From assembly GCA_965232515.1 (NCBI GenBank), contig CBDDPY010000002.1, forward strand, positions 2,208,001-2,272,000: DNA of 64,000 nt. Reading direction: 5' to 3'. The position numbers were made by a program, and so were the translations under genes. The notes below the pieces were generated by a model, which worked only from the letters and a program-made list of their open reading frames with translations, searched no databases and was not told the origin of the DNA. The stretch comes from Alphaproteobacteria bacterium. Lineage in GTDB: Bacteria > Pseudomonadota > Alphaproteobacteria > GCA-2731375. Below are positions 1 to 64,000 of this stretch, one piece after another. How positions within the stretch are numbered: the first letter of the stretch is position 1; each line of letters opens with the position of its first letter.

Positions 1-304
1 CCGCTTCCGGGGCCGGCCGGTTGCGCGGTCCCATGCCGTTGGTCGTCGCGACGCCGGCGACGTCGATATTGTCCTTGAGCGCGATTGGCACGCCGTCGAG
101 CGGACCGAGGCGCGCCGCCCGCGCGTCCGACTCGTCGGCCTGCGCCAATGCCGTCTCGGCCGTCACCGTGATGTAGGCGTTTACGTCGCCGTCGATGGCG
201 GCGATGCGGTCGAGGTAGGCCTGCGTCAGGGCGCGCGAGGTGATGTCGCCGGCGGCGAGCGCCGCCGCCGCCTCTCGGACGGTCAGGTCGGTCGGCTCGG
301 TCAT
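1..304 (-). CDS. Amidase signature family protein (5' part; runs off window)
   Basis: ATG at 304 overlaps stop of upstream gene; translates [38 protein letters not shown]...[18 protein letters not shown], the typical amidase/GatA N-terminus. Confidence 0.85.
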
Positions 305-1692
305 GTGAAGCGGTTGTCGATCAGGCGGATCGGTTTCTGCCGCTGCTCGATCTGTGTCAGCGCCGCCGTCCCACCGGGGCCGACCAGCTCGACGCCCACT
401 TCGATGCCGATCCGCTGGCGCAGCAGGGCCGACAGCGATGCGAGCACGCCGTCATCGCCGACCGCCTGCTCGGTGACCTCGGCAACGACCGTCATCTCGT
501 CGCGGTCGCCGTCGCGCTCGACGCGGCAGACATACTCGCCGGTCGCGGCCGGGTGCTCGTCCAGATGCGCGCCGATGGAGGTCGGGTAGATGTTGATGCC
601 GCGCAGCTTGACCATGTTGTCGCTGCGGCCCTGGAAGCCGGCGATGCGGCGGAAGCCCAGTCCCAGCGACGACGGCGTCGTCAGCACGGCGGAGACATCG
701 TTGGTGTTGAAACGGACGATCGGATAGACCGTGTCCTTGAACAGCACGGTGTCGCACATGTTGCCGGCCTCGCCGTCGGCCAGCACGGCGTGGCTGTCGG
801 GGTGGATCACCTCCAGATAGTGCGCGTCCTCCCAGACGTAGAGGCCGTCCTGGTCGGGACCCTCGACGGCGATGGTGCCAGTGTCGCCGACGCCGTACCA
901 GTCGTAGATCTCGACGCCGCCCCAGGTCCCGGACATGGTCGACCGGCTCTCCTGGCCCAGATGGCCGCTGATCATGCGCAAGGGGATGTCGCGGCCCGGC
1001 TCGATGCCGTTCTCGCGCGCGACTTCGGCCAGCTTCTTGATGTAGTCGGCGAAGCCGACCAGCACCGTGACGCCGAACAGCCGCATCAGCTCGACCTGCT
1101 GGGCCGAGCGGGTCTCGAGCCCGGTGCCGGCCGACAGGAACAACGCCTTGGTGTAGCGCAGCACCGACTCGCGCACATAGTGGCCGCCGTTGACCATGCC
1201 GAAGCCGTAAACCGAGTGCACGACGTCGTCGGGGCGCAGGCCCTGGAACAGGTAGGCGCGGGCCAGCAAACGGTTCTGCACCTCACGATCCCAGGCGCCA
1301 AAGAACAGCGGCTGCGGCGTGCCCGTGGTGCCGCTGGTGGTGTGGAACACGACGTTGCGCCTGTTATCGCCGGCGGTCATGTCGAGGCCGTGATAGTCGC
1401 CGAACGGCGGATGCTCCTCGACGCTGCGCATCAGGTCCGACTTCGAGAACGGCGGCAGCTTGGCGATATCGTCGAGCCCCTTGATGTCGCCGGGCTCGAT
1501 GCCCTTGGCGCCCCAGTGCCGCTGGTAGAACGGCACCTGCCACGCGCGCTGCATGACGGCGCGGAAGCGTTGCTCCTGCAGGTCGCGTAACGCGTCACGG
1601 CTCAGTTTCGCCGGCCCATTCAGAAAGGCGTCGCCGACGGGATAGTCGCCGCGCAGCCGCGAAGGATCGGCCTCGTCGAAATAGTCGCTCAT
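301..1692 (-). CDS. Phenylacetate-CoA ligase (PaaK)-like acyl-CoA ligase
   Basis: AMP-binding [30 protein letters not shown]; PaaK-type C-terminus. Confidence 0.85.
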
Positions 1693-3053
1693 GCCGTCGC
1701 CACCGCCAGGTCGACCAACCGCGAGACGTCATCAACCGCTTCCAAATCGTCGACCAGCGCGATCATGCGCTCGACGGCAGCGTCCGCCAGCGGCGTTGCG
1801 CCGGCGCGGCAGTTGATGCGGAACTTGTCGAGATGCGCCTCGCGCGTCATCGGCTTCGCCGGATTGCCGTAGACCACATCGAGCGTGATGTCATGCTTGA
1901 CGCCGTCGCGCAGCGCCACCTCGACGCTGACTGGCGTCAGCGCGTTGTCGTCCGGATTGTCGTCGGCGATCACCTCGATCCGCCGACCCAGCGCCAGGCG
2001 TTCGGGATCGCGAATGGCCTCGGGCCGGAAGTCCTCGACGCCGACGGTGCCGCGCAGCAGCGCAACCGCCATCACGTACGGCGCGCTGAGGCGGGCGTAG
2101 TTCACGGCCATCTCGTCCTTGATCGGCCGGCCGACCAGGCGGTGTGTCAGCGGCGGCACGCGCGCTTCGATACGCTCGACATCGACGGCCGCGAAGCCAT
2201 GGGCGCGCTGCAGTTCCAACACGCCGTCGATGACACCGTGCGTCGCCCGGCCGCTCGGGAACGGCTTGTGCGCCACTTCCGCGATGCGCCAGACCTTACC
2301 CAGGTTCGGCAGGATGTCGCTCAGGTCGTAGTCGCCCTCGAACAGCGGATAGAAGCCGAACGGACCTTCCAGGATGTTCTGCGGCCCGACGAGACCCTGC
2401 GCGGCCATGTCGCAGGCGTAGATGGCGTTGCGCGCGTTGAAGCCGATCTGCATGCCGAGCAGCATCGAGCCCTCGGTATGCGCCTGCATGGTGCCGCAGC
2501 TCTGCGAATAGGTGACGCCGAAGGCGTTGACGAGCGTCGCCGCGTCGAAGCCCATCAGCTTGCCGATGGCGGCCGTGGCCGCAAAGCCGCCGGCCGTCGC
2601 CGGCCGGAAGAACTTGAGGCCGGCACGTGAGCCGACGCCGATATGACAGGCGACGTCGACGCCCAGCGCCAGCGCCGCGATCAACGCCTTGCCATCGACG
2701 CCACCGACGCGCTCGACATGCGCCATGGTCGCCGACAGCAGCACGGCCATGGGGTGGACCACGGCCTGCTCGTGCACGCAGTCGAACTCGGAATTGTGGA
2801 TCTGATAGGCGTTGCACATGGCGGCCGCCGGGGCCGGCAGGCGAGTGCCGCGCACCCAGACGCGCGCCTGCTCGCCGGCGCCCCAACCGCCCTGGCAGGC
2901 GACCAGTTCGCCCACCCAGGGCCCGGCGCTGCCGGCGATGCCAACGCCAAGGCTGTCCAGGAGAAAGGTCTTCGTCGCTTGGACGGCGTCGGCCGGCAGA
3001 TCGTCGTAGCCTGTGGCGGCGACATGTTCGGCGAACTTGACGATGGCATCCAT
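1689..3053 (-). CDS. MmgE/PrpD family protein
   Basis: EFDCVH...VHP, HKPFPSGRATH motifs; start placed at MDAIVKF (3053). Confidence 0.85.
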   Translation of the reverse strand: MDAIVKFAEHVAATGYDDLPADAVQATKTFLLDSLGVGIAGSAGPWVGELVACQGGWGAGEQARVWVRGTRLPAPAAAMCNAYQIHNSEFDCVHEQAVVHPMAVLLSATMAHVERVGGVDGKALIAALALGVDVACHIGVGSRAGLKFFRPATAGGFAATAAIGKLMGFDAATLVNAFGVTYSQSCGTMQAHTEGSMLLGMQIGFNARNAIYACDMAAQGLVGPQNILEGPFGFYPLFEGDYDLSDILPNLGKVWRIAEVAHKPFPSGRATHGVIDGVLELQRAHGFAAVDVERIEARVPPLTHRLVGRPIKDEMAVNYARLSAPYVMAVALLRGTVGVEDFRPEAIRDPERLALGRRIEVIADDNPDDNALTPVSVEVALRDGVKHDITLDVVYGNPAKPMTREAHLDKFRINCRAGATPLADAAVERMIALVDDLEAVDDVSRLVDLAVATA

Positions 3054-3066
3054 GGCGGCGTTCCGT

Positions 3067-4425
3067 TCAGGGCAGCAGGTTGACGACATCGTCAATGGCG
3101 CCGCCAGACGGCAGGGCGTCGACGGCGGCGATGATCGCTTCGATGCGGTCGGCGGCGAGACCGGCGGCCCGCATCAGCATGCGGGCCTTGTCCTGCACGG
3201 CCGCCGGCGAAATCGGATTGTCGGGATCGCCGAGGGCGTCGGGCGCATCCGACGTCAGCTCCCGACCGTCGGCGAGACGCACGGTGAGGCCGGCGCCATA
3301 GCGCGCGGGATAGGCGCCGGCGAAGGGCTCGGCCGTTTCCAACCGCACCTTGTCGCGCAGGGCGGCGACATCGGGCCGCGCCAATGCCGGCGGCTCGAAC
3401 GCCTCCAGCGGCGGCGGGCCGTCCAGCAGGACGATGGCGGCGCAGTGCTGCAGGCTGAACTTGGCTTCAAGCACCGTCGTCGGTTCGGGGTTGTCGCAAT
3501 AAGAGACCGCGTCGCCGTAGCTGCGCACCGTGATCGCCTCGATCGCCGCGACATCGACACTGTCGCGCAAGGCGAGCGCCGCATCGATGGTCGGATGCGC
3601 GTGCCGGCAGGCTGGCCAGGGCTTGAAGCTGGTGTCGGTGATCAGCCAGGGCCCATCCGCGTCGGCCAGCACGGCCTCCGGCGTTGGGTCGGGACACATG
3701 GCGGCATAGAAGCCGAGCTCGCCGTCCAGGATCTGTCTCGGCGCAGTGAAGCCGAGCGCCGCCAGGTCGGCGGCCGCCAGACCGGCCTGCGCCGCAGCCG
3801 CGGTGTGCAGCTGCTTGGACATGGCGCCTTCGAGGCGACACTGCCAGGGACCGCTCGCCTGCGTGCCGGCGTGGCCCAGCGCCATCACCGTGGCGGACCG
3901 GTCGAGACAGAGCAGCGACGCGGCGGCCGCCGCCGCCCCGAACGGCCCGCAGGTCGAGGTGTTGTGCCAATGCCGGTAGTGCCCCCGCCCGACCGAGCGC
4001 CCGACCCGGATCACCGCGTCGTAGCCGCGCACCACAGAGTCGAGGAAATCGTCCGGCGAAGCGTTCAGCCGCTGCGCCAGGGCCAGCGCCGCCGGCACAA
4101 CCACCGGCCCCGGATGCAGGATCGAGGTGCGGTGGATGTCATCCATCTCCAGCACGTTGCCGTAGGCGCCGTTGACGAAGGCCGCGCCGGCGGCATCGCG
4201 CCGACCGACCCCGATGGCGTGGCAGGGACCGCCGCCCAGATTCCGACCGTAGCGGGCGACGATTCGACCGGCCGGGCTCTCCGCGCCGAGGACAGCGCAT
4301 CCGATCCAGTCCAGCACATGCAGGGCCGCGCGGGCGCGGATCTCGGGCTCGACTGGGCGGGCAAGCAGATCCGCCAGCCCTTCGGTCAGGCTGAGCGCCT
4401 CGTTTCGGCTTGATTTTGGCGCCAT
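3067..4425 (-). CDS. MmgE/PrpD family protein (second paralog)
   Basis: LEMDDIHRTSILHPG, WHNTSTCG, FKPWPACRHAH, AKFSLQ; start uncertain (ATG 4425). Confidence 0.85.
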   Translation of the reverse strand: MAPKSSRNEALSLTEGLADLLARPVEPEIRARAALHVLDWIGCAVLGAESPAGRIVARYGRNLGGGPCHAIGVGRRDAAGAAFVNGAYGNVLEMDDIHRTSILHPGPVVVPAALALAQRLNASPDDFLDSVVRGYDAVIRVGRSVGRGHYRHWHNTSTCGPFGAAAAAASLLCLDRSATVMALGHAGTQASGPWQCRLEGAMSKQLHTAAAAQAGLAAADLAALGFTAPRQILDGELGFYAAMCPDPTPEAVLADADGPWLITDTSFKPWPACRHAHPTIDAALALRDSVDVAAIEAITVRSYGDAVSYCDNPEPTTVLEAKFSLQHCAAIVLLDGPPPLEAFEPPALARPDVAALRDKVRLETAEPFAGAYPARYGAGLTVRLADGRELTSDAPDALGDPDNPISPAAVQDKARMLMRAAGLAADRIEAIIAAVDALPSGGAIDDVVNLLP

Positions 4426-4490
4426 TGCCGCGCTGGTTGACACCGGCCGCCGCCTCCCCGCTCGCCGTGATCGTTCCGGGACATCGGTTG

Positions 4491-4512
4491 AAAATTTGTC
4501 CGGACATATTTT
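4491..4512. promoter_or_regulatory. Palindromic operator copy 1 (AAAATTTGTCCGGACATATTTT) overlapping a minus-strand extended -10 (TGcTAAAAT; hexamer 4508-4513)
   Basis: 22-bp near-perfect palindrome in a divergent intergenic region; same core recurs four more times. Confidence 0.75.
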
Positions 4513-4573
4513 AGCATGGCGCCGGGCCAGGACAACGCTAAGCTGGCCGCCGTCGGGGTATTCGGATGAATAG

Positions 4574-5863
4574 ATGACGCAGAAAATCAACGCTGACGAG
4601 TTCCCGGGTTTGTTGCGGCCCGGTATGACGGTTTTCGTCCAGGGCGCGACGGGCGAGCCGACGACGTTGATGGCCGCGCTGGCCGAGGCGCCCGAGGCCA
4701 GCAACGCCGTACATTACCTCGCCTGCCTGCTGCCCGGCGTCAATCGGATGGATCCGGCCAGTTTTCACCCCAACGCGCGATTGACGACCTTCTTCGTTTA
4801 TCCCGACATCGAAGCATCCTATGACGCCGGCAAGGTGCGCTTCCTGCCGCTGCACTATAGCGGCGTCTACGACTATCTTGCCCGGCAGGACCCGGTCGAC
4901 GCGGCGCTGATCCAGGTCGCGCCGCCCGACGCCGAGGGCAATTGCAGCCTGGGGCCGAGTGTTGATTTCGCGACCGCGCTGATCGGCAACGCCCGCCTGC
5001 TGGTCGCCGAGGTCAACCATGCCATGCCGTCGCCGCCGGGTGCACCGACCGTGCCCTATGCGCGCCTCGACTATGCCGTCGAAACCGACCGGCCGCTGAT
5101 CGCGCTCGAGACCGGCGAGGTCTCCGGCCCGGTGGAAGCTGTCGGCCGCCACGTCGCCGGATTGATCGAGGACGGCGACACCATTCAGATTGGCATCGGC
5201 AAGCTGCCGGCGGCGATCCTTTCGCAGCTGCACGACAAGCGGAACCTGGGCCTGCACGGCGGCATGATCGCCGACGAGGTGGCCGACCTGGTCGACGGCG
5301 GCAGCCTGACCGGCGCGGCGAAGACCATCGACACCGGGGTCATGGTCTGCGGCGCGGCGCTCGGCAGCCGGCGCCTCTACGACTGGGTGGCAAAGCGCGA
5401 CGATCTGCAGTTCCGGCCGGCGAGCTACACGCACAACGTCTCGGTGATCGCCGGGATCGACAACTTCGTCTCGATCAATTCGGTGCTGGAGCTGGACCTG
5501 ACGGGCCAAGCCAACGCCGAGACCGTTCGCGGCCGCCAGATCAGCGGCACGGGCGGCCTGGTCGATTTCGTGCGCGGCGCGCGCATGTCGAAGAACGGCC
5601 GCTCGATCCTGGCGCTGCTGTCGACCGCCGGCAACGGCAAAATCTCCCGCATCGAGCCGCAGCTGGGCGAAGCGGCCGTGGTGAGCTGCCTGCGGGCCGA
5701 TATCGATTATGTCGTCACGGAGCACGGCGTCGCCCACTTGCGGGACAAGTCGCTCGATGAACGCGCCGCGGCCCTGGTCGCGATCGCCGACCCGCGGTTC
5801 CGCAAGCGCCTGACCGCCGATTGGCAAAAGTTGCGCGGCCGACGGTTGCCGGCGGCGGACTGA
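4574..5863 (+). CDS. Acetyl-CoA hydrolase/transferase family (4-hydroxybutyrate CoA-transferase/RipA-like)
   Basis: DGDTIQIGIG, SINSVLELDLTGQANAE, GGLVDFVRGA, YVVTEHGVA motifs. Confidence 0.9.
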   Translation: MTQKINADEFPGLLRPGMTVFVQGATGEPTTLMAALAEAPEASNAVHYLACLLPGVNRMDPASFHPNARLTTFFVYPDIEASYDAGKVRFLPLHYSGVYDYLARQDPVDAALIQVAPPDAEGNCSLGPSVDFATALIGNARLLVAEVNHAMPSPPGAPTVPYARLDYAVETDRPLIALETGEVSGPVEAVGRHVAGLIEDGDTIQIGIGKLPAAILSQLHDKRNLGLHGGMIADEVADLVDGGSLTGAAKTIDTGVMVCGAALGSRRLYDWVAKRDDLQFRPASYTHNVSVIAGIDNFVSINSVLELDLTGQANAETVRGRQISGTGGLVDFVRGARMSKNGRSILALLSTAGNGKISRIEPQLGEAAVVSCLRADIDYVVTEHGVAHLRDKSLDERAAALVAIADPRFRKRLTADWQKLRGRRLPAAD

Positions 5864-5869
5864 CCGGCG

Positions 5870-6628
5870 ATGGCACAGACCGCCCGCAGTTCCAACCAGC
5901 CGCGCTACGTCGAGGTCGCGCGCCGGCTGCAGCAGGAGATCGCCGATGGCAAGCATCCCGTCGGGGCGTTGCTGCCGACCGAGACGGAGCTCTGCGAAAG
6001 CTTCGGCGTCAGCCGGTTCACGGTGCGCGAAGCCCTGCGCAGCCTGCGCGAGCTCGGCCTCGTTACGCGCCGACAGGGCTCGGGCACGCAGGTCATCGCG
6101 GCCGACAGCCAGAGCACGTTTTCGCAGTCGCTGGCCTCGATCACTGACGTTCTGCAATACGCCCGCGACACCTATCTGGAACTGGACGACGGGTCCCGGA
6201 CCACGGCCAAGGGCGAACTGGCGCGCCTGCTCGGCTGCGCCACCGGCCGGACCTGGCTGCGCTTCAGCGGCCTGCGCCGGTCCGGCGTCGACGGCGACCC
6301 GATCTGCCTGACCGACGTCTATATCGATCCCGATTTCGGCGGCGTCGCCTCCCGCATCGGCACGCAGTCCGGCGCTATCTACGAGCTGATCGAAGAGGAC
6401 TACGGCATCCGGTTTTCCGAGATCCTGCAGGAAATGTCGGCTGTCGTTCTCACCGACAGCCAAGCCGAGGCCCTGGACGCCGAGCCCGGTTCGCCCGCGC
6501 TTCGCATCGTCCGCCGCTATCTGGTCCCCGCCGGCAAGGCGCTTGAAGTCACGGTCAGCATCCACCCCGCCGACCGCTACAGCTACAGCATGCACATCCG
6601 CCGCGACAGCGGCGAGGGCCCGGCTTAG
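5870..6628 (+). CDS. GntR family regulator, HutC subfamily (UTRA domain)
   Basis: LPTETELCESFGVSRFTVREAL wHTH; C-terminal PGSPALRIVRRY...HPADRYSY UTRA. Confidence 0.92.
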   Translation: MAQTARSSNQPRYVEVARRLQQEIADGKHPVGALLPTETELCESFGVSRFTVREALRSLRELGLVTRRQGSGTQVIAADSQSTFSQSLASITDVLQYARDTYLELDDGSRTTAKGELARLLGCATGRTWLRFSGLRRSGVDGDPICLTDVYIDPDFGGVASRIGTQSGAIYELIEEDYGIRFSEILQEMSAVVLTDSQAEALDAEPGSPALRIVRRYLVPAGKALEVTVSIHPADRYSYSMHIRRDSGEGPA

Positions 6629-6637
6629 CCCACGGCG

Positions 6638-7798
6638 TCAGAAAACGCCGTCCCGTTTCATGCTCGCCACCTCTTCGGCGTCGTAGCCGAGCTGCCGCAG
6701 CACATCCTCTGTGTGCTGCCCACGGTCGGGAAGGTCGAAACTCACCTGCCCCGGCTCGTCGCGGTACTTCACTGGGATGCCGATATGTTCCCAGCCGCGC
6801 GCGTCCTCCAGCACCATCTCCCGCGCGCGGACCTGCGGATCGTCGAGACCTTCGCGCAAGGTCTTCACCGGCGCGAAGCACACATCCTTGCCCTCGAACC
6901 AGTCGACCCATTCGGCCTGGGTCTTGGTGCGAAAGGTCTCGTCGAAAAATGCCTTCACCGGGTCCTGCCCCGGGCCCGGCGGCAGGGCGCAGAGCTCGAC
7001 CAGATCGGGCCGACCCAGCGCGGTCAGCAGATTGTGCGCGAACTTGATCTCGGAACCGCCCAGCACGATCCACTTCGCATCCTTGGTTTCATACAGGCGA
7101 TACATGGCGTTGCCGCCCCAGGAACGCTCGTCCTTCGGCACCGGCGCGCGTTTCTCGGCCATGGGCGGGCCGTAATTGTTCGGCATGCAGGCCAACAGCG
7201 AATCCATCATGGCGACGTCGATGTAATCGCCCCTGCCGGTCTGCTGCCGTCGCAACAGCGCCATCAGCACGCCGCTCAGCGCAATGGTCGATGACAGCAT
7301 GTCGGCGTTGGCGATCGCCGGCAGCCATGGTTTGTCGTCCTGACCCAGATTGACACTGAGGATTCCCGCCATGGCCTCGGTCGCGGCGTCGTGCGCCGGC
7401 TTCTGCACATAGGGTCCGGTCTGGCCGAAGGCCGAGATCGAGGCATAGACAATGTGCGGCGCCCGTACGGAAACGGCGTCATAGCCGACGCCAAGCCGGT
7501 CGACGACGCCCGGCCGGAACGCCTCGATCATCACATCGCAGGTCTCGGCCAGGCGCAGCAACGCTTCGCGGCCCGCATCCGTCTTCAAATTCAGGCTGAT
7601 GCTCTTCTTGCCACGGTGGGTGTTCGCGAAGAAGACGCTGACACCGTCGCGTGTCAGGCCGATCTCGCGATTCGGCTCGCCGTGCGGCAACGGCTCCAAT
7701 TTGATCACCTCGGCGCCGTGATCGGCCATCATTTGCGTCAGCAGCGGGCCCGGCAGGAAAAGCGACAGATCGAGAACGCGAATGCCGTCAAGTTTCAA
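6638..7798 (-). CDS. CaiB/BaiF family III CoA-transferase
   Basis: LDGIRVLDLS..LPGP, GKKSISLNLK, EAFRPGVVDRLG; TTG start. Confidence 0.9.
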   Translation of the reverse strand: MKLDGIRVLDLSLFLPGPLLTQMMADHGAEVIKLEPLPHGEPNREIGLTRDGVSVFFANTHRGKKSISLNLKTDAGREALLRLAETCDVMIEAFRPGVVDRLGVGYDAVSVRAPHIVYASISAFGQTGPYVQKPAHDAATEAMAGILSVNLGQDDKPWLPAIANADMLSSTIALSGVLMALLRRQQTGRGDYIDVAMMDSLLACMPNNYGPPMAEKRAPVPKDERSWGGNAMYRLYETKDAKWIVLGGSEIKFAHNLLTALGRPDLVELCALPPGPGQDPVKAFFDETFRTKTQAEWVDWFEGKDVCFAPVKTLREGLDDPQVRAREMVLEDARGWEHIGIPVKYRDEPGQVSFDLPDRGQHTEDVLRQLGYDAEEVASMKRDGVF

Positions 7799-7934
7799 GA
7801 GTCAGCCCTCCGATAAGACCGAAAGCGGTTATGTGATTCGCGTCCGTCCGTTTGGAAAAAAATCAAGATATAGTATGCTGAACTGATTCGTATCGTAGGT
7901 TCTGTATCTTGTTGCATCGGACCGTGCTCTTGGC

Positions 7935-7953
7935 TTAGTTCTTGCTTAACCAT
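7935..7953 (+). promoter_or_regulatory. CtrA-like box TTAG-N7-TTAAC(CAT)
   Basis: One mismatch to TTAA-N7-TTAAC in an AT-rich intergenic stretch; GANTC sites nearby. Confidence 0.35.
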
Positions 7954-8024
7954 AACCCCGAAAAGGGGCATGACAGGGAACGTTCCAGAAGGGGACATAG
8001 GCATCTCAGAATGGGTGAGCTGTA

Positions 8025-8213
8025 ATGTCGCGCTCAGGCTTGTTGGACGCCACCATTGCCGAACTGGGGCGGCTGTTGGCGTTGCATCCGGATGAATCGG
8101 GAGAGCGTATCCTGAAGCGGCTGCGGGCCGCGCGGGACAACCGGTTCGACGATCCGGCATTTTCGTTCGAAGACGTCCTGGACGGTTCATCGTCGCCGCT
8201 GCCTGGCGAGTAA
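8025..8213 (+). CDS. Small hypothetical protein (62 aa)
   Basis: Fills the gap between two minus-strand genes; amphipathic-helix-like sequence; weak RBS. Confidence 0.45.
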   Translation: MSRSGLLDATIAELGRLLALHPDESGERILKRLRAARDNRFDDPAFSFEDVLDGSSSPLPGE

Positions 8214-8226
8214 GGCGCGGGCGCCG

Positions 8227-9411
8227 TCAAACGACGTTGGTTCGGCGCAGCTCGTCGATTCCGTCCGCGTCGTAGCCCAACTCGTCGAGCAGGTCGTCGG
8301 TATGTTGGCCGAGTTTCGGCGCCGGCCGATTTGGAATCTCGTCACCGACACGCAACGGATTGGCCAGCAGGCGCATCTCCGGTTTGTCGGGATGCGGCAC
8401 ATCCTGAATGCCGTTGCGTTCGGACAGGAATGGATTGTCCAGCGCTTGGGCCAGATCGTAGACCGGCGCGCAGGGCACGACGCCGCCCAGGATCTCCATC
8501 CACGCCTCCGTGGTCTTGCCGCTCAGGATGTTGTCCAGCACCTCGGTCAGGTTGTCGCGATTCTCGGCCCGCTCGGCATAACCCTTGTAGGCCGGATCGT
8601 CGATCAACTCCGGATGGCCAATGCCCCGGCATAGCGCTTCCCAGAATTTCTGCGTCTGGCACATCAGGAAGATCCAGCCGTCGCCCGTCCGGTAGAGCTG
8701 CGACGGCACGATGTAGGGATGGCCCGAGCGCGGCACCCGGCCGGTCACCAGACCCGAGTTCAGATACCAAGCCGCCGGATAGCTCAGCTGATGCATAGCG
8801 ACGTCATAGAGGCTGGTATCGACGTCGCGGCCGACGCCGGTCTCGCGCGCGGCGACGATGGCGCTGACCAGCCCGAACGCCGTCGTCATGCCCGTCATGA
8901 AATCGACCATCGACAGCCCGAACCGCGCCGGCGGCGAATTCGTCTCGCCGGTCAACGACAGGAAACCTGCTTCGGCCTGCAGCAGGTAGTCGTAGCCCGG
9001 CCAGGACTTGCGGCTGCCCTCCCGGCCATAGGCCGAAAGGTGGGCGCAGACAATCTTCGGGTTGTGCGCTTTCAGGTCGTCGTAGGTCAGCCCGAGCTTC
9101 TCCGGCTGATCCCCACGAAGGTTGCCCATCAGACCGTCCGCGGTCGCGACCAGCTTTTGAAATATCTCGCGGCCGGCCGCGCTCTTCAGGTCCAGCGTCA
9201 GCGACTTCTTGTTGCGGTTCATCGACTGGAAGAACTCGCTGTCGTTCTCGCCCAGGAAATACGGGCCGACGCTGCGGCTCATGTCGCCGCCGGTCTTCCG
9301 GTTCTCGATCTTGATTACTTCGGCGCCCATGTCGGCCAGATGGCAACTGCCATAGGGGCCGGCGCCGTACTGCTCGACGGCGATGATCCGCAGACCGTTC
9401 AGCGGCAGCAT
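8227..9411 (-). CDS. CaiB/BaiF family III CoA-transferase
   Basis: PLNGLRII, NRNKKSLTLDLK, PGYDYLLQAEAG; ATG 9411 overlaps upstream stop (TGATG). Confidence 0.9.
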   Translation of the reverse strand: MLPLNGLRIIAVEQYGAGPYGSCHLADMGAEVIKIENRKTGGDMSRSVGPYFLGENDSEFFQSMNRNKKSLTLDLKSAAGREIFQKLVATADGLMGNLRGDQPEKLGLTYDDLKAHNPKIVCAHLSAYGREGSRKSWPGYDYLLQAEAGFLSLTGETNSPPARFGLSMVDFMTGMTTAFGLVSAIVAARETGVGRDVDTSLYDVAMHQLSYPAAWYLNSGLVTGRVPRSGHPYIVPSQLYRTGDGWIFLMCQTQKFWEALCRGIGHPELIDDPAYKGYAERAENRDNLTEVLDNILSGKTTEAWMEILGGVVPCAPVYDLAQALDNPFLSERNGIQDVPHPDKPEMRLLANPLRVGDEIPNRPAPKLGQHTDDLLDELGYDADGIDELRRTNVV

Positions 9412-10592
9412 CAGACGGGGTTCCGCTCGACCAGCTGCTTGGCGATGATGATGCGCTGGATCTCGTTGGTGCCCTCGCCAATGCACATCAGCGGCGCGTC
9501 GCGGAAATAGCGCTCGATGGCGAACTCCTTGGAATAGCCGTAGCCGCCATGGATGCGCATGGCTTCCATGCTGTTCTCGACGGCGGCTTCCGAGGCGAAC
9601 AGCTTGGCCATCCCGGCCTCCATGTCGCAGCGCTCGCCACGGTCATAGGCGCCGGCCGCCTGCTCGACCAGCAGCCGCGCCGCCTCGCAGCGCGTCGCCA
9701 TGTCGCCCAGCTTGAGCTGGATGGCCTGATGCTGGCAGATCGGCTTGCCCATGGTCTTGCGGATCTGCGAGTAGGCGACGGAGTCCTTCAGTGCGGCATT
9801 GGCGAGGCCGACGCCGCGGGCGGCGACATTGATGCGGCCGAGTTCCAATCCGCCGACGGCGTGGTGGAAACCGCGCCCCTCCTCGCCGCCGATCAAGCGA
9901 TCGGCCGGCACGCGGTAGTCCTCGAAGATCAGCTCGGCCGAGTCGATGCCCTTGTAGCCGAGCTTCTCGAGCTTGCGGCTGACCCGGAAGCCCGGGCCCT
10001 TTTCGGCCAGGAACATGGTCATGCCCTTGTGCCGCGGCTGCACCTCGGTGTCCGTCTTGACGAGGAGCGCGAAGCAGGAGCCCTCGATGCCGTTCGAGAT
10101 CCAAGTCTTGGTCCCGTTGATCACGTAGTCGTCGCCGTCGCGTACCGCCTTGGTCCGGATCGCCTGCAGGTCGGTGCCGCAGTCCGGCTCGGTCAGCGCC
10201 AGACCGCCGCGCATCTCGCCGGCGGCGAAACGCGGCAGGAACGCCCGTTTCTGTTGTTCGGTGCCGAAGCGCTGCACGGCCGCCGCCATGATCAGGTGCG
10301 AGTTGAAGATGCCGGTCAGCGACATCCAGACTTCCGAGATCGTGGTGACGATCTTGGCATAGGTGGACGCCGGCAAACCGAGGCCGCCATATTCCGGATC
10401 GATGGTCGCGCCGAACAGGCCGAGCTCCTTCATCTGCGCGACCATCTCGTGCGGGTACTCGTCCTTGTGCTCGAGCTCCATCACGTAAGGCTTCACGTCG
10501 CGCTCGAGCCACTTGGCGATGGCGTCCAGGATCTGCGCCTCTTCCTGCGGATCGAAGCCGCCGGCCTGCGTGTCGATGACGTCGGTGCTCAT
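9411..10592 (-). CDS. Acyl-CoA dehydrogenase
   Basis: LALTEPDCGTD, INGTKTWISNG, IHGGYGY, IGEGTNEIQR. Confidence 0.95.
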   Translation of the reverse strand: MSTDVIDTQAGGFDPQEEAQILDAIAKWLERDVKPYVMELEHKDEYPHEMVAQMKELGLFGATIDPEYGGLGLPASTYAKIVTTISEVWMSLTGIFNSHLIMAAAVQRFGTEQQKRAFLPRFAAGEMRGGLALTEPDCGTDLQAIRTKAVRDGDDYVINGTKTWISNGIEGSCFALLVKTDTEVQPRHKGMTMFLAEKGPGFRVSRKLEKLGYKGIDSAELIFEDYRVPADRLIGGEEGRGFHHAVGGLELGRINVAARGVGLANAALKDSVAYSQIRKTMGKPICQHQAIQLKLGDMATRCEAARLLVEQAAGAYDRGERCDMEAGMAKLFASEAAVENSMEAMRIHGGYGYSKEFAIERYFRDAPLMCIGEGTNEIQRIIIAKQLVERNPV

Positions 10593-10623
10593 GCTCGTCC
10601 TCCTTGGACCGAAGCGGGTTTGC

Positions 10624-10679
10624 TCAGCCGCGCGCCTGTTCGATGTCGTGGCTTAGCCGCGCGCTTGTTCAATAATGTC
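10624..10679 (-). repeat. Tandem imperfect duplication of the last codons of the MaoC gene
   Basis: GACATTATTGAACAAGCGCGCGGCTAA (10679-10653) followed by GACATCGAACAGGCGCGCGGCTGA (10647-10624). Confidence 0.7.
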
Positions 10680-11180
10680 GTCGACGCCGTGCCCACGCTT
10701 CGGGATCAGCATCGTGCGCTTGTAGCTCATGACCAGCGTGCTGTCCTGCTTGTGCGCCCGGGTCTCGACGCTGACGACGCCCTGCGTCGGCCGCGACTTC
10801 GACTCGCGCTTGTCCAGCACCTCCGACTCGGCATAGAGCGTATCGCCGACGAAGACCGGCGCCGGCATGACAATATCGGTCCAGCCGAGATTGGCGATCG
10901 CCTTCTGGCTGACATCAGACACGCTCATACCGGCGACGATGGACACGGTCAGCGCGCTGTTGACGATGATACGCCCGAATTCGCTGTGCTTTGCGTATTC
11001 GACGTCGAAGTGCAGCGGATGCTGGTTCAGCGTCAGCAGCGTGAACCAGGTGTTGTCGGCCTCGGAGATCGTCCGGCCGGGCCGGTGCTCGTAGATGTCG
11101 CCAACATTGAAGTCCTCGAGATACCGTCCGAAGGATTCCCGATAACGGTTCTCGCCGACCCGCACTGCTTCCGCCACCAT
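10653..11180 (-). CDS. MaoC family (R)-enoyl-CoA hydratase, itaconyl-CoA hydratase/RipB-like
   Basis: GRYLEDFNVGDIYEHRPGRTISEADNTWFTLLTLNQHPLHFD; PVFVGDTLYAESEV; start at MVAEAVR. Confidence 0.85.
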   Translation of the reverse strand: MVAEAVRVGENRYRESFGRYLEDFNVGDIYEHRPGRTISEADNTWFTLLTLNQHPLHFDVEYAKHSEFGRIIVNSALTVSIVAGMSVSDVSQKAIANLGWTDIVMPAPVFVGDTLYAESEVLDKRESKSRPTQGVVSVETRAHKQDSTLVMSYKRTMLIPKRGHGVDDIIEQARG

Positions 11181-11206
11181 GGCGTCACTCTCCCATCGAT
11201 GATTGT

Positions 11207-12070
11207 CTAAAGAACGCCGGCCGCCGCTGCGATCGACATAATCCGCTGCATGCGCTTGACCACCGGTTCCTCGACCAGCTTGCCGTCGACCACCGGCAGG
11301 CCGTCGGGCGCGTTTTCGAAGGCGTCGATGATCTTGCGCGCGTTCGCGATCTCGTCGGCACTCGGCGTGAAGATCTCGTTGATCACCGGCAGCTGCGTCG
11401 GGTGGATCGCCGCCTTGCCGGTGAAGCCCAGCGCCTGCACCAGCTCGCACTCCCTGCGCAGACCGGCCGCGTCCTCGAGATCCAGGAACGGCACGTCAAT
11501 GGCGTCGAGCCCGCTGCGCGCGGCCGCGTGCACGACCCGGCTGCGCGGATAGTGCATCGAGGTGAAATCGAGCGCGCAGCCCAGCTCGGCCGACATATCG
11601 ATGGCGCCGAACAGCAGCGAGCGATTGTTCGGGCTCGCCGCCGCAATCTCCTGCGCCGCGTCCAAGCCGGCATTGCTCTCGATGATGATATGCAGATTGA
11701 TGCGCCGCGCCGCGCTCCCAAACAACTCGTCGACGATGCGCACCTCGTCCGGCGTCGCCACCTTCGGCAGCATCACGCCGTCGGGCGGCGACTCCAGCTC
11801 GACGATCGCCAGAATGTCCTTCAGACCGTCCTTGCAGCGCGGACTGTTGATCCGCACCACGCGCTCGATACCGTCGTCGGCACGCTCGGCGAACAGCGGC
11901 AGCGACAGCTCGCGGCCCCGGTCCTTGTCGCGTGGCAGCAACGCGTCTTCCAGGTCGACGGTCACCATGTCGGGCTGCAGGCTCAAGGCTTTGGCGAAGC
12001 GGTCGGGCCGGATTCCCGGCACGAAAATGAAGTTGCGCCGAGGCTGCACCCGCTCTTCCGACATCGTCAT
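11207..12070 (-). CDS. CitE/HpcH family CoA-ester lyase (citramalyl-/citryl-CoA lyase-like)
   Basis: VDLEDA, VVRIN, MLPKV, IIES, FGAIDMSAELG, GFTGKAAIHPTQ. Confidence 0.9.
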   Translation of the reverse strand: MTMSEERVQPRRNFIFVPGIRPDRFAKALSLQPDMVTVDLEDALLPRDKDRGRELSLPLFAERADDGIERVVRINSPRCKDGLKDILAIVELESPPDGVMLPKVATPDEVRIVDELFGSAARRINLHIIIESNAGLDAAQEIAAASPNNRSLLFGAIDMSAELGCALDFTSMHYPRSRVVHAAARSGLDAIDVPFLDLEDAAGLRRECELVQALGFTGKAAIHPTQLPVINEIFTPSADEIANARKIIDAFENAPDGLPVVDGKLVEEPVVKRMQRIMSIAAAAGVL

Positions 12071-12079
12071 TCCTGAAAA

Positions 12080-12123
12080 ATTTGTCCGGACAAATCTTCG
12101 CAAAGCCGTCCGTTACTTGTCAA
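12080..12123 (-). promoter_or_regulatory. Internal promoter TTGACA-N18-GAAGAT plus operator copy 2 (ATTTGTCCGGACAAAT, 12080-12095)
   Basis: Perfect 16-bp palindrome just upstream of the citE-like start; -35 TTGACA at 12123-12118. Confidence 0.7.
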
Positions 12124-12751
12124 CGTGCTCGGCCCCGGCCTGGTCCATCGGAAACGGCTCGCTGCCCGGCTGATCGACCAGACTGTCGAGAAACGCCGGC
12201 CCATCATGCGCCATCCACAGCGCGGCGGCCGACGGCGCGAAGCTGCACAGGATATCGAGATCGCCCTGCTCGAAGGTGTTCCTGGCCTGGGCCGCCAGGA
12301 TCATCTGGCCGATGAAGCGATCGCCCCAGAACATCGGCGCGAACATGGTCGAGCCCATGCGCGAGGACTTCAGCACCTGCTTGAAGGTGCCGTGGTCGTC
12401 GGTGTTGGCCAGCAGCAACGGCTTCTGCTCGCGCGCCACCCGGCCGGGATGGGCATAGTCGATGGGAATGCGCATGCGGTGCTGCTCGGGCGGAAAATCG
12501 ACCTCGGCGATCAGCCAGTTCTGCGTCCCGTCCGGCGACGGCATGAAATAGCCGCCGATGAAGTATCGCCGCTCGCCCGGCTTCAGATGGCCGCGCGTCA
12601 GCGCATCGGAATCGCCCAGCACCTCGAACGCCGCGCGGCTTAAGTATCCGATCGCGGTTTCGGGATCACTGGCCCGGCAGCCGGCGGCAACGGCGTCCGC
12701 CAACGCGGCGAGCGCGCGGTCGCGCAGACCCGTGAAGTCACGCGCGCTCAT
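12113..12751 (-). CDS. Stand-alone GAF domain protein
   Basis: HPGRVAREQKPLLLANTD...GSTMFAPMFWGDRFIGQMILAAQARNTFEQGDLDIL GAF signature; ATGA-coupled to upstream gene. Confidence 0.75.
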   Translation of the reverse strand: MSARDFTGLRDRALAALADAVAAGCRASDPETAIGYLSRAAFEVLGDSDALTRGHLKPGERRYFIGGYFMPSPDGTQNWLIAEVDFPPEQHRMRIPIDYAHPGRVAREQKPLLLANTDDHGTFKQVLKSSRMGSTMFAPMFWGDRFIGQMILAAQARNTFEQGDLDILCSFAPSAAALWMAHDGPAFLDSLVDQPGSEPFPMDQAGAEHVDK

Positions 12752-13614
12752 GCCGACGTCTCGGGCGGGTTGTTGGCGGCCCAGCGATCGGCGATCTGCT
12801 TGCGCGTGGCGATCCAGACGCCGTCATGCTGCTTCACGTGCTCGATGAACTTCTCCAGATAGCCGATGCGGCCGGGCCGGCCGATGATGCGCAGATGCAG
12901 GCCGAACGACATCATCTTCGGGTCGTCGGCGCCCTCGCGATAGAGCCAGTCGAAGGTGTCGACGGCGTATTCGCACCAGTCGGCCGGTGTCAGCGACGGC
13001 GCCGTCCACATCTTCATGTCATTGGAGTCCAACGCATAGGGCACGATAAGGATCGGCTTGCCGTCGACATGGTCCCAGAACGGCAGGTCGTCGCTGTAAT
13101 CGTCCATGTGATAGCTGAAGCCCTCTTCGATCAGCAGCCGCCGGGTGTTCGGCGTCAGCAGATAGCGCGACAGCCAGCCATAGGGCCGCGTACCGGTGGT
13201 CTTCTCGATGCTGGCGACGGCCTTGCGGATGAAGTCGCGCTCGGTGTCTTCGTCCATATGGAACTGATGCACCCAGCGCCAGCCGTGGCTGCAGACCTCG
13301 TGGCCGCCGGCGACGATGCGTTCGGTCAGGACCGGCGCGCGCTCCAGGCTCAACGCCGCGGCCGTGAAGGTGGCCGTGATGCCGTGGTCCTCCAGCAGCT
13401 TCATCACCCGCGGCGCGCCGGCTTTGATGCCGTACTGGTAGTTGCTCTCGTTGCCGTAGTTGCGGACCGCCTTTTTCAGCGCGACGCCGAGTTCGTCTAC
13501 GACTTCCGGCCCGCGGTCGCCGTCGGCGACGGTCATCTCCGAGCCTTCCTCGACGTTGACCACGAACGACATTGCCAGTCGTGCGCCGTTCGGCCATCGG
13601 TCCGCGTTGGCCAT
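12748..13614 (-). CDS. Polysaccharide deacetylase (CE4) family, PuuE allantoinase-like
   Basis: WPNGARLAMSFVVNVEEG, HEVCSHGWRW, DDLPFW, PYALDSND, GLHLRIIGRPGR. Confidence 0.85.
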   Translation of the reverse strand: MANADRWPNGARLAMSFVVNVEEGSEMTVADGDRGPEVVDELGVALKKAVRNYGNESNYQYGIKAGAPRVMKLLEDHGITATFTAAALSLERAPVLTERIVAGGHEVCSHGWRWVHQFHMDEDTERDFIRKAVASIEKTTGTRPYGWLSRYLLTPNTRRLLIEEGFSYHMDDYSDDLPFWDHVDGKPILIVPYALDSNDMKMWTAPSLTPADWCEYAVDTFDWLYREGADDPKMMSFGLHLRIIGRPGRIGYLEKFIEHVKQHDGVWIATRKQIADRWAANNPPETSA

Positions 13615-13641
13615 GACGATTTCCCCTCAGAACGCCGTCGG

Positions 13642-13758
13642 AATTTGTCCGGACAAATTGCCATTGCCGCTTGGGCCGGTCAAGTGAGCTGGAAAATTTG
13701 TCCGGACAAATCCGTTGACACGGACCATGTGTCGGCGTGATGATTTGTCCGGACAAAT
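13642..13758. promoter_or_regulatory. Divergent promoter region with operator copies 3-5 (13642-13659, 13696-13711, 13743-13758) and TTGACA-N18-GATGAT (13715-13744)
   Basis: Three perfect ATTTGTCCGGACAAAT palindromes; two flank a consensus -35 box. Confidence 0.85.
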
Positions 13759-13785
13759 TCCCAAATAACGACAGCGGGGAGTCAC

Positions 13786-14793
13786 ATGCGAGTGCCAACG
13801 AAATCCATGGTCGCGGCCGTTCTCGGCGTCGGCCTTGCCGCCTCGGCGTCGACGAACGCCGAGCAGGTCTGGAAGCTGGGCTATATCAACGCCACCGACA
13901 GCTCGTACCTGAAGACCGTCGAAACCATGCCCGAGCGAATCGCCAAGGCGACCGGCGGCGAGATCAAGATCGAGCTGCACCACAGTCTCGTAAAGGGCTC
14001 GGCCCAGCCTGCCGGCCTGCGCGACGGGCGGCTGGAGATCATCGCCGGCGTCAATCCGTGGCTCAGCGGCGAGGCGCCGATCCTGAACATCGGCCACCTG
14101 CCCGGCCTGATCGCCGACGAGCAGCAATACAAGAACGTGCTGGCGGCCGGCCTGCAGGACGAGTTCGCCAAGGTCTGGCTTGAGAAATACAATGGCGTGA
14201 TGCTGAGCCATGGCGTCTTCGAGCGCCAGGTGATCCTGTCCAACAAGGCGATCCGCACCGCCGCCGACTTCAAGGGCCTGAAGGTCCGCGTCCACAACAC
14301 CGAGGCGGCGCAGCTGATGAACGCGCTCGGCGCCAAGCCGACGCCAGTCGCCTTCCCCGAGATCGCGCCGGCGCTGCAGCGTGGCGTGGTCGACGCGGTG
14401 ATGACGTCCACCGGCACCAGCCACGGCTTCGGCTTCTACACGGTGGCGAAGTACATCCACTATTGGGACATCGGCACCGGCGTCGGCTGGTCGGTCGTCG
14501 TCAACAAGGATGCCTGGGCGAAACTGTCCCCGGATCTGCAGGAGAAAGTCCGGGCCGAGTTTCAGGCCATCCAGGCGGAGCACTACGCCAACCACCAGGC
14601 CTATTCCGAGAAGATGACGAAAGCGCAGGTCGAGAAAGGCATGGAGCTGATCGTCGCCAGCGACGCCGAGAAGGCCAAGGTGTTCGCGCCGGAAAACGTC
14701 AAAGCCGTCTATGACGCCTGGTACGAGCTGGCCGAGGACCGCGGTTATGACGGCCGCGCCGTGGTCGAGAAGACCCGCAAACTGATTAAGTAA
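13786..14793 (+). CDS. dctP: TRAP transporter substrate-binding protein (DctP family)
   Basis: Signal peptide; DFKGLKVRV, LGAKPTPVAFPEIAPALQRGVVDA. Confidence 0.9.
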   Translation: MRVPTKSMVAAVLGVGLAASASTNAEQVWKLGYINATDSSYLKTVETMPERIAKATGGEIKIELHHSLVKGSAQPAGLRDGRLEIIAGVNPWLSGEAPILNIGHLPGLIADEQQYKNVLAAGLQDEFAKVWLEKYNGVMLSHGVFERQVILSNKAIRTAADFKGLKVRVHNTEAAQLMNALGAKPTPVAFPEIAPALQRGVVDAVMTSTGTSHGFGFYTVAKYIHYWDIGTGVGWSVVVNKDAWAKLSPDLQEKVRAEFQAIQAEHYANHQAYSEKMTKAQVEKGMELIVASDAEKAKVFAPENVKAVYDAWYELAEDRGYDGRAVVEKTRKLIK

Positions 14794-14826
14794 CGGACGG
14801 TTCTTTTACGCTCGCCGCCATCGAGC

Positions 14827-14852
14827 CCCCCGCCGGCTTTCGCCGGCGGGGG
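14827..14852 (+). other. Intercistronic GC stem-loop after dctP
   Basis: CCCCCGCCGGC-TTTC-GCCGGCGGGGG; no U-tract, so probably mRNA-stabilising. Confidence 0.6.
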
Positions 14853-14873
14853 TCGTCGCATTAGCCTATAGCC

Positions 14874-16910
14874 ATGACCGTCGATTCCCCTCGTTCGACT
14901 TTCGTCCTTGCCGTCGACAGGCTGTCGCAGGCGACCGGCTATCTGAGCGCCGGTCTGCTGTTGGCCATGCTCGGCATGATCTGCTTCGACGTGTTCATGC
15001 GCTACGTGCTGAACGCGCCGACAACCTGGGCGACCGAAATCTCGACCTACGTGCTGGTGGCGATCGCGCTGCTCGGCACCGCCTATACGCAACGCGTCGA
15101 CGGCCATATCCGGGTCGAAGTGCTGCTGCTGAACCTGGATGACGACAAGCGGCAAAAGCTGCTGCTGGTCACCGCCTGGATCGGACTCGTGTTTCTCGCC
15201 TTCGCCGGCTGGCAGGCCGTGGTCATGGTCTGGGAGAACTACGTCAACGGCACCCGCATCTTCTCGCTGCTCTACACGCCGATCTATTTGCCGCAGATCC
15301 CGATCGCCGTTGGCCTGTTCGCGTTTGCACTGGCGCTGCTGGCCGAGATCCGTCGGCTGTCGCCGGCTCTGCCGCCGTGGCGCGACGCGGCGATGGTGGC
15401 GTTGATTGTCGTGCTGATCGTCGGCCTGTGGCTGATGGGCGCACGGCCGGCGAAGGCGTTCGCGACCAACTTCGATTGGGGTTCGCTCTGGATCGCCGCA
15501 GTCGTCGCCGTCGCCGTGCTGCTGTGGAGCGGCTGGCGGACCTGCTTGATCGTGCTTGGCGTGTTCGTCGCGGCCGCCGTTCTGTTCTATCTGGCGCGCG
15601 GCGCCGATATCGGCACGGTCGTCGCCATCCAGGCCGTCGTCACGCTCGGCCTGCTGGCGCTCGGCGTGCCGGTGTCACTGGCGCTTGGCCTGATCGGTCT
15701 GTTGGGGATCTACTTCCTGCTGCCGTCGCCGGCGCCGATCACCATCGCCGAGCGCAGCTGGGACAGCATCAACTCGTTCACGCTGACGGCGGTGCCGATG
15801 TTCGTGCTGATGGGCGCGCTGTTGCTGCGCAGCGGCCTCAGCGATCAGGTCTTCGACGCCATGGTGAAGTGGCTGGGAAGGTTTCCCGGCGGCATCGCGC
15901 ATGCCGGCGTCGGCGCCTGCGGCGTTTTCGCGGCCGTGTCTGGCTCCAGCCTGGCGACGGCCGCGACCATGGGCATGGTCGCCTGCCCCGAGATGCTGAA
16001 GCGCGGTTACAGCCCCCGCCTCGCCTACGGCTCGATCGCGGCCGGCGGCACGCTCGGGATACTCATTCCGCCGTCGGTCGCCATGATCATCTATGGCTCC
16101 ACCGTCGGCGCGCCGATCGCGACCCTGTTCATCGCCGGCATCGTGCCCGGCGTGCTGCTGATCCTCGGCTTCATGGCCGTGGTGTTTGTCTGGGCCGTCC
16201 TGCGGCCCGCCGCCGCGCCGCTGAGCGAGCGCTACGACTGGCAAACCAAGCTGCGCGCCCTGCTGCAGGTCCTGCCGATCGCGCTGCTGATTGCCGGCGT
16301 GCTGGGCGTGCTTTATGCCGGCATCGCGACGCCGACCGAGGCCGGCGCCATGGGCGCCGCTGCGGCGCTGCTGATCTGCATTGCCCGTGGCCGTCTCGAC
16401 GGACCGACGCTGCTGAACGTGCTGCTCGAGACCGTGAAGGTCACCTCGTTCCTGTTCGTCATCATCATCGGCGCCTCGATCCTGACCTACTCGTTTGATT
16501 ATCTCAGGCTGCCGACGCTGCTGGTCGAGGCGGTGCGCGACGCCAACCTGTCGCCGTGGATGGTGATGCTGGCGATCTCGCTGCTTTACATCGTGCTCGG
16601 CATGTTCATCGATTCAATCTCGATGATGGTGATGACGTTGCCAGTGCTGTTCCCGCTGGTGGTCGCGGTCGGCTTCGACCCGATCTGGTTCGGCGTCGTG
16701 CTGGTGATCCTGATGGAGATCGGCCTGATCACGCCGCCGGTCGGCGTCAACCTGTTCGTGCTGCGCGGCCTGTCGGGCGACGTGGCGATGAAGGAGATCG
16801 TCTACGGCGTCATCCCGTTCATGCTGCTCATGATGGCCGCCGTCGTCCTGCTTTACGTCGCCCCCGGTCTCGCCACCTGGCTGCCGGCGCAGATGATCAC
16901 GACCGGCTGA
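14874..16910 (+). CDS. Fused TRAP permease DctQ-DctM
   Basis: N-terminal DctQ (VFMRYVLNAPTTWATE, HIRVEVL); C-terminal DctM (GGTLGILIPPS, ATPTEAG, GLITPPVGVNLF). Confidence 0.92.
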   Translation: MTVDSPRSTFVLAVDRLSQATGYLSAGLLLAMLGMICFDVFMRYVLNAPTTWATEISTYVLVAIALLGTAYTQRVDGHIRVEVLLLNLDDDKRQKLLLVTAWIGLVFLAFAGWQAVVMVWENYVNGTRIFSLLYTPIYLPQIPIAVGLFAFALALLAEIRRLSPALPPWRDAAMVALIVVLIVGLWLMGARPAKAFATNFDWGSLWIAAVVAVAVLLWSGWRTCLIVLGVFVAAAVLFYLARGADIGTVVAIQAVVTLGLLALGVPVSLALGLIGLLGIYFLLPSPAPITIAERSWDSINSFTLTAVPMFVLMGALLLRSGLSDQVFDAMVKWLGRFPGGIAHAGVGACGVFAAVSGSSLATAATMGMVACPEMLKRGYSPRLAYGSIAAGGTLGILIPPSVAMIIYGSTVGAPIATLFIAGIVPGVLLILGFMAVVFVWAVLRPAAAPLSERYDWQTKLRALLQVLPIALLIAGVLGVLYAGIATPTEAGAMGAAAALLICIARGRLDGPTLLNVLLETVKVTSFLFVIIIGASILTYSFDYLRLPTLLVEAVRDANLSPWMVMLAISLLYIVLGMFIDSISMMVMTLPVLFPLVVAVGFDPIWFGVVLVILMEIGLITPPVGVNLFVLRGLSGDVAMKEIVYGVIPFMLLMMAAVVLLYVAPGLATWLPAQMITTG

Positions 16911-16917
16911 ACCGCCG

Positions 16918-17376
16918 TCAGTCCTCGCGGCCGGCCATCATGCGCAAGGGGTTGTAGGTCAGCACGGTCTCGCCGCGTTGATTGACGACCTTGTTAAATG
17001 TGCGGACCAGACCACGGTTGCCTTTCGAGGTCGGCCGCACCTCCGTGACCTCGCATTCGACATGCAGCGTGTCGCCGGCAAACGTCGGGCCCTTGACGTC
17101 GAGCTCCATGTTGAGAAACGCGAGGCCCGTGTGCTGCATGGTCGCCTGCACCAGCAGCCCTTCGGCGAAGGTGTAGGCGAGCGCGGCCGGCGCCACCCGG
17201 CCCTTCATGGGTCCGTGCGCCTTCAGATACTCCATGTCCGTGAACAGCACCTCGACCATGCCGGTGACGCCGATGAAGTTGACGATGTCGGCTTCCGTCA
17301 CGGTGCGTCCGATGGTCTTGAAGGTGTCGCCGACCTTCAGGTCGTTCCAATAGAAGCCGAGCCCGACCGTCTTCAT
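16918..17376 (-). CDS. MaoC/PaaZ-type dehydratase
   Basis: DLKVGDTFKTIGRTVTEADI, GPTFAGDTLHV, VVNQRGETVL; start MKTVGLG. Confidence 0.85.
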   Translation of the reverse strand: MKTVGLGFYWNDLKVGDTFKTIGRTVTEADIVNFIGVTGMVEVLFTDMEYLKAHGPMKGRVAPAALAYTFAEGLLVQATMQHTGLAFLNMELDVKGPTFAGDTLHVECEVTEVRPTSKGNRGLVRTFNKVVNQRGETVLTYNPLRMMAGRED

Positions 17377-17386
17377 GATCCCGATC

Positions 17387-17674
17387 CTAGTTGGCGTGCT
17401 GGACGATGCCGCGATAGGGCGCCGTGCCATAGATGTCGAATGACAGCAGGCCGACCTTGGCCAGCGGCAGGTCATGCATGATCCTCTCGGCATGCGCCTC
17501 GTCGTCACACTCGAGAACGACAATGGCGCCCTTACCATCCGCGCGGCTATAGATCTCGCGGACCACCTCGTCGCGGTACAGGCCCAGCGCGTGCTTGGCT
17601 TCGGCTTCCAGATGCGGCGCGAAGTCTTCCGGCGCGGCGTCCGCCTTACGGGTCGCGATGACGATGACTTTCAT
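17387..17674 (-). CDS. Small dimeric alpha/beta-barrel protein (muconolactone isomerase-like)
   Basis: LYRDEVVREIYSRADGKGAIVVLEC...LPLAKVGLLSFDI pattern; RBS GGAGGAG. Confidence 0.6.
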   Translation of the reverse strand: MKVIVIATRKADAAPEDFAPHLEAEAKHALGLYRDEVVREIYSRADGKGAIVVLECDDEAHAERIMHDLPLAKVGLLSFDIYGTAPYRGIVQHAN

Positions 17675-17704
17675 GGATAGCTCCTCCCGGTTCTCCAAAC
17701 TCGA

Positions 17705-18907
17705 TCAGTCCTGTTGCAGCAACGCGCCCGCCGCGCGCATGGCGTCGATATCGGCCTCGGCGTAGCCCAGCTCGCGCAGCAGCTCCGGACCGTTCTCGCC
17801 GTAGCGCGGCGCCGGCAGGCGGATCTCGCCCGGCGACTTCGAATAGGCGATGGGAATGTCTGTGATCACGGTATCGCCTTCGCTGGGGTGCGCCAGCTTC
17901 CGGAACATACCGACCGCTTTCAGATGCGGGTCGTCCATCAGGTCGGCGATGTCGTTGACGATCATCGAGGGGATCTCGGCCTCGCCCAGCATGGCGAGCC
18001 ATTCCTCGGCGGGCTTGGTGGCGATGGCCTCGGCCATGAATTCGTAGAGCCACTCGGTATGCTCGGTGCGCGTCGCGTGGTCGGCGAAGCGCGGATCGTC
18101 GGTCAGTTCGGGCCGGCCGGCCATCTCGAAGAAAAGCGCCCAATGCCGGTCGGTATAGGGCAAGGCGCAGATATGGTGACCGTCGGCCGTGCGATAGGGC
18201 TTGCGCGCCGGCGTCGTCAGGCGCTTGTAGCCGACCTCGCCAAGCGGCGGTTCGAAGCCCGCGTCGAAGATGTGCTCGACCATCAGGAACGAGACCAGGG
18301 TTTCGAACATCGGCACCTCGACGAACTGGCCCTCGCCCGTGCGCTCGCGGTGCAGCAGGGCCATCGCGACGGCCTGGCTGAGCTGCAGGCCGGTCAGCTT
18401 GTCGACCATCACCGTCGGCACGTAGCGCGGCTCGCCCGTCGTGCGCTGGAACAGGCTGGCGAGGCCCGAGCCGGCCTGGATCATGTCGTCATAGGCCGGC
18501 CGCGCCGCATACGGCCCTTTCTGCGAGAAGCCGTAGGCGCCGACATAGACAATGTCGGGCTTGATCGCGGCGACGTCGTCATAGCCGAAGCCGAGCTTGG
18601 CGATCTTCTGCGGCCGCATGTTGTGGACCAGCACGTCGGCCGTCTCGATCAGCGCGCGCAGGGCAGCCTTCGCCGCATCCTGCTTCAGGTCCAGCGCAAT
18701 CGAGCGCTTGTTACGGTTCATGTTCATGAAGGCGCCGGCCATGCCCGGGCTGCGCGCCGAGCCGAGGAAACGGGTCGAGTCGCCCTTCGGCGGCGCCTCG
18801 ACCTTGATCACGTCGGCGCCCATGTCGCCCAAGAGCTGCGTGCCATAGGGGCCCAGCAGCACGGTGGTAATGTCGATCACCCGGATGCCGGCAAGCGGTC
18901 CGCTCAA
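17705..18907 (-). CDS. CaiB/BaiF family III CoA-transferase
   Basis: GPLAGIRVIDIT, NRNKRSIALDLK, PAYDDMIQAGSG; TTG start. Confidence 0.9.
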   Translation of the reverse strand: MSGPLAGIRVIDITTVLLGPYGTQLLGDMGADVIKVEAPPKGDSTRFLGSARSPGMAGAFMNMNRNKRSIALDLKQDAAKAALRALIETADVLVHNMRPQKIAKLGFGYDDVAAIKPDIVYVGAYGFSQKGPYAARPAYDDMIQAGSGLASLFQRTTGEPRYVPTVMVDKLTGLQLSQAVAMALLHRERTGEGQFVEVPMFETLVSFLMVEHIFDAGFEPPLGEVGYKRLTTPARKPYRTADGHHICALPYTDRHWALFFEMAGRPELTDDPRFADHATRTEHTEWLYEFMAEAIATKPAEEWLAMLGEAEIPSMIVNDIADLMDDPHLKAVGMFRKLAHPSEGDTVITDIPIAYSKSPGEIRLPAPRYGENGPELLRELGYAEADIDAMRAAGALLQQD

Positions 18908-18927
18908 CTCTGTTCTCCCGTCTGGCG

Positions 18928-20091
18928 CTAGTAGGACTTCGGCAGGTCGAGGACCTTCTCGCCGATATAGTTCAAAATCATCTCGCGACTGACCGGCGCG
19001 ATGCGGGCGACGAAGCTTTCCCGCAAATACCGCTCGACGTGATACTCCTTGGCGTAGCCCATGCCGCCATGCGTCATCACCCCGCGCTCGCAGGCGCGGA
19101 AGCCGGCCTCACCGCCGAGATATTTGGCGGCGTTCGCCTCGGCCCCGCAGGGCTCGCCGGCGTCGTAGAGCGCCGCGGCCTTGAACACCATCAGGTTTGC
19201 CGCCTCCAGCTCGGCCCAACTCTCGGCCAGCGGATGCTGGATCGCCTGGTTCTGGCCGATCGGGCGGCCGAAAACCTCGCGCTCCCGCGCATAGGTCGTG
19301 GCCCGCTGCAGCGCTACCCGGCCCAGGCCCACCGCCTCGGCGCCGACCAGGATGCGCTCCGGGTTCAGGCCGTCGAGCAGGTAGTAGAAGCCGCGGCCCT
19401 CCTCGCCGATCAGGTTCTCTTTCGGTACCGGCAGGCCGTCGATGAAGACCGCGTTCGAGTCGACGGCCTTGCGACCCATCTTCTCGATCTCGCGCACCTC
19501 CACATAGTCACGGTCGAAGTCCGTGTAGAACAGCGAGATGCCCTGGGTCGGCTTCTCGACCTGGTCGCGCGGCGTCGTGCGGGCCAGCAGCAGGATCTTG
19601 TTGGCGGACTGCGCCGTCGAGGTCCAGAGCTTGCGGCCGTGCACGACCCAGCCATCGTTGCTGCGTTCCGCCCGGGTCTCGATCTGGGTCGTGTTGAGGC
19701 CGGCGTTGGGCTCAGTGACGCCAAAGCAGGTCCGGTCCTCGCCGGCGATCAAAGGCGGCAGGAAGCGGCGCTTCTGGTCGTCGGTGCCGTGCACGACGAT
19801 GGGATGCGGGCCGAACAGGTTGATGTGCACCGCCGAGGCGCCGCTGAAGCCGGCGCCGGATTCGGCGATGGTCTGCATCATAATGGCGGCCTCGGTGACG
19901 CCGAGGCCGGCGCCGCCATATTCCGGCGGCATGGCGATGCCCAGCCAGCCGGCCGCCGCCAGGTCGGCCGCGAAGTCGTCCGGAAAGCCGCCCTCGCGGT
20001 CCCGCTTCAGCCAGTAGTCGGCGTCGTATTTGGCGCAGAGCCGGGCGACGCTGTCACGGATCGCCTCCTGCTCCTCGGTCAGGCGAAACAC
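18928..20091 (-). CDS. Acyl-CoA dehydrogenase
   Basis: FGVTEPNAG, GLNPERIL, THGGMGYAKEYHVER; GTG start with RBS GGAGG. Confidence 0.93.
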   Translation of the reverse strand: MFRLTEEQEAIRDSVARLCAKYDADYWLKRDREGGFPDDFAADLAAAGWLGIAMPPEYGGAGLGVTEAAIMMQTIAESGAGFSGASAVHINLFGPHPIVVHGTDDQKRRFLPPLIAGEDRTCFGVTEPNAGLNTTQIETRAERSNDGWVVHGRKLWTSTAQSANKILLLARTTPRDQVEKPTQGISLFYTDFDRDYVEVREIEKMGRKAVDSNAVFIDGLPVPKENLIGEEGRGFYYLLDGLNPERILVGAEAVGLGRVALQRATTYAREREVFGRPIGQNQAIQHPLAESWAELEAANLMVFKAAALYDAGEPCGAEANAAKYLGGEAGFRACERGVMTHGGMGYAKEYHVERYLRESFVARIAPVSREMILNYIGEKVLDLPKSY

Positions 20092-20219
20092 GCCATTCTT
20101 CCTCCCAAAAAAGCAGGCGCGGTACCGACCGCGCCATGCCCGAGTCTAGAAGCAATTGCCGCCCCTGCCTAGCGCCGCCGAACGTTGACAGCGCCCACCG
20201 TATTCGCTTGGCTGCGCCC

Positions 20220-20687
20220 ATGACGACACCCGCCGCAGAAACCCTGACCCAGGCCGGCATCGATTTCGAGATGGTGCGGTTCGATCCATCGCTCGACGCC
20301 AAGGCGGCGGCCGCCGCCATCGGCCTGCCCTTGGACGCGATCTGCAAGACGCTCGCCTGCGTGTCGATGCCGCAGGTCGTGCTGGCGGTGCTCCCGACCC
20401 CGGCCCGGCTCGATCTCGATAAGCTGAAGGCGCTGACCGGGGAACCGCGCACGGCCATGATCGCAGCAGCGGCAATGAGCCGCATGACCGGCATGCAGCC
20501 CGGCGCCGTAACCCCGATCCCCGCCCCCGGCGGACGGCGCTTCGAGGTCTATCTCGACTGGTCGGTCATGGCCCACGAGACCGTCGGCATCGGCGGCGGC
20601 ACGGCCGGCGTCGAGCTGCTGCTCAGCCCCCGGGACTTGCAGGCCGCCACCCATGGCCAGATCGCCGACCTGATCGCGGAATCGTAA
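20220..20687 (+). CDS. YbaK/EbsC (aminoacyl-tRNA deacylase) family protein
   Basis: AICKTL, TGMQPGAVTP, VGIGGG motifs. Confidence 0.8.
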   Translation: MTTPAAETLTQAGIDFEMVRFDPSLDAKAAAAAIGLPLDAICKTLACVSMPQVVLAVLPTPARLDLDKLKALTGEPRTAMIAAAAMSRMTGMQPGAVTPIPAPGGRRFEVYLDWSVMAHETVGIGGGTAGVELLLSPRDLQAATHGQIADLIAES

Positions 20688-20792
20688 AAGCGGTTCGATT
20701 TCAGGCGCTTAGGCTGGAAATGCCTGCGGGTTCGGCGAGAATCATGCCCGCCGCGGTGCAGCGGCGGGCATGGTCCATCGGATCGCCGGCGA

Positions 20793-22550
20793 TCAGTCGT
20801 CGGTGCGGTCAGTCACGGCCTTACCGGCATCGCTCTCGAGTGCGCCGGCAAGGCCATGGATATCGCCGCCCTCGAGGCCGATCTCCTTCAGCATGGCGTC
20901 GAGCAGCGGTGCCTGCGTGCGGTATTTCAAGGCAGAGTTCACGACCTGGTCGGCGAGATTACCATTTCCGGCATGCGGCTCGCCGCCGTTGGCGCCACTG
21001 TTACCGCCGCCGAGGCCATCAACCTGAATGATCTTGATGCCGTCGATATTCTCGATCGGTTTTACGCTCTCGGCGATGATCTCAGGCAAGGCCTCGATCA
21101 GCCGCATCTTTACCTGCATGGCGATCTGATCGACCGACAGTAGGTTGGCAGCCTCATTCACGGCGCGCTTGCCCTCGGCTTCGACAGCGTAGCGGACCTG
21201 CTCAGCCTCGGCCCGAAGCTTCTCGGCTTCGGCTTCGCCCTGTGCCGTGATCCGGCTCTTTGTCGCGTCGGCTTCGGCCGAAACGCGTAAGGCATCGGCC
21301 TTGTCGACGGCCGCCTGCTTCTCGGCCTCGGCCGCCACGGTCAGGGCGATCGCGTCCATCTCAGCCGCCTTCTGCGCTTCGATCAGCTCGATCGCCTTCT
21401 CACGGTCGGCGCGCTCGGTATCACGCGCAGTCACCACGAGCTCGGCCGCGCGCGCGGCGACAGCCCGCGCTTCGTCGGCCACAGCATCGGCTTCCGACTT
21501 GTCACGCGACTTGCCAGCGACGGCGATATCGCGATCCTGTTCGGCCAGCCTGATCTGCTTGGCCTTCTCGACGGCCACTGCTTCGACCGCTTGCTCCTTC
21601 AGGATTTCTTTTTCGCGCACCTGTTGGTCCATGGCGATCTGGCGCTCGGCCACGACCTGCCCGGAGGCAATGCCGGCCTCCTTCACGCTCTGCTCGGCGG
21701 CGATCTTCGCTTCCTCGGATTCACGCTCGCGATCCGCGCGCTCCCGGGCGATCACGGCCGACTGCTCGGCCTGCCGCACGGCGACCTCGCGCTCCTGTTC
21801 AAGTCGGGCATACTCCTGGTCTCGCGAAATCTGCAGCTTCTCCTGCTCCGCTTCCAGATCCTTTCGCCGAATCAACACCTCGGTTTCACGCTCGATATCG
21901 TTGCGCTTCTTGCGGCGCTCCTCGATCTCCTGCGTCAGTTTGGTGAGACCCTCGGCGTCGAAGGCGTTGTCGGGATTGAAGAAGTCCTTATTGGTCTGGT
22001 CGAGCCCTGTCAGCGACACCGACTCCAGTTCCAGGCCGTTCTTCAGGATGTCTTCCGAAACCGCGGCCTGGACCTTCTGCACGAAGGACACGCGCTGCTC
22101 GTGCAGTTCCTCCATCGCCATCTCGGCCGCGACAGCGCGCAGCGCGTCGACGAACTTGCCCTCGACCAGTTCCTTCAAGCCCTCCGGATGCATCGTGCGC
22201 TGGCCCAGCGTCTGGGCGGCGTTGGCGATGGCTTCGGAGGTCGGCTGGACGCGGACATAGAACTCGGCCTGCACGTCAACCCGCATGCGGTCCCTGGTGA
22301 TCAAAGCCTGTTCGTTGGCGCGCTTCACCTCGAGCCGAAGCGTATTCATGTTGACCGGGATGATCTCATGCAGCACGGGAAAAGACAAAGCGCCGCCGTT
22401 CATGATCACCTTCTGGCCGCCGAAACCCGTTCGTACGAACGACACTTCCTTCGACGATCGTCGGTAGAGCCGCGCGAAGATCAGGCCAATCGCCAACAAG
22501 GCGACAAAGATGAGGCCGATAAGAAACAGGATTGCTGCGATGTCATACAT
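20793..22550 (-). CDS. Flotillin/SPFH family protein (YqiK-like)
   Basis: N-terminal TM, FVRTGFGGQKV, NGLELESVSLT, AEA coiled coil, KPIENIDGIKII. Confidence 0.92.
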   Translation of the reverse strand: MYDIAAILFLIGLIFVALLAIGLIFARLYRRSSKEVSFVRTGFGGQKVIMNGGALSFPVLHEIIPVNMNTLRLEVKRANEQALITRDRMRVDVQAEFYVRVQPTSEAIANAAQTLGQRTMHPEGLKELVEGKFVDALRAVAAEMAMEELHEQRVSFVQKVQAAVSEDILKNGLELESVSLTGLDQTNKDFFNPDNAFDAEGLTKLTQEIEERRKKRNDIERETEVLIRRKDLEAEQEKLQISRDQEYARLEQEREVAVRQAEQSAVIARERADRERESEEAKIAAEQSVKEAGIASGQVVAERQIAMDQQVREKEILKEQAVEAVAVEKAKQIRLAEQDRDIAVAGKSRDKSEADAVADEARAVAARAAELVVTARDTERADREKAIELIEAQKAAEMDAIALTVAAEAEKQAAVDKADALRVSAEADATKSRITAQGEAEAEKLRAEAEQVRYAVEAEGKRAVNEAANLLSVDQIAMQVKMRLIEALPEIIAESVKPIENIDGIKIIQVDGLGGGNSGANGGEPHAGNGNLADQVVNSALKYRTQAPLLDAMLKEIGLEGGDIHGLAGALESDAGKAVTDRTDD

Positions 22551-22589
22551 GAGTTGGCACCCCTTTTCCCAAGTTCCGAATACAGGCCC

Positions 22590-23303
22590 TCATTTTTTCG
22601 AAAGCGCGGCATTAGTGTTTTCGATAGCCCGGAACGCGCTTCCCATCTGGCTGACCAGCAAGACCTCGGCCCCGGTTGGCAGCACGTCATCGTCATGATC
22701 CGGCTCGACCAGGACGTAGTGGGTCTGGCCATGCTGATCCTGAAACTTGGCCTCCGCCGGTAAACCACGTCGGGCCTCGCCACGGATGATCACGGCAACC
22801 TTGCCGACAAAGCTGTCGCGCGAAACGGCCTCGGTCTCTTCCTTCGGAATGATCCGTGACAGGCCGAGCCCGATATAGCGCGTCGATGGAACGCCAACCG
22901 CGATCGCCGGCAGAACGGCGATCCAGGCCGGCAGATATGCGCCGACGACGCCATGGACAACGCTCTGCAAGACCAGACCAGAGATGCCGAATGCCGTCAG
23001 AAACGCAATCAGCAGCACCAGGGCTGGCACCCGGCCGAAACAGATCCAAGTCAAGAGCTGGGTCAGCAGGCCGGGTCCGGCGCCCGCAGCGACGCCCGGC
23101 GCATCGAGATCCGGCGCGTGGAGATCGATATCGGCGTCGACGTCAACATCGGGCACATCCAGGTCCGGCAATACCGAGTCGACGAGTCCGGACACGGCGA
23201 TACCGAACAACGCACCGACGCCCTCGACCAATGCGATCAACAGCATCAGTCCGATGGCGACCGCGAACGGCGCGGTCTGTTCGGCGAGCAGGTGCGCGAT
23301 CAT
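22590..23303 (-). CDS. YqiJ/NfeD-like membrane protein with C-terminal OB fold
   Basis: TM segments, acidic linker, GRVPALV, PAEAKFQDQHGQTHYVLVEP. Confidence 0.85.
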   Translation of the reverse strand: MIAHLLAEQTAPFAVAIGLMLLIALVEGVGALFGIAVSGLVDSVLPDLDVPDVDVDADIDLHAPDLDAPGVAAGAGPGLLTQLLTWICFGRVPALVLLIAFLTAFGISGLVLQSVVHGVVGAYLPAWIAVLPAIAVGVPSTRYIGLGLSRIIPKEETEAVSRDSFVGKVAVIIRGEARRGLPAEAKFQDQHGQTHYVLVEPDHDDDVLPTGAEVLLVSQMGSAFRAIENTNAALSKK

Positions 23304-23995
23304 CCGGCCTCTTGCGTCTGTGTCGCCTTGATCGCCGCCAGGCGTTCGCGCACCCGGTTCTCTCGGGCCAACCTTTCAAGCTCAGCGACTTTCGCGGCCG
23401 TTTCCCGGTCGGCGCCACCGGCGGCCGGCAATCCAGCGGCATCGCGCATCACCCGGTTGAAGGCACCCTCGGCCTTGCGGGCCGATCGTTCGGCATCCGC
23501 CGTCGCAGATGCACCTGGCGGATTGCCGGGGTCACCCGGCGAAGCCGACGAACGGCTCGACTGGAATGCTGCCAGCTCCTCGTCCATCTCCCGGCGGCGG
23601 GCCTGGAGAGCGGCGATATAGCTTTCAAGCTCTTTCGCTTCCGCGGCCGCATCCTTGATCGCGGTTTCGAGAACCGGGATCTGGGCTTCCAGGTCGAACT
23701 GCTTTGCAATCGCGGCCTCGGCCAGATCGTCGCGGTTCTCGACGACGGCAAGCTGTATCTTCTCGGTCAGGTCCTCGTGTTTTGCATTGGTCTCCATGAG
23801 GCGCTTGCTGGCGAGATGCTTGTTGGCGACGACCTTGCCCAGCTCGTCACGGATCTGGTCGGTGGCGGAATCGATCTCGCGGATCGCTTCCTTCATCACC
23901 GTCTCCGGCGAGGCGTTCTCTACGGCGTCGACGAGGCTGTTGACGCCGCCCGATACCAGGCGTTTCACACGGGAAACAAGATTCTCACTCATCAC
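23300..23995 (-). CDS. PspA/IM30 family protein
   Basis: VDAVENASPETVMKEAIRE, NRDDLAEAAI, coiled coil, RERLAAIKA. Confidence 0.85.
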   Translation of the reverse strand: MMSENLVSRVKRLVSGGVNSLVDAVENASPETVMKEAIREIDSATDQIRDELGKVVANKHLASKRLMETNAKHEDLTEKIQLAVVENRDDLAEAAIAKQFDLEAQIPVLETAIKDAAAEAKELESYIAALQARRREMDEELAAFQSSRSSASPGDPGNPPGASATADAERSARKAEGAFNRVMRDAAGLPAAGGADRETAAKVAELERLARENRVRERLAAIKATQTQEAG

Positions 23996-24510
23996 GCACC
24001 TCCATGGCTCTTATCGCGGGCAATCTTCAAGAGCTCGACGATCTCCAAAACCGGCGACAGTCGATGCTTGATCAGGTCGGGGTCATAGCTGCGGCTGCGG
24101 CTGGTCAGGCCTAGATCGAGGATCTCCTCGATAACCGCAAAGACCTGGTCGGCCAGCGCCGCCTCGAAGCGTTTCAATCCGTCGACCCCTTCGTCGGCTG
24201 CCGGTGCCACAGCGATAAGTTCGGCCATGATCTCAGGCATGCGTTCGTAGAGCTTGAACACGAAGTCCGATCGTTGGCCGACCTGCCGTTGCGCGTCTCG
24301 CAAGCGACGTTCGGCGGGACGCAGCATGTCCTCAATCAATTCGGCGCAGTCGGTGACATCGCGTGCACCGAGATGACGCTGCCGCGCCGCGGCCAGGATG
24401 GCGCGCAACTTCTCGCTTGGGGTGGTTGCTCCGGGAGCTTCGAAGGCCGCGAGGAACGCCGCATCGTCATCGCTAACGCGAACGCTGAGTGGCACACTTC
24501 TAGAAGGCAT
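23992..24510 (-). CDS. Hypothetical protein with possible N-terminal ribbon-helix-helix
   Basis: SVPLSVRVSDDDAAFL...TPSEKLRAIL; ATGA-coupled to the PspA gene. Confidence 0.6.
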   Translation of the reverse strand: MPSRSVPLSVRVSDDDAAFLAAFEAPGATTPSEKLRAILAAARQRHLGARDVTDCAELIEDMLRPAERRLRDAQRQVGQRSDFVFKLYERMPEIMAELIAVAPAADEGVDGLKRFEAALADQVFAVIEEILDLGLTSRSRSYDPDLIKHRLSPVLEIVELLKIARDKSHGGA

Positions 24511-24547
24511 TGGTCCATCGATGTTGCATGCATATGTCATTGTTAGT

Positions 24548-24581
24548 ATACAAATGTATGCACTCTATCTCGAGTTTTCAA
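24548..24581 (-). promoter_or_regulatory. sigma70-like promoter TTGAAA-N17-TACATT with overlapping palindrome ATACA-AA-TGTAT
   Basis: -35 at 24581-24576, -10 at 24558-24553, palindrome 24548-24559. Confidence 0.55.
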
Positions 24582-24889
24582 GATACAACCAGTGAAAATT
24601 GAACATTCCGAACTCAAACGGCAGATTTTTCAATTTATGAGAAAAATCTACCTGGGATGCCGCCAAATCGCCTGTATCGACAAGCTCCAGATCAAATTTA
24701 GATTGTAGCAGCTGGCGCAATCAATGCTGTTGCGCGGATGGCATCCGCGGGATCTGGCGAGATGCCGGGACGACAGATCGATCAGCCATTCGAAACCGTG
24801 TAGAACGCACTGCCAGCACGTCATTTTAATGTGATGTTCATGTTGGCGGCAGTTACCGGGTGGTGGAAAAGGTTTAGGTTTAAAGCATC

Positions 24890-26488
24890 ATGTTTCGCCT
24901 GAAGCTTGCAGTCGTTTTGGCGGCCCATCTGCTGATCGTGCTGAGCTTGGCCGCCGCCGTTTTATGGGGCAGCGGCGAAGGCAATCACTATGTCGACCGG
25001 TTACGGCTCGCGCACGGCAACCTGAAAGAATACCTGGCGCTGATGCAGCAGACGCAGCGTCATTTTCAGCGCTTGCGCGACCAGGTGGTCTATGGCCGGA
25101 CCGCCGAGGAATTCGATGCCGCCGCCTCGCGCAGAGAGCTCGACGCGACATTGCAGATGCTGCTGGCCGACACGCAACGCGAGGTCGACCTGGTCGAGCG
25201 CGGCGAGGCGCTGGCCGAGGAGATCGCCGAGCTGAAGCGCCTGGACGCGATCGGTCGGGAGATCGACGCGGCCGACAAACAATTCGCGACCGCCGCCGAA
25301 CTTGTCGCCGCCGGCCGGGTCGACGACGCCCGCACGCTTGTCACCGAGGTCCTGGAGACCAGCATCGTGGGGCGTCTGGAGGCGATGATCGGCGAGGCGA
25401 CCCAGATCGAAGCGGAAGAAGTCGACGAGGCCGTGGAAGAGGCCAACGAAGTGCTCCTGCGGATGTCGAACATCGCACAGATCGCCGCGTTTGCCGCGGC
25501 GATCCTGATCCTGGGCGGCGCGTTCGTCCTGGTGGTCCGGTTGCGACGGCCGATCGACCGCCTGATCGACGGAACCGAGAAATTGTCTTCGGGTGCGCTT
25601 GCGAACCGCATCGATCTGCCCGGCGACGACGAGTTCGCTCGTGTCGCCGCGGGCATCAACAAGATGGCGGCGGAGATCGAGCGCCAGCAGCACGATTTGC
25701 TGGAAGCCCAGTCGGCGCTGGAAAAGAAGGTCGAGGAGCGGACCCAGGCCCTCAGGCGCGCCAACGCCGCCCTGCGCGAGACGGCGAAGAGCCGCCAGCG
25801 CTTCCTGGCCGACATCAGCCACGAGCTGCGCACGCCGCTGACCGTAATTCGCGGCGAAGCCGAGGTGACGCTGCGCGGGAAATCGCGTTCGGAGCAGGAC
25901 TATGAAACGTCCCTGACGCGGATCGTCGAGCAGGCGGGCGTGTTGGGCAAGCTGGTCGACGATCTGCTGATGATGGCCCGAACGCAGGCCGGCGCGCCGC
26001 GGTTGACGCTGACGGCGGTCTCCCTGCCCTCGCTGTTGACGCAGATCACCAAGTCGGTCAGCAATCTGTGTGATCAGCAGGGAGTCGAAATCGCCTTGCT
26101 GCAACCGAGCGACGGGCCTGTCGTCACGGGCGATCGGCGCCGGCTGCAACAGCTCTTCTATATCTTGATCGACAACGCCTTGCGCTATTCCAAGCCCGGC
26201 GACAGGATCGGCGTCAACGTGGTCGAAGACGGCGATATGGCGAAAGTGCTGGTCACCGACAGCGGCGTCGGCATCGACGACAGCGAGCTGCCGCACATAT
26301 TCGAGCGTTTCTATCGCGGCGAACACGCCCAAGACATCTTCCCCGAGGGCTCGGGCCTGGGACTGCCCATGGCGAAATCGATCGTCGACGCCCACGGCGG
26401 CGAGATCTCGATCGATAGCCGGCCGGGAAGTGGCACCACGGTCTGCGTTAACCTGCCTGCCGTGGTCCGAGCGCGTGCCAGCGCCTGA
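24890..26488 (+). CDS. HAMP-containing sensor histidine kinase
   Basis: Two TM helices, HAMP, ADISHELRTPL, IDNALRYS, DSGVGI, GSGLGL. Confidence 0.95.
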   Translation: MFRLKLAVVLAAHLLIVLSLAAAVLWGSGEGNHYVDRLRLAHGNLKEYLALMQQTQRHFQRLRDQVVYGRTAEEFDAAASRRELDATLQMLLADTQREVDLVERGEALAEEIAELKRLDAIGREIDAADKQFATAAELVAAGRVDDARTLVTEVLETSIVGRLEAMIGEATQIEAEEVDEAVEEANEVLLRMSNIAQIAAFAAAILILGGAFVLVVRLRRPIDRLIDGTEKLSSGALANRIDLPGDDEFARVAAGINKMAAEIERQQHDLLEAQSALEKKVEERTQALRRANAALRETAKSRQRFLADISHELRTPLTVIRGEAEVTLRGKSRSEQDYETSLTRIVEQAGVLGKLVDDLLMMARTQAGAPRLTLTAVSLPSLLTQITKSVSNLCDQQGVEIALLQPSDGPVVTGDRRRLQQLFYILIDNALRYSKPGDRIGVNVVEDGDMAKVLVTDSGVGIDDSELPHIFERFYRGEHAQDIFPEGSGLGLPMAKSIVDAHGGEISIDSRPGSGTTVCVNLPAVVRARASA

Positions 26489-26751
26489 GCGACAGGCGAG
26501 AGCCCCTGACTTTTGGTTAACGCCACTCGGCGACGGCGCGCAGATGCCGACCGCGCCGCGCCCGTCCCTCTCGAGTTTCACGCGGACATTTGTCTGCCCG
26601 CGCCAAGACTGCGGCAGCTTCGTTAATCAACAAAAAGCCACAAAACAAAAATTTTTTTACCCACCGACGGAAGAAACACTCCCCCCCTCCGTTCTCATCA
26701 CGGCAACACCGGATACCGGGCCACGGGGCCCAGGCTTGAAGGGTTAACGCC

Positions 26752-27486
26752 ATGTCAAGTGAAGGGAGCGTCGGGGTGAATATCCTGCTGGTCGAAGACG
26801 ACGAACGCATCATCGAATTCGTGGCGCGCGGCCTACGAGCCGAGGGGCACACCGTCGAGGTGGCACGCACCGGACCGCATGGCCTGGACCTGGGCCGGAT
26901 GCCGCATTTCGACATCATCATTCTCGACCTGATGCTTCCGGGCCTGCACGGTCACGATGTCTGCCAACAGATCCGCGCCGCACGCGTGACAACGCCCATC
27001 ATCATGCTGACGGCCATGGATCGGCTCGACGACAAGATCGAAGGACTGCGTCTCGGCGCCGACGACTACCTGACCAAGCCCTTTGCCTTCGGCGAACTGC
27101 TGGCGCGGATCGAGGCGCTGATGCGGCGGCGCGACCGGTTCAAGAGCCCATCGTCGAACCTGCAGATCGCCGACCTGACCTTCGACCGCGAGACCCTGGA
27201 AGTCCGCCGCGGCGACCGGGCGATCGAACTGACCGCCAAGGAGCTGGCGCTGCTGGAGCTGATGATGAGCTCTGCCGGCAAGGTGCTGAGCCGCACGCGG
27301 ATACTGGAAACCATCTGGGGCTATTCCTCGGATCCGCTGACCAATGTCGTCGATGTCTATATTCGGCGACTGCGGCTGAAGGTCGACCAGGGCCACGACA
27401 CGCCATTGATCAAGACGGTCCGCGGCATCGGCTACAAGCTGGAAGCCGTCGAACCGCAGCCGCCGGACCCGGTCGACGAAGGCTGA
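26752..27486 (+). CDS. OmpR/PhoB family response regulator
   Basis: ILLVEDD, ILDLMLP, GADDYLTKPF, VDVYIRRLR, TVRGIGY. Confidence 0.95.
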   Translation: MSSEGSVGVNILLVEDDERIIEFVARGLRAEGHTVEVARTGPHGLDLGRMPHFDIIILDLMLPGLHGHDVCQQIRAARVTTPIIMLTAMDRLDDKIEGLRLGADDYLTKPFAFGELLARIEALMRRRDRFKSPSSNLQIADLTFDRETLEVRRGDRAIELTAKELALLELMMSSAGKVLSRTRILETIWGYSSDPLTNVVDVYIRRLRLKVDQGHDTPLIKTVRGIGYKLEAVEPQPPDPVDEG

Positions 27487-27514
27487 CATCGGCCCGGCCA
27501 CAGCCCGGTCACAA

Positions 27515-27580
27515 CTCTCATCTTCTGTTCATCAACTTTTAAGTCGCCGTTCATTCGGCCGTCAGGACTGCCTCATGTTC
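27515..27580 (+). promoter_or_regulatory. Six 11-bp-phased direct repeats (OmpR/PhoB-type binding array)
   Basis: CTCTCATCTTC/TGTTCATCAAC/TTTTAAGTCGC/CGTTCATTCGG/CCGTCAGGACT/GCCTCATGTTC. Confidence 0.55.
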
Positions 27581-27682
27581 GATCACCAACCTAAAGACTG
27601 TCAGCGCAACGACACGACGAGGATCGCCAAAGTGGCGCGCAGTCATTCCACCCAGTCTCGCCCGACCAAAGGAGTACAGGAC

Positions 27683-28735
27683 ATGACCACCATCGCTTTC
27701 GACCGCAGCCGTCTCGATCGGATCAAGACGGCGTTCACGACGCGACGCGTGCCGCGGGACGATATGCAGACCATCATCCCCGAAATCGCCGACGTTCAGC
27801 CGGGCGACCTGGTGCTGGCGAGGGTGAAGAATATCGGCCACCACAAGGGCCTGCAGTTACGCACCGGTCGGCGCGCCGACCTCTATACCGACGAAGAGAT
27901 CATCCTGTGCTTCGGCAACCGCTATGCCCCGGATCAGTTCGAGGCCACGCTGGACGGCATCGACGGCACCTGCCATCTGGCCGCCGCCGGCGGCGTCGCC
28001 AGCCTGGTGCAGTGCCGGCACGCGCGGACCAAAAAGCCGACCGAGCTGAAGCTGATCGGCCTGGTCGGCGACGCCGCGGGCAAGCCGTTGAACATCAAGA
28101 GCTACGCGCTGCCGCCCGTTCACTATGCCTGCGACGTGCCGCTGATCGTTGTCCTGGGCACCTCGATGAACGCCGGCAAGACAACGACCATGGCCAACCT
28201 GGTGCGCGGCCTGGCCGCGGGCGGCATCAAGGTCGGCGCCGCCAAGATCACCGGCACCGGCGCCTTCGCCGACGTCATGGCCTATACCGACGCCGGCGCC
28301 TGCGAGGTGCTGGACTTCACCGACGCCGGCCATGTCTCGACCTACCGGCTGGAGCTGGACGAGATCGAGCGGGTGATGAACACGCTGACGGGTCATCTGC
28401 GGCATGCCGGCGCCGAGGCCATCGTGGTCGAGATCGCCGATGGCATCTTCCAACGCGAGACCGCGATGCTGATGCAGTCGCGCATGTTCCGCGATGTCGC
28501 CGACGGCGTCATCTTCGCCGCGTCCGATGCGGTCAGCGCGGTGGGCGGCGTCAATCACCTGCGCCAGCTCAGCCTGCCGGTGCTGGCGGTCAGCGGCGTC
28601 ATCACACAATCCCCCCTGGGCTGCCGCGAGGCCGCCGAGGCGGCGCAGGTCGAGGTGATCCCGACCTTCGACCTGGCCAAGCCCGACGTCGCCCGCGTCT
28701 TCGCCTTCCCGGCGCCGTTCCTGAAGTCGGCCTGA
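27683..28735 (+). CDS. DUF1611-like P-loop NTPase
   Basis: GTSMNAGKTT Walker A, AAKITGTG, VVEIADGIFQRET; RBS AAGGAG upstream of ATG 27683. Confidence 0.7.
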   Translation: MTTIAFDRSRLDRIKTAFTTRRVPRDDMQTIIPEIADVQPGDLVLARVKNIGHHKGLQLRTGRRADLYTDEEIILCFGNRYAPDQFEATLDGIDGTCHLAAAGGVASLVQCRHARTKKPTELKLIGLVGDAAGKPLNIKSYALPPVHYACDVPLIVVLGTSMNAGKTTTMANLVRGLAAGGIKVGAAKITGTGAFADVMAYTDAGACEVLDFTDAGHVSTYRLELDEIERVMNTLTGHLRHAGAEAIVVEIADGIFQRETAMLMQSRMFRDVADGVIFAASDAVSAVGGVNHLRQLSLPVLAVSGVITQSPLGCREAAEAAQVEVIPTFDLAKPDVARVFAFPAPFLKSA

Positions 28736-28766
28736 AAGCGGGCGGCGCAAGAAGGAGACGCGTGAC

Positions 28767-30470
28767 ATGTCCCTGCCTGCGGTCCTTTCCGGCAAGCGCC
28801 GACTGTGGTTCGGCTACCTGGTAGCCAACGGCATCGGCCAGGCGGGAGTCGCGGTCGGCATGGCCATGCTGGTCAAGCTGGGCTTCGACACCCTGGTGAC
28901 ATCCGGCCAACCGCCTTCGACGGAAAACGCCGCCATCTTCGGCGGTGGTTTCCTGGCGGTGATCGCCGCCGCCGCCTGGCTGCGCTGGCGCAGCCATCTC
29001 GATGCCGAACATCTGGGCCAAGGCTATGTCCATGCCGTCCGCCTGAGGCTGTTCCGCCACCTGACGCGGATCGGCGCGGACGGCGCACGGCAGATGAGCC
29101 GCGGCGCGGTCGTCTTGCGCTTCGTCGGCGATCTGACGGCGCTCCGGCAATGGATCAGCTTCGGCCTCGCCCGGCTGACCGTCAGCGGCCTCGCCGCCGT
29201 CCTGGCGGTCGGCACGTTGAGCTTTATCGAACCGGTCGTGGCTCTGGCCGTCGCCGTCGCGGTTGTGGTGGCGGCCGCGTTGGCACTCGGCATCGGCCCA
29301 CGTCTCCGGGTAACCACACGCGAAACCCGTCGCCGGCGCGGCCGGCTGGCATCGATGCTGAACGACCGCGTGTCGCATATCGGCGTGGTCGAAGCCTTCG
29401 GCCAGGAGAACAAGGAGCACAAGCGTTTCGAGCGGCTGAGCACGCGGCTGCGGCATTCGCTGATCGACCGCGCCCGGGTGATCGGCTTGCTGAGGTCGCT
29501 GTCCGAGGCCAGCGGCAGTCTCGCCAGCATGTGCGCACTGATCGTCGGCGCCGTGCAGGTCGGCGCCGGTCATGCCAGCCCCGGCGCCGTGGTCGCGGCG
29601 ATGGTGGTCGCCGGCTTCCTGGCGCCCCGCCTGCAGGACCTGGGCCGGGTCTACGAATACTGGAACGGCGCATTGATCGCCCGCGAGAAGCAGTTGCAAC
29701 TGCTGGCCCTGAAGCCGGTCGGGCGTCGCCGCGGCGGCGGCGAGACCAGGTCGCTGACGAGCGGCGACGGCCGCATCGCATTGAAGGACGTCGGCCTGAA
29801 GGGCCTGTTCGATGGCCTGACGGCGTCGATCTCCGCCGGCGAACGGATCGCCATCGTCGGCCCGAACGGCGCCGGCAAGTCGACCCTGCTGCGGCTGATC
29901 GCCGGCATCCTTCACGCGGACAGCGGCGAGGTGCGGCTCGACGACCAGAACATCGCCAAGTGCCGCTGGCAGGACCTGCGCCGGGCCTTCGCGCTGGTCT
30001 CGCCCGACCTGCCGTTACTGCGCGGCTCGCTGCGGCTGAACCTGACCTACGGCGGGAAGCGGCCGTCCGACGATGATCTCATGCAGGTGCTGCACGACCT
30101 CGGCCTCGACGATCTGGTCGGACGCCTGCGCAACGGCCTGGACGCCCGCATCTCGGAAGACGGCGCCGGGTTGTCGACCGGCGAGCGGGCCCGTATCGCG
30201 CTCGCCCGGGCCATGCTGGTGCGACCGCGCGTGCTGCTGCTGGACGAGGCCGACGCCAATCTCGATCGCGCCGCGCGCGCCGTATTGGACCGGGTGACGC
30301 AAGCCTATGACGGGACGGTCGTCTTCATTACCCACGATGCGACCCGCGCGTCCACGGCCGATCGCATCCTGCTGTTGGCCGACGGCAAGCTGACGCCGGT
30401 CGACGCGAGCGAGCTTTCGCAAGCGACCGGCACGCCGACGGCCGCGAACGGGCTGCGGCTCGTTACCTGA
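28767..30470 (+). CDS. ABC half-transporter (fused permease + ATPase, exporter type)
   Basis: TM domain, GPNGAGKST, LSTGE, LLLDE, ITHD. Confidence 0.9.
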   Translation: MSLPAVLSGKRRLWFGYLVANGIGQAGVAVGMAMLVKLGFDTLVTSGQPPSTENAAIFGGGFLAVIAAAAWLRWRSHLDAEHLGQGYVHAVRLRLFRHLTRIGADGARQMSRGAVVLRFVGDLTALRQWISFGLARLTVSGLAAVLAVGTLSFIEPVVALAVAVAVVVAAALALGIGPRLRVTTRETRRRRGRLASMLNDRVSHIGVVEAFGQENKEHKRFERLSTRLRHSLIDRARVIGLLRSLSEASGSLASMCALIVGAVQVGAGHASPGAVVAAMVVAGFLAPRLQDLGRVYEYWNGALIAREKQLQLLALKPVGRRRGGGETRSLTSGDGRIALKDVGLKGLFDGLTASISAGERIAIVGPNGAGKSTLLRLIAGILHADSGEVRLDDQNIAKCRWQDLRRAFALVSPDLPLLRGSLRLNLTYGGKRPSDDDLMQVLHDLGLDDLVGRLRNGLDARISEDGAGLSTGERARIALARAMLVRPRVLLLDEADANLDRAARAVLDRVTQAYDGTVVFITHDATRASTADRILLLADGKLTPVDASELSQATGTPTAANGLRLVT

Positions 30471-30512
30471 ACCTTAACCGCGCCATCGAATGCAACCGAA
30501 GGAGGGCAGCAA

Positions 30513-31106
30513 ATGAATTACTTCCGATTGATCAAACCGCGCGTCGACGTGCGTCCGTTCCTGGACGAGATTGCCAAGACACCGTCGGCCTGGGACCTGA
30601 GCACCGGCCGACAGGACAAGATCGCCGTGCAGCGCGAGGCCGAGTCGATCCCGCTGCGCGGCCTGGTGAAGTCGAAGATCGGCAACCGCAAGCGGCGCGA
30701 CGTGCACGAGAGCCGCTACACGACGATCTCGAAGAAGTTTCCGGTCGCCCGCGCCTTCCTGGAAGGTTTCGCGGCCGAACGGGACGCCGAGCTGGGCCGC
30801 GGCAAGATCGTCCGGCTGAAGCCCGGTCACAAGGTCTATCCGCATATCGACCGCGGCGAGTACTACCGGGTCCGCGACCGCTATCACCTGATCCTGCAGA
30901 GCGCACTCGGCAGCTACATGAAGTCGGGCGACGAGGAGATCCGCATGCAGGTGGGCGAGCTCTGGTGGTTCGACAACAACGAGATGCACGAGGCCTTCAA
31001 CGACGGCGACGCCGATCGTATCCACATTATCTTCGACATGCTGCCGCGGTCGCGTTTCGCGGAAGTTTACGGCATCGAACGTGAAGCCGAGGGCCAAGCG
31101 GCGTAA
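30513..31106 (+). CDS. Aspartyl/asparaginyl beta-hydroxylase (Fe/2OG) domain protein
   Basis: VYPHID, RDRYHL, GELWWFDNNEMHEAFN, RIHIIFD; RBS GGAGG. Confidence 0.85.
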   Translation: MNYFRLIKPRVDVRPFLDEIAKTPSAWDLSTGRQDKIAVQREAESIPLRGLVKSKIGNRKRRDVHESRYTTISKKFPVARAFLEGFAAERDAELGRGKIVRLKPGHKVYPHIDRGEYYRVRDRYHLILQSALGSYMKSGDEEIRMQVGELWWFDNNEMHEAFNDGDADRIHIIFDMLPRSRFAEVYGIEREAEGQAA

Positions 31107-31130
31107 TCAGCCGCAGGCGCCACCGCCGAT

Positions 31131-32024
31131 ATGTTGAGTCTCAAGTTCTTGAAGGCGACGATCATGATCGCGATCCTGAGTACCGTGCCCTCGCAGCCGC
31201 AGTCCGCCTCCCTGTCTGCGGTCGGGAACTATCCCGCGAAGGATCGCGGTCTGGTCGTTGCCCGCCTGCCGCGATCGCCGGCGGGTGTGCCCTACTACGT
31301 CTATGTGCCGTCGAACCCGCGCGCCGACGCCATGCCGCTGGTCTCGGTGCACGGCATATCGCGGAACGCGTCGGATCACGCGGCCGCGTTCGGGCCGCTG
31401 GCCGAGGCTACGGGCAAGGTTGTCGTCGCACCGCTGTTCTCGACGCGCGGCTGCAAACGCTATCAGCGGGTGCTGGACGACTGTCGCGCCGACAAGGCGC
31501 TGTTGACGACGCTCGACAGCGTCGCCGCTGAAATCGGAATCCCGGTCGACCGCTTCGACCTGTTCGGATTCTCCGGCGGATCGCAATTCGCCCATCGTTT
31601 CGCCATGCTGCATCCGGAACGGGTGAATCGCCTCGCCCTTGCGTCAGCTGGCTGGTACACCTTGCCGACGCCGCACTATCCCTTCCCGGTGGCCGCCGCG
31701 CCGGACAGTCCGGAAGGCGCCCGAATACAGGCGACGCTCAGTCAGTTTCTGACTATTCCCACCCTGGTCGTGGTGGGCGAGCACGACACGACGCGCGACG
31801 CCAATCTGCGGCGAACCCACGGGCTCGACCATCGCCAGGGGCTCACCCGCGTGGAGCGCGGGGCGCGCTTCGTGCAGGCGTTCCGGCTCGCGGCGGCAAG
31901 AGCGGGCATCGCGCCCATTGTGCAGTTCCGGACCATTCCCAACTGCGGCCATTCGTTCGAGGATTGCATCGACAGTGGCGGCATGGCGGCGCTGCTGCTG
32001 GACTGGTTCACGGAGGGTTCGTGA
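31131..32024 (+). CDS. Alpha/beta hydrolase, possibly exported
   Basis: VHGISRN, GFSGGSQF nucleophile elbow, VGEHD, GHSF; signal-peptide-like N-terminus. Confidence 0.8.
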   Translation: MLSLKFLKATIMIAILSTVPSQPQSASLSAVGNYPAKDRGLVVARLPRSPAGVPYYVYVPSNPRADAMPLVSVHGISRNASDHAAAFGPLAEATGKVVVAPLFSTRGCKRYQRVLDDCRADKALLTTLDSVAAEIGIPVDRFDLFGFSGGSQFAHRFAMLHPERVNRLALASAGWYTLPTPHYPFPVAAAPDSPEGARIQATLSQFLTIPTLVVVGEHDTTRDANLRRTHGLDHRQGLTRVERGARFVQAFRLAAARAGIAPIVQFRTIPNCGHSFEDCIDSGGMAALLLDWFTEGS

Positions 32025-32157
32025 CCACGACCCAACGCGAACGCGCAAACTTGTCGCCGAGATGACACATGCGCGGCCCTGCGCAACGCATCTGCCGGAT
32101 CCCACCTAGGAGGCAAGGCCCGTCGGGCCGCATCGCACCGCTACCTGGAGGACGATC

Positions 32158-33249
32158 ATGGCAGTCTCGGACAATCTCATCGCCGCCAAACGCGCAATCA
32201 GCGGGCGTCTGCTGCGCGCAGGTTTGCGCGGCGGCGTCACCTCGGCTCGGCCGTCTGCCCATGTCACCGCCGCCGTGGCCAGCGCCGGCCACAACGTGCA
32301 TGCCGTCGGCTTAGGTCACAAGGTCGTCGGCGGTCGGGCGTCGTCGACGCCCTGCGTTCGCATTTATGTGGTGCAGAAGCTGGCGGCGCATCTGCTGCCG
32401 CCGCGCGACCGCCTGCCGGAACGCATCGATGGCGTGCCGACCGACGTGATCGAATCCGCGCCGGCCTTCGCACTGGCCCGGACCGCGACCAAGAAACGCC
32501 CGCAAGGCAAACGCAAGGCGGCGAAGGCGTTGCGGCAGACGGACTGCAGCGACAGCCGCCAGCAACGGCAGCGGCCGATCGTGCCCGGCATCAGCGTCGC
32601 GCACGAGGACGTCACCGCCGGCACGCTGACCTGTCTCTGCCGCTCGACGGCGCCCGGCGACGACCCGGACGATCTCTTCGCGCTCAGCAACAACCACGTC
32701 TTCGCCGACACCAACAATGGCCTGATCGGCGACGATCTGCTTCAGCCCGGACCGGCCGACGGCGGCAGCATCATCGACCGGTTCGCGACCCTGCACCGCT
32801 ACGTCGACATCATCGACGACGGCATCACGGCGAACCGCGTCGACGCCGCGATCGGCCGGCTGCTGCCCGAGGTGGCCGCGGACGAGGCGGTCTGCTCCAT
32901 CGGTCAAGTCGACGGCACCACGCGCGGCGAGATCGGCATGGCGGTGCGCAAGCATGGCCGCACCACGGGTCTGACGGAAGGCGTGGTCACCGACGAGGCG
33001 CTCGACGTGCTGGTCGGCCTCGACCCGTTCGATCCGCGGGCCGTCGCGCTCTTCGAGGATCAGATGCGCATCGACGTGACGGCCGGTTTTCCGGCCTTCG
33101 GCCTCGGCGGCGACAGCGGCTCGCTGGTGGCGATGCAGGCCGCGCCGCGCGCCGTCGGCCTGTTTTTCGCCGGGCCGCCGGGCGGGCTTTACGGCATCGC
33201 CAACCAGATGGATGATGTCGAGAACGAGCTCGAGATCGCCGTGGTTTAG
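32158..33249 (+). CDS. Trypsin-like serine protease with NAL1-like N-terminal domain
   Basis: Catalytic triad motifs SNNHV / VDAA / GDSGS; KHGRTTGLTEG; RBS GGAGG. Confidence 0.8.
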   Translation: MAVSDNLIAAKRAISGRLLRAGLRGGVTSARPSAHVTAAVASAGHNVHAVGLGHKVVGGRASSTPCVRIYVVQKLAAHLLPPRDRLPERIDGVPTDVIESAPAFALARTATKKRPQGKRKAAKALRQTDCSDSRQQRQRPIVPGISVAHEDVTAGTLTCLCRSTAPGDDPDDLFALSNNHVFADTNNGLIGDDLLQPGPADGGSIIDRFATLHRYVDIIDDGITANRVDAAIGRLLPEVAADEAVCSIGQVDGTTRGEIGMAVRKHGRTTGLTEGVVTDEALDVLVGLDPFDPRAVALFEDQMRIDVTAGFPAFGLGGDSGSLVAMQAAPRAVGLFFAGPPGGLYGIANQMDDVENELEIAVV

Positions 33250-33261
33250 GCCGGAGGCCGG

Positions 33262-33486
33262 ATGACCGAAAGCCTGCGGCAGGCGAAGGACCGCCTGCGC
33301 CGCCAGTTCCTCGGCCGGGCCGGCCTGCACGGCCTGGGCCTGCGCCCGGCCGAGGACGCCATCTGCATCTATGCCGACGCGGACGAAACGCCCGGCCAGC
33401 AAGCCCTGTTGACCGAAATCGAACAGGCCGCCAAACCGTTTCGCATCATCGTGATCCGCGAACAGAAACCGTCTCTGCCGCGCTAA
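33262..33486 (+). CDS. Small hypothetical protein (74 aa) downstream of the protease
   Basis: RBS GGAGG, GC-rich codon usage, 12 bp after the protease stop. Confidence 0.7.
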   Translation: MTESLRQAKDRLRRQFLGRAGLHGLGLRPAEDAICIYADADETPGQQALLTEIEQAAKPFRIIVIREQKPSLPR

Positions 33487-33634
33487 GCCGGCCGCCGCAT
33501 TTGGCGCTGGCTAGCGACCTGATTGCTTGAGCCCAACAAGAGAGCGATCACATCACTGGACGACACACCAATAAGGCGCTATACGTCATGTTATCTCAAT
33601 TAATGTTTGCCGTGCATCGACGCGGCTATTTGAT

Positions 33635-34048
33635 ATGGAAATCGAGCGTCTCGAGCGACTAAGGCGCCTCTTAGACAAGCTTGCGCGAGGGCGTCCAGGT
33701 CCGAACAAGACTGAACGGGCATACCTCTCGACCTTGTTTAAGGAGGAAGCGTTCGTCACGCTGTCATGGGTCTGGGGACCGGAGGTCGAGTTTGCCGAAG
33801 TCGGCAGTAACGCTTGTTGGGAGCACGGGGTCGTCACAGAAGCTGGCTGGTACGTGCATCCCTTTTGCCTAGCCGGCTGCTGCCGACCTGCCGGCCCCTT
33901 TGGCTCGCGTGACGAGGCGCTGCTGACGCACCGTCGCGAATTGCTGCCCGACGCCTTTCGATCGGACATCAAGCTCGATATCGAGAGGCTGATCCATCCG
34001 ATCGACGCGGACAACACGACCGGCGATGCGGTGACAACGAGTTGCTGA
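33635..34048 (+). CDS. Hypothetical protein (137 aa), Cys/Trp-rich motif
   Basis: Fills an otherwise empty lower-GC gap; AGWYVHPFCLAGCCRPAGPFGSRDEA. Confidence 0.5.
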   Translation: MEIERLERLRRLLDKLARGRPGPNKTERAYLSTLFKEEAFVTLSWVWGPEVEFAEVGSNACWEHGVVTEAGWYVHPFCLAGCCRPAGPFGSRDEALLTHRRELLPDAFRSDIKLDIERLIHPIDADNTTGDAVTTSC

Positions 34049-34140
34049 CCTGCCGTCTGTCGCCCTCCTAACATCATCACACTGTCGACCTGCCGTTGAG
34101 GGAACGGCAAGATTAGGTGTGGCGAGAACAGGAGGTGACG

Positions 34141-34884
34141 ATGGCGGAGCGGACGAAGGCGGTGGTGGTGGGCGTCGGGGCCGAGGCCGGACTGGGCGCG
34201 GCGCTGTGCCGGAAGTTCGCGGCCGAAGGCCGACATGTGCTGGTGGCAGGCCGCACACCTGAGAAGATCGAGCGGGTCGTGGCGTCGATCGCGGGTGCCG
34301 GCGGCGCGGCGACGGCGGTGCCGGTCGACACCACCAGCGAGGCCGACGTGGTCGCGCTGTTCGACCGGGCCTCTGCCGAGGACGCCGACGGCGGGCCGGC
34401 CGATCTGGTCGTGTACAACGCCGGCAACAACGCGCGCGGCAACCTCACGGAGATGCCGGCACAGTTCTTCGAAGACGTCTGGCGCGTGGTCTGTCTTGGC
34501 GGCTTTCTGGTCGGGCGCGAGGCGGCGCGGCGGCTTGTCCCGCAGGGGCGCGGCACGGTGCTGTTCACCGGCGCCACGGCGTCGGTGCGCTCGCGGCCGC
34601 CGTTCACGGCCTTCGCCTCGGCCAAGGCGGCGTTGCGGGCGGTGGCGGAATCCATGGCGCGCGAGTTCGGGCCGCAGGGCATCCACGTGGCGCACGTGAT
34701 CATCGACGGCGGCATCAACGGCGAGAAGCTGCGCACCGCCGCGCCGCAGATGGCGGAACAGAGGGGCGACGACGGTCTGCTGAATCCCGACGCCATCGCC
34801 GAGGTCTATTGGCAGCTACACCGGCAGCACCCGACAACCTGGAGCTTCGAGCTCGACCTGCGCCCGTCGAAGGAACCGTTTTGA
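34141..34884 (+). CDS. SDR family oxidoreductase
   Basis: VVGVGAEAGLG, VYNAG, FTGATAS, FASAK; RBS GGAGG. Confidence 0.9.
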   Translation: MAERTKAVVVGVGAEAGLGAALCRKFAAEGRHVLVAGRTPEKIERVVASIAGAGGAATAVPVDTTSEADVVALFDRASAEDADGGPADLVVYNAGNNARGNLTEMPAQFFEDVWRVVCLGGFLVGREAARRLVPQGRGTVLFTGATASVRSRPPFTAFASAKAALRAVAESMAREFGPQGIHVAHVIIDGGINGEKLRTAAPQMAEQRGDDGLLNPDAIAEVYWQLHRQHPTTWSFELDLRPSKEPF

Positions 34885-34991
34885 GTGAACAGACCCGGAC
34901 CGCAGCCGGCGGCATTTCAGATTAATCCGGCCGGGCTGAGCGAGGTCACGGATTGTTGGCGGGGCACCTGTGGACTGACGCCGCCATTCGC

Positions 34992-36023
34992 CTAGTTCTG
35001 ATCTGTGGCGATTTCGAGTTCACGTCTCAATGGTGTTCCGATCGACTTCAGATACGTCATGTATGTCCGCATCATTCGCCACCATGCCCACGTTGCAAGA
35101 AGGGCGAGTGAGAAACCAGCGATGCCAGTTTCGATTACGAAATCGACCTTCACTCCTCGGCAAAAATAAATCGAAAAAGCGAGAAGAGAAAAATATCCGA
35201 CTGACGGAACGGATATAAACGTATCCACAAAATTGAATGTGGCTCTTCTTACAATCTTGTCGCGCCCTCCCTTCAACCCTCTCACCCTTAGGTAATTATT
35301 TCTCCGCTTCGTCTCGTCCGTTTTTGGCGGCATCCAAACCAACGCCACATATTCCGAAAACTCGATCGGATTTGGCGGTTTTTGGGTCGCGCCCTTTTTG
35401 CCTCCCTGCGTGCTCAGCCGCAGCCATAGCAGCCCAGCACCCAACACCATCACAACCGGATAAACGGCCAGGAACAGAAAGCCGAAGTAAGGCGAGGTCA
35501 GATCCGTCAGCCGATCCAGATCAACGTTCCAGGAGTTGGCCGGAAGGCCATGCCGGCTTAGCTTGTCGGGTGCAACAACAGTTCGGACGATCGCGATCTG
35601 CGCCGCACAGGTGAGACCGGGGAGCAGTACCGCGACGGATCGGGCGAGACGCACGCGTGTGCGCAAATAGTCGATCCAATCGACGGCACCACCGCCCTTT
35701 ATCAGGATGGCAGATCGGAATTTCCCCTCGTCAAAGGGATCGTCGCTGCCCGGTCCTCTTTCGTATTTGTTGGCGAACCGCAAGCGCATATGCCGTTCCC
35801 AGCCAACCATGATGGAATCGGCAAGCCGGTCGAACACGACACCGACCAAATAGACCAGTCCCAAAAGGACGGCGCCGGCCCCAATGCCAGTCACCGTCGC
35901 CCAAGGCGTGTTGTTCGAAGAAAAGGGGCCGGCGGCGATTTCCCGAAACCAGGGTAACGCAACGATCGCCAGAACAATACTGCCGATCAGCACCTGTTCG
36001 ACGAATATCTCGGTCGTCTTCAT
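34992..36023 (-). CDS. Hypothetical integral membrane protein (about 6 TM)
   Basis: Several hydrophobic helices; lower GC than flanks; ATGA overlap with the NUDIX gene. Confidence 0.75.
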   Translation of the reverse strand: MKTTEIFVEQVLIGSIVLAIVALPWFREIAAGPFSSNNTPWATVTGIGAGAVLLGLVYLVGVVFDRLADSIMVGWERHMRLRFANKYERGPGSDDPFDEGKFRSAILIKGGGAVDWIDYLRTRVRLARSVAVLLPGLTCAAQIAIVRTVVAPDKLSRHGLPANSWNVDLDRLTDLTSPYFGFLFLAVYPVVMVLGAGLLWLRLSTQGGKKGATQKPPNPIEFSEYVALVWMPPKTDETKRRNNYLRVRGLKGGRDKIVRRATFNFVDTFISVPSVGYFSLLAFSIYFCRGVKVDFVIETGIAGFSLALLATWAWWRMMRTYMTYLKSIGTPLRRELEIATDQN

Positions 36024-36451
36024 GGGTCGGGCTGCGTGTTGGAATCTCCTTGGTTCAGTACCTGCCGGGCCTTTTCCAGAATGTTGCGAGATTCATCGAA
36101 CGTCAGTCGATCGTATGCCGCCGCAAACGGCAGCCATGCCAATTGCCGGTCCTCGATGGGAAAGCCGTCTCGAAGATGACGCGCCAGGAAATAGGCCGTC
36201 GTCACGAGTTCGCCATCGGCGGCACGAAACGTCGACAGGCCGAGCGGTGCGAGAATTTCCGCCTCGCAACCCGTCTCTTCCGTCAATTCGCGAAGGGCCG
36301 CGGTTTCGGGCTGTTCGTCGCCGTCGATATGGCCTTTCGGCAGCACCCAATGGTCCGGCTGGCGTTTCGCCGTGATCAGTAGAAACTCCGGTCCAGAATC
36401 GGTGTCGCGGCACAGAACAATACCGCCGCGGTTCGGCGTCGGTTTGCCCAT
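36020..36451 (-). CDS. NUDIX hydrolase
   Basis: WVLPK followed by a perfect Nudix box GHIDGDEQPETAALRELTEETG. Confidence 0.9.
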   Translation of the reverse strand: MGKPTPNRGGIVLCRDTDSGPEFLLITAKRQPDHWVLPKGHIDGDEQPETAALRELTEETGCEAEILAPLGLSTFRAADGELVTTAYFLARHLRDGFPIEDRQLAWLPFAAAYDRLTFDESRNILEKARQVLNQGDSNTQPDP

Positions 36452-36695
36452 GGCGTGTCTCACTACGTCCGGCCTTGGCCTATCGGACCTCAGCCAATAA
36501 CGAGATCAAGTGATCGTCATCATCCCGTCGGCGACCACCGTCGTCAACGTTCCGCACGGAAACGCGACGCAAATTGTCACAACCATATGTAGCAGATTTG
36601 CACGTCTCGGGGGTTCCAAACGACGCGTACTTGTGGCATAAGACCGCTCGCCGCTTCCGGCGGCAACCACGCATGATCTTTAGAGGGACCGACAG

Positions 36696-36761
36696 ATGAA
36701 GATGAGCTTTATCCTCATGCCCATCGCCCGTGTCCCCGGCGCCTGGCCGCCTCACCTCTGA
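36696..36761 (+). CDS. Putative leader peptide MKMSFILMPIARVPGAWPPHL
   Basis: RBS AGAGGGA; 21 codons; lies in the 5' region of the ABC exporter with competing pairings. Confidence 0.5.
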   Translation: MKMSFILMPIARVPGAWPPHL

Positions 36762-36925
36762 GCCCGCGCCCGCCCGGTCTGGGGACACCGACCGGGGCAA
36801 CCCTGCCGAACATCACAAAGGCGTAAGCGCCTAACACCGAGACATTTGCGGTGCGCGCGAGCGCCGCCCGGCATCGCCATCCGGTCATTCGAGCGAACCC
36901 GGCGCGTTTGCGCCGAGAATTGTCC

Positions 36926-38749
36926 ATGGCGAGTTTGGAGGACCGTTCGGGGCCAATAACCCCTCGGTTCGGACCTGTGAGCCAGATTGGCTTCATCGAG
37001 ATCACGCGTTACGTCTGGCGCTATTGGCGCCAGGTCCCGCACATTTTCGTGGCCACCGGCATGACCATGCTGGCGGCGACCATCGTCGACATCTTCATGC
37101 CAGTGCTGGCCGGACAACTGATCGATACGTTGGCGGTCGATAATGCGGCAGCGGGCGATCGGCTGCGCGAGGCGCTGCTGGCCGTCGCCGCCTTCGTCGG
37201 CCTGGCGGTCGGCGTGCATGTCCTGCGGCTGACCTCGTTCTACATGTGGGTGCGGCTGGCGACCAAGGTGATGCGGCGCATGGTCGGCGACAGCTTCGCG
37301 CGCGTGCAGCGCTTCAGCACGGACTGGCACGCCAACACATTCGCCGGCGCCACCGTGCGCAAGATCACGCGCGGCATGTGGGCCTACGACCAGTTCGCCG
37401 ACACGCTCTATATCGGCCTGCTGCCGACGGCCGTGGTGCTGGGCGGCGTGACGACGCTGCTGGCCATGCGCTGGCCACTGATGGGCGCCTATGTGTTCAT
37501 TGCGTCGGCCGCCTATATCGTCGTCAGCGTGGTGCTGGTATCGCGTTATCTGGCGCCGGTGCGGACGATCTCGAACCGGGCGGACTCGGCGATCGGCGGC
37601 GCGCTGGCCGACGCCATCGGCTGCAACGCCACGGTCAAGAGCTTCGGCGCCGAGACCCGCGAGGACGACCGCTTCGGCGGCGTCGTCGGCGAGTGGCAGG
37701 CGCGCACGCTGGTCACCTGGACGCGCGACATCAACGTCGAGAGCGTGCAGGCCGGCCTGTCGGTGCTGCTGCAGTTGGGCCTCCTGGGCCTCGCGGTCTG
37801 GTTCTGGCATCAGGGCCTGGCGACGCCGGGCGACGTGACCTTCGTGCTGACCAGCTATTTCCTGGTCAACGGCCGCTTGCGCGAGGTCGGCATGCACGTG
37901 CGCAACCTGCAGCGGGCGATGAGCGAGATCGAGGACCTGATCATCTTCGAGCGCACGCCGCTGGGCGTCGCCGACGGGGGCGATGCCGTGCCACTGACGG
38001 CCAGCGACGGCGCGATCCGGTTCGATGACGTGACGTTCCGCTACGGCCCGCAGCTGGCGCCGCTGTACCAGGACTTCACGCTCGACATCGCGGCGGGCGA
38101 GCGCATCGCGCTGGTCGGCCCGTCCGGCAGCGGCAAGAGCACCTTCGTCAAGCTGGTGCAGCGGCTCTACGACATCGACGGCGGCGAGATCCTGATCGAC
38201 GGCCAGGACATTGCCGGCGTGACGCAGGCGAGCCTGCGCGCGGCCGTCGCCCTGGTGCCGCAGGACCCGGTGCTGTTCCACCGCAGCCTGGCGGAGAACA
38301 TCGCCTATGCCCGACCCGACGCGACGGAGGCCGAGATCCAGGAAGCCGCGCGGCTGGCGCATGCGCACGAGTTCATCATGGACCTGCCGCAGGGCTACGA
38401 CACGCTGGTCGGCGAGCGGGGCGTGAAGCTGTCGGGCGGCGAGCGTCAGCGGGTGGCGCTGGCGCGCGCGTTCCTGGCCGACGCGCCGGTGCTGATCCTG
38501 GACGAGGCGACGAGCAGCCTCGACTCGATCACCGAAGCGCTGATCCAGGAATCGATCGAGCGGCTGATGACCGGGCGCACGACGATCATCATCGCCCATC
38601 GGCTGTCGACGATCCGCCAGGTCGACCGCATCCTGGTGTTCGACCGCGGCCGCATCGTCGAGCAGGGCCGGCTGGAGGACATGCTGGCGCGCGACGACGG
38701 CTTCTACCGCCGCCTGCACGACACGCAACTCGAAGGCCTCGCGTCCTAA
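36926..38749 (+). CDS. ABC exporter, fused permease/ATPase (MdlB/Atm1-like)
   Basis: GPSGSGKST, VPQD, LSGGERQR, ILDEATSSLD, IAHRLST; start uncertain. Confidence 0.92.
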   Translation: MASLEDRSGPITPRFGPVSQIGFIEITRYVWRYWRQVPHIFVATGMTMLAATIVDIFMPVLAGQLIDTLAVDNAAAGDRLREALLAVAAFVGLAVGVHVLRLTSFYMWVRLATKVMRRMVGDSFARVQRFSTDWHANTFAGATVRKITRGMWAYDQFADTLYIGLLPTAVVLGGVTTLLAMRWPLMGAYVFIASAAYIVVSVVLVSRYLAPVRTISNRADSAIGGALADAIGCNATVKSFGAETREDDRFGGVVGEWQARTLVTWTRDINVESVQAGLSVLLQLGLLGLAVWFWHQGLATPGDVTFVLTSYFLVNGRLREVGMHVRNLQRAMSEIEDLIIFERTPLGVADGGDAVPLTASDGAIRFDDVTFRYGPQLAPLYQDFTLDIAAGERIALVGPSGSGKSTFVKLVQRLYDIDGGEILIDGQDIAGVTQASLRAAVALVPQDPVLFHRSLAENIAYARPDATEAEIQEAARLAHAHEFIMDLPQGYDTLVGERGVKLSGGERQRVALARAFLADAPVLILDEATSSLDSITEALIQESIERLMTGRTTIIIAHRLSTIRQVDRILVFDRGRIVEQGRLEDMLARDDGFYRRLHDTQLEGLAS

Positions 38750-39846
38750 CCGGACGCGCCGCCCTGCTGCCACTGGCCCAGCAGGGCGGCGAAGAGGTCG
38801 GTGTCGGCGACGATGGCGGCGATGCGGCCGTCGATGTCGATCAGCACCGGACGCTTGGTCGCGAGGCGGGCCTGGATCAGGTCTTTCAGCGCGGTCTCCG
38901 GCGTGGCGACGGCGCTGACGCCCTCGCGCAGCCCGCCGTCCCCGAGCCGGACCGTCGTGCCGGCGTCGGGCGGCGGGGCGTCGAGCGGGCGCATGACCTC
39001 GGCCGCGCGCAGGACGTTGAGCGGGTTCATGTGCGCCACGAAGTCGGCGACATAGTCGTTCGCCGGGTTCAGCACGATGTCCTGCGGCGTGCCGAACTGC
39101 ACCACCCGGCCGCCCTCCATGATGGCGATCTTGGAGCCGATCTTGAGGGCCTCGTCGAGGTCGTGGCTGACGAAGATGATGCTGCGACGGAGCTGCGCCT
39201 GGAGGTCGAGCAGTTCGTCCTGCAGCCGGTCGCGGATCAGCGGATCGAGCGCCGAGAACGGCTCGTCCATCAACAGGATCGGCGCCTCGGTGGCGAAGGC
39301 GCGGGCGAGGCCGACGCGCTGCTGCATGCCGCCGGAGAGCTCGTGCACGCGGCGCTCGGCCCAGCCGTCGAGATGCACCAATTCTAGCTGCCGCTCGACG
39401 CGCTGCTGGCGCTCGGGCGCGGGCACGCCGGCGAGCTCGAGGCCGAAGCCGACATTCTCTGCCACCGTGCGCCAGGGCAGCAGGCCGAACTGCTGAAACA
39501 CCATGGCGACGCGGCCGGTGCGCAGGCGGCGCAGCACGTCCGGTTCGCAACGGCTGGGATCGACATAGGCCTGGCCGTCATGCACCAGAGTCTCGCCGCG
39601 GATCACGCGGTTGAGGCCGTTGGCGGCGCGCAATAGCGTCGACTTGCCGGAGCCGGACAGGCCCATCAGCACGACGATCTCGCCTTCCAGCACGTCGAGG
39701 CTGGCGCCGGCGACGCCCAGGACTTGACCGGTCGCTTCCTGGATTTCCTCGCGCGTCTGGCCCTGGTCGATCAGCGGCAGCGCGCGATCGGGCTTGTCGC
39801 CGAAGACGATGTCGACGTCGCGGAAGCGGACGATCGGTTCAGACAT
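38746..39846 (-). CDS. choV: Choline ABC transporter ATP-binding protein
   Basis: GLSGSGKST, LSGGMQQRVGLARAF, DFVAHMNPLNVL; operon context. Confidence 0.88.
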   Translation of the reverse strand: MSEPIVRFRDVDIVFGDKPDRALPLIDQGQTREEIQEATGQVLGVAGASLDVLEGEIVVLMGLSGSGKSTLLRAANGLNRVIRGETLVHDGQAYVDPSRCEPDVLRRLRTGRVAMVFQQFGLLPWRTVAENVGFGLELAGVPAPERQQRVERQLELVHLDGWAERRVHELSGGMQQRVGLARAFATEAPILLMDEPFSALDPLIRDRLQDELLDLQAQLRRSIIFVSHDLDEALKIGSKIAIMEGGRVVQFGTPQDIVLNPANDYVADFVAHMNPLNVLRAAEVMRPLDAPPPDAGTTVRLGDGGLREGVSAVATPETALKDLIQARLATKRPVLIDIDGRIAAIVADTDLFAALLGQWQQGGASG

Positions 39847-39858
39847 GATCCGATAATG

Positions 39859-40692
39859 TCACGATTTCTCCCGGCGGAAGAGCCGGTCGAGAATGATGGC
39901 GATCAGCACGATCGCCAGCCCGACCTCGAAGCCCTTGGCGATGTTGACCTGGTTCAGCGCCCGGAGCGTCGGCACGCCGAGGCCGTCGGCGCCGACCAAA
40001 GCCGCGATTACCACCATCGACAGCGACAGCATGATGGTCTGGGTCAGGCCGGCCATGATCTGCGGCATGGCGTAGGGCAGCTCGACCTTCCAGAGCAGTT
40101 GCCGCTTGGTGGCGCCGAAGGCCTGGCCAGCCTCGATGAGCGGTCGCGGCGTCGAGGAGATGCCGAGATGCGTGAGCCGGATCGGCGCGGGGATGGCGAA
40201 GATCACCGTCGCGATCAGCCCCGGCACCATGCCGAGGCCGAACAGGATCAGCGCCGGGATCAGATAGACGAAGGTCGGGATCGTCTGCATCAGATCGAGC
40301 ACCGGCCGCAGGCCCGCGTACAGCGCCGGCCGCCGCGCCGCGGCGATGCCGACCGGCACGCCGACGCCCATGCAGACGGCCGACGCCGCCAGCACCAGGG
40401 CCAGCGTCTCGGTGGTCTCCTCCCAATAGCCCTGATTGATGATCAGCAGCAGCCCGGCGGCAGTGAAGACCGAGAACAGGACCGAGCGCCGGGCCCAGTA
40501 AGCGAGCGCCGTGACGATAACGACGACGAGCAACGGATGCGGCGTCTGCAGGACCCACAGCAGACCGTCGATAAACGCTTCCAAGCCCAGCGAAACCGCG
40601 TCGAAGAACCAGGTCGCGTTGTCGGTCAGCCAGTCGACGACTGATTTCATCCACTTGCCGACCGGCAGCTTGTTCTCGGTGAGCCATTCCAT
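39859..40692 (-). CDS. choW: Choline ABC transporter permease
   Basis: PVLDLMQTIPTFVYLIP, ProW-type; context. Confidence 0.88.
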   Translation of the reverse strand: MEWLTENKLPVGKWMKSVVDWLTDNATWFFDAVSLGLEAFIDGLLWVLQTPHPLLVVVIVTALAYWARRSVLFSVFTAAGLLLIINQGYWEETTETLALVLAASAVCMGVGVPVGIAAARRPALYAGLRPVLDLMQTIPTFVYLIPALILFGLGMVPGLIATVIFAIPAPIRLTHLGISSTPRPLIEAGQAFGATKRQLLWKVELPYAMPQIMAGLTQTIMLSLSMVVIAALVGADGLGVPTLRALNQVNIAKGFEVGLAIVLIAIILDRLFRREKS

Positions 40693-40714
40693 GGCCGCCT
40701 CACCCCCAAGTCAT

Positions 40715-40740
40715 ACCGGCCGGCGCGACGGCCGGCCGGT
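40715..40740. other. Intercistronic stem-loop after choX
   Basis: ACCGGCCGGC-N6-GCCGGCCGGT, perfect 10-bp stem. Confidence 0.55.
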
Positions 40741-40759
40741 CGAGATCAGCGAGGTAGTG

Positions 40760-41719
40760 TCAGAGGCCGAGCGCGCCGCGCGCCGCGGCCATTGCGTCCC
40801 CGCCGTCCTGCGTGGTGACGCCGGCGAGCCAGCCGTCGAGCACGCCCGGATTCTTCTTCAGCCAGGCCTTGGCGGCGTCACGCGGCTCCTCGCCATCGTT
40901 CAGGATGGCGCCCATGATCTCGTTCTCCATGGCGAGTGTGAACGACAGGTTCTGGAGCAGCTTGCCGACATTGGCGCACTCGGTCGTATAGCCCTTGCGC
41001 ACGTTGGTGTAGACCGTGGCGCCGCCATAATTGGGTCCGAAAACGTCATCGCCGCCGGAAAGGTAAGTGAGCTCGAAGTTGGCGTTCATCGGGTGCGGCT
41101 CCCAGCCGAGGAACACGACATGCTCCTTCTTGCGGGCGGCGCGCGCCACCTGGGCCAGCATGCCCTGCTCGGAGGACTCGACGACCTCGAAGCCCTTCAG
41201 GCCGAAGGCGTCGGTCTCGATCATCTCCAGGATCAGCCGGTTGCCGTCGTTGCCCGGCTCGATGCCGTAGATCTTGCCGTCGAGCTCGTCGCGGAACTTG
41301 GCGATGTCGGCGAAGTCCTTGAGGCCGGCGTCCGCCGTGTAGCTCGGCACCGCGAGCGTGTATTTCGCGCCTTCGAGATTGACGCCGACGGTCTCGACCG
41401 AGCCGTCCTTGCGGTAGGGCGCGATGTCGCCCTCCATGGTCGGCATCCAGTTGCCGAGGAAGATGTCGATGTCCTTGTTCTTGAGCGCGGTGTAGGTGAC
41501 CGGCACCGACAGCACCTTGATGTCGGTCTCGTAGCCCAGCGCGTCCAGCACATAGGTCGTCGCCGCCGTGGTGGCGGTGATGTCGGTCCAGCCGACGTCG
41601 GAGAAGCGCACGGATTTGCAGCTCTCCGGCTCGGCCGCCGACGCCGGCGCAAGCGGCAGTGTCGCGGCAATGACGATGGCGCAGGCGGCGCCGAACGCCG
41701 GTCCGAGGATGCGGTTCAT
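40760..41719 (-). CDS. choX: Choline ABC transporter substrate-binding protein
   Basis: VRFSDVGWTDI, FLGNWMP, GIEPGNDGN, GWEPHPMN; signal peptide from ATG 41719. Confidence 0.92.
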   Translation of the reverse strand: MNRILGPAFGAACAIVIAATLPLAPASAAEPESCKSVRFSDVGWTDITATTAATTYVLDALGYETDIKVLSVPVTYTALKNKDIDIFLGNWMPTMEGDIAPYRKDGSVETVGVNLEGAKYTLAVPSYTADAGLKDFADIAKFRDELDGKIYGIEPGNDGNRLILEMIETDAFGLKGFEVVESSEQGMLAQVARAARKKEHVVFLGWEPHPMNANFELTYLSGGDDVFGPNYGGATVYTNVRKGYTTECANVGKLLQNLSFTLAMENEIMGAILNDGEEPRDAAKAWLKKNPGVLDGWLAGVTTQDGGDAMAAARGALGL

Positions 41720-41813
41720 GGTGTGATCTCCCTGCAGATATCGGCGCGCTTCACGTGCGCGCGTCTTTGCCTCGGCCAATCGAAGCAACATTCGGGACGC
41801 ATCGCAAGTTTTT

Positions 41814-41831
41814 ATTGATTGAACAGTCAAT
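41814..41831. promoter_or_regulatory. BetI operator
   Basis: ATTGATTGAACAGTCAAT inverted repeat between divergent choX and betI; resembles known BetI boxes. Confidence 0.8.
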
Positions 41832-41863
41832 TAAAAATACCGTCGCCGTGGGAGGCAAGCCAG

Positions 41864-42454
41864 ATGCCGAAGCTGGGAATGGAGCCGATCCGGCGCAGTG
41901 CGCTGGTGGCGGCGGCGATCGAGGCGATCCACGCCGAGGGCTTCTGCGGCGTGACGGTGAGCCATATCGCCTCGCGCGCCGGCGTCTCCACCGGCCTGGC
42001 GCACCACTATTTCGGCTCCAAGGACCAGTTGCTGGCAGCGACCATGCGGCACCTGTTCAATCGTCTCGGCGAGGAGGTGGCGGCGCGGCTGCGGACCGCG
42101 CGCACGCCCGCCGAGCGGCTGACGGCGATCGTCGAGGGCAACTTCGCGCCGTCGCAGTTTCAGCCGAGCCTGATCTCGGCCTGGCTCGCTTTCTACATGC
42201 AGTCGCAGACCTCGCCGGCCGCCAACCATCTCTTGCGCATCTATCACCGGCGGCTGGCCAGCAATCTCGCCTTCGTCTTCCGGGCCTGGACGCCCGACCG
42301 CACGACGGCGCGGGACTGCGCGGAAACGGCCGCGGCGCTGATCGACGGCTTGTGGCTGCGGTTTGCCTTGAGTGAAACGCCACCCACGCCGGTGGCGGCG
42401 GCGCGCGACGTGGAGCGGCGCATCCTCGCTTTGTTCGATGGCGAACCGGCATGA
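41864..42454 (+). CDS. betI: Choline-responsive TetR repressor BetI
   Basis: [32 protein letters not shown]; RBS GGAGG. Confidence 0.95.
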
Positions 42455-44106
42455 CGCGCGAAGCGGATTTCATCATCGTCGGCTCGGGCTCGGCCGGCAG
42501 CGCGCTCGCCAGCCGTTTGAGCGAGGACGGCCGACACGACGTGCTGGTGCTGGAATATGGCGGCATCGACGCCGGCCCGCTGATCCAGATGCCGGCGGCG
42601 CTGTCGTACCCGATGAACATGGCGCGTTACGACTGGGGCTACGAGACCGAGCCGGAGCCGTATCTCGGCGGCCGCCGCCTCGCCTGCCCGCGCGGCAAGG
42701 TGGTCGGCGGCACCTCGTCGATCAACGGCATGGTCTATGTGCGCGGCCACGCCCGGGACTACGATCACTGGGCGGACCAGGGCGCGGCCGGCTGGGCCTA
42801 TGCGGATGTTCTGCCTTATTTCAAGCGCATGGAATCATCACACGGCGGCGAGGCCGGTTGGCGCGGCACCGACGGACCGCTGCACGTGACGCGTGGACGC
42901 CGCCGTAACCCGCTATACGAGGCCTTCGTGCAGGCCGGACGCGAGGCCGGTTACGAATTGACCGAGGATTACAACGGCGCGCGGCAGGAAGGCTTCGGCG
43001 CCATGGAGATGACGGTCTGGCAGGGCCGACGCTGGTCGACGGCGAACGCCTATCTGAAGCCGGCGCTGAAGCGGTCAAATCTATCGCTGATGCGCTGCTT
43101 CGCGCGCCGCGTCGTGATCGAACAGGGCCGCGCCACCGGCGTCGAGATCGAACGCGGCGGCCGCATCGAAACGGTCAGCGCCCGGCGCGAGGTCATCCTC
43201 GCCGCGTCGGCCATCAACTCGCCGAAGCTGCTGATGCTCTCCGGCATCGGGCCGGCCAACGCGTTGCGCGCGCATGGCATCGACGTGATCGCCGACCGGC
43301 CGGGCGTCGGCAGCAACCTGCAGGACCATCTCGAACTCTACGTGCAGCAGGAATGCCGCCAGCCGATCACGCTCAACGGCAAGCTGAACCTGATGTCGAA
43401 GGCGCTGATCGGCGCTGAATGGCTGTTCTTCAAGTCAGGCGACGGCGCCACCAACCATTTCGAGTCGGCGGCCTTCGTGCGCTCCAAGGCCGGCGTCGAG
43501 TATCCCGACATCCAGTATCACTTCCTGCCGGCGGCGATCCGCTACGACGGCAAGTCGGCGGCAAAGGCGCACGGCTTTCAGGCGCATGTCGGGCCGATGC
43601 GCTCGGCCTCGCGCGGCGACGTGCGGTTGCGCTCCAGCGATCCGACGGACGATCCGGCGATCCGCTTCAACTACATGTCGCAGCCGGCGGACTGGGCGGA
43701 CTTCCGCACCTGCATCCGCCTGACTCGCGAGATCTTCGCCCAGCCGGCCTTCAAGAAATTCGCCGGCGCCGAGATCGCGCCCGGCGACGCGGCGCAGTCC
43801 GACGCGGCGCTCGACGACTATATCTGCGGCGCGGTCGAGAGCGCCTATCACCCCTGCGGCACCTGCCGCATGGGGCGCGCCGACGACATGCATGCGGTGG
43901 TCGACCCCGAATGCCGGGTGATCGGCGTCGACGGTCTCCGGGTCGCCGACAGCTCGATCTTCCCGCGCATCCCGAACGGGAATCTCAATGCGCCCTCGAT
44001 CATGGTCGGCGAGAAGGCCAGCGACCACATCCTCGGCCGGACGCCGCTGCCGCCGGCGAACCAGGAACCCTGGATCCACCCGCACTGGCGCGAGCGGCAG
44101 CGGTAA
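42451..44106 (+). CDS. betA: Choline dehydrogenase (GMC oxidoreductase)
   Basis: [48 protein letters not shown]. Confidence 0.95.
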
Positions 44107-44183
44107 TGAATATCCCGACCGACGGAAGAAAACCAATGATCGAGATCGATGACAAGATTCTAAGCGCTTGAATATGTATGGGG

Positions 44184-44738
44184 CTAGATTTCGATCATTC
44201 TGGTTTCTTGTGCCCAAGCGCGCCAGTCGATTTCTTCTGAGTTCACCAGTTCCAATGACTCTTCGAGCGCATGGTGGTTCATAAAAAGAGTCAAATTCTG
44301 GCACTGCCAACGTGCCGAGGGTGAAATCAAACCATCGAGGCCCATGTAGTTTATGGCGGTTCCGATGACTTGCGTTTGCGCATAGTTGCGTTCGCCATAG
44401 CGTTCGGGATCTACGCCCAATTGCTCTAGGTCTGCCATCGACAGCGTAACGGTTTTGCTCGTAGTTACCGCAAGCTCGTGGACAACAAGCGGTTTGGACG
44501 GCATTGGGTTTTGCAGCGCTAGATAAGATACAACTTCTGCCAGTGCTCCGTCCCGTTCGAAGCTTGTGTATAAGACGGGAAATCCCGGCTCGCCATTAGG
44601 CCGGGGAGCCCAACGGCCGCCATTGAGAGAGGCGGCCGTTGGGTCAAAGCTCTTACCAGTGACGCGAAAAACTGACCCTCTGAAAGAAGTTTGTTCGCAT
44701 TGAGCCAGCGTGTCGGTCAGCTTTTGGTCAATTTTCAC
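44184..44738 (-). CDS. RES domain toxin (NAD+ phosphorylase family)
   Basis: VFR, GGRW, LYTS, ALAE, PSAR, NL motifs; GTG start. Confidence 0.88.
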   Translation of the reverse strand: MKIDQKLTDTLAQCEQTSFRGSVFRVTGKSFDPTAASLNGGRWAPRPNGEPGFPVLYTSFERDGALAEVVSYLALQNPMPSKPLVVHELAVTTSKTVTLSMADLEQLGVDPERYGERNYAQTQVIGTAINYMGLDGLISPSARWQCQNLTLFMNHHALEESLELVNSEEIDWRAWAQETRMIEI

Positions 44739-44756
44739 GAGCCGGTCCTAGACACT

Positions 44757-45095
44757 CTACATATGGACAGCATCCCGCATCTGATTGACCAGATGTCGGA
44801 CATCATCAATCCGTCCATTCTGTATCAACTCAGCAGGCGAATGGCCTTGGAGGAGCTTTTGCGGCGCGAACATCCATTGCCGAGCTTCACTCGGCTCATA
44901 GAAATCAGATAGTTGATCGACAATATACTCTAGCTCAAGGAGCGTCTTCTCTTTCTTTGGTTGTGGATATGCACGGCCTTGATTCCATCTTGAAACCGTT
45001 TCCGGCCTTGTTCCAAGAAGGTTAGCGACTTCGGTACTTCTCATCGCTCCCTTCGATTTGATGGTGTCCAGCCGCTTTGCAACGGCTCCCATCAT
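44757..45095 (-). CDS. Xre/MbcA/ParS-type antitoxin with N-terminal HTH
   Basis: EVANLLGTRPETVSRWNQG HTH; ARQWMFAPQKLLQGHSPAELI toxin-binding domain; RBS GGAGGGAGG. Confidence 0.88.
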   Translation of the reverse strand: MMGAVAKRLDTIKSKGAMRSTEVANLLGTRPETVSRWNQGRAYPQPKKEKTLLELEYIVDQLSDFYEPSEARQWMFAPQKLLQGHSPAELIQNGRIDDVRHLVNQMRDAVHM

Positions 45096-45143
45096 GTCCC
45101 TCCCTCCAATTTTGTGATCATCGCAGTTCCTCCTTTCAACGCA

Positions 45144-46445
45144 TTACTTTCGTCGGTTGTCTTCTCTTGTCTGCCGGTCCAGTGGAGCCTTAGTCGGTTC
45201 CTCTATCGGATTGACTTCTGCTAAATGCGCCATCGCCTGGCGGAAACGACCCATCTTCTTTTGCTTTTCCGTTAGGTTCTTCTTTAGAGTGGCGTCCAAC
45301 GACTTAAATCCTGTCGTCGCCGCGACGTCATCAGAAACACGGCGAACTTCGTTATCGAGATAGGTCTGGATACGCACCGCTTCGGGCGCAGCGCTGATTT
45401 CCTTAACTTGCCGCGAGCGTTGATAAACGAAATGACGGGACGGGTGCTGCAGCATATCGGGTACGCCCTTTGGACAGCAGTGAGTGTCCAGGCAACCAAA
45501 CCGACCATGCAAACGCGAATTGGACTTAAGGAGCGCAGCCGCATCCGCAGGCTTCAAAAGCAAATCAAGCTTGGGAAAATACACGCGTACCGGCAGCCCA
45601 CCACCTTGTTTCGATTTGCGTGGATTTCGCCATGGAGCAGGCCTGAATCCTTCAAGCATCGTAATGCCGTGTGCGATGCCGCCAACAGCACTGAAAGCCA
45701 TTAGACCCAAACCAGGCAAACCGCCAACCTGATCTGCCACAATCGGCACGCCAAGCGCCTGGAAATCGGTGCAAGCCTCTATGTAGGCAGCCGTCTTCTC
45801 GCCCGTCGCATCTGAACCGAAATTCTCAATTCTCAACCACAACGCCTCGAAAGGTGCATCCGCCACGGCGGCAACGAGGGCTCGCCTTTGAACGCGGTCG
45901 CGCAGTATCTGAATTGGCAGTGCCAGCGAGTACAGCAGAGATAATTCCGATCCCTGCCTGTCGAGTGCTTCCTGCAGATAACCCATCATCGCGATGTCGC
46001 GGCGCAACCAAGGATCGTTCGGACTTTGCAAAATATGGGTTGGACCGAGGATTTGTGTGAAACCATAGGTTTGCGCAAACTCAGCGATTTGAGCGGCACA
46101 TTTGCGACCCTGGAACATATCGAAGTCTTCTAGTCGATTCGGACGATCCATCCCCCATGGCAGGTCACCAATTGAGCTCGAATAGCCACCAATAGTTGCA
46201 GCCTTTTGGGTTTGAGGGTCGAGAACAACATCCAGATTTTTCTTGAGAGCTTCGGCAATCAGTTCCTTATGCCGAACGGCACAGGAAGCATCAATTATGA
46301 CACCGAAAAAGTCGCTTATGCCCTCGGCCAGCAGGCCCAGCATATCCTTATGCTGATTGTGACCGACGCGGAGATACAAACCCAACCGGCGCATTTCTGG
46401 GCGCGCTCCGACCGGGCGCGGCAGGTGAACCACTTGACCAGACAT
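45144..46445 (-). CDS. Uncharacterised 433-aa protein, predicted alpha/beta (TIM-barrel-like) with Cys/His cluster
   Basis: Long low-GC ORF with RBS AAGGAG; alternating beta/alpha pattern; VLDPQT; CLDTHCC...H. Confidence 0.8.
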   Translation of the reverse strand: MSGQVVHLPRPVGARPEMRRLGLYLRVGHNQHKDMLGLLAEGISDFFGVIIDASCAVRHKELIAEALKKNLDVVLDPQTQKAATIGGYSSSIGDLPWGMDRPNRLEDFDMFQGRKCAAQIAEFAQTYGFTQILGPTHILQSPNDPWLRRDIAMMGYLQEALDRQGSELSLLYSLALPIQILRDRVQRRALVAAVADAPFEALWLRIENFGSDATGEKTAAYIEACTDFQALGVPIVADQVGGLPGLGLMAFSAVGGIAHGITMLEGFRPAPWRNPRKSKQGGGLPVRVYFPKLDLLLKPADAAALLKSNSRLHGRFGCLDTHCCPKGVPDMLQHPSRHFVYQRSRQVKEISAAPEAVRIQTYLDNEVRRVSDDVAATTGFKSLDATLKKNLTEKQKKMGRFRQAMAHLAEVNPIEEPTKAPLDRQTREDNRRK

Positions 46446-46464
46446 GGAGTGTTCTCCTTTCTGG

Positions 46465-46548
46465 ATTGACTATATCATTGACAAATATATTGCGCAATAA
46501 ATTGTTTTTATAATTGACGTAATTGTTGACGAATTTGTTAATCATAGC
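46465..46548. repeat. Seven degenerate 12-bp tandem repeats (RTTGAC core)
   Basis: ATTGACTATATC/ATTGACAAATAT/ATTGCGCAATAA/ATTGTTTTTATA/ATTGACGTAATT/GTTGACGAATTT/GTTAATCATAGC. Confidence 0.75.
46469..46497 (-). promoter_or_regulatory. sigma70-like promoter TTGCGC-N17-TATAGT for the three-gene island
   Basis: -35 at 46497-46492, -10 at 46474-46469, just upstream of the RBS; -35 lies inside palindrome TATTGCGCAATA (46488-46499). Confidence 0.65.
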
Positions 46549-46657
46549 GTCGGGCCAATGCCTGTGTGCATAACCATGATGAAGGGTGGTCCGCTTGGAA
46601 TCACTTTATGGCTGTCGACGCGACCCTCGGCACTACGGCCGCAAATGATCTGTGCCT

Positions 46658-47752
46658 CTACTCCAAGCGTCGCCGGAACAGCCAAGCCGCGGCGCTGAGG
46701 GTGCAGAGGGCGATGAGGGCGAGCGGCCAGGTGTTGTCGACGACGTTGATGGCCGGCATGTCCTTGGTGAAGACGCCGTTGACGACGACGATGAAGTGGC
46801 GCAGCGGGTTGATCAGCGTGAACTGCTGCAGCCAGTCCGGCATGTTCTCGACCGGGCTGGCGAAGCCCGAGAGCAGGATCGCCGGCGCGGCGAAGAGGAA
46901 GCTGCCGAGGAAGGCCTGCTGCTGTGTCTGCGACAGCGAGGAAATGAACAGGCCAACGCCGATCACGGACAGGAGATACATCACCAGGCTGCCGTAGAGC
47001 AGCAGCAGCGAGCCGGTGAACGGCACGGCGAACGCGAAGACCGCGGCGATGAGAAACACCGTGCCGTGGAACAGGCCGATCAGCAGCGACGGCACGGTCT
47101 TGCCGACCAGGATCTCGGCCGGCGTCAGCGGCGAGACCAGCAGCTGGTCGAAGGTGCCGAGCTCGCGCTCGCGCGCCACCGACAGGGCCGTGACCGACAA
47201 GCCGATCAGCAGCGTGATGGTGCCGATCAGGCTCGGCACGATGAACCATTGATGCTCGAGGTTGGGATTGAACCAGTCGCGCGTCACCAGCACGCTCGGT
47301 GGGCCGGCCGCGAGGTCACGATTGAACTGGTCGACGATGCGCGCGGCATAGCCCTGCACGATCTGCGCCGCGTTCGAGCGCCGGCCGTCGAGAATGAGCT
47401 GCGCCGTCGCCGGCCGGCCGGCGGCGATGTCCGCGGAAAAGCTCTGCGGCAGATGCAGCACGACGAGCGCTTCCTGCCGGTCGATGACGGGGCGGATCTC
47501 GGCGACGCCGTCGAGGAAGCGGATCTCGCGGAACGTGGGTGCGCCGACGAAGCGTTGCACCAGCTCGTGCGACCACTTGCCGGGATCCTGGTTGAGCACG
47601 GCCATGCGCACGTTCTCCACATCGAGCGTGGCAGCGAAGCTGAAGACCACGAGCTGCAGCAGCGGCGGCACGATCAGCACCATGCGGCCGCGCGGGTCGC
47701 GCAGGATCGCCAGCAGCTCCTTGACGATCAGGGCGGTGACGCGGCCAAGCAT
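46658..47752 (-). CDS. ABC-2 type permease (YbhR-like)
   Basis: KELLAILRDPR, ARERELGTFDQLLVSP, LLSGFASPVENMP; start MLGRVTAL. Confidence 0.9.
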   Translation of the reverse strand: MLGRVTALIVKELLAILRDPRGRMVLIVPPLLQLVVFSFAATLDVENVRMAVLNQDPGKWSHELVQRFVGAPTFREIRFLDGVAEIRPVIDRQEALVVLHLPQSFSADIAAGRPATAQLILDGRRSNAAQIVQGYAARIVDQFNRDLAAGPPSVLVTRDWFNPNLEHQWFIVPSLIGTITLLIGLSVTALSVARERELGTFDQLLVSPLTPAEILVGKTVPSLLIGLFHGTVFLIAAVFAFAVPFTGSLLLLYGSLVMYLLSVIGVGLFISSLSQTQQQAFLGSFLFAAPAILLSGFASPVENMPDWLQQFTLINPLRHFIVVVNGVFTKDMPAINVVDNTWPLALIALCTLSAAAWLFRRRLE

Positions 47753-47754
47753 GA

Positions 47755-48917
47755 TCAGTCCAGCCGCTTCTTCGTGTTGCGCACGGCGAGGCCGAACAGC
47801 ACGGCGCCGATGCCGAGCATGATCGCGATGTTGGGCAGCAGCAGCGGCCAGATGTCGCCGGTCAGGAACAGCGTCTGCAGGCTGTTGACGAAGTAGCGCG
47901 CCGGAATGACGTGGGTGATCGCCTGAATGACGGGCGGCATACTGGCGATCTCGTAGATGAAGCCCGACAGCAGCATGGCCGGCAGGAAGCCGGCGAACAG
48001 CGCGATCTGCGAGGCGACGAACTGGTTCTTGGCGACGGCGGAGATCAGATAACCGAGGCCGAGTGCCGGGCAGAGAAAGGCGGCCGACACGATGGTCAGG
48101 GCAACGACGGAGCCGCGGAACGGCACGCCGAACAGGCCGATCGCCAGCAGCGTGCAGCCGGCCATCGAGGCCATGCCGAGCGCAAAGTAAGGCGCGATCT
48201 TGCCGCCCAGCAGCTCCAGCGTGCTGACCGGCGTCGCCAGCATCGCCTCCATGGTGCCGCGCTCCCATTCCCGCGCGATGACGAGCGCCGTCAGCAGCGT
48301 GCCGATCAGCGTCATGACGATGGCGACCGAGCCCGGCACCAGGAAATTCCGGCTCTCCAGCTCCTCGTTGAACCAGTAGCGGGATTCGAGCGCGACATTG
48401 GCGGCGTCGGCGAGGCCGTGCTCGAGGCGGCGCTGCTGCTGCCAGTTGGACCAGACGCCTTGCGCGTAGTTCTGCACGAAGTTGGCCGTGTTCGGCTGGG
48501 TGCCGTCGGCGATGACCTGGATCGGCGCCACCTGGCTTGCCTGCATCAGGCGCGACGAGAAGTCCTGCGGCACCACGACAATGCCGCGGATGTCGCCGGC
48601 GATCAGGTCGGGGACGACCTCGCGACGGTCGCGGACGATGCGCGTGTCGAAGAACCGCGAGTTGGTGAAGGCGACGGCGAGGCTCTGGACCTCGGGCGAG
48701 GTGTCCTCCAGCACCAGGCCAATCCTGATCTTGTTGGCGTCGAGCGAGACGCCGAAGCCGAACAGGAACAACAGGATAAACGGCAGGACGAAGGCGATGA
48801 GGATGCTGCTGGGATCGCGAAAGACCTGGATGGTCTCCTTGCGGATCAGCGCCCGAAACCGGCGACCGCGCTGGCCGGTGGCGATCTCGATCCGCTCGTG
48901 ACCGGCGGCGCGGGCCT

Positions 48918-48921
<4 letters not shown>
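47755..48921 (-). CDS. ABC-2 type permease (YbhS-like)
   Basis: KETIQVFRDPSS, AREWERGTMEAMLATP. Confidence 0.9.
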
Positions 48922-50654
<1,733 letters not shown>

Positions 50655-50657
50655 GGC

Positions 50658-51659
50658 TCATGCCCCATCGTCGCCGGTCTTGAGCGTGACCGTAACCGGC
50701 ATGCCCTGGCGCAGGCCGTTGTCGGGATTGTCGACGATGACCCTGAGCCGATAGACGAGATCGGTGCGGAGGCTGGTGGTCTCGACGGTCTTGGGCGTGA
50801 ACTCGGCGACCGGCGAGATGAAGCCGATCTGGCCGGCATAAATCTTGTCGGGCGCGCTGTCGGTGGTGACGGCAGCCGGCATGCCGGGATAGATGCGGCC
50901 GAGATCGGGCTCGGCCACGTAGGTGCGCACCCAGACCGGTTCGGTGAGCGACAAGGTGTAGACCGGCGCGCCCTCGGCGACGATGGCGCCGGGCTCCTGG
51001 ATGCGGGTCAGGATCACGCCGCCGACGGGCGCATGGATCTCGGTATCTGCGAGCCGGGTGCGGGCGAGCGCCAGGCGGGCGTTGGCGCCCTGCAGGCCGG
51101 CGCGCGCCTCGGCGATGTCCTCCTGACGGAAGCCCTCGACGGCAAGCGCCAGGGCCTCCTCGGCCGATTTCAGGCGGGCCGCGACCTCGTTCCTTTCGGC
51201 GACCGCGTCATCGTAGGCTTGCTTCGAGACATGGCCGGCCTTGACCAGGCGCGAACGGCGTTCGAGCACCAGGCCCGCGTTCTTGAGCGAGGCCTCGCGT
51301 TCCGCCACCAGCGCGCGGGCCTGGGCGATCTCGCTCGGCCGGGTGCCGGTCTCCATCTTCAGCAGGTTGGCGGCGGCAGCGGCGACATCGGCTTCCGCCA
51401 CGTCGACGTCATCCTTAAAAGGCACCTTGTCGAGGGCGGCGATCACCTGCCCGGCCGCGATCGTATCGCCCTCCTCGAACGGCATGGCCTCGATGCGGCC
51501 GCCGACGCGGAAACCGAGATCGACCTGGCGGATGTCGACATTGCCGTAGAGCTTGAGCGCGTTCGGATCGCCGCCCGTATCGCGCAGCCAGGCATAGGCG
51601 CCGGCGCCGGACGCGGCGAGCACCAGGGCGGCCAGGATCAATGGCCGGGCTTTCATCAT
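50658..51659 (-). CDS. HlyD-family membrane fusion protein (YbhG-like)
   Basis: LYGNVDIRQVDLGFRVGGRI, AEFTPKTVET...DLVYRLR. Confidence 0.92.
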   Translation of the reverse strand: MMKARPLILAALVLAASGAGAYAWLRDTGGDPNALKLYGNVDIRQVDLGFRVGGRIEAMPFEEGDTIAAGQVIAALDKVPFKDDVDVAEADVAAAAANLLKMETGTRPSEIAQARALVAEREASLKNAGLVLERRSRLVKAGHVSKQAYDDAVAERNEVAARLKSAEEALALAVEGFRQEDIAEARAGLQGANARLALARTRLADTEIHAPVGGVILTRIQEPGAIVAEGAPVYTLSLTEPVWVRTYVAEPDLGRIYPGMPAAVTTDSAPDKIYAGQIGFISPVAEFTPKTVETTSLRTDLVYRLRVIVDNPDNGLRQGMPVTVTLKTGDDGA

Positions 51660-52336
51660 CCATCTCCCGTGGCCGACGCGTAGAGCTGCGTTGTCTGCTG
51701 ACGGATCACGGCGCGGATGGCGTCGACCTGGGCGTCATCCAAGTGCTGGGCGCCTAGGCGCCGCAGTACCGCTTCGCGCGCAACGCGAAAGATCAGCACC
51801 TGGCCCATCAGGGTGAAGGCGCGGATCAGAACTTCCGGATCGTCGGCGGGCCTGCCGAGCAGACGGCCGACCAGCTCGCAGATCAGCGTGTGGAACTGCC
51901 GCATGCGGCCCTCGTAGAGCGCGTCGAACGCCTCGGTCGGATGCGTCTGCTCGCGGATGATGATGCGGGCCCAGGCCTCGGGCTCATCTGAACCGACGAG
52001 CAGCAAGGCGAAGCGGTCGAGCAGGGCGTTCAGGTGCGCGAGCAGCTCGGCCGGCGGCACGTCCGGCCGCCGCAGCGCGCCGATGACCTCGACCGCCACG
52101 GGCCGCATATGCTCGCCGATGCGCGTCGCGACATGCTCGATGACGGCGCGGTAGAGACCCTCCTTGCCGCCGAAATAGTAGGGGATGGCGGCGAGATTGA
52201 CGCCGGCCCGGTCGGCCAACATACGGGTGGTCGCGCCCTCAAAGCTGTAGAGCCCGAAGACCTCGAGCCCGGATTCGATCAGCTGCCGCCGCGCCTCCTC
52301 GCCGCGGCCGTCGGCGCGGGTACCGGTCTTTTCCAT
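51656..52336 (-). CDS. cecR: TetR-family regulator (CecR/YbiH-like)
   Basis: GATTRMLADRAGVNLAAIPYYFGGKEGLY, IIREQTHPT, GQVLIFRVARE; heads a ybhGFSR-like operon. Confidence 0.8.
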   Translation of the reverse strand: MEKTGTRADGRGEEARRQLIESGLEVFGLYSFEGATTRMLADRAGVNLAAIPYYFGGKEGLYRAVIEHVATRIGEHMRPVAVEVIGALRRPDVPPAELLAHLNALLDRFALLLVGSDEPEAWARIIIREQTHPTEAFDALYEGRMRQFHTLICELVGRLLGRPADDPEVLIRAFTLMGQVLIFRVAREAVLRRLGAQHLDDAQVDAIRAVIRQQTTQLYASATGDG

Positions 52337-52381
52337 CTCACGCCTTTCCTTACCGTTGCGTCAGATATAGTCATTCATGCG

Positions 52382-52405
52382 AATAATTCAATCGATTGAT
52401 TTATT
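52382..52405. promoter_or_regulatory. TetR-type operator palindrome
   Basis: AATAATTCAATCGATTGATTTATT, perfect core TCAATCGATTGA (52388-52399). Confidence 0.7.
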
Positions 52406-52500
52406 TCCGCTCGGAGGTGTGTTCGAGCCCAGCCTCGACCACATGACGGGTATGAAAGGCGCTAGTCTGTCAAAGAAGCGTAGTTGACGGAGAGGATGGC

Positions 52501-53520
52501 ATGGGCGAGCGGAAGGGGGCGCGGGTCGATACGGTGCGGCTGCAGCGGGTGGCGAAGGCGTTCTGGGAATCGGCGGCGCTGATGAGCGGGGTCGAGCTCG
52601 ACCTGTTCACGGCGATCGCGAACGGCGACGACACCATCGACAAGGCCGCCGCAGCCATGGACATCGAGCCGGAGAATGCCGAACGGCTGATGACGGCGCT
52701 GACGGCGATGGAACTGTTGCGCCGCGACGGCGACCGGTTCTCGAACGCGCCCGACGTCGAGCGTTTCCTGGTGCGAAGCTCGCCGAGTTATGCCGGGCCC
52801 TGGATGCTGTTCGGCAAGCCGCGCTGGGACGGCTGGGGGCGGCTGACCGAGCATCTGCGGCAGCGCCGGGCGGACCAGCGGGTGCTGGGCATGTACGACG
52901 ACAGCTTCACGGTCGAGCGGGCGCGGCAGTATCACGCCGCGACCTACTCCATCGGCATGGGCGCCGCGCGGCGGTTTCATCGACAAGTCGATCTGAGCGG
53001 CCGCAAGCGCATCATGGATCTGGGCGGCGGCTCGGGCTGCTATTGCATCGTCGCGGCAACGACCTATCCGGAGATCAGCGCCGTGGTGCTGGACCTGCCG
53101 CCGGTGGTCGAGGTGACGCGGGAGTTTCTGGCCGAGAACGGCGTCGCCGACCGGGTGACGGCCGAGGCCTGCGACTTCACCCGCGATCCCCTGCCCCGCG
53201 ACGCGGACGTCGCGATCATGGCCTCGAACCTGCCGCAGTACAGCCGCGCCATCATCGGCGACGTGGTCGCGCGCGTCTACGACGCGCTGCTGGCGGGCGG
53301 CGAATTCCATCTGATCGGCGAGATGCTGGACGACGACCGTCGCGGGCCGCTGGCGCCGGCGCTCTGGGGCCTGTCGGAAGCGGTGAGCGGCTCGACCGGC
53401 CTGGCGCACACGTCAGGCGAGTGCGTCGGTTATCTGAGCGAGGCCGGCTTCCGGGACGTAACGGTGAGCGAATTCATCCCGCAAACCCTGAACCGGGTCA
53501 CGGGCTACAAGCCCGGCTGA
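52501..53520 (+). CDS. SAM-dependent O-methyltransferase (with dimerisation domain)
   Basis: VELDLFT N-terminal domain, MDLGGGSG, LDLPPV, CDF. Confidence 0.88.
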   Translation: MGERKGARVDTVRLQRVAKAFWESAALMSGVELDLFTAIANGDDTIDKAAAAMDIEPENAERLMTALTAMELLRRDGDRFSNAPDVERFLVRSSPSYAGPWMLFGKPRWDGWGRLTEHLRQRRADQRVLGMYDDSFTVERARQYHAATYSIGMGAARRFHRQVDLSGRKRIMDLGGGSGCYCIVAATTYPEISAVVLDLPPVVEVTREFLAENGVADRVTAEACDFTRDPLPRDADVAIMASNLPQYSRAIIGDVVARVYDALLAGGEFHLIGEMLDDDRRGPLAPALWGLSEAVSGSTGLAHTSGECVGYLSEAGFRDVTVSEFIPQTLNRVTGYKPG

Positions 53521-54643
53521 CGGCGTCGGCGCACTGCATGGTGCCGGCGGTCCCGCCGAGGTCGCGGGTGACATGCCTGCCGGCGGCGAGCGTTGCCGCG
53601 ACGGCATCTCGGATGCGGCCCGCGGCCCCCGTCAGTTCGGCGTCATCGTGGCGCTGGCCGAGCCAGTCGAGCATCTCGGCGCCCGACAGGATGGTGGCGA
53701 AGGGGTTGGCGATGCCCTGGCCGGCGATGTCCGGCGCCGAGCCGTGCGAGCCCTGGAAATAGCCGTGCGCGTCGCCGATCTCGGCCGAGGCGCCCAAGCC
53801 CAGGCCGCCGACCGTGGCGGCGCCGAGGTCGGAGATGATGTCGCCGACGAAGTTTTCGGTGACGACCACATCGAAGGTATCGGGCCGCTCGAGCTGGTAG
53901 ACGGTCATGGCGTCCGACAGCGCGTAGTCGACCTCGATGTCGGGATAGCCGGCCAGCACCTCCTCGGCGACGCGGCGGAAGAAGGCGAAGCTGCGCAGCA
54001 CGTTCGCTTTGTCGACGATGGTGACGCGCCGCTTGCCGTCACGCGGCGCGCCATTGCGACGGCGGGCGAGCTCGGCAGCGAAGCGCACCACCCGCTCGAC
54101 GCCCTTGCGCGTCAGCACCATGGTGTCGGTCGCGGCGTCGTCCCGCAGCAGGTTGCCGCCGCCGCGCGCGGCGTAGAGCCCCTCGGTGTTCTCACGCACG
54201 ATCACGTAGTCGATCGGCGTCGGCCGGTCGAAGTTGAGCCGCGAGCGCACGCCGTCATAGAGCCGGATCGGCCGCACGTTGGCGTAGAGGTCGAGCGCGG
54301 CGCGGATCTGCATGGAGAAGTCCTGGCCGGCCTCGGTGCCGTCGGGATAGACCACGTCCGGCAGGCCGGCGGCGCCGTGCAGCACCGCATGCGCCTCGGC
54401 GACGGCTGCCCGCGTTTCGTGCGGAAAGGCGCTGCCGGTCTCGCGATAGCAGTCGGCGCCGGCCGGATAGCTGTCGAAGCGAAGCTTGTGGCCGCCGCCC
54501 AACGCCGCTTCGATGACGGCGATGGCCGCTTCGCAGACATCAGGCCCGATGCCGTCGCCCGGCACCACGGCGATGCGGTAGACGTTGGCGCCCGCCGGCG
54601 CCGTGTCGCCGGTCAAAGCAGGGCCGAGACGATCTCGTCCCAC
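53498..54643 (-). CDS. Isocitrate/isopropylmalate/tartrate dehydrogenase family protein
   Basis: VPGDGIGP, VRENTEG, DKANVL, GDIISD, HGSAPDIAGQGIANP; start uncertain. Confidence 0.88.
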   Translation of the reverse strand: MGRDRLGPALTGDTAPAGANVYRIAVVPGDGIGPDVCEAAIAVIEAALGGGHKLRFDSYPAGADCYRETGSAFPHETRAAVAEAHAVLHGAAGLPDVVYPDGTEAGQDFSMQIRAALDLYANVRPIRLYDGVRSRLNFDRPTPIDYVIVRENTEGLYAARGGGNLLRDDAATDTMVLTRKGVERVVRFAAELARRRNGAPRDGKRRVTIVDKANVLRSFAFFRRVAEEVLAGYPDIEVDYALSDAMTVYQLERPDTFDVVVTENFVGDIISDLGAATVGGLGLGASAEIGDAHGYFQGSHGSAPDIAGQGIANPFATILSGAEMLDWLGQRHDDAELTGAAGRIRDAVAATLAAGRHVTRDLGGTAGTMQCADAVSRACSP

Positions 54644-54897
54644 TCCTTGTCGAGCGATTGGGTGGCGTGGTCCTTACCGGCGCGGCGGTACCAGTAGCCG
54701 GCGTTGCTGGCGTCGCCCTCGACCCGGTGCAGGTGGGCGTGCACCCAGGCGCCGATGGCGTCGTCCTGGCTCTGCGCCAGCTCGTGCGCCCGGTGCCAGT
54801 CGCCTTTCGCCTGATGCCACATGGCCTGCAGCGCCGGCGTCAGGTCCGCCGGCGGTCCGTCCTGCTCCAATGTTCCCTTGAACGACTTAAGATCCAT
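54613..54897 (-). CDS. Conserved hypothetical protein (94 aa)
   Basis: GDWHRAHELAQ...AWVHAHLHRVEGDASNAGYWYRRAG, a pattern recognised from small helical bacterial proteins. Confidence 0.75.
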   Translation of the reverse strand: MDLKSFKGTLEQDGPPADLTPALQAMWHQAKGDWHRAHELAQSQDDAIGAWVHAHLHRVEGDASNAGYWYRRAGKDHATQSLDKEWDEIVSALL

Positions 54898-55002
54898 CCC
54901 GCCTGCCCTCCGGTGCCTCACGGGCGCCACATCCGACGGCACCATGGTACCCTCGAAGACTGACGAAGTGTGCAGATTTGTCGGTTTAAACCGTCAAATA
55001 CG

Positions 55003-56157
55003 TCAGCTCGCAGGCTCGAGGCGGATGAGCTGGCCGTCGCCGCTGTCGGTCAGCACGTAGATATAGCCGTCGGGGCTGACGCGGACGTCGCGGATGCGCT
55101 CGTCGAGGTCCTTCAGCAGGGCTTCCTGCGCCACGACGCGGTCACCGTCGAGCTCGAGCCGGCGGAGATGCGTGTGCGACAGGGCGCCGACGAACAGGTC
55201 GCCGCGCCAGTTCGGGAACTTGTCGCCGTCGTAGAAGGCCATGCCGCTGGGCGCGATGGACGGGTCCCAATAGACCACCGGCTGCTCCATGCCCGGCGCT
55301 TCGGTGCGGTCGGAGATGGTGGCGCCGCTATAGTCGATGCCGTAGGTGATCGCCGGCCAGCCGTAATTGGCGCCGGCTTTCAGGATATTGACCTCGTCGC
55401 CGCCGCGCGGCCCATGCTCGTGCGCCCAGACCTGGCCGGTTGCGGGCCGCAGGGCCAGACCCTGCGCATTGCGGTGGCCGTAGGTGAAAATCTCCGGCCG
55501 GGCGTCGCCGCGGCCAACGAACGGGTTGTCATCGGGCACGCCGCCGTCGTCTCGGATACGCACGATGGCGCCGATATGGTCGCGCACGTCCTGGGCCCGC
55601 TCGAGATAGCTGTAGCGATCGCCCAGCGTCACGTAGAGCGTGCCGTCGGGCGCGAACAGCAGCCGCGAGCCGTAGTGATTGCGGCCACCGGTCTTCGGCG
55701 CAGCGCTGAACACGACCTCGAGATCGGTCAGCGCCTCGCCGTCGAAACGACCGCGCGCCACCTCGGTGTTGACGCCGCCGTCGCCGCGGCCGGCGTAGGA
55801 CAGATAGACGAGACGGTTCTCGGCAAAATCGGGATGCAGGGCGACGTCGAGCAGGCCGCCCTGGCCGCGCGCCACCACCTCGGGCACGCCGGCGACGGAT
55901 TCACGCTGGAGCTTGCCGTCCTTGATCAGGCGCAGACGGCCGTCGCGTTCGGTGACCAGCATGTCGCCGTCCGGCAGGAAGGCCATGCCCCACGGGTTGT
56001 CCAGGCCGTCGGCGACGACGACATGGCGGAATTCGTGCTGCTCGGAACGCTCGACCGTGCGGGCCGACGTCGGCAGGATCCAGGCCAGCACCGCGGCGGT
56101 GATCAGCGACGTGCCGAGCGCGCCGGTCAGAAACAGCGTCACCGATTTGCGCGACAT
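55003..56157 (-). CDS. PQQ-dependent soluble aldose sugar dehydrogenase (GSDH/YliI-like)
   Basis: PWGMAFLPDG, GQGGLLDV, YGHRNAQG, HGPRGGDE, NYGWP; signal peptide. Confidence 0.92.
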   Translation of the reverse strand: MSRKSVTLFLTGALGTSLITAAVLAWILPTSARTVERSEQHEFRHVVVADGLDNPWGMAFLPDGDMLVTERDGRLRLIKDGKLQRESVAGVPEVVARGQGGLLDVALHPDFAENRLVYLSYAGRGDGGVNTEVARGRFDGEALTDLEVVFSAAPKTGGRNHYGSRLLFAPDGTLYVTLGDRYSYLERAQDVRDHIGAIVRIRDDGGVPDDNPFVGRGDARPEIFTYGHRNAQGLALRPATGQVWAHEHGPRGGDEVNILKAGANYGWPAITYGIDYSGATISDRTEAPGMEQPVVYWDPSIAPSGMAFYDGDKFPNWRGDLFVGALSHTHLRRLELDGDRVVAQEALLKDLDERIRDVRVSPDGYIYVLTDSGDGQLIRLEPAS

Positions 56158-56294
56158 GAACCCCTCCCAATGCCATCAAGGCGGCGCGCGAGCGCCCTTA
56201 CTCCTACGCCGCGCAACCGCTCCTCGCATTCAAAAATGTGGGTGGCCGCAGGGGTCGGATCAATGATCCGCGCGGAAAAATCACAGACCCGCGG

Positions 56295-57473
56295 CTAGCT
56301 GAATTCGTGCAGGTCGGTGCGGTGGGCGGCGATGTAGTCCCAGTCGTAGGCGACGCCCAGGCCGGGGCCATCCGGCACCGGCACACAGCCGTCATCGCCG
56401 ACGCAATCGAGCTGATCGGTGTAGCCGTCGGCATAGACCGGCGGCACGGCGTTGGGCGTGTCCGGGCCGACCAGCGCCACCTCGTAAAAGTTGGAGTTGC
56501 GCATGGCCGACATGCAGGCGCGGTGCGCCGGACCGGAGGCATGGATCTCGCAATCGATGCCGAAGGCCTCGGCCAGATGCGCGATCTTCATGGCGCCGGT
56601 GATGCCCATATCGTACTCCGGGTCGGCGCGCAGGAAATCGGTGCCGCCGGCGATCAGGAAATCGGCCTTGGGCTCGACGCCGCGGACGTGCTCGGTCTGC
56701 AGGATCGGCGTGCGGATCATCTGCCGCAGTTTGGCGTGCGCGAAGGCGGACGTGCCGGCGTCGCGGTAGGGGTCTTCGAGCCAAAAGAAGCCGGCATCGT
56801 CGCAGGCCCGGCCGACATAGAGCGTGTCGGCGAAGGTGCGCAGCTCGCAAGCCGGGTCCAGCATCAGCGTCATGCGGTCGCCCATTTTCTCGCCCATGTA
56901 GCGCACGTTCTCGGCCTCCTCGCGGGCGTCGCCGTCGTGCCAGCCGTGAATCTTGAAGGCGCGGTAGCCCAATTCGTGGCACTGCTCGGCAAAGGCGACG
57001 AAGGCTTCCTTGCTGTCGAGGCCGCCGTTGCGGTCGGCGTGGTAGGTGGACGCGTAGGCCGGCAGCCGCGTGCGGTAGCCGCCGAGCAGCGCCGAGACGC
57101 TGACGCCGTACTTGCGGCCGGCGAGATCCCAGAGCGCGATGTCGATCGGGCCGTGGCCCATGTGGTCGTATTGCCGGAATTCGCGCTTGAGATCGTCGAA
57201 GATGCCTTCGCGCTGCTCGGGATCGCGGCCCAGCAGGTTCGGCGCCATCATCAGGGTCTGGGCCAACGCGGCCTTGGTGCCCACCCAATGGGTGACGTAT
57301 TCGCCGCGGCAGCCGTCGTCGGCCTTGATGACGACGGCGTACTTCGACAGCTCCATGACGCTGTTCGGCTTGAAGCCGATGTTGTAGACCGCGCCCTCGT
57401 TCTCGTCTTCGAGTCCCAGATTGCGGGCCTGGAAGGTGAACTCGTGCACCTCGACGCCATCGATCCGGCTCAT
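56295..57473 (-). CDS. Mandelate racemase/muconate lactonising enzyme family (enolase superfamily)
   Basis: DIALWDLAG, AYAST, FKIH, MLDP, WLEDP, TEH. Confidence 0.9.
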   Translation of the reverse strand: MSRIDGVEVHEFTFQARNLGLEDENEGAVYNIGFKPNSVMELSKYAVVIKADDGCRGEYVTHWVGTKAALAQTLMMAPNLLGRDPEQREGIFDDLKREFRQYDHMGHGPIDIALWDLAGRKYGVSVSALLGGYRTRLPAYASTYHADRNGGLDSKEAFVAFAEQCHELGYRAFKIHGWHDGDAREEAENVRYMGEKMGDRMTLMLDPACELRTFADTLYVGRACDDAGFFWLEDPYRDAGTSAFAHAKLRQMIRTPILQTEHVRGVEPKADFLIAGGTDFLRADPEYDMGITGAMKIAHLAEAFGIDCEIHASGPAHRACMSAMRNSNFYEVALVGPDTPNAVPPVYADGYTDQLDCVGDDGCVPVPDGPGLGVAYDWDYIAAHRTDLHEFS

Positions 57474-57700
57474 CGGCCGCCCTCCCCAGTCAGGTTTTGA
57501 TTGTCCGTTCGAAACGATTTAAGCAGGTTTGGCGGTCGCGTTCACGGACCGATCCGGCGTTGCGCACAGTTCTTCACAACCGTGTTATTCCCGGCCTGGA
57601 AAACCCGCAATGCGCGCCATATTCCACCAAGTGGATGACCGCATGGGGGGCCTTGTGGGCCTGCCGGTCGGGCAGGCCAGCGTATTCAGGAGAATGACCC

Positions 57701-58279
57701 ATGACGCGATCTTGGAAGACATCGGTTCGACATGCGCTGACCGCCAGCACGGCGTTGGTGCTTGCGGCGTGCGCCGGGGTGACCACCGTGACGCGGACCG
57801 ACCAGTATCCCTTCTACACCCCCAATGTCGTGCAGTACGCCATCGCCGACGGCGAGCTGGCGGCCGAGATCTACGGACAGCCATTTCCCGGCGCCGGCGT
57901 CGATGCCGAGACCATCGCCAGTCGGCTGAGCATGCCCGGCATCTTTCAGCGGGCGCGCGTGACGACACGGCCGACGGCGGACCCCAACAACGATCATTAC
58001 CGGCTCGTGATCGCATTCAATCCCACCGGCACGCCGATCGCGCGGCGCCTGTGCACCGACCCCGACCAGCTGCGCGCGGGCGGCGGCAGCGGCGGCGGCC
58101 TGCAGGCCATGGCCGCGTTCTGCGCCGGATCCGAGATCGCCTCGCAGACATTCGTCAGCGGAGCGCCGGCGACCGGTCCCGACGATCCGGCGTTCCGGTC
58201 GGCCATGAACCAGCTCATGCTGACACTCTTCCTGCCGGAGGACGAAGGCGCGCGGGCCGACTGCCTGCGGCGCTGCTAA
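57701..58279 (+). CDS. Putative lipoprotein
   Basis: Lipobox LAAC after a basic/hydrophobic N-terminus. Confidence 0.7.
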   Translation: MTRSWKTSVRHALTASTALVLAACAGVTTVTRTDQYPFYTPNVVQYAIADGELAAEIYGQPFPGAGVDAETIASRLSMPGIFQRARVTTRPTADPNNDHYRLVIAFNPTGTPIARRLCTDPDQLRAGGGSGGGLQAMAAFCAGSEIASQTFVSGAPATGPDDPAFRSAMNQLMLTLFLPEDEGARADCLRRC

Positions 58280-58423
58280 CGGGCCTGGCGGGCGAGCGCC
58301 AATGGCCTCGCCCGCACCGGTCCGCCGGCACGCGATCCACTTACATCCGAGGTAATTGTCGCGACATCGCCGCGCTCCGAGCATACCGGCCGTCGGTCGA
58401 ATTCTTGGTCGGGGTGAACGGAC

Positions 58424-59338
58424 ATGACGGACGCGGTGATGACGGCGCAGCGGATCTCCGCGCGCTACTGGGCGCTGCTGGCATTGACGGCGGCGTTGTT
58501 TGCCAGCGCGTTCTTCATGAACAAGATCGCCGTCGCCAGTCTGGCGCCGCTGACGGTCGCGGCCGGCCGGGTGGTGGTGGCCGCGGCGATCGCGCTGGCG
58601 ATGCTGCGTCTGATGGGCGGCCGCCTGCCGACGCCGGGCCGGGACTGGCGGCCGCTGGTGGTCATCGGCCTGTTAACGACAGCGGTGCCGTTCACCGGGA
58701 TCGCCTGGGGCCAGCGCTATATCGACAGCGGCCTCGCCGGCATCATCTACGGCACGATCCCAATCTTCACCGTGCTGTTCGCGCATTTTCTAACCGCGGA
58801 CGAACGCTTCACGGCCCGCCGCGGCATGGGGGTCGCGGTCGGTCTCGGGGGCGTCGTGCTGATCTTTGGCCCGGCGGCGCTGGCGGGCATCGGCGACAGC
58901 CTGTTGGGCAGCGCACTCACACTGATGGCCGCCACCAGCCATGCCTTGGGCGCGATCTACGTGCGGCGGTGCCGGCATCTGTCGCCGGTCGTGCTGACAT
59001 CAGGGCAACTGGTGTGCGGTGCGCTTATCCTGGTGCCGCTGAGCCTGATTTTCGACGTGCCGTGGCAACTGCAGCCGACCGGATCCGCTTTGACCGCGGT
59101 CGTTGGCGTGGCGGTCGTCGGCACGGCCGTGCCGTTGTTGATCACCTTCTGGCTGATCCAGCGGATCGGCGCCACCAACACATCCCTGCTTGCGTTCCTG
59201 ATGCCGGTGATGGCGGTCGGCCTTGGCGCCGTGCTGCTGGGCGAATGGTTGCCCTGGCAAGCCTTCGCCGGCCTTGCCTTGATCCTGGTCGGTGCGGCCG
59301 CGGTCGGCGGCGGCCCGCCGCGGGCGCCAGACAATTAA
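58424..59338 (+). CDS. EamA/DMT family transporter
   Basis: About 10 TM in two repeats; IDSGLAGII, LGAVLLGE. Confidence 0.9.
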   Translation: MTDAVMTAQRISARYWALLALTAALFASAFFMNKIAVASLAPLTVAAGRVVVAAAIALAMLRLMGGRLPTPGRDWRPLVVIGLLTTAVPFTGIAWGQRYIDSGLAGIIYGTIPIFTVLFAHFLTADERFTARRGMGVAVGLGGVVLIFGPAALAGIGDSLLGSALTLMAATSHALGAIYVRRCRHLSPVVLTSGQLVCGALILVPLSLIFDVPWQLQPTGSALTAVVGVAVVGTAVPLLITFWLIQRIGATNTSLLAFLMPVMAVGLGAVLLGEWLPWQAFAGLALILVGAAAVGGGPPRAPDN

Positions 59339-59488
59339 ATTATCTCATCCGAAGGCAAGAAATTGTCATTTGCCCCAGGGACACCGCTGCCTGGATGATC
59401 TGACAGGCTTAGGTCTGGCGGCGCGATGCGGACAAATGCAGGCGCCCGTGCTGTGCGACGACCGGCGGCCCAACGGATGGAGAGCGTC

Positions 59489-60358
59489 ATGAGCGATACC
59501 ACGATCACGGCCAGCAACGACGGCGCCAAGACGAATTCACTCAGCCATGTCGTGGCGGCGCTCAACTATCTCGACAAGAGCGAGACGGCGCCGAAGTCCT
59601 ATATCGAGCCGCCCGAGACCGGCGTCGAGCCGCGGCGGCCGGAACGCAGCACGCAGGAAATGCCGATCTTCGATATCCGGCCCGTTGCCGGCGAGATCGA
59701 CCTCGATGCCGAGGGCTTCGCGCTGACCCGGCATGACAGCGCCGTCGGCGACTTCTACGACGAGGACGAAGTCAGGCGGGTCTACTATCCGGAGGTCGAG
59801 AAGCTGGTGCGCGCGGCGACCGGCGCCGTCAAAGTCGTCGTCTTCGATCACAACGTTCGCAACATGACCAAGGCCGAGGCCGGCGAGGCCAAAACCCGCC
59901 GGCCGGTCGACTATGTGCACAACGACTATACCGAGACATCGGGTCCGCAGCGGGTGCGCGACCTGCTGGACCCGGCCGCGGCGGACGCGCTGCTGCAGCA
60001 TCGCTTCGCCGTGATCAATGTCTGGCAGCCGATCCGGGGGCCGGTGCAGGACAAGCCGCTCGCCGTGCTGGATGCGCAGAGCATGGGGCCGAACGACTTC
60101 GTCGCTACGGACCTCGTCTACCGTGACCGGACCGGCGAGATCTACTCCGTGCACCACCGCCCGACGCACCGCTGGTACTACGTGTCGGAGATGCAGCCCG
60201 ACGAGGCGCTGCTGCTGAAGTGCTACGATTCAGCGACCGATGGCCGCGCCCGCTTCACCGCCCACTCGGCCTTCAGCAACCCGGCGGCACCCGCCGACGC
60301 CCGCCCCCGCGAAAGCATCGAGGCCCGCACGCTGGTCTTCTTTCCACCCGACAAGTAG
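59489..60358 (+). CDS. CmcJ/NvfI (AsaB-like) Fe/2OG oxidoreductase
   Basis: VFDHNVR, VHNDYT, INVWQPI, HSAF, RESIEAR. Confidence 0.8.
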   Translation: MSDTTITASNDGAKTNSLSHVVAALNYLDKSETAPKSYIEPPETGVEPRRPERSTQEMPIFDIRPVAGEIDLDAEGFALTRHDSAVGDFYDEDEVRRVYYPEVEKLVRAATGAVKVVVFDHNVRNMTKAEAGEAKTRRPVDYVHNDYTETSGPQRVRDLLDPAAADALLQHRFAVINVWQPIRGPVQDKPLAVLDAQSMGPNDFVATDLVYRDRTGEIYSVHHRPTHRWYYVSEMQPDEALLLKCYDSATDGRARFTAHSAFSNPAAPADARPRESIEARTLVFFPPDK

Positions 60359-60376
60359 CGCGGCAACGGCGCCATT

Positions 60377-60484
60377 TAATTCCGGTGACAGTAACCGTAA
60401 TTCGAAACGGTTGCGAGTAATTACGGTTACTGTCACCGGAATTACTCGCGCGAGCTTATCGAGATAAGGTTACTGTCACCGGAA
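60377..60484. repeat. REP/REPIN-like inverted-repeat element
   Basis: Perfect 26-bp arms 60377-60402 and 60419-60444 plus a third 17-bp copy at 60468-60484, between convergent genes. Confidence 0.8.
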
Positions 60485-60489
60485 CATGA

Positions 60490-61746
60490 TCAGGTGGCGT
60501 TGGCGCGGTCGATGATGGCGTGCAGGAGGACGTTGCAGCCGGCGGCGATGTCGGACTGGGTCGCGTTCTCGACCTCGTTGTGGCTGATGCCGTCCTCGCA
60601 GGGCACGAAGATCATGCCGGTCGGCGCCACGGTAGCGATGTGGCAGGCGTCATGGCCGGCGCCGGAGATGATGTCCATGTGGCTGAGGCCGGTGGCCTCG
60701 GCGCCGGCGCCGACGGCGGCGACACAATTGGCGTCGAACTTCAGCGGCGGCTGATACCAGATTTCGTCTAGGGCGATGTCGAGGCCGGCGTCGGCCCGCA
60801 CGCCATCGACGAAGGCTTCCAGCTCGGACTTCATCTTCGACAGCACCTCGTCCTCCGGATGCCGGAAGTCGATGCTGAAGAAGACCTGGCCCGGGATGGT
60901 GTTGCGCGAGTTCGGCCGCACCTCCATCTGCCCCACCGTGGCGCAGGCATAGGGCTGGTTAGCCAGGCCGATACGATTGATCTCCTGCACGATGCGTGAC
61001 GCGCCGACCAGTGCGTCGCGGCGGCGCGCCATCGGCGTCGGGCCGGCATGCGCTTCCTGTCCGGTGACGGTGCAGTCGAACCAACGCTGGCCCTGCGCGC
61101 CCTGCACGACGCCGATGGTCTTCTCCTCGGCCTCCAGGATCGGGCCCTGCTCGATATGCACCTCGAAGAAGGCGGCGATGTCGCTGCCGCCCATGGGCTG
61201 ATCGCCGAGATAGCCGATGCGTTCGAGTTCGCCGCCCATGGTCTTGCCGTCCATGTCGGCGATGTCGTGCGCGAAATCGAGCGCGAACTTGCCCACGTAA
61301 ACACCGGAGCCGACCATCGCCGGGGCAAAACGGCAGCCCTCCTCGTTGGTCCAGACCGAGACCTCGACCGGCCGCTGGGTCTCGTAGTTCAGGTCGTTCA
61401 GCGTGCGCAACACCTCGAGGCCGGCGAGCACGCCATAGACGCCGTCGAACTTGCCGCCAGTCGGCTGGGTGTCGAGGTGGCTGCCGGTCATCACCGGCGC
61501 CAGGCCGTCGTCCTTGCCGGCACGACGCGCGAAGATATTGCCCATCTGGTCGACGCGGATGGTGCAGCCCGCCTGTTTGCACCAGTCGACGAACAGGTCG
61601 CGGCCCTGCTTGTCGAGGTCGGTGAGCGCCTGCCGGTTGACGCCACCCTTCTCGGTCGCGCCGATTTGCGCCATCTCCATCAGGCTGTCCCACAGCCGGT
61701 CGGAATTGATCTTCAGGTTTGCCAAGCTGGCGATATCGGTGGTCAT
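60490..61746 (-). CDS. Zn-dependent N-carbamoyl-amino acid hydrolase (beta-ureidopropionase-like, M20 family)
   Basis: GSHLDTQPTGGKFDG, TNEEG, HIEQGP, SGAGHDA; ATG 61746 overlaps the ald stop. Confidence 0.9.
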   Translation of the reverse strand: MTTDIASLANLKINSDRLWDSLMEMAQIGATEKGGVNRQALTDLDKQGRDLFVDWCKQAGCTIRVDQMGNIFARRAGKDDGLAPVMTGSHLDTQPTGGKFDGVYGVLAGLEVLRTLNDLNYETQRPVEVSVWTNEEGCRFAPAMVGSGVYVGKFALDFAHDIADMDGKTMGGELERIGYLGDQPMGGSDIAAFFEVHIEQGPILEAEEKTIGVVQGAQGQRWFDCTVTGQEAHAGPTPMARRRDALVGASRIVQEINRIGLANQPYACATVGQMEVRPNSRNTIPGQVFFSIDFRHPEDEVLSKMKSELEAFVDGVRADAGLDIALDEIWYQPPLKFDANCVAAVGAGAEATGLSHMDIISGAGHDACHIATVAPTGMIFVPCEDGISHNEVENATQSDIAAGCNVLLHAIIDRANAT

Positions 61747-62861
61747 GCGGCAAGCGCCTCGTCGGCGGGTTGGTAGTCGAGGTTGAGGTCGCGGGCGACG
61801 GCTTCGTAGGTAACGCGGCCGGCGTGCACGTTGAGGCCGGCTTTCAGGTGCGCGTCGTCGGCCATGGCCTGCTTGAAGCCCTTGTCGGCGAGCCCCAGCA
61901 CGAAGGGCAGCGTCGCGTTGTTGAGCGCGAAGGTGGACGTGCGGGCGACGGCGCCCGGCATGTTGGCGACGCAATAGTGCACGACATCGTGCAGCTTATA
62001 GGTCGGCTGGTCGTGCGTCGTCGCCTTGCTGGTCTCGAAGCAGCCGCCCTGGTCGATGGCGACATCGACCAGCACCGAGCCGCGGCGCATCTGCCGCACC
62101 ATGTCCTCGCTGACAAGGCGCGGCGCGGCGGCGCCGGGCACCAGCACGGCGCCGACCACGAGATCGGCGTTCAGCACCTGGCGCTCGATATCGTCAACGG
62201 TGGAATAGATCGTGTTGAGCTTGGCGCCGAACAGCTCGTCCAATTCCTTCAGGCGGCGCAGGTTGCGCTCGATGATGGTGACGCGGGCTTCGAAGCCGAC
62301 GGCCATGCGGGCCGCGTTGGTGCCGACGACACCGCCGCCGATGATGACGACATCGGCCGCCTGGACGCCAGCGACGCCGCCCAGCAGCGCGCCGCGCCCG
62401 CCCTGCTCCATCTCCAGGCAGTGCGCGCCGGCCTGGATCGACATGCGACCGGCAACCTCGCTCATGGGCGCCAGCAGCGGCAGACCGCCGAAATCGTCGG
62501 TGACGGTCTCATAGGCGATAGCGGTGGCGCCCGACCCCATCAGGGCCTTGGTCTGGTCGGGATCGGGCGCCAGGTGCAAGTACGTGAACAGCACCTGGCC
62601 GTCGCGCAGCATGGCGCACTCGACCGCCTGCGGCTCCTTCACCTTGACCACCATGTCGGCGCGCGCGAAGACGTCGGCGGCCGTGCCAACGATCTCGGCG
62701 CCGGCCGCCTTGTAGTCGTCGTCGGCGAGACCGATCGCCAGGCCGGCATTGGTCTCGACGATGACCTGATGGCCGTGATGCACCGTTTCGCGCACGCTGG
62801 TTGGCGTCATGCCGACGCGATGTTCCTGGGACTTGATCTCTTTCGGGACGCCGATCAGCAT
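61743..62861 (-). CDS. ald: Alanine dehydrogenase
   Basis: [47 protein letters not shown]. Confidence 0.95.
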
Positions 62862-62874
62862 GGCGCGGCCACGC

Positions 62875-64000
62875 TCAATCCAAGGTCTTCAGGACGTCGG
62901 CGATGGTGCCGAACATCTGGTCGATGTGCTGCTTCTCCAGGATCAGCGGCGGCGACAGGGCGATGATGTCGCCGGTGGTGCGGGTCAGAAGGCCCTTCTC
63001 GTAGCATTTGAGGAAGGCATCGAAGGCGCGCGCCGTCGGCTTGCCGGGGATGGGTTCCAGCTCGATACCGCAGACGATGCCGAGGTTGCGCAGGTCGACG
63101 ACATGCGGCGCGCCTTTCAGCGAATGCACGGCGTCTTCCCAATAAGGCGCCAGCTCGGCCGCGCGCTCGAACAGGCCGTCGTCGCGATAGATGTCGAGCG
63201 CCGCCAACCCGGCCGCGGCGGCCAGCGGGTGGCCGGAATAGGTATAGCCGTGGAACAGCTCAATGGCGTTGTCCGGGCCGTCCATGAAGGCGTCGTAGAT
63301 TTCGTTGCGCGCGATCGCCGCGCCCATGGGCACGGTGGCGTTCGTCAGGCCCTTGGCGCAGGTGATCAGGTCCGGCTTGACGCCGAAATATTCCGCCGCG
63401 AAGGAGGCGCCGAGGCGGCCGAAACCGGTGATGACCTCATCGAAGATCAGCAGGATGCCGTGCTTGTCGCAGATCTCGCGCAGGCGCTCGAGATAGCCCT
63501 TCGGCGGAATCAGCACGCCGGTCGAGCCGGCCATGGGCTCGACGATGACGGCCGCGATGGTCGAGGCATCGTGCAGCGCGACCAGGCGCTCCAGGTCCTC
63601 GGCCAGATGCGCGCCCCATTCGGGCTGCCCCCGGCTGAAGGCCATCTCGGACGGATCGTAGGTGTGGCGCAGATGGTCGACGCCGTTCACCAGCGGGCCG
63701 AAGAACTTGCGGTTGTTCGGGATGCCGCCAACGGAAATGCCGCCGAAGCCGACGCCGTGATAGCCGCGCTCGCGGCCGATCAACCGGGTGCGCGTGCCCT
63801 CGCCCCGGACACGGTGATAGGCGATGGCGATCTTCAGCGCGCTGTCGACCGCTTCGGAGCCGGAATTGGTGAAGAACACACGCTCCATCCCGGCGGGCAG
63901 GATCTCGGTCAGCCGGCTGGCGAACTCGAAGATAAGCGGGTGGCCCATCTGGAACGGTGGCGCATAGTCCATGACGTCGACCTGCGCCTTGACCGCTTCC
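62875..64000 (-). CDS. Omega-amino acid:pyruvate (beta-alanine-pyruvate) aminotransferase, class III; 5' end outside window
   Basis: DYAPPFQMGHP, GYHGVGFGG, IFDEVITGFGR, TCAKGLT, HGYTYSGHP. Confidence 0.92.
   Translation of the reverse strand, partial: EAVKAQVDVMDYAPPFQMGHPLIFEFASRLTEILPAGMERVFFTNSGSEAVDSALKIAIAYHRVRGEGTRTRLIGRERGYHGVGFGGISVGGIPNNRKFFGPLVNGVDHLRHTYDPSEMAFSRGQPEWGAHLAEDLERLVALHDASTIAAVIVEPMAGSTGVLIPPKGYLERLREICDKHGILLIFDEVITGFGRLGASFAAEYFGVKPDLITCAKGLTNATVPMGAAIARNEIYDAFMDGPDNAIELFHGYTYSGHPLAAAAGLAALDIYRDDGLFERAAELAPYWEDAVHSLKGAPHVVDLRNLGIVCGIELEPIPGKPTARAFDAFLKCYEKGLLTRTTGDIIALSPPLILEKQHIDQMFGTIADVLKTLD

Follow-up and report, generated by a model that had tools for sequence, protein, structure and literature searches.

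RES-domain toxins and Xre antitoxins have been studied as persistence factors, as plasmid stabilisers and, lately, as phage-defence effectors, always as pairs or single proteins. In Makarova 2009 and other published accounts, MbcTA and the rest of the known RES-Xre systems figure as two-gene units. aRES is a standalone RES protein of 300–600 amino acids that carries a second domain and has no partner genes in an operon; its RES domain serves as an anti-phage effector by breaking NAD+ down to nicotinamide and ADPR-1''-phosphate, and phages act on this RES-generated metabolite with a dedicated phosphatase and NARP1. The TGT fold is also known from a conflict system: Cap10, a 37 kDa protein of type IV CBASS without a Zn site, acts together with Cap9, which is QueC-like, and a CD-NTase; bound to its partner enzyme, it keeps that enzyme inactive. 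In the TGT-type protein QTRT1, contacts with nucleic acids are said to be stabilised by the Zn site. Some toxin-antitoxin systems are tripartite and include an accessory gene, for example the toxin-antitoxin-chaperone systems.

In the window, by which we mean the whole 64,000-nucleotide stretch of alphaproteobacterial DNA analysed here, an Xre-RES pair is preceded by a third gene encoding a 433-aa protein of an uncurated family. The features of this locus are the following:

46446..46545, minus strand: promoter/operator region with an RBS, a palindrome, -35-like and -10-like boxes and four repeats
starts at ~46530, 46518, 46482 and 46470, minus strand: four GTCAA(T/C) repeats, read, like the RBS, from the sequence
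46490-46497, minus strand: palindrome TTGCGCAA, doubling as a -35-like TTGCGC, with a TAnnnT -10-like box 17 nt downstream
~46452-46460, minus strand: RBS AAAGGAGAA
45144..46445, minus strand: gene for the 433-aa barrel accessory protein, ATG start; predicted TGT-superfamily-like (beta/alpha)8 barrel at about residues 20-290, followed by a basic helical C-terminal domain with C318, C323, C324 and H338
44757..45095, minus strand: gene for the Xre/MbcA-type antitoxin, 112 aa, ATG start; HTH and C-terminal toxin-binding domain (PF09722, E 6.6e-7)
44184..44738, minus strand: gene for the MbcT-like RES-domain toxin, 184 aa, GTG start; PF08808 at E 5.4e-18, catalytic signature intact
44113..44127, minus strand: weak, tentative terminator-like stem-loop, 57 nt past the RES stop codon

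The sequence-only reading had described three co-oriented genes with short gaps, of lower GC content than their surroundings and located between betA and an efflux operon with no mobility gene, and all of this was borne out. The open reading frames leave 48 bp between the 433-aa gene and xre and 18 bp between xre and the RES gene, and GC is 0.50–0.56 in 500-nt steps between positions 44000 and 46749 versus 0.63–0.72 in the flanks. One flank contains a BetI-type TetR and a betA-like GMC oxidoreductase, the other two ABC-2 permeases and an ABC ATPase; the six flanking ORFs scanned included no mobility gene, and no flanking direct repeats were found around the island. Relatives aligned with the betA part of the flank only (in one of them, G004, no ABC operon follows betA) and, therefore, comparison did not set the limits of the insertion. 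A terminator scan returned one site against 3.1 expected in shuffled sequences, that is, no excess over chance. None of the reads from four RNA runs, tied to this DNA by species label alone, could be placed, and they provide no gauge of expression.

A generic sigma-70 promoter scan likewise gave no excess (two sites against 1.8 expected in shuffles). Alignment of 18 loci was more informative: the palindrome TTGCGCAA occurred at -51 to -56 in 13 of them and as one-base variants in four others, with a TTGCGCA core that is invariant or nearly so and CAAT-type repeats spaced ~11–13 bp apart. A conserved non-coding promoter/operator thus precedes the large gene across genera, in agreement with the single promoter proposed earlier for the trio. 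Judging from this alignment, the trio is a single operon, with a shared operator upstream of its first gene kept across genera.

The identification of the last two genes as an Xre antitoxin and a RES toxin also held. The toxin scored 65.9 bits against a PF08808 cut-off of 23.2 and the antitoxin 29.7 bits against a cut-off of 24.5 for PF09722 (Xre_MbcA_ParS_C). The RES family profile matched MbcT (6fkg_A, E 1.5e-20) and the antitoxin matched MbcA (6fkg_C, E 8.5e-16) over residues 18–110. Searched as a single sequence, the window RES matched none of the PDB chains with an E-value of 1 or lower and, therefore, belongs to a divergent branch. Both proteins stayed below the ParST subfamily cut-offs (RES 20.9 bits versus 110, Xre 36.6 bits versus 90; NCBIfam NF049844 / NF049845), and ParT matched the RES profile at E 1.4e-4 only. 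The motifs R, GxRW, Y, AE and PSAR were invariant in 38 of 38 aligned toxins and are all found in the window RES as well; a conserved Arg/Glu/Ser signature of the RES domain is defined in Makarova 2009.

The 433-aa protein was modelled with confidence (pLDDT 92, pTM 0.90) as a barrel followed by a helical domain. In Foldseek, ranks 1 to 16 were all TGT (E from 5.9e-6, TMq 0.38–0.51, ~400 columns). The two best VIA matches were ArcTGT (Z 19.2, 300 residues aligned, rmsd 3.7) and TGT (Z 18.9, 303 residues, rmsd 3.9), followed by QTRT2 (17.1), DpdA (16.0) and Cap10 (15.5, 273 residues), with generic barrels, which were glycoside hydrolases, at 14.8 or below. The margin of the TGT-type matches over generic TIM barrels is modest (Z 15.5–19.2 versus 14.8). 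Sequence searches were silent: Pfam, NCBIfam and PADLOC gave nothing above cut-off for the window protein, PF01702 was found at E 5 or better in none of 38 family members, hhalign probabilities against the host genome's Tgt and against 31 Tgt sequences were 0.40 and 0.38, and the best E-value of a PDB profile search was 1.2. The TGT/DpdA-type barrel suggested in the sequence-only reading is, accordingly, upheld by the best structural matches, whereas sequence homology to TGT went undetected; on the model, we consider that the protein is probably kin to the TGT superfamily.

Across 110 sequences, down to 27% identity, the pocket residues R26, D76, W97, H137, D150, D/E238 and G260 are conserved family-wide, and the top of the barrel is lined by the conserved carboxylates and aromatics D52, D76, D150, D/E238, E265, W97, W146, W203 and H137. 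The conserved D76, D150 and D/E238 are candidates for a TGT-like catalytic Asp pair. At position 238, Asp is found in 72 of the 110 sequences and Glu in 34, a swap that is unusual for a catalytic nucleophile. Two motifs had been singled out earlier, VLDPQT and a CxDxxCC...H cluster, and both exist in the window translation, as VVLDPQT (D76) and GCLDTHCCPKG...H338. D76, C318, C323, C324 and H338 are conserved at 95–98%, but D320 at only 72% (79 of 110), and H322 is not conserved. The surrounding C-terminal domain has a net charge of +9.3 (range +4 to +15) and is basic in 38 of 38 members, whereas RES is acidic (pI 5.2). Modelled alone (pLDDT 93), this domain retrieved generic helical hairpins only (best Z 6.0), gave no Foldseek match at E 0.001 or better and had TGT in neither top 50. 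As for the proposed equivalence of the cluster with the TGT Zn site, a conserved, putative Cys3His cluster does follow the barrel, but the domain alone does not lead to TGT. Overall, the earlier interpretation is partly supported.

The large gene belongs to a family of 673 cluster representatives (50% identity) of conserved length at E 0.001 or better, present in Alphaproteobacteria and on at least one actinobacterial plasmid. Its expected co-occurrence with Xre-RES was found almost without exception: in 27 of 27 close genome loci the large gene precedes Xre and RES, all three co-oriented, and this order recurs in 59 of 60 distant metagenome loci (those with at least 1000 bp downstream, from a scan with an 11-sequence subgroup as query) and in 7 of the 7 plasmid records inspected out of 12 matches, one of them from the actinobacterium Gordonia. 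In sum, the large gene is accompanied by the same Xre-RES lineage in 93 of the 94 loci that could be tested, at identities as low as ~30%. The trio recurs in numerous soil and marine bacteria, both chromosomally and on plasmids. No instance of the large gene by itself was found, and its linkage to Xre-RES is far beyond chance. The three genes also co-diverge, with Mantel r values of 0.91 (large gene-Xre), 0.90 (large gene-RES) and 0.86 (Xre-RES), as high in none of 2000 permutations. Xre is the slowest evolving of the trio (mean distance 0.46 versus 0.61 and 0.61), as expected for a hub. One locus (L116) may contain a fusion of the large gene with xre or a frameshift; no fused forms of 819–2335 aa were found, which is weak evidence.

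Around the trio, no Pfam family was represented more than three times in 146 flanking ORFs, restriction-modification and IS genes were few, and there was neither sign of a defence-island setting nor any recurrent DpdB-type, QueC-type (Cap9-like) or CD-NTase partner. Some plasmid trios adjoin repABC or ParB, and in one of the seven a QatABCD system, with a QueC-like QatC, lies immediately alongside. The viral contig set contained no relative of the large gene, tblastn against phage GenBank sequences gave no match, and a BFVD fold search retrieved weak generic barrels only, a few phage TGTs appearing from rank 14 downwards. The ESM Atlas neighbours of the large protein are unnamed clusters. No family of PADLOC-DB v2.0.0 matched the window protein, and among 38 members there was a single chance match (Cas8e, E 0.017). 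The trio indeed appears to be uncatalogued, as had been suspected: the large protein has no PADLOC or Pfam model, and no description of the trio was found in the literature searched.

This association is asymmetric. In a tree of Xre and RES, loci that lack the large gene or carry a remnant of it fall in at least three separate places; remnants lie directly upstream of xre in three loci (L029, L162 and L173), and the RES catalytic residues are intact in six of the seven loci without the large gene or with a remnant. A RES-anchored sample of the class contained an intact large gene in only one of eight testable related loci outside the window's genome, so that this accessory gene is often dispensable. 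Because Xre-RES remained intact through at least three losses of the large gene, that gene is accessory to an autonomous pair, which does not need it as an antidote. The dependence thus runs in one direction only: the large gene accompanies Xre-RES, and the pair persists without it.

Taken as a whole, these data are best explained, if still tentatively, by an operon whose barrel protein serves as an accessory sensor or modulator of RES-Xre; that specific role for the barrel protein is a plausible proposal that we hold with somewhat more reserve. The architecture itself, a self-contained and horizontally mobile operon whose operator/promoter drives in order the barrel protein, the MbcA-like Xre and the MbcT-like RES, is very probable. 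As inferred from their families, RES would phosphorolyse NAD+ to nicotinamide and ADP-ribose-1''-phosphate, and Xre would both block RES and repress the operon at the CAAT-repeat operator; that intact Xre-RES pairs persist where the large gene is gone lends indirect support to NAD+ depletion by a toxin which Xre neutralises. The barrel protein would not neutralise the toxin. Instead, its conserved pocket and basic Cys/His domain would bind a nucleobase-containing ligand or nucleic acid, an event that might be coupled to the release or activity of RES, probably because the barrel protein touches the Xre-RES complex. A plain addiction module would thereby become a conditional device for growth arrest, plasmid competition or defence against phage. 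Precedents are Cap10, with its hold on a partner enzyme, and aRES, where NAD+ phosphorolysis by RES protects against phage. Three-chain complex predictions gave a weak signal of such contact, with ipSAE values of 0.37, 0.47 and 0.38 (median 0.38) versus 0.00 for the best of three controls; the runs agreed in at least 62% of contacts, with partner pLDDT of 86 or more. Of 80 solved complexes, 58 attained this ipSAE mark, as did 2 of 110 mismatched pairs; only 7 of the 80, but both mismatches, did so at 0.60 or below. The prediction made here, with three chains and custom alignments, is unlike the calibration set. Counting against the sensor/modulator reading are, besides this weak score, the undetected sequence homology to TGT, the purely generic matches of the isolated Cys/His domain, the modest margin over TIM barrels, the Asp/Glu swap at position 238, the frequent dispensability of the large gene, and the negative searches for a defence-island setting, a phage or viral-contig copy and a PADLOC model.

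A bolder version of the sensor/modulator reading, which we regard as rather unlikely, is that the barrel represents a new class of sensor on the TGT/DpdA scaffold, licensing an NAD+ phosphorylase toxin upon a nucleobase-bearing signal. Candidate signals would be 7-deazaguanine-modified or unusual phage or plasmid nucleic acid, a free deazapurine or an NAD-derived base. The barrel might even attach a nucleobase covalently to one of its partners, Xre or RES, in the way that Cap9/Cap10 modify CdnD. If the sensor idea were true, the trio would detect nucleic-acid modification and respond by destroying NAD+, and would amount to a hitherto unrecognised system of abortive infection or plasmid exclusion.

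Among the alternatives, the barrel might simply be cargo, an autonomous TGT/DpdA-like base-exchange enzyme acting on tRNA or DNA next to an Xre-RES pair that only stabilises the carrier element, with no cross-talk between them. A fold nearest to base-exchange enzymes and a basic Cys/His domain suited to nucleic-acid binding, for which the QTRT1 Zn site is a precedent, agree with this, as do the plasmid trios next to repABC or ParB and the survival of Xre-RES after loss of the large gene, which is how addictive modules behave. Moreover, the host genome carries the queuosine genes Tgt and QueA and, therefore, 7-deazaguanine precursors are probably available. However, cargo genes normally shuffle among addiction modules, whereas this one stays with a single Xre-RES lineage in nearly all testable loci, co-diverges with it and never occurs alone. 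In addition, the operator upstream places it inside the autoregulated operon, and no DpdB- or QueC-type partner recurs among its neighbours. We thus find cargo an unlikely explanation.

It is less likely still that the barrel is a metabolic partner, an enzyme of N-glycosidic bonds in NAD+-derived small molecules (nicotinamide, ADP-ribose-1''-phosphate) that either rebuilds NAD+ for recovery or converts the toxin product into something else. The strongly basic Cys/His domain would remain unexplained by a small-molecule role, the NAD-salvage barrel (type II phosphoribosyltransferase) is absent from the top 50 structural matches, and frequent loss is hard to square with a recovery enzyme, which a cell with an intact toxin would seemingly give up at a cost. 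Nevertheless, many conserved carboxylates and aromatics cluster at the top of the barrel, as in glycosyl-transfer enzymes, its generic structural matches are glycoside hydrolases, and RES products are ribosyl-1''-phosphate compounds of the kind that the phage phosphatase and NARP1 process.

A handler resembling Cap10 seems improbable to us. Such a barrel would perform no nucleic-acid chemistry and would bind or covalently modify Xre/RES, holding or priming the toxin, much as Cap10 keeps its partner enzyme inactive. Cap10 ranks among the five best structural matches, the weak complex prediction points the same way, the basic domain faces an acidic RES, and one plasmid trio adjoins QatABCD with its QueC-like QatC. 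But Cap10 lacks the Zn site whereas the 433-aa family keeps its Cys3His cluster, Xre-RES is viable without the large gene, Qat adjacency is confined to one of seven plasmid loci, and no QueC-like Cap9 partner recurs among the neighbours; neither a Cap9-like nor a CD-NTase gene is found in the window's island. Finally, although the large gene is often lost or decayed in relatives, incidental adjacency or a non-functional 433-aa ORF is effectively refuted, and extremely improbable, given the conserved length of the family, invariant residues persisting across 27–55% identity, a confident fold, a conserved RBS and operator and the near-constant linkage.

The trio adds to RES-Xre a widespread, unnamed partner family, built like the base-exchange enzymes that act in the queuosine, archaeosine and dpd pathways. 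Because all public annotations encountered for this family read 'hypothetical protein', it deserves a curated model. The natural three-gene and two-gene versions are ready-made controls and, as both occur in nature, regulation of RES beyond the antitoxin is directly testable.

Compared with MbcTA, the trio shows the same antitoxin-then-toxin order with a short gap, and both proteins align to MbcA and MbcT. It differs in the 433-aa gene added upstream, inside the same operator-controlled operon, and in the PSAR serine kept by the window RES, where the aligned MbcT segment reads PAAG. With toxin-antitoxin-chaperone systems it shares a third gene co-transcribed with a type II pair, in this case an upstream gene for a 433-aa barrel. 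We rejected a chaperone of that kind as the third gene: the protein has no SecB-like Pfam domain, the antitoxin is unextended relative to MbcA (112 versus 115 aa), and the pair survives the loss of its third gene. The RES domain is common to aRES, which uses it as a defence effector, but the 184-aa RES of the trio is part of a three-gene operon with an Xre antitoxin and a barrel partner. The likeness to the TGT superfamily consists of a ~300-residue structural match in two independent aligners, a putative Cys3His cluster that follows the barrel within its basic helical domain, and acidic residues at the barrel strand ends. The cluster is spaced C-x4-CC-x13-H in the 433-aa family versus CxCxxC...H in the Zn site of TGT, and the trio operon has no queuosine or dpd partner genes, the canonical Tgt being encoded elsewhere in the genome. 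Cap10 is, like the 433-aa protein, a TGT-fold member of a conflict system and one of its closest structural matches. After Cap10, the trio would be the second recruitment of the TGT scaffold into such a system, here coupled to NAD+ destruction, in a family that, unlike Cap10, keeps a Cys3His cluster and pairs with a toxin-antitoxin module.

The three-gene, low-GC island described in the sequence-only reading was borne out in every particular (open reading frames, or ORFs, gaps, GC content and flanks). The genes are separated by 48 bp (large gene/xre) and 18 bp (xre/RES), and GC across 44000-46749 is 0.50-0.56 versus 0.63-0.72 on both sides. A BetI-type repressor and a GMC oxidoreductase (betA-like) lie on one flank, two ABC-2 permeases and an ABC ATPase on the other, with no mobility gene among them. 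A 13-nt inverted repeat (44135-44147 / 44187-44199, 92% complementary, with 39 nt between its arms) extends across the RES stop codon and the intergenic stretch where RES and betA converge, and may be a bidirectional terminator.

Genes of the trio
45144-46445, minus strand, large gene, ORF of 433 aa
44757-45095, minus strand, xre antitoxin gene, ORF of 112 aa
44184-44738, minus strand, RES toxin gene, ORF of 184 aa with a GTG start

As judged from sequence, the core of the trio belongs with the RES-Xre (MbcTA-like) modules: a RES domain was recognised in the 184-aa protein (PF08808, E 5.4e-18) and an Xre/MbcA/ParS toxin-binding domain in the 112-aa protein (PF09722, E 6.6e-7). Among solved structures the antitoxin matched MbcA (6fkg_C, E 8.5e-16); the toxin as a single sequence had no match at E 1 or better, and a profile of 38 RES orthologues gave a much stronger match to MbcT (6fkg_A, E 1.5e-20) than to ParT (E 1.4e-4). 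The thresholds of the ParST subfamily models of NCBIfam were unreached by the pair. The RES signature (Arg in FR, GxRW, Tyr, A-E, P-S-A-R) was unchanged in all 38 aligned toxins, and the RES toxins are acidic (mean pI 5.2). Described RES family members carry out NAD+ phosphorolysis, yielding nicotinamide and ADP-ribose-1''-phosphate (PMC6436930; PMC9503650; aRES preprint), an activity that would be expected of this toxin too; by the same family knowledge, Xre would neutralise RES and autorepress the operon.

The linkage of the large gene to Xre-RES in other genomes, on which the tripartite proposal depended, held at all but one testable locus. The species-representative genomes contained 29 loci with a large-gene relative, all labelled Alphaproteobacteria or Pseudomonadota, and xre then RES followed on the same strand at every one of the 27 loci that had 1000 bp or more of downstream sequence. 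Metagenomes yielded 80 loci of a subfamily only ~31% identical to the window's large protein, with the order large gene-xre-RES in 59 of the 60 that had enough downstream sequence. The lone exception, L116, has no RES within 1166 bp; there, large gene and xre both match one 552-aa ORF (L116:2018-3676), either a natural fusion or a frameshift/assembly artefact. Relatives (27-34% identity) also occurred in 12 of 72,556 plasmid records, including a Gordonia (Actinomycetota) plasmid, and the seven inspected all encoded a hypothetical protein, then an Xre/MbcA/ParS or DUF2384 antitoxin, then RES. None was found in 50,697 phage records or in viral contigs. Few sampled genomes have the module: it occurred in 3 of 40 relatives, decayed in two of these, and a further 400 genomes across the phylum had none at E 1e-10 or better. 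Its neighbours are heterogeneous: no Pfam family occurs more than three times among 146 flanking ORFs, and neither a fourth partner nor a QueC-like gene recurs.

Some plasmid trios adjoin repABC or ParB; others, on conjugative plasmids, adjoin a restriction endonuclease or directly abut qatA-qatB. The latter arrangement, seen in one of seven plasmid loci, is on a Celeribacter conjugative plasmid (L179, NZ_CP022197.1, 3992-8798), where qatA-qatB of QatABCD follow the trio with a 4-bp overlap; in Pukyongiella, a near-identical locus carries a restriction endonuclease gene at that place instead. QatC of this anti-phage system is QueC-like, so that a gene with the fold of tRNA-guanine transglycosylases (TGTs) and a QueC-family gene are adjacent, as in type IV CBASS. 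The repABC plasmids of Nitratireductor and Mesorhizobium (L177 and L182) share one local order (repABC, trio, a tyrosine recombinase/integrase on the opposite strand, a DUF1403 gene, scpB), possibly a cassette conserved as part of the plasmid backbone.

The large protein itself had nothing above threshold in Pfam, NCBIfam or PADLOC, nor did 38 diverse family members in Pfam or PADLOC. Its family is conserved in length, with 287 matches at E 0.001 or better in a word-indexed search and 673 representatives of 50%-identity clusters at the same cut-off, 221 of them at 1e-30 or better. Of the 287, all 120 among the matches listed were unnamed or 'hypothetical' and without a Pfam domain; ESM-Atlas neighbours were likewise unnamed. 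In a confident AlphaFold2 model (pLDDT 92.0, pTM 0.90, 40-sequence alignment), eight beta/alpha units precede a C-terminal domain of helices. The first 16 PDB matches in Foldseek were all TGTs (TMq 0.38-0.51, E from 5.9e-6, ~400 columns), and a second structural aligner, not dependent on Foldseek, gave the following ranking.

Structural matches of the large protein by Z score
Archaeosine TGT: Z 19.2, 300 aligned, rmsd 3.7
Bacterial TGT: Z 18.9, 303 aligned, rmsd 3.9
QTRT2: Z 17.1, 295 aligned, rmsd 3.8
DNA preQ0 insertase DpdA: Z 16.0, 269 aligned, rmsd 3.4
CBASS Cap10: Z 15.5, 273 aligned, rmsd 4.3
Generic glycosidase-type barrels: Z 14.8 or less

Since TGT-superfamily members head both rankings, the earlier guess of a TGT/DpdA-like barrel stands for architecture but not for sequence: profile-profile comparison of the family gave a probability of 0.40 with the genome's own Tgt and 0.38 with an alignment of 31 Tgts. 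The model suggests a protein that at least resembles the TGT superfamily, and may work within it. The companion proposal, that the C-terminal Cys/His cluster is placed like the Zn site of TGT, gained no support from a sharper test. Folded alone (pLDDT 93.2), the C-terminal domain retrieved only generic helical hairpins (best Z 6.0); Foldseek gave no match reaching E 0.001, and TGTs were missing from both top-50 lists. Bacterial TGTs carry a CxCxxC Zn motif; the host's canonical Tgt (374 aa, PF01702 E 1.4e-155; L036:1456-2580, G000:C2) reads ...NCPASRDYSRAYLHHL... at that place, two of the three cysteines being apparently missing.

Conservation over 110 sequences (27-55% identical to the window's protein) singled out R26, D76 (98%), W97 (100%), P135/H137, D150 (95%), G260, C318, C323, C324, H338 and R358 as near-invariant; position 238 is acidic in all but four (72 Asp, 34 Glu). 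The Cys and C-terminal His of the cluster noticed earlier are among these positions, but D320 is conserved in only 72% (79/110); H322 is not conserved. C-terminal strand ends are the usual site of the active or ligand pocket in TIM barrels, and most conserved residues, as read from the model's secondary-structure string, lie at or just past these ends, which would place them in such a pocket. The family is basic (mean pI 9.4). In all 38 members the positive charge sits in the Cys/His domain, where the net value averages +9.3 (range +4 to +15); the barrel is nearly neutral.

Different genera share a conserved DNA sequence in the 100 nt that precede the large gene. Of 18 loci, 13 have TTGCGCAA at -51 to -56 and four more have it with one base changed. 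CAAT-type repeats (GTCAAT, CGCAAT, TTGCGCAAT, GTCAAT, GTCA), about one helical turn apart in the 18-locus alignment, overlap a promoter-like pair (TTGCGC, 17 nt, TAnnnT) that is followed by AGGAG. In line with the autoregulation described for RES-Xre systems (PMC12204516), this region most plausibly contains a putative Xre operator. Pairwise distances of the three proteins correlate over 38 matched loci (Mantel r 0.91, 0.90 and 0.86, reached by none of 2000 permutations; 0.62-0.87 within subfamilies), Xre being the slowest-evolving. As co-inheritance alone could yield such correlation, it indicates a stable unit rather than interaction.

A RES-profile search of 300 genomes of the class found close relatives outside the window's genome at nine loci in eight genomes (E 1e-39 to 1e-61).

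State of the large gene at the nine loci
Intact: 1 locus
Broken into three frames, RES displaced by an insert: 1 locus (genome G029)
Short remnants only, directly upstream of xre: 2 loci (L162, L173)
Absent within 1.3 to 5 kb upstream: 4 loci (L171, L172, L174, L175)
Cut by the contig end: 1 locus

At a further locus, L029, only residues ~300-360 of the large protein are left. In a maximum-likelihood tree of concatenated Xre and RES (44 rows), loci with no large gene or a remnant are interspersed with trio members at three or more positions; three changes are required by well-supported branches, and one 5-member clade (100% support) consists solely of loci of this sort. Six of the seven loci with no large gene or a remnant have intact catalytic residues in RES. 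This scatter, together with the intact RES, indicates that the trio is ancestral and that the large gene has been lost repeatedly with Xre-RES retained. With the pair persisting in its absence, Xre must be able to restrain RES by itself. On this phylogenetic evidence the large protein has an accessory role: it was not once found without the pair, whereas the pair does well without it. At L171 the conserved operator-like motif now lies directly before xre. At L172, L173, L174 and L175 an inverted repeat of the type TTTCAT...GTGAAA replaces the TTGCGCAA/GTCAAT array, which suggests that the operator of this clade changed after, or together with, the loss. Two Alphaproteobacteria carry a 1.3-2.4 kb insert between xre and RES (L011:7635-10061; L176, G029:C1, 2466-3777), behind which RES lacks its first ~15 codons; since the large gene of G029 is also split over three frames, the whole module is decaying there.

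We tentatively favour, at somewhat below an even chance, a reading in which the barrel protein would be a sensor or modulator of Xre-RES. Its pocket and basic Cys/His domain would bind a nucleobase-bearing ligand or nucleic acid, binding would be coupled to the Xre-RES complex, and the outcome would be a conditional growth-arrest device, in phage defence or plasmid-plasmid competition. There are precedents in the respective preprints: the TGT-fold Cap10 binds a partner enzyme and keeps it inactive, and in aRES the depletion of NAD+ by a RES domain is proven to act against phages. Prediction of a three-chain complex lends weak support, with ipSAE of 0.37, 0.47 and 0.38 versus 0.00 for the best of three controls, contact agreement of at least 62% and partner pLDDT of at least 86; in a calibration unlike this job (three chains, own alignments), 58 of 80 solved complexes and 2 of 110 mismatches attained that mark, only 7 of the 80 but both mismatches doing so at 0.60 or under. 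However, the defence component has to face the lack of defence-island enrichment among the 146 flanking ORFs, of a PADLOC model and of copies in phage records or viral contigs, as well as the frequent loss of the large gene. Rather unlikely, but the strongest alternative, is that the large gene is cargo beside an addiction module. That the barrel is an enzyme acting on NAD-derived metabolites is less probable still, and a Cap10-like handler of proteins slightly less so again. Chance association, set against the recurrent gene order, has a negligible probability.

Public annotations call the large gene hypothetical, and COG5654-COG5642 were treated as a pair (Makarova 2009). Full-text searches gave no account of RES-Xre with a barrel or TGT-like partner, though supplementary operon lists may hold some. 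As far as their descriptions go, two known systems come close. aRES is a standalone defence protein of 300-600 aa without operon partners, whereas the RES of the trio has 184 aa and belongs to a three-gene operon; Cap10 lacks the Zn site and has Cap9 and a CD-NTase as its partners, features that set the window's large protein apart from it.
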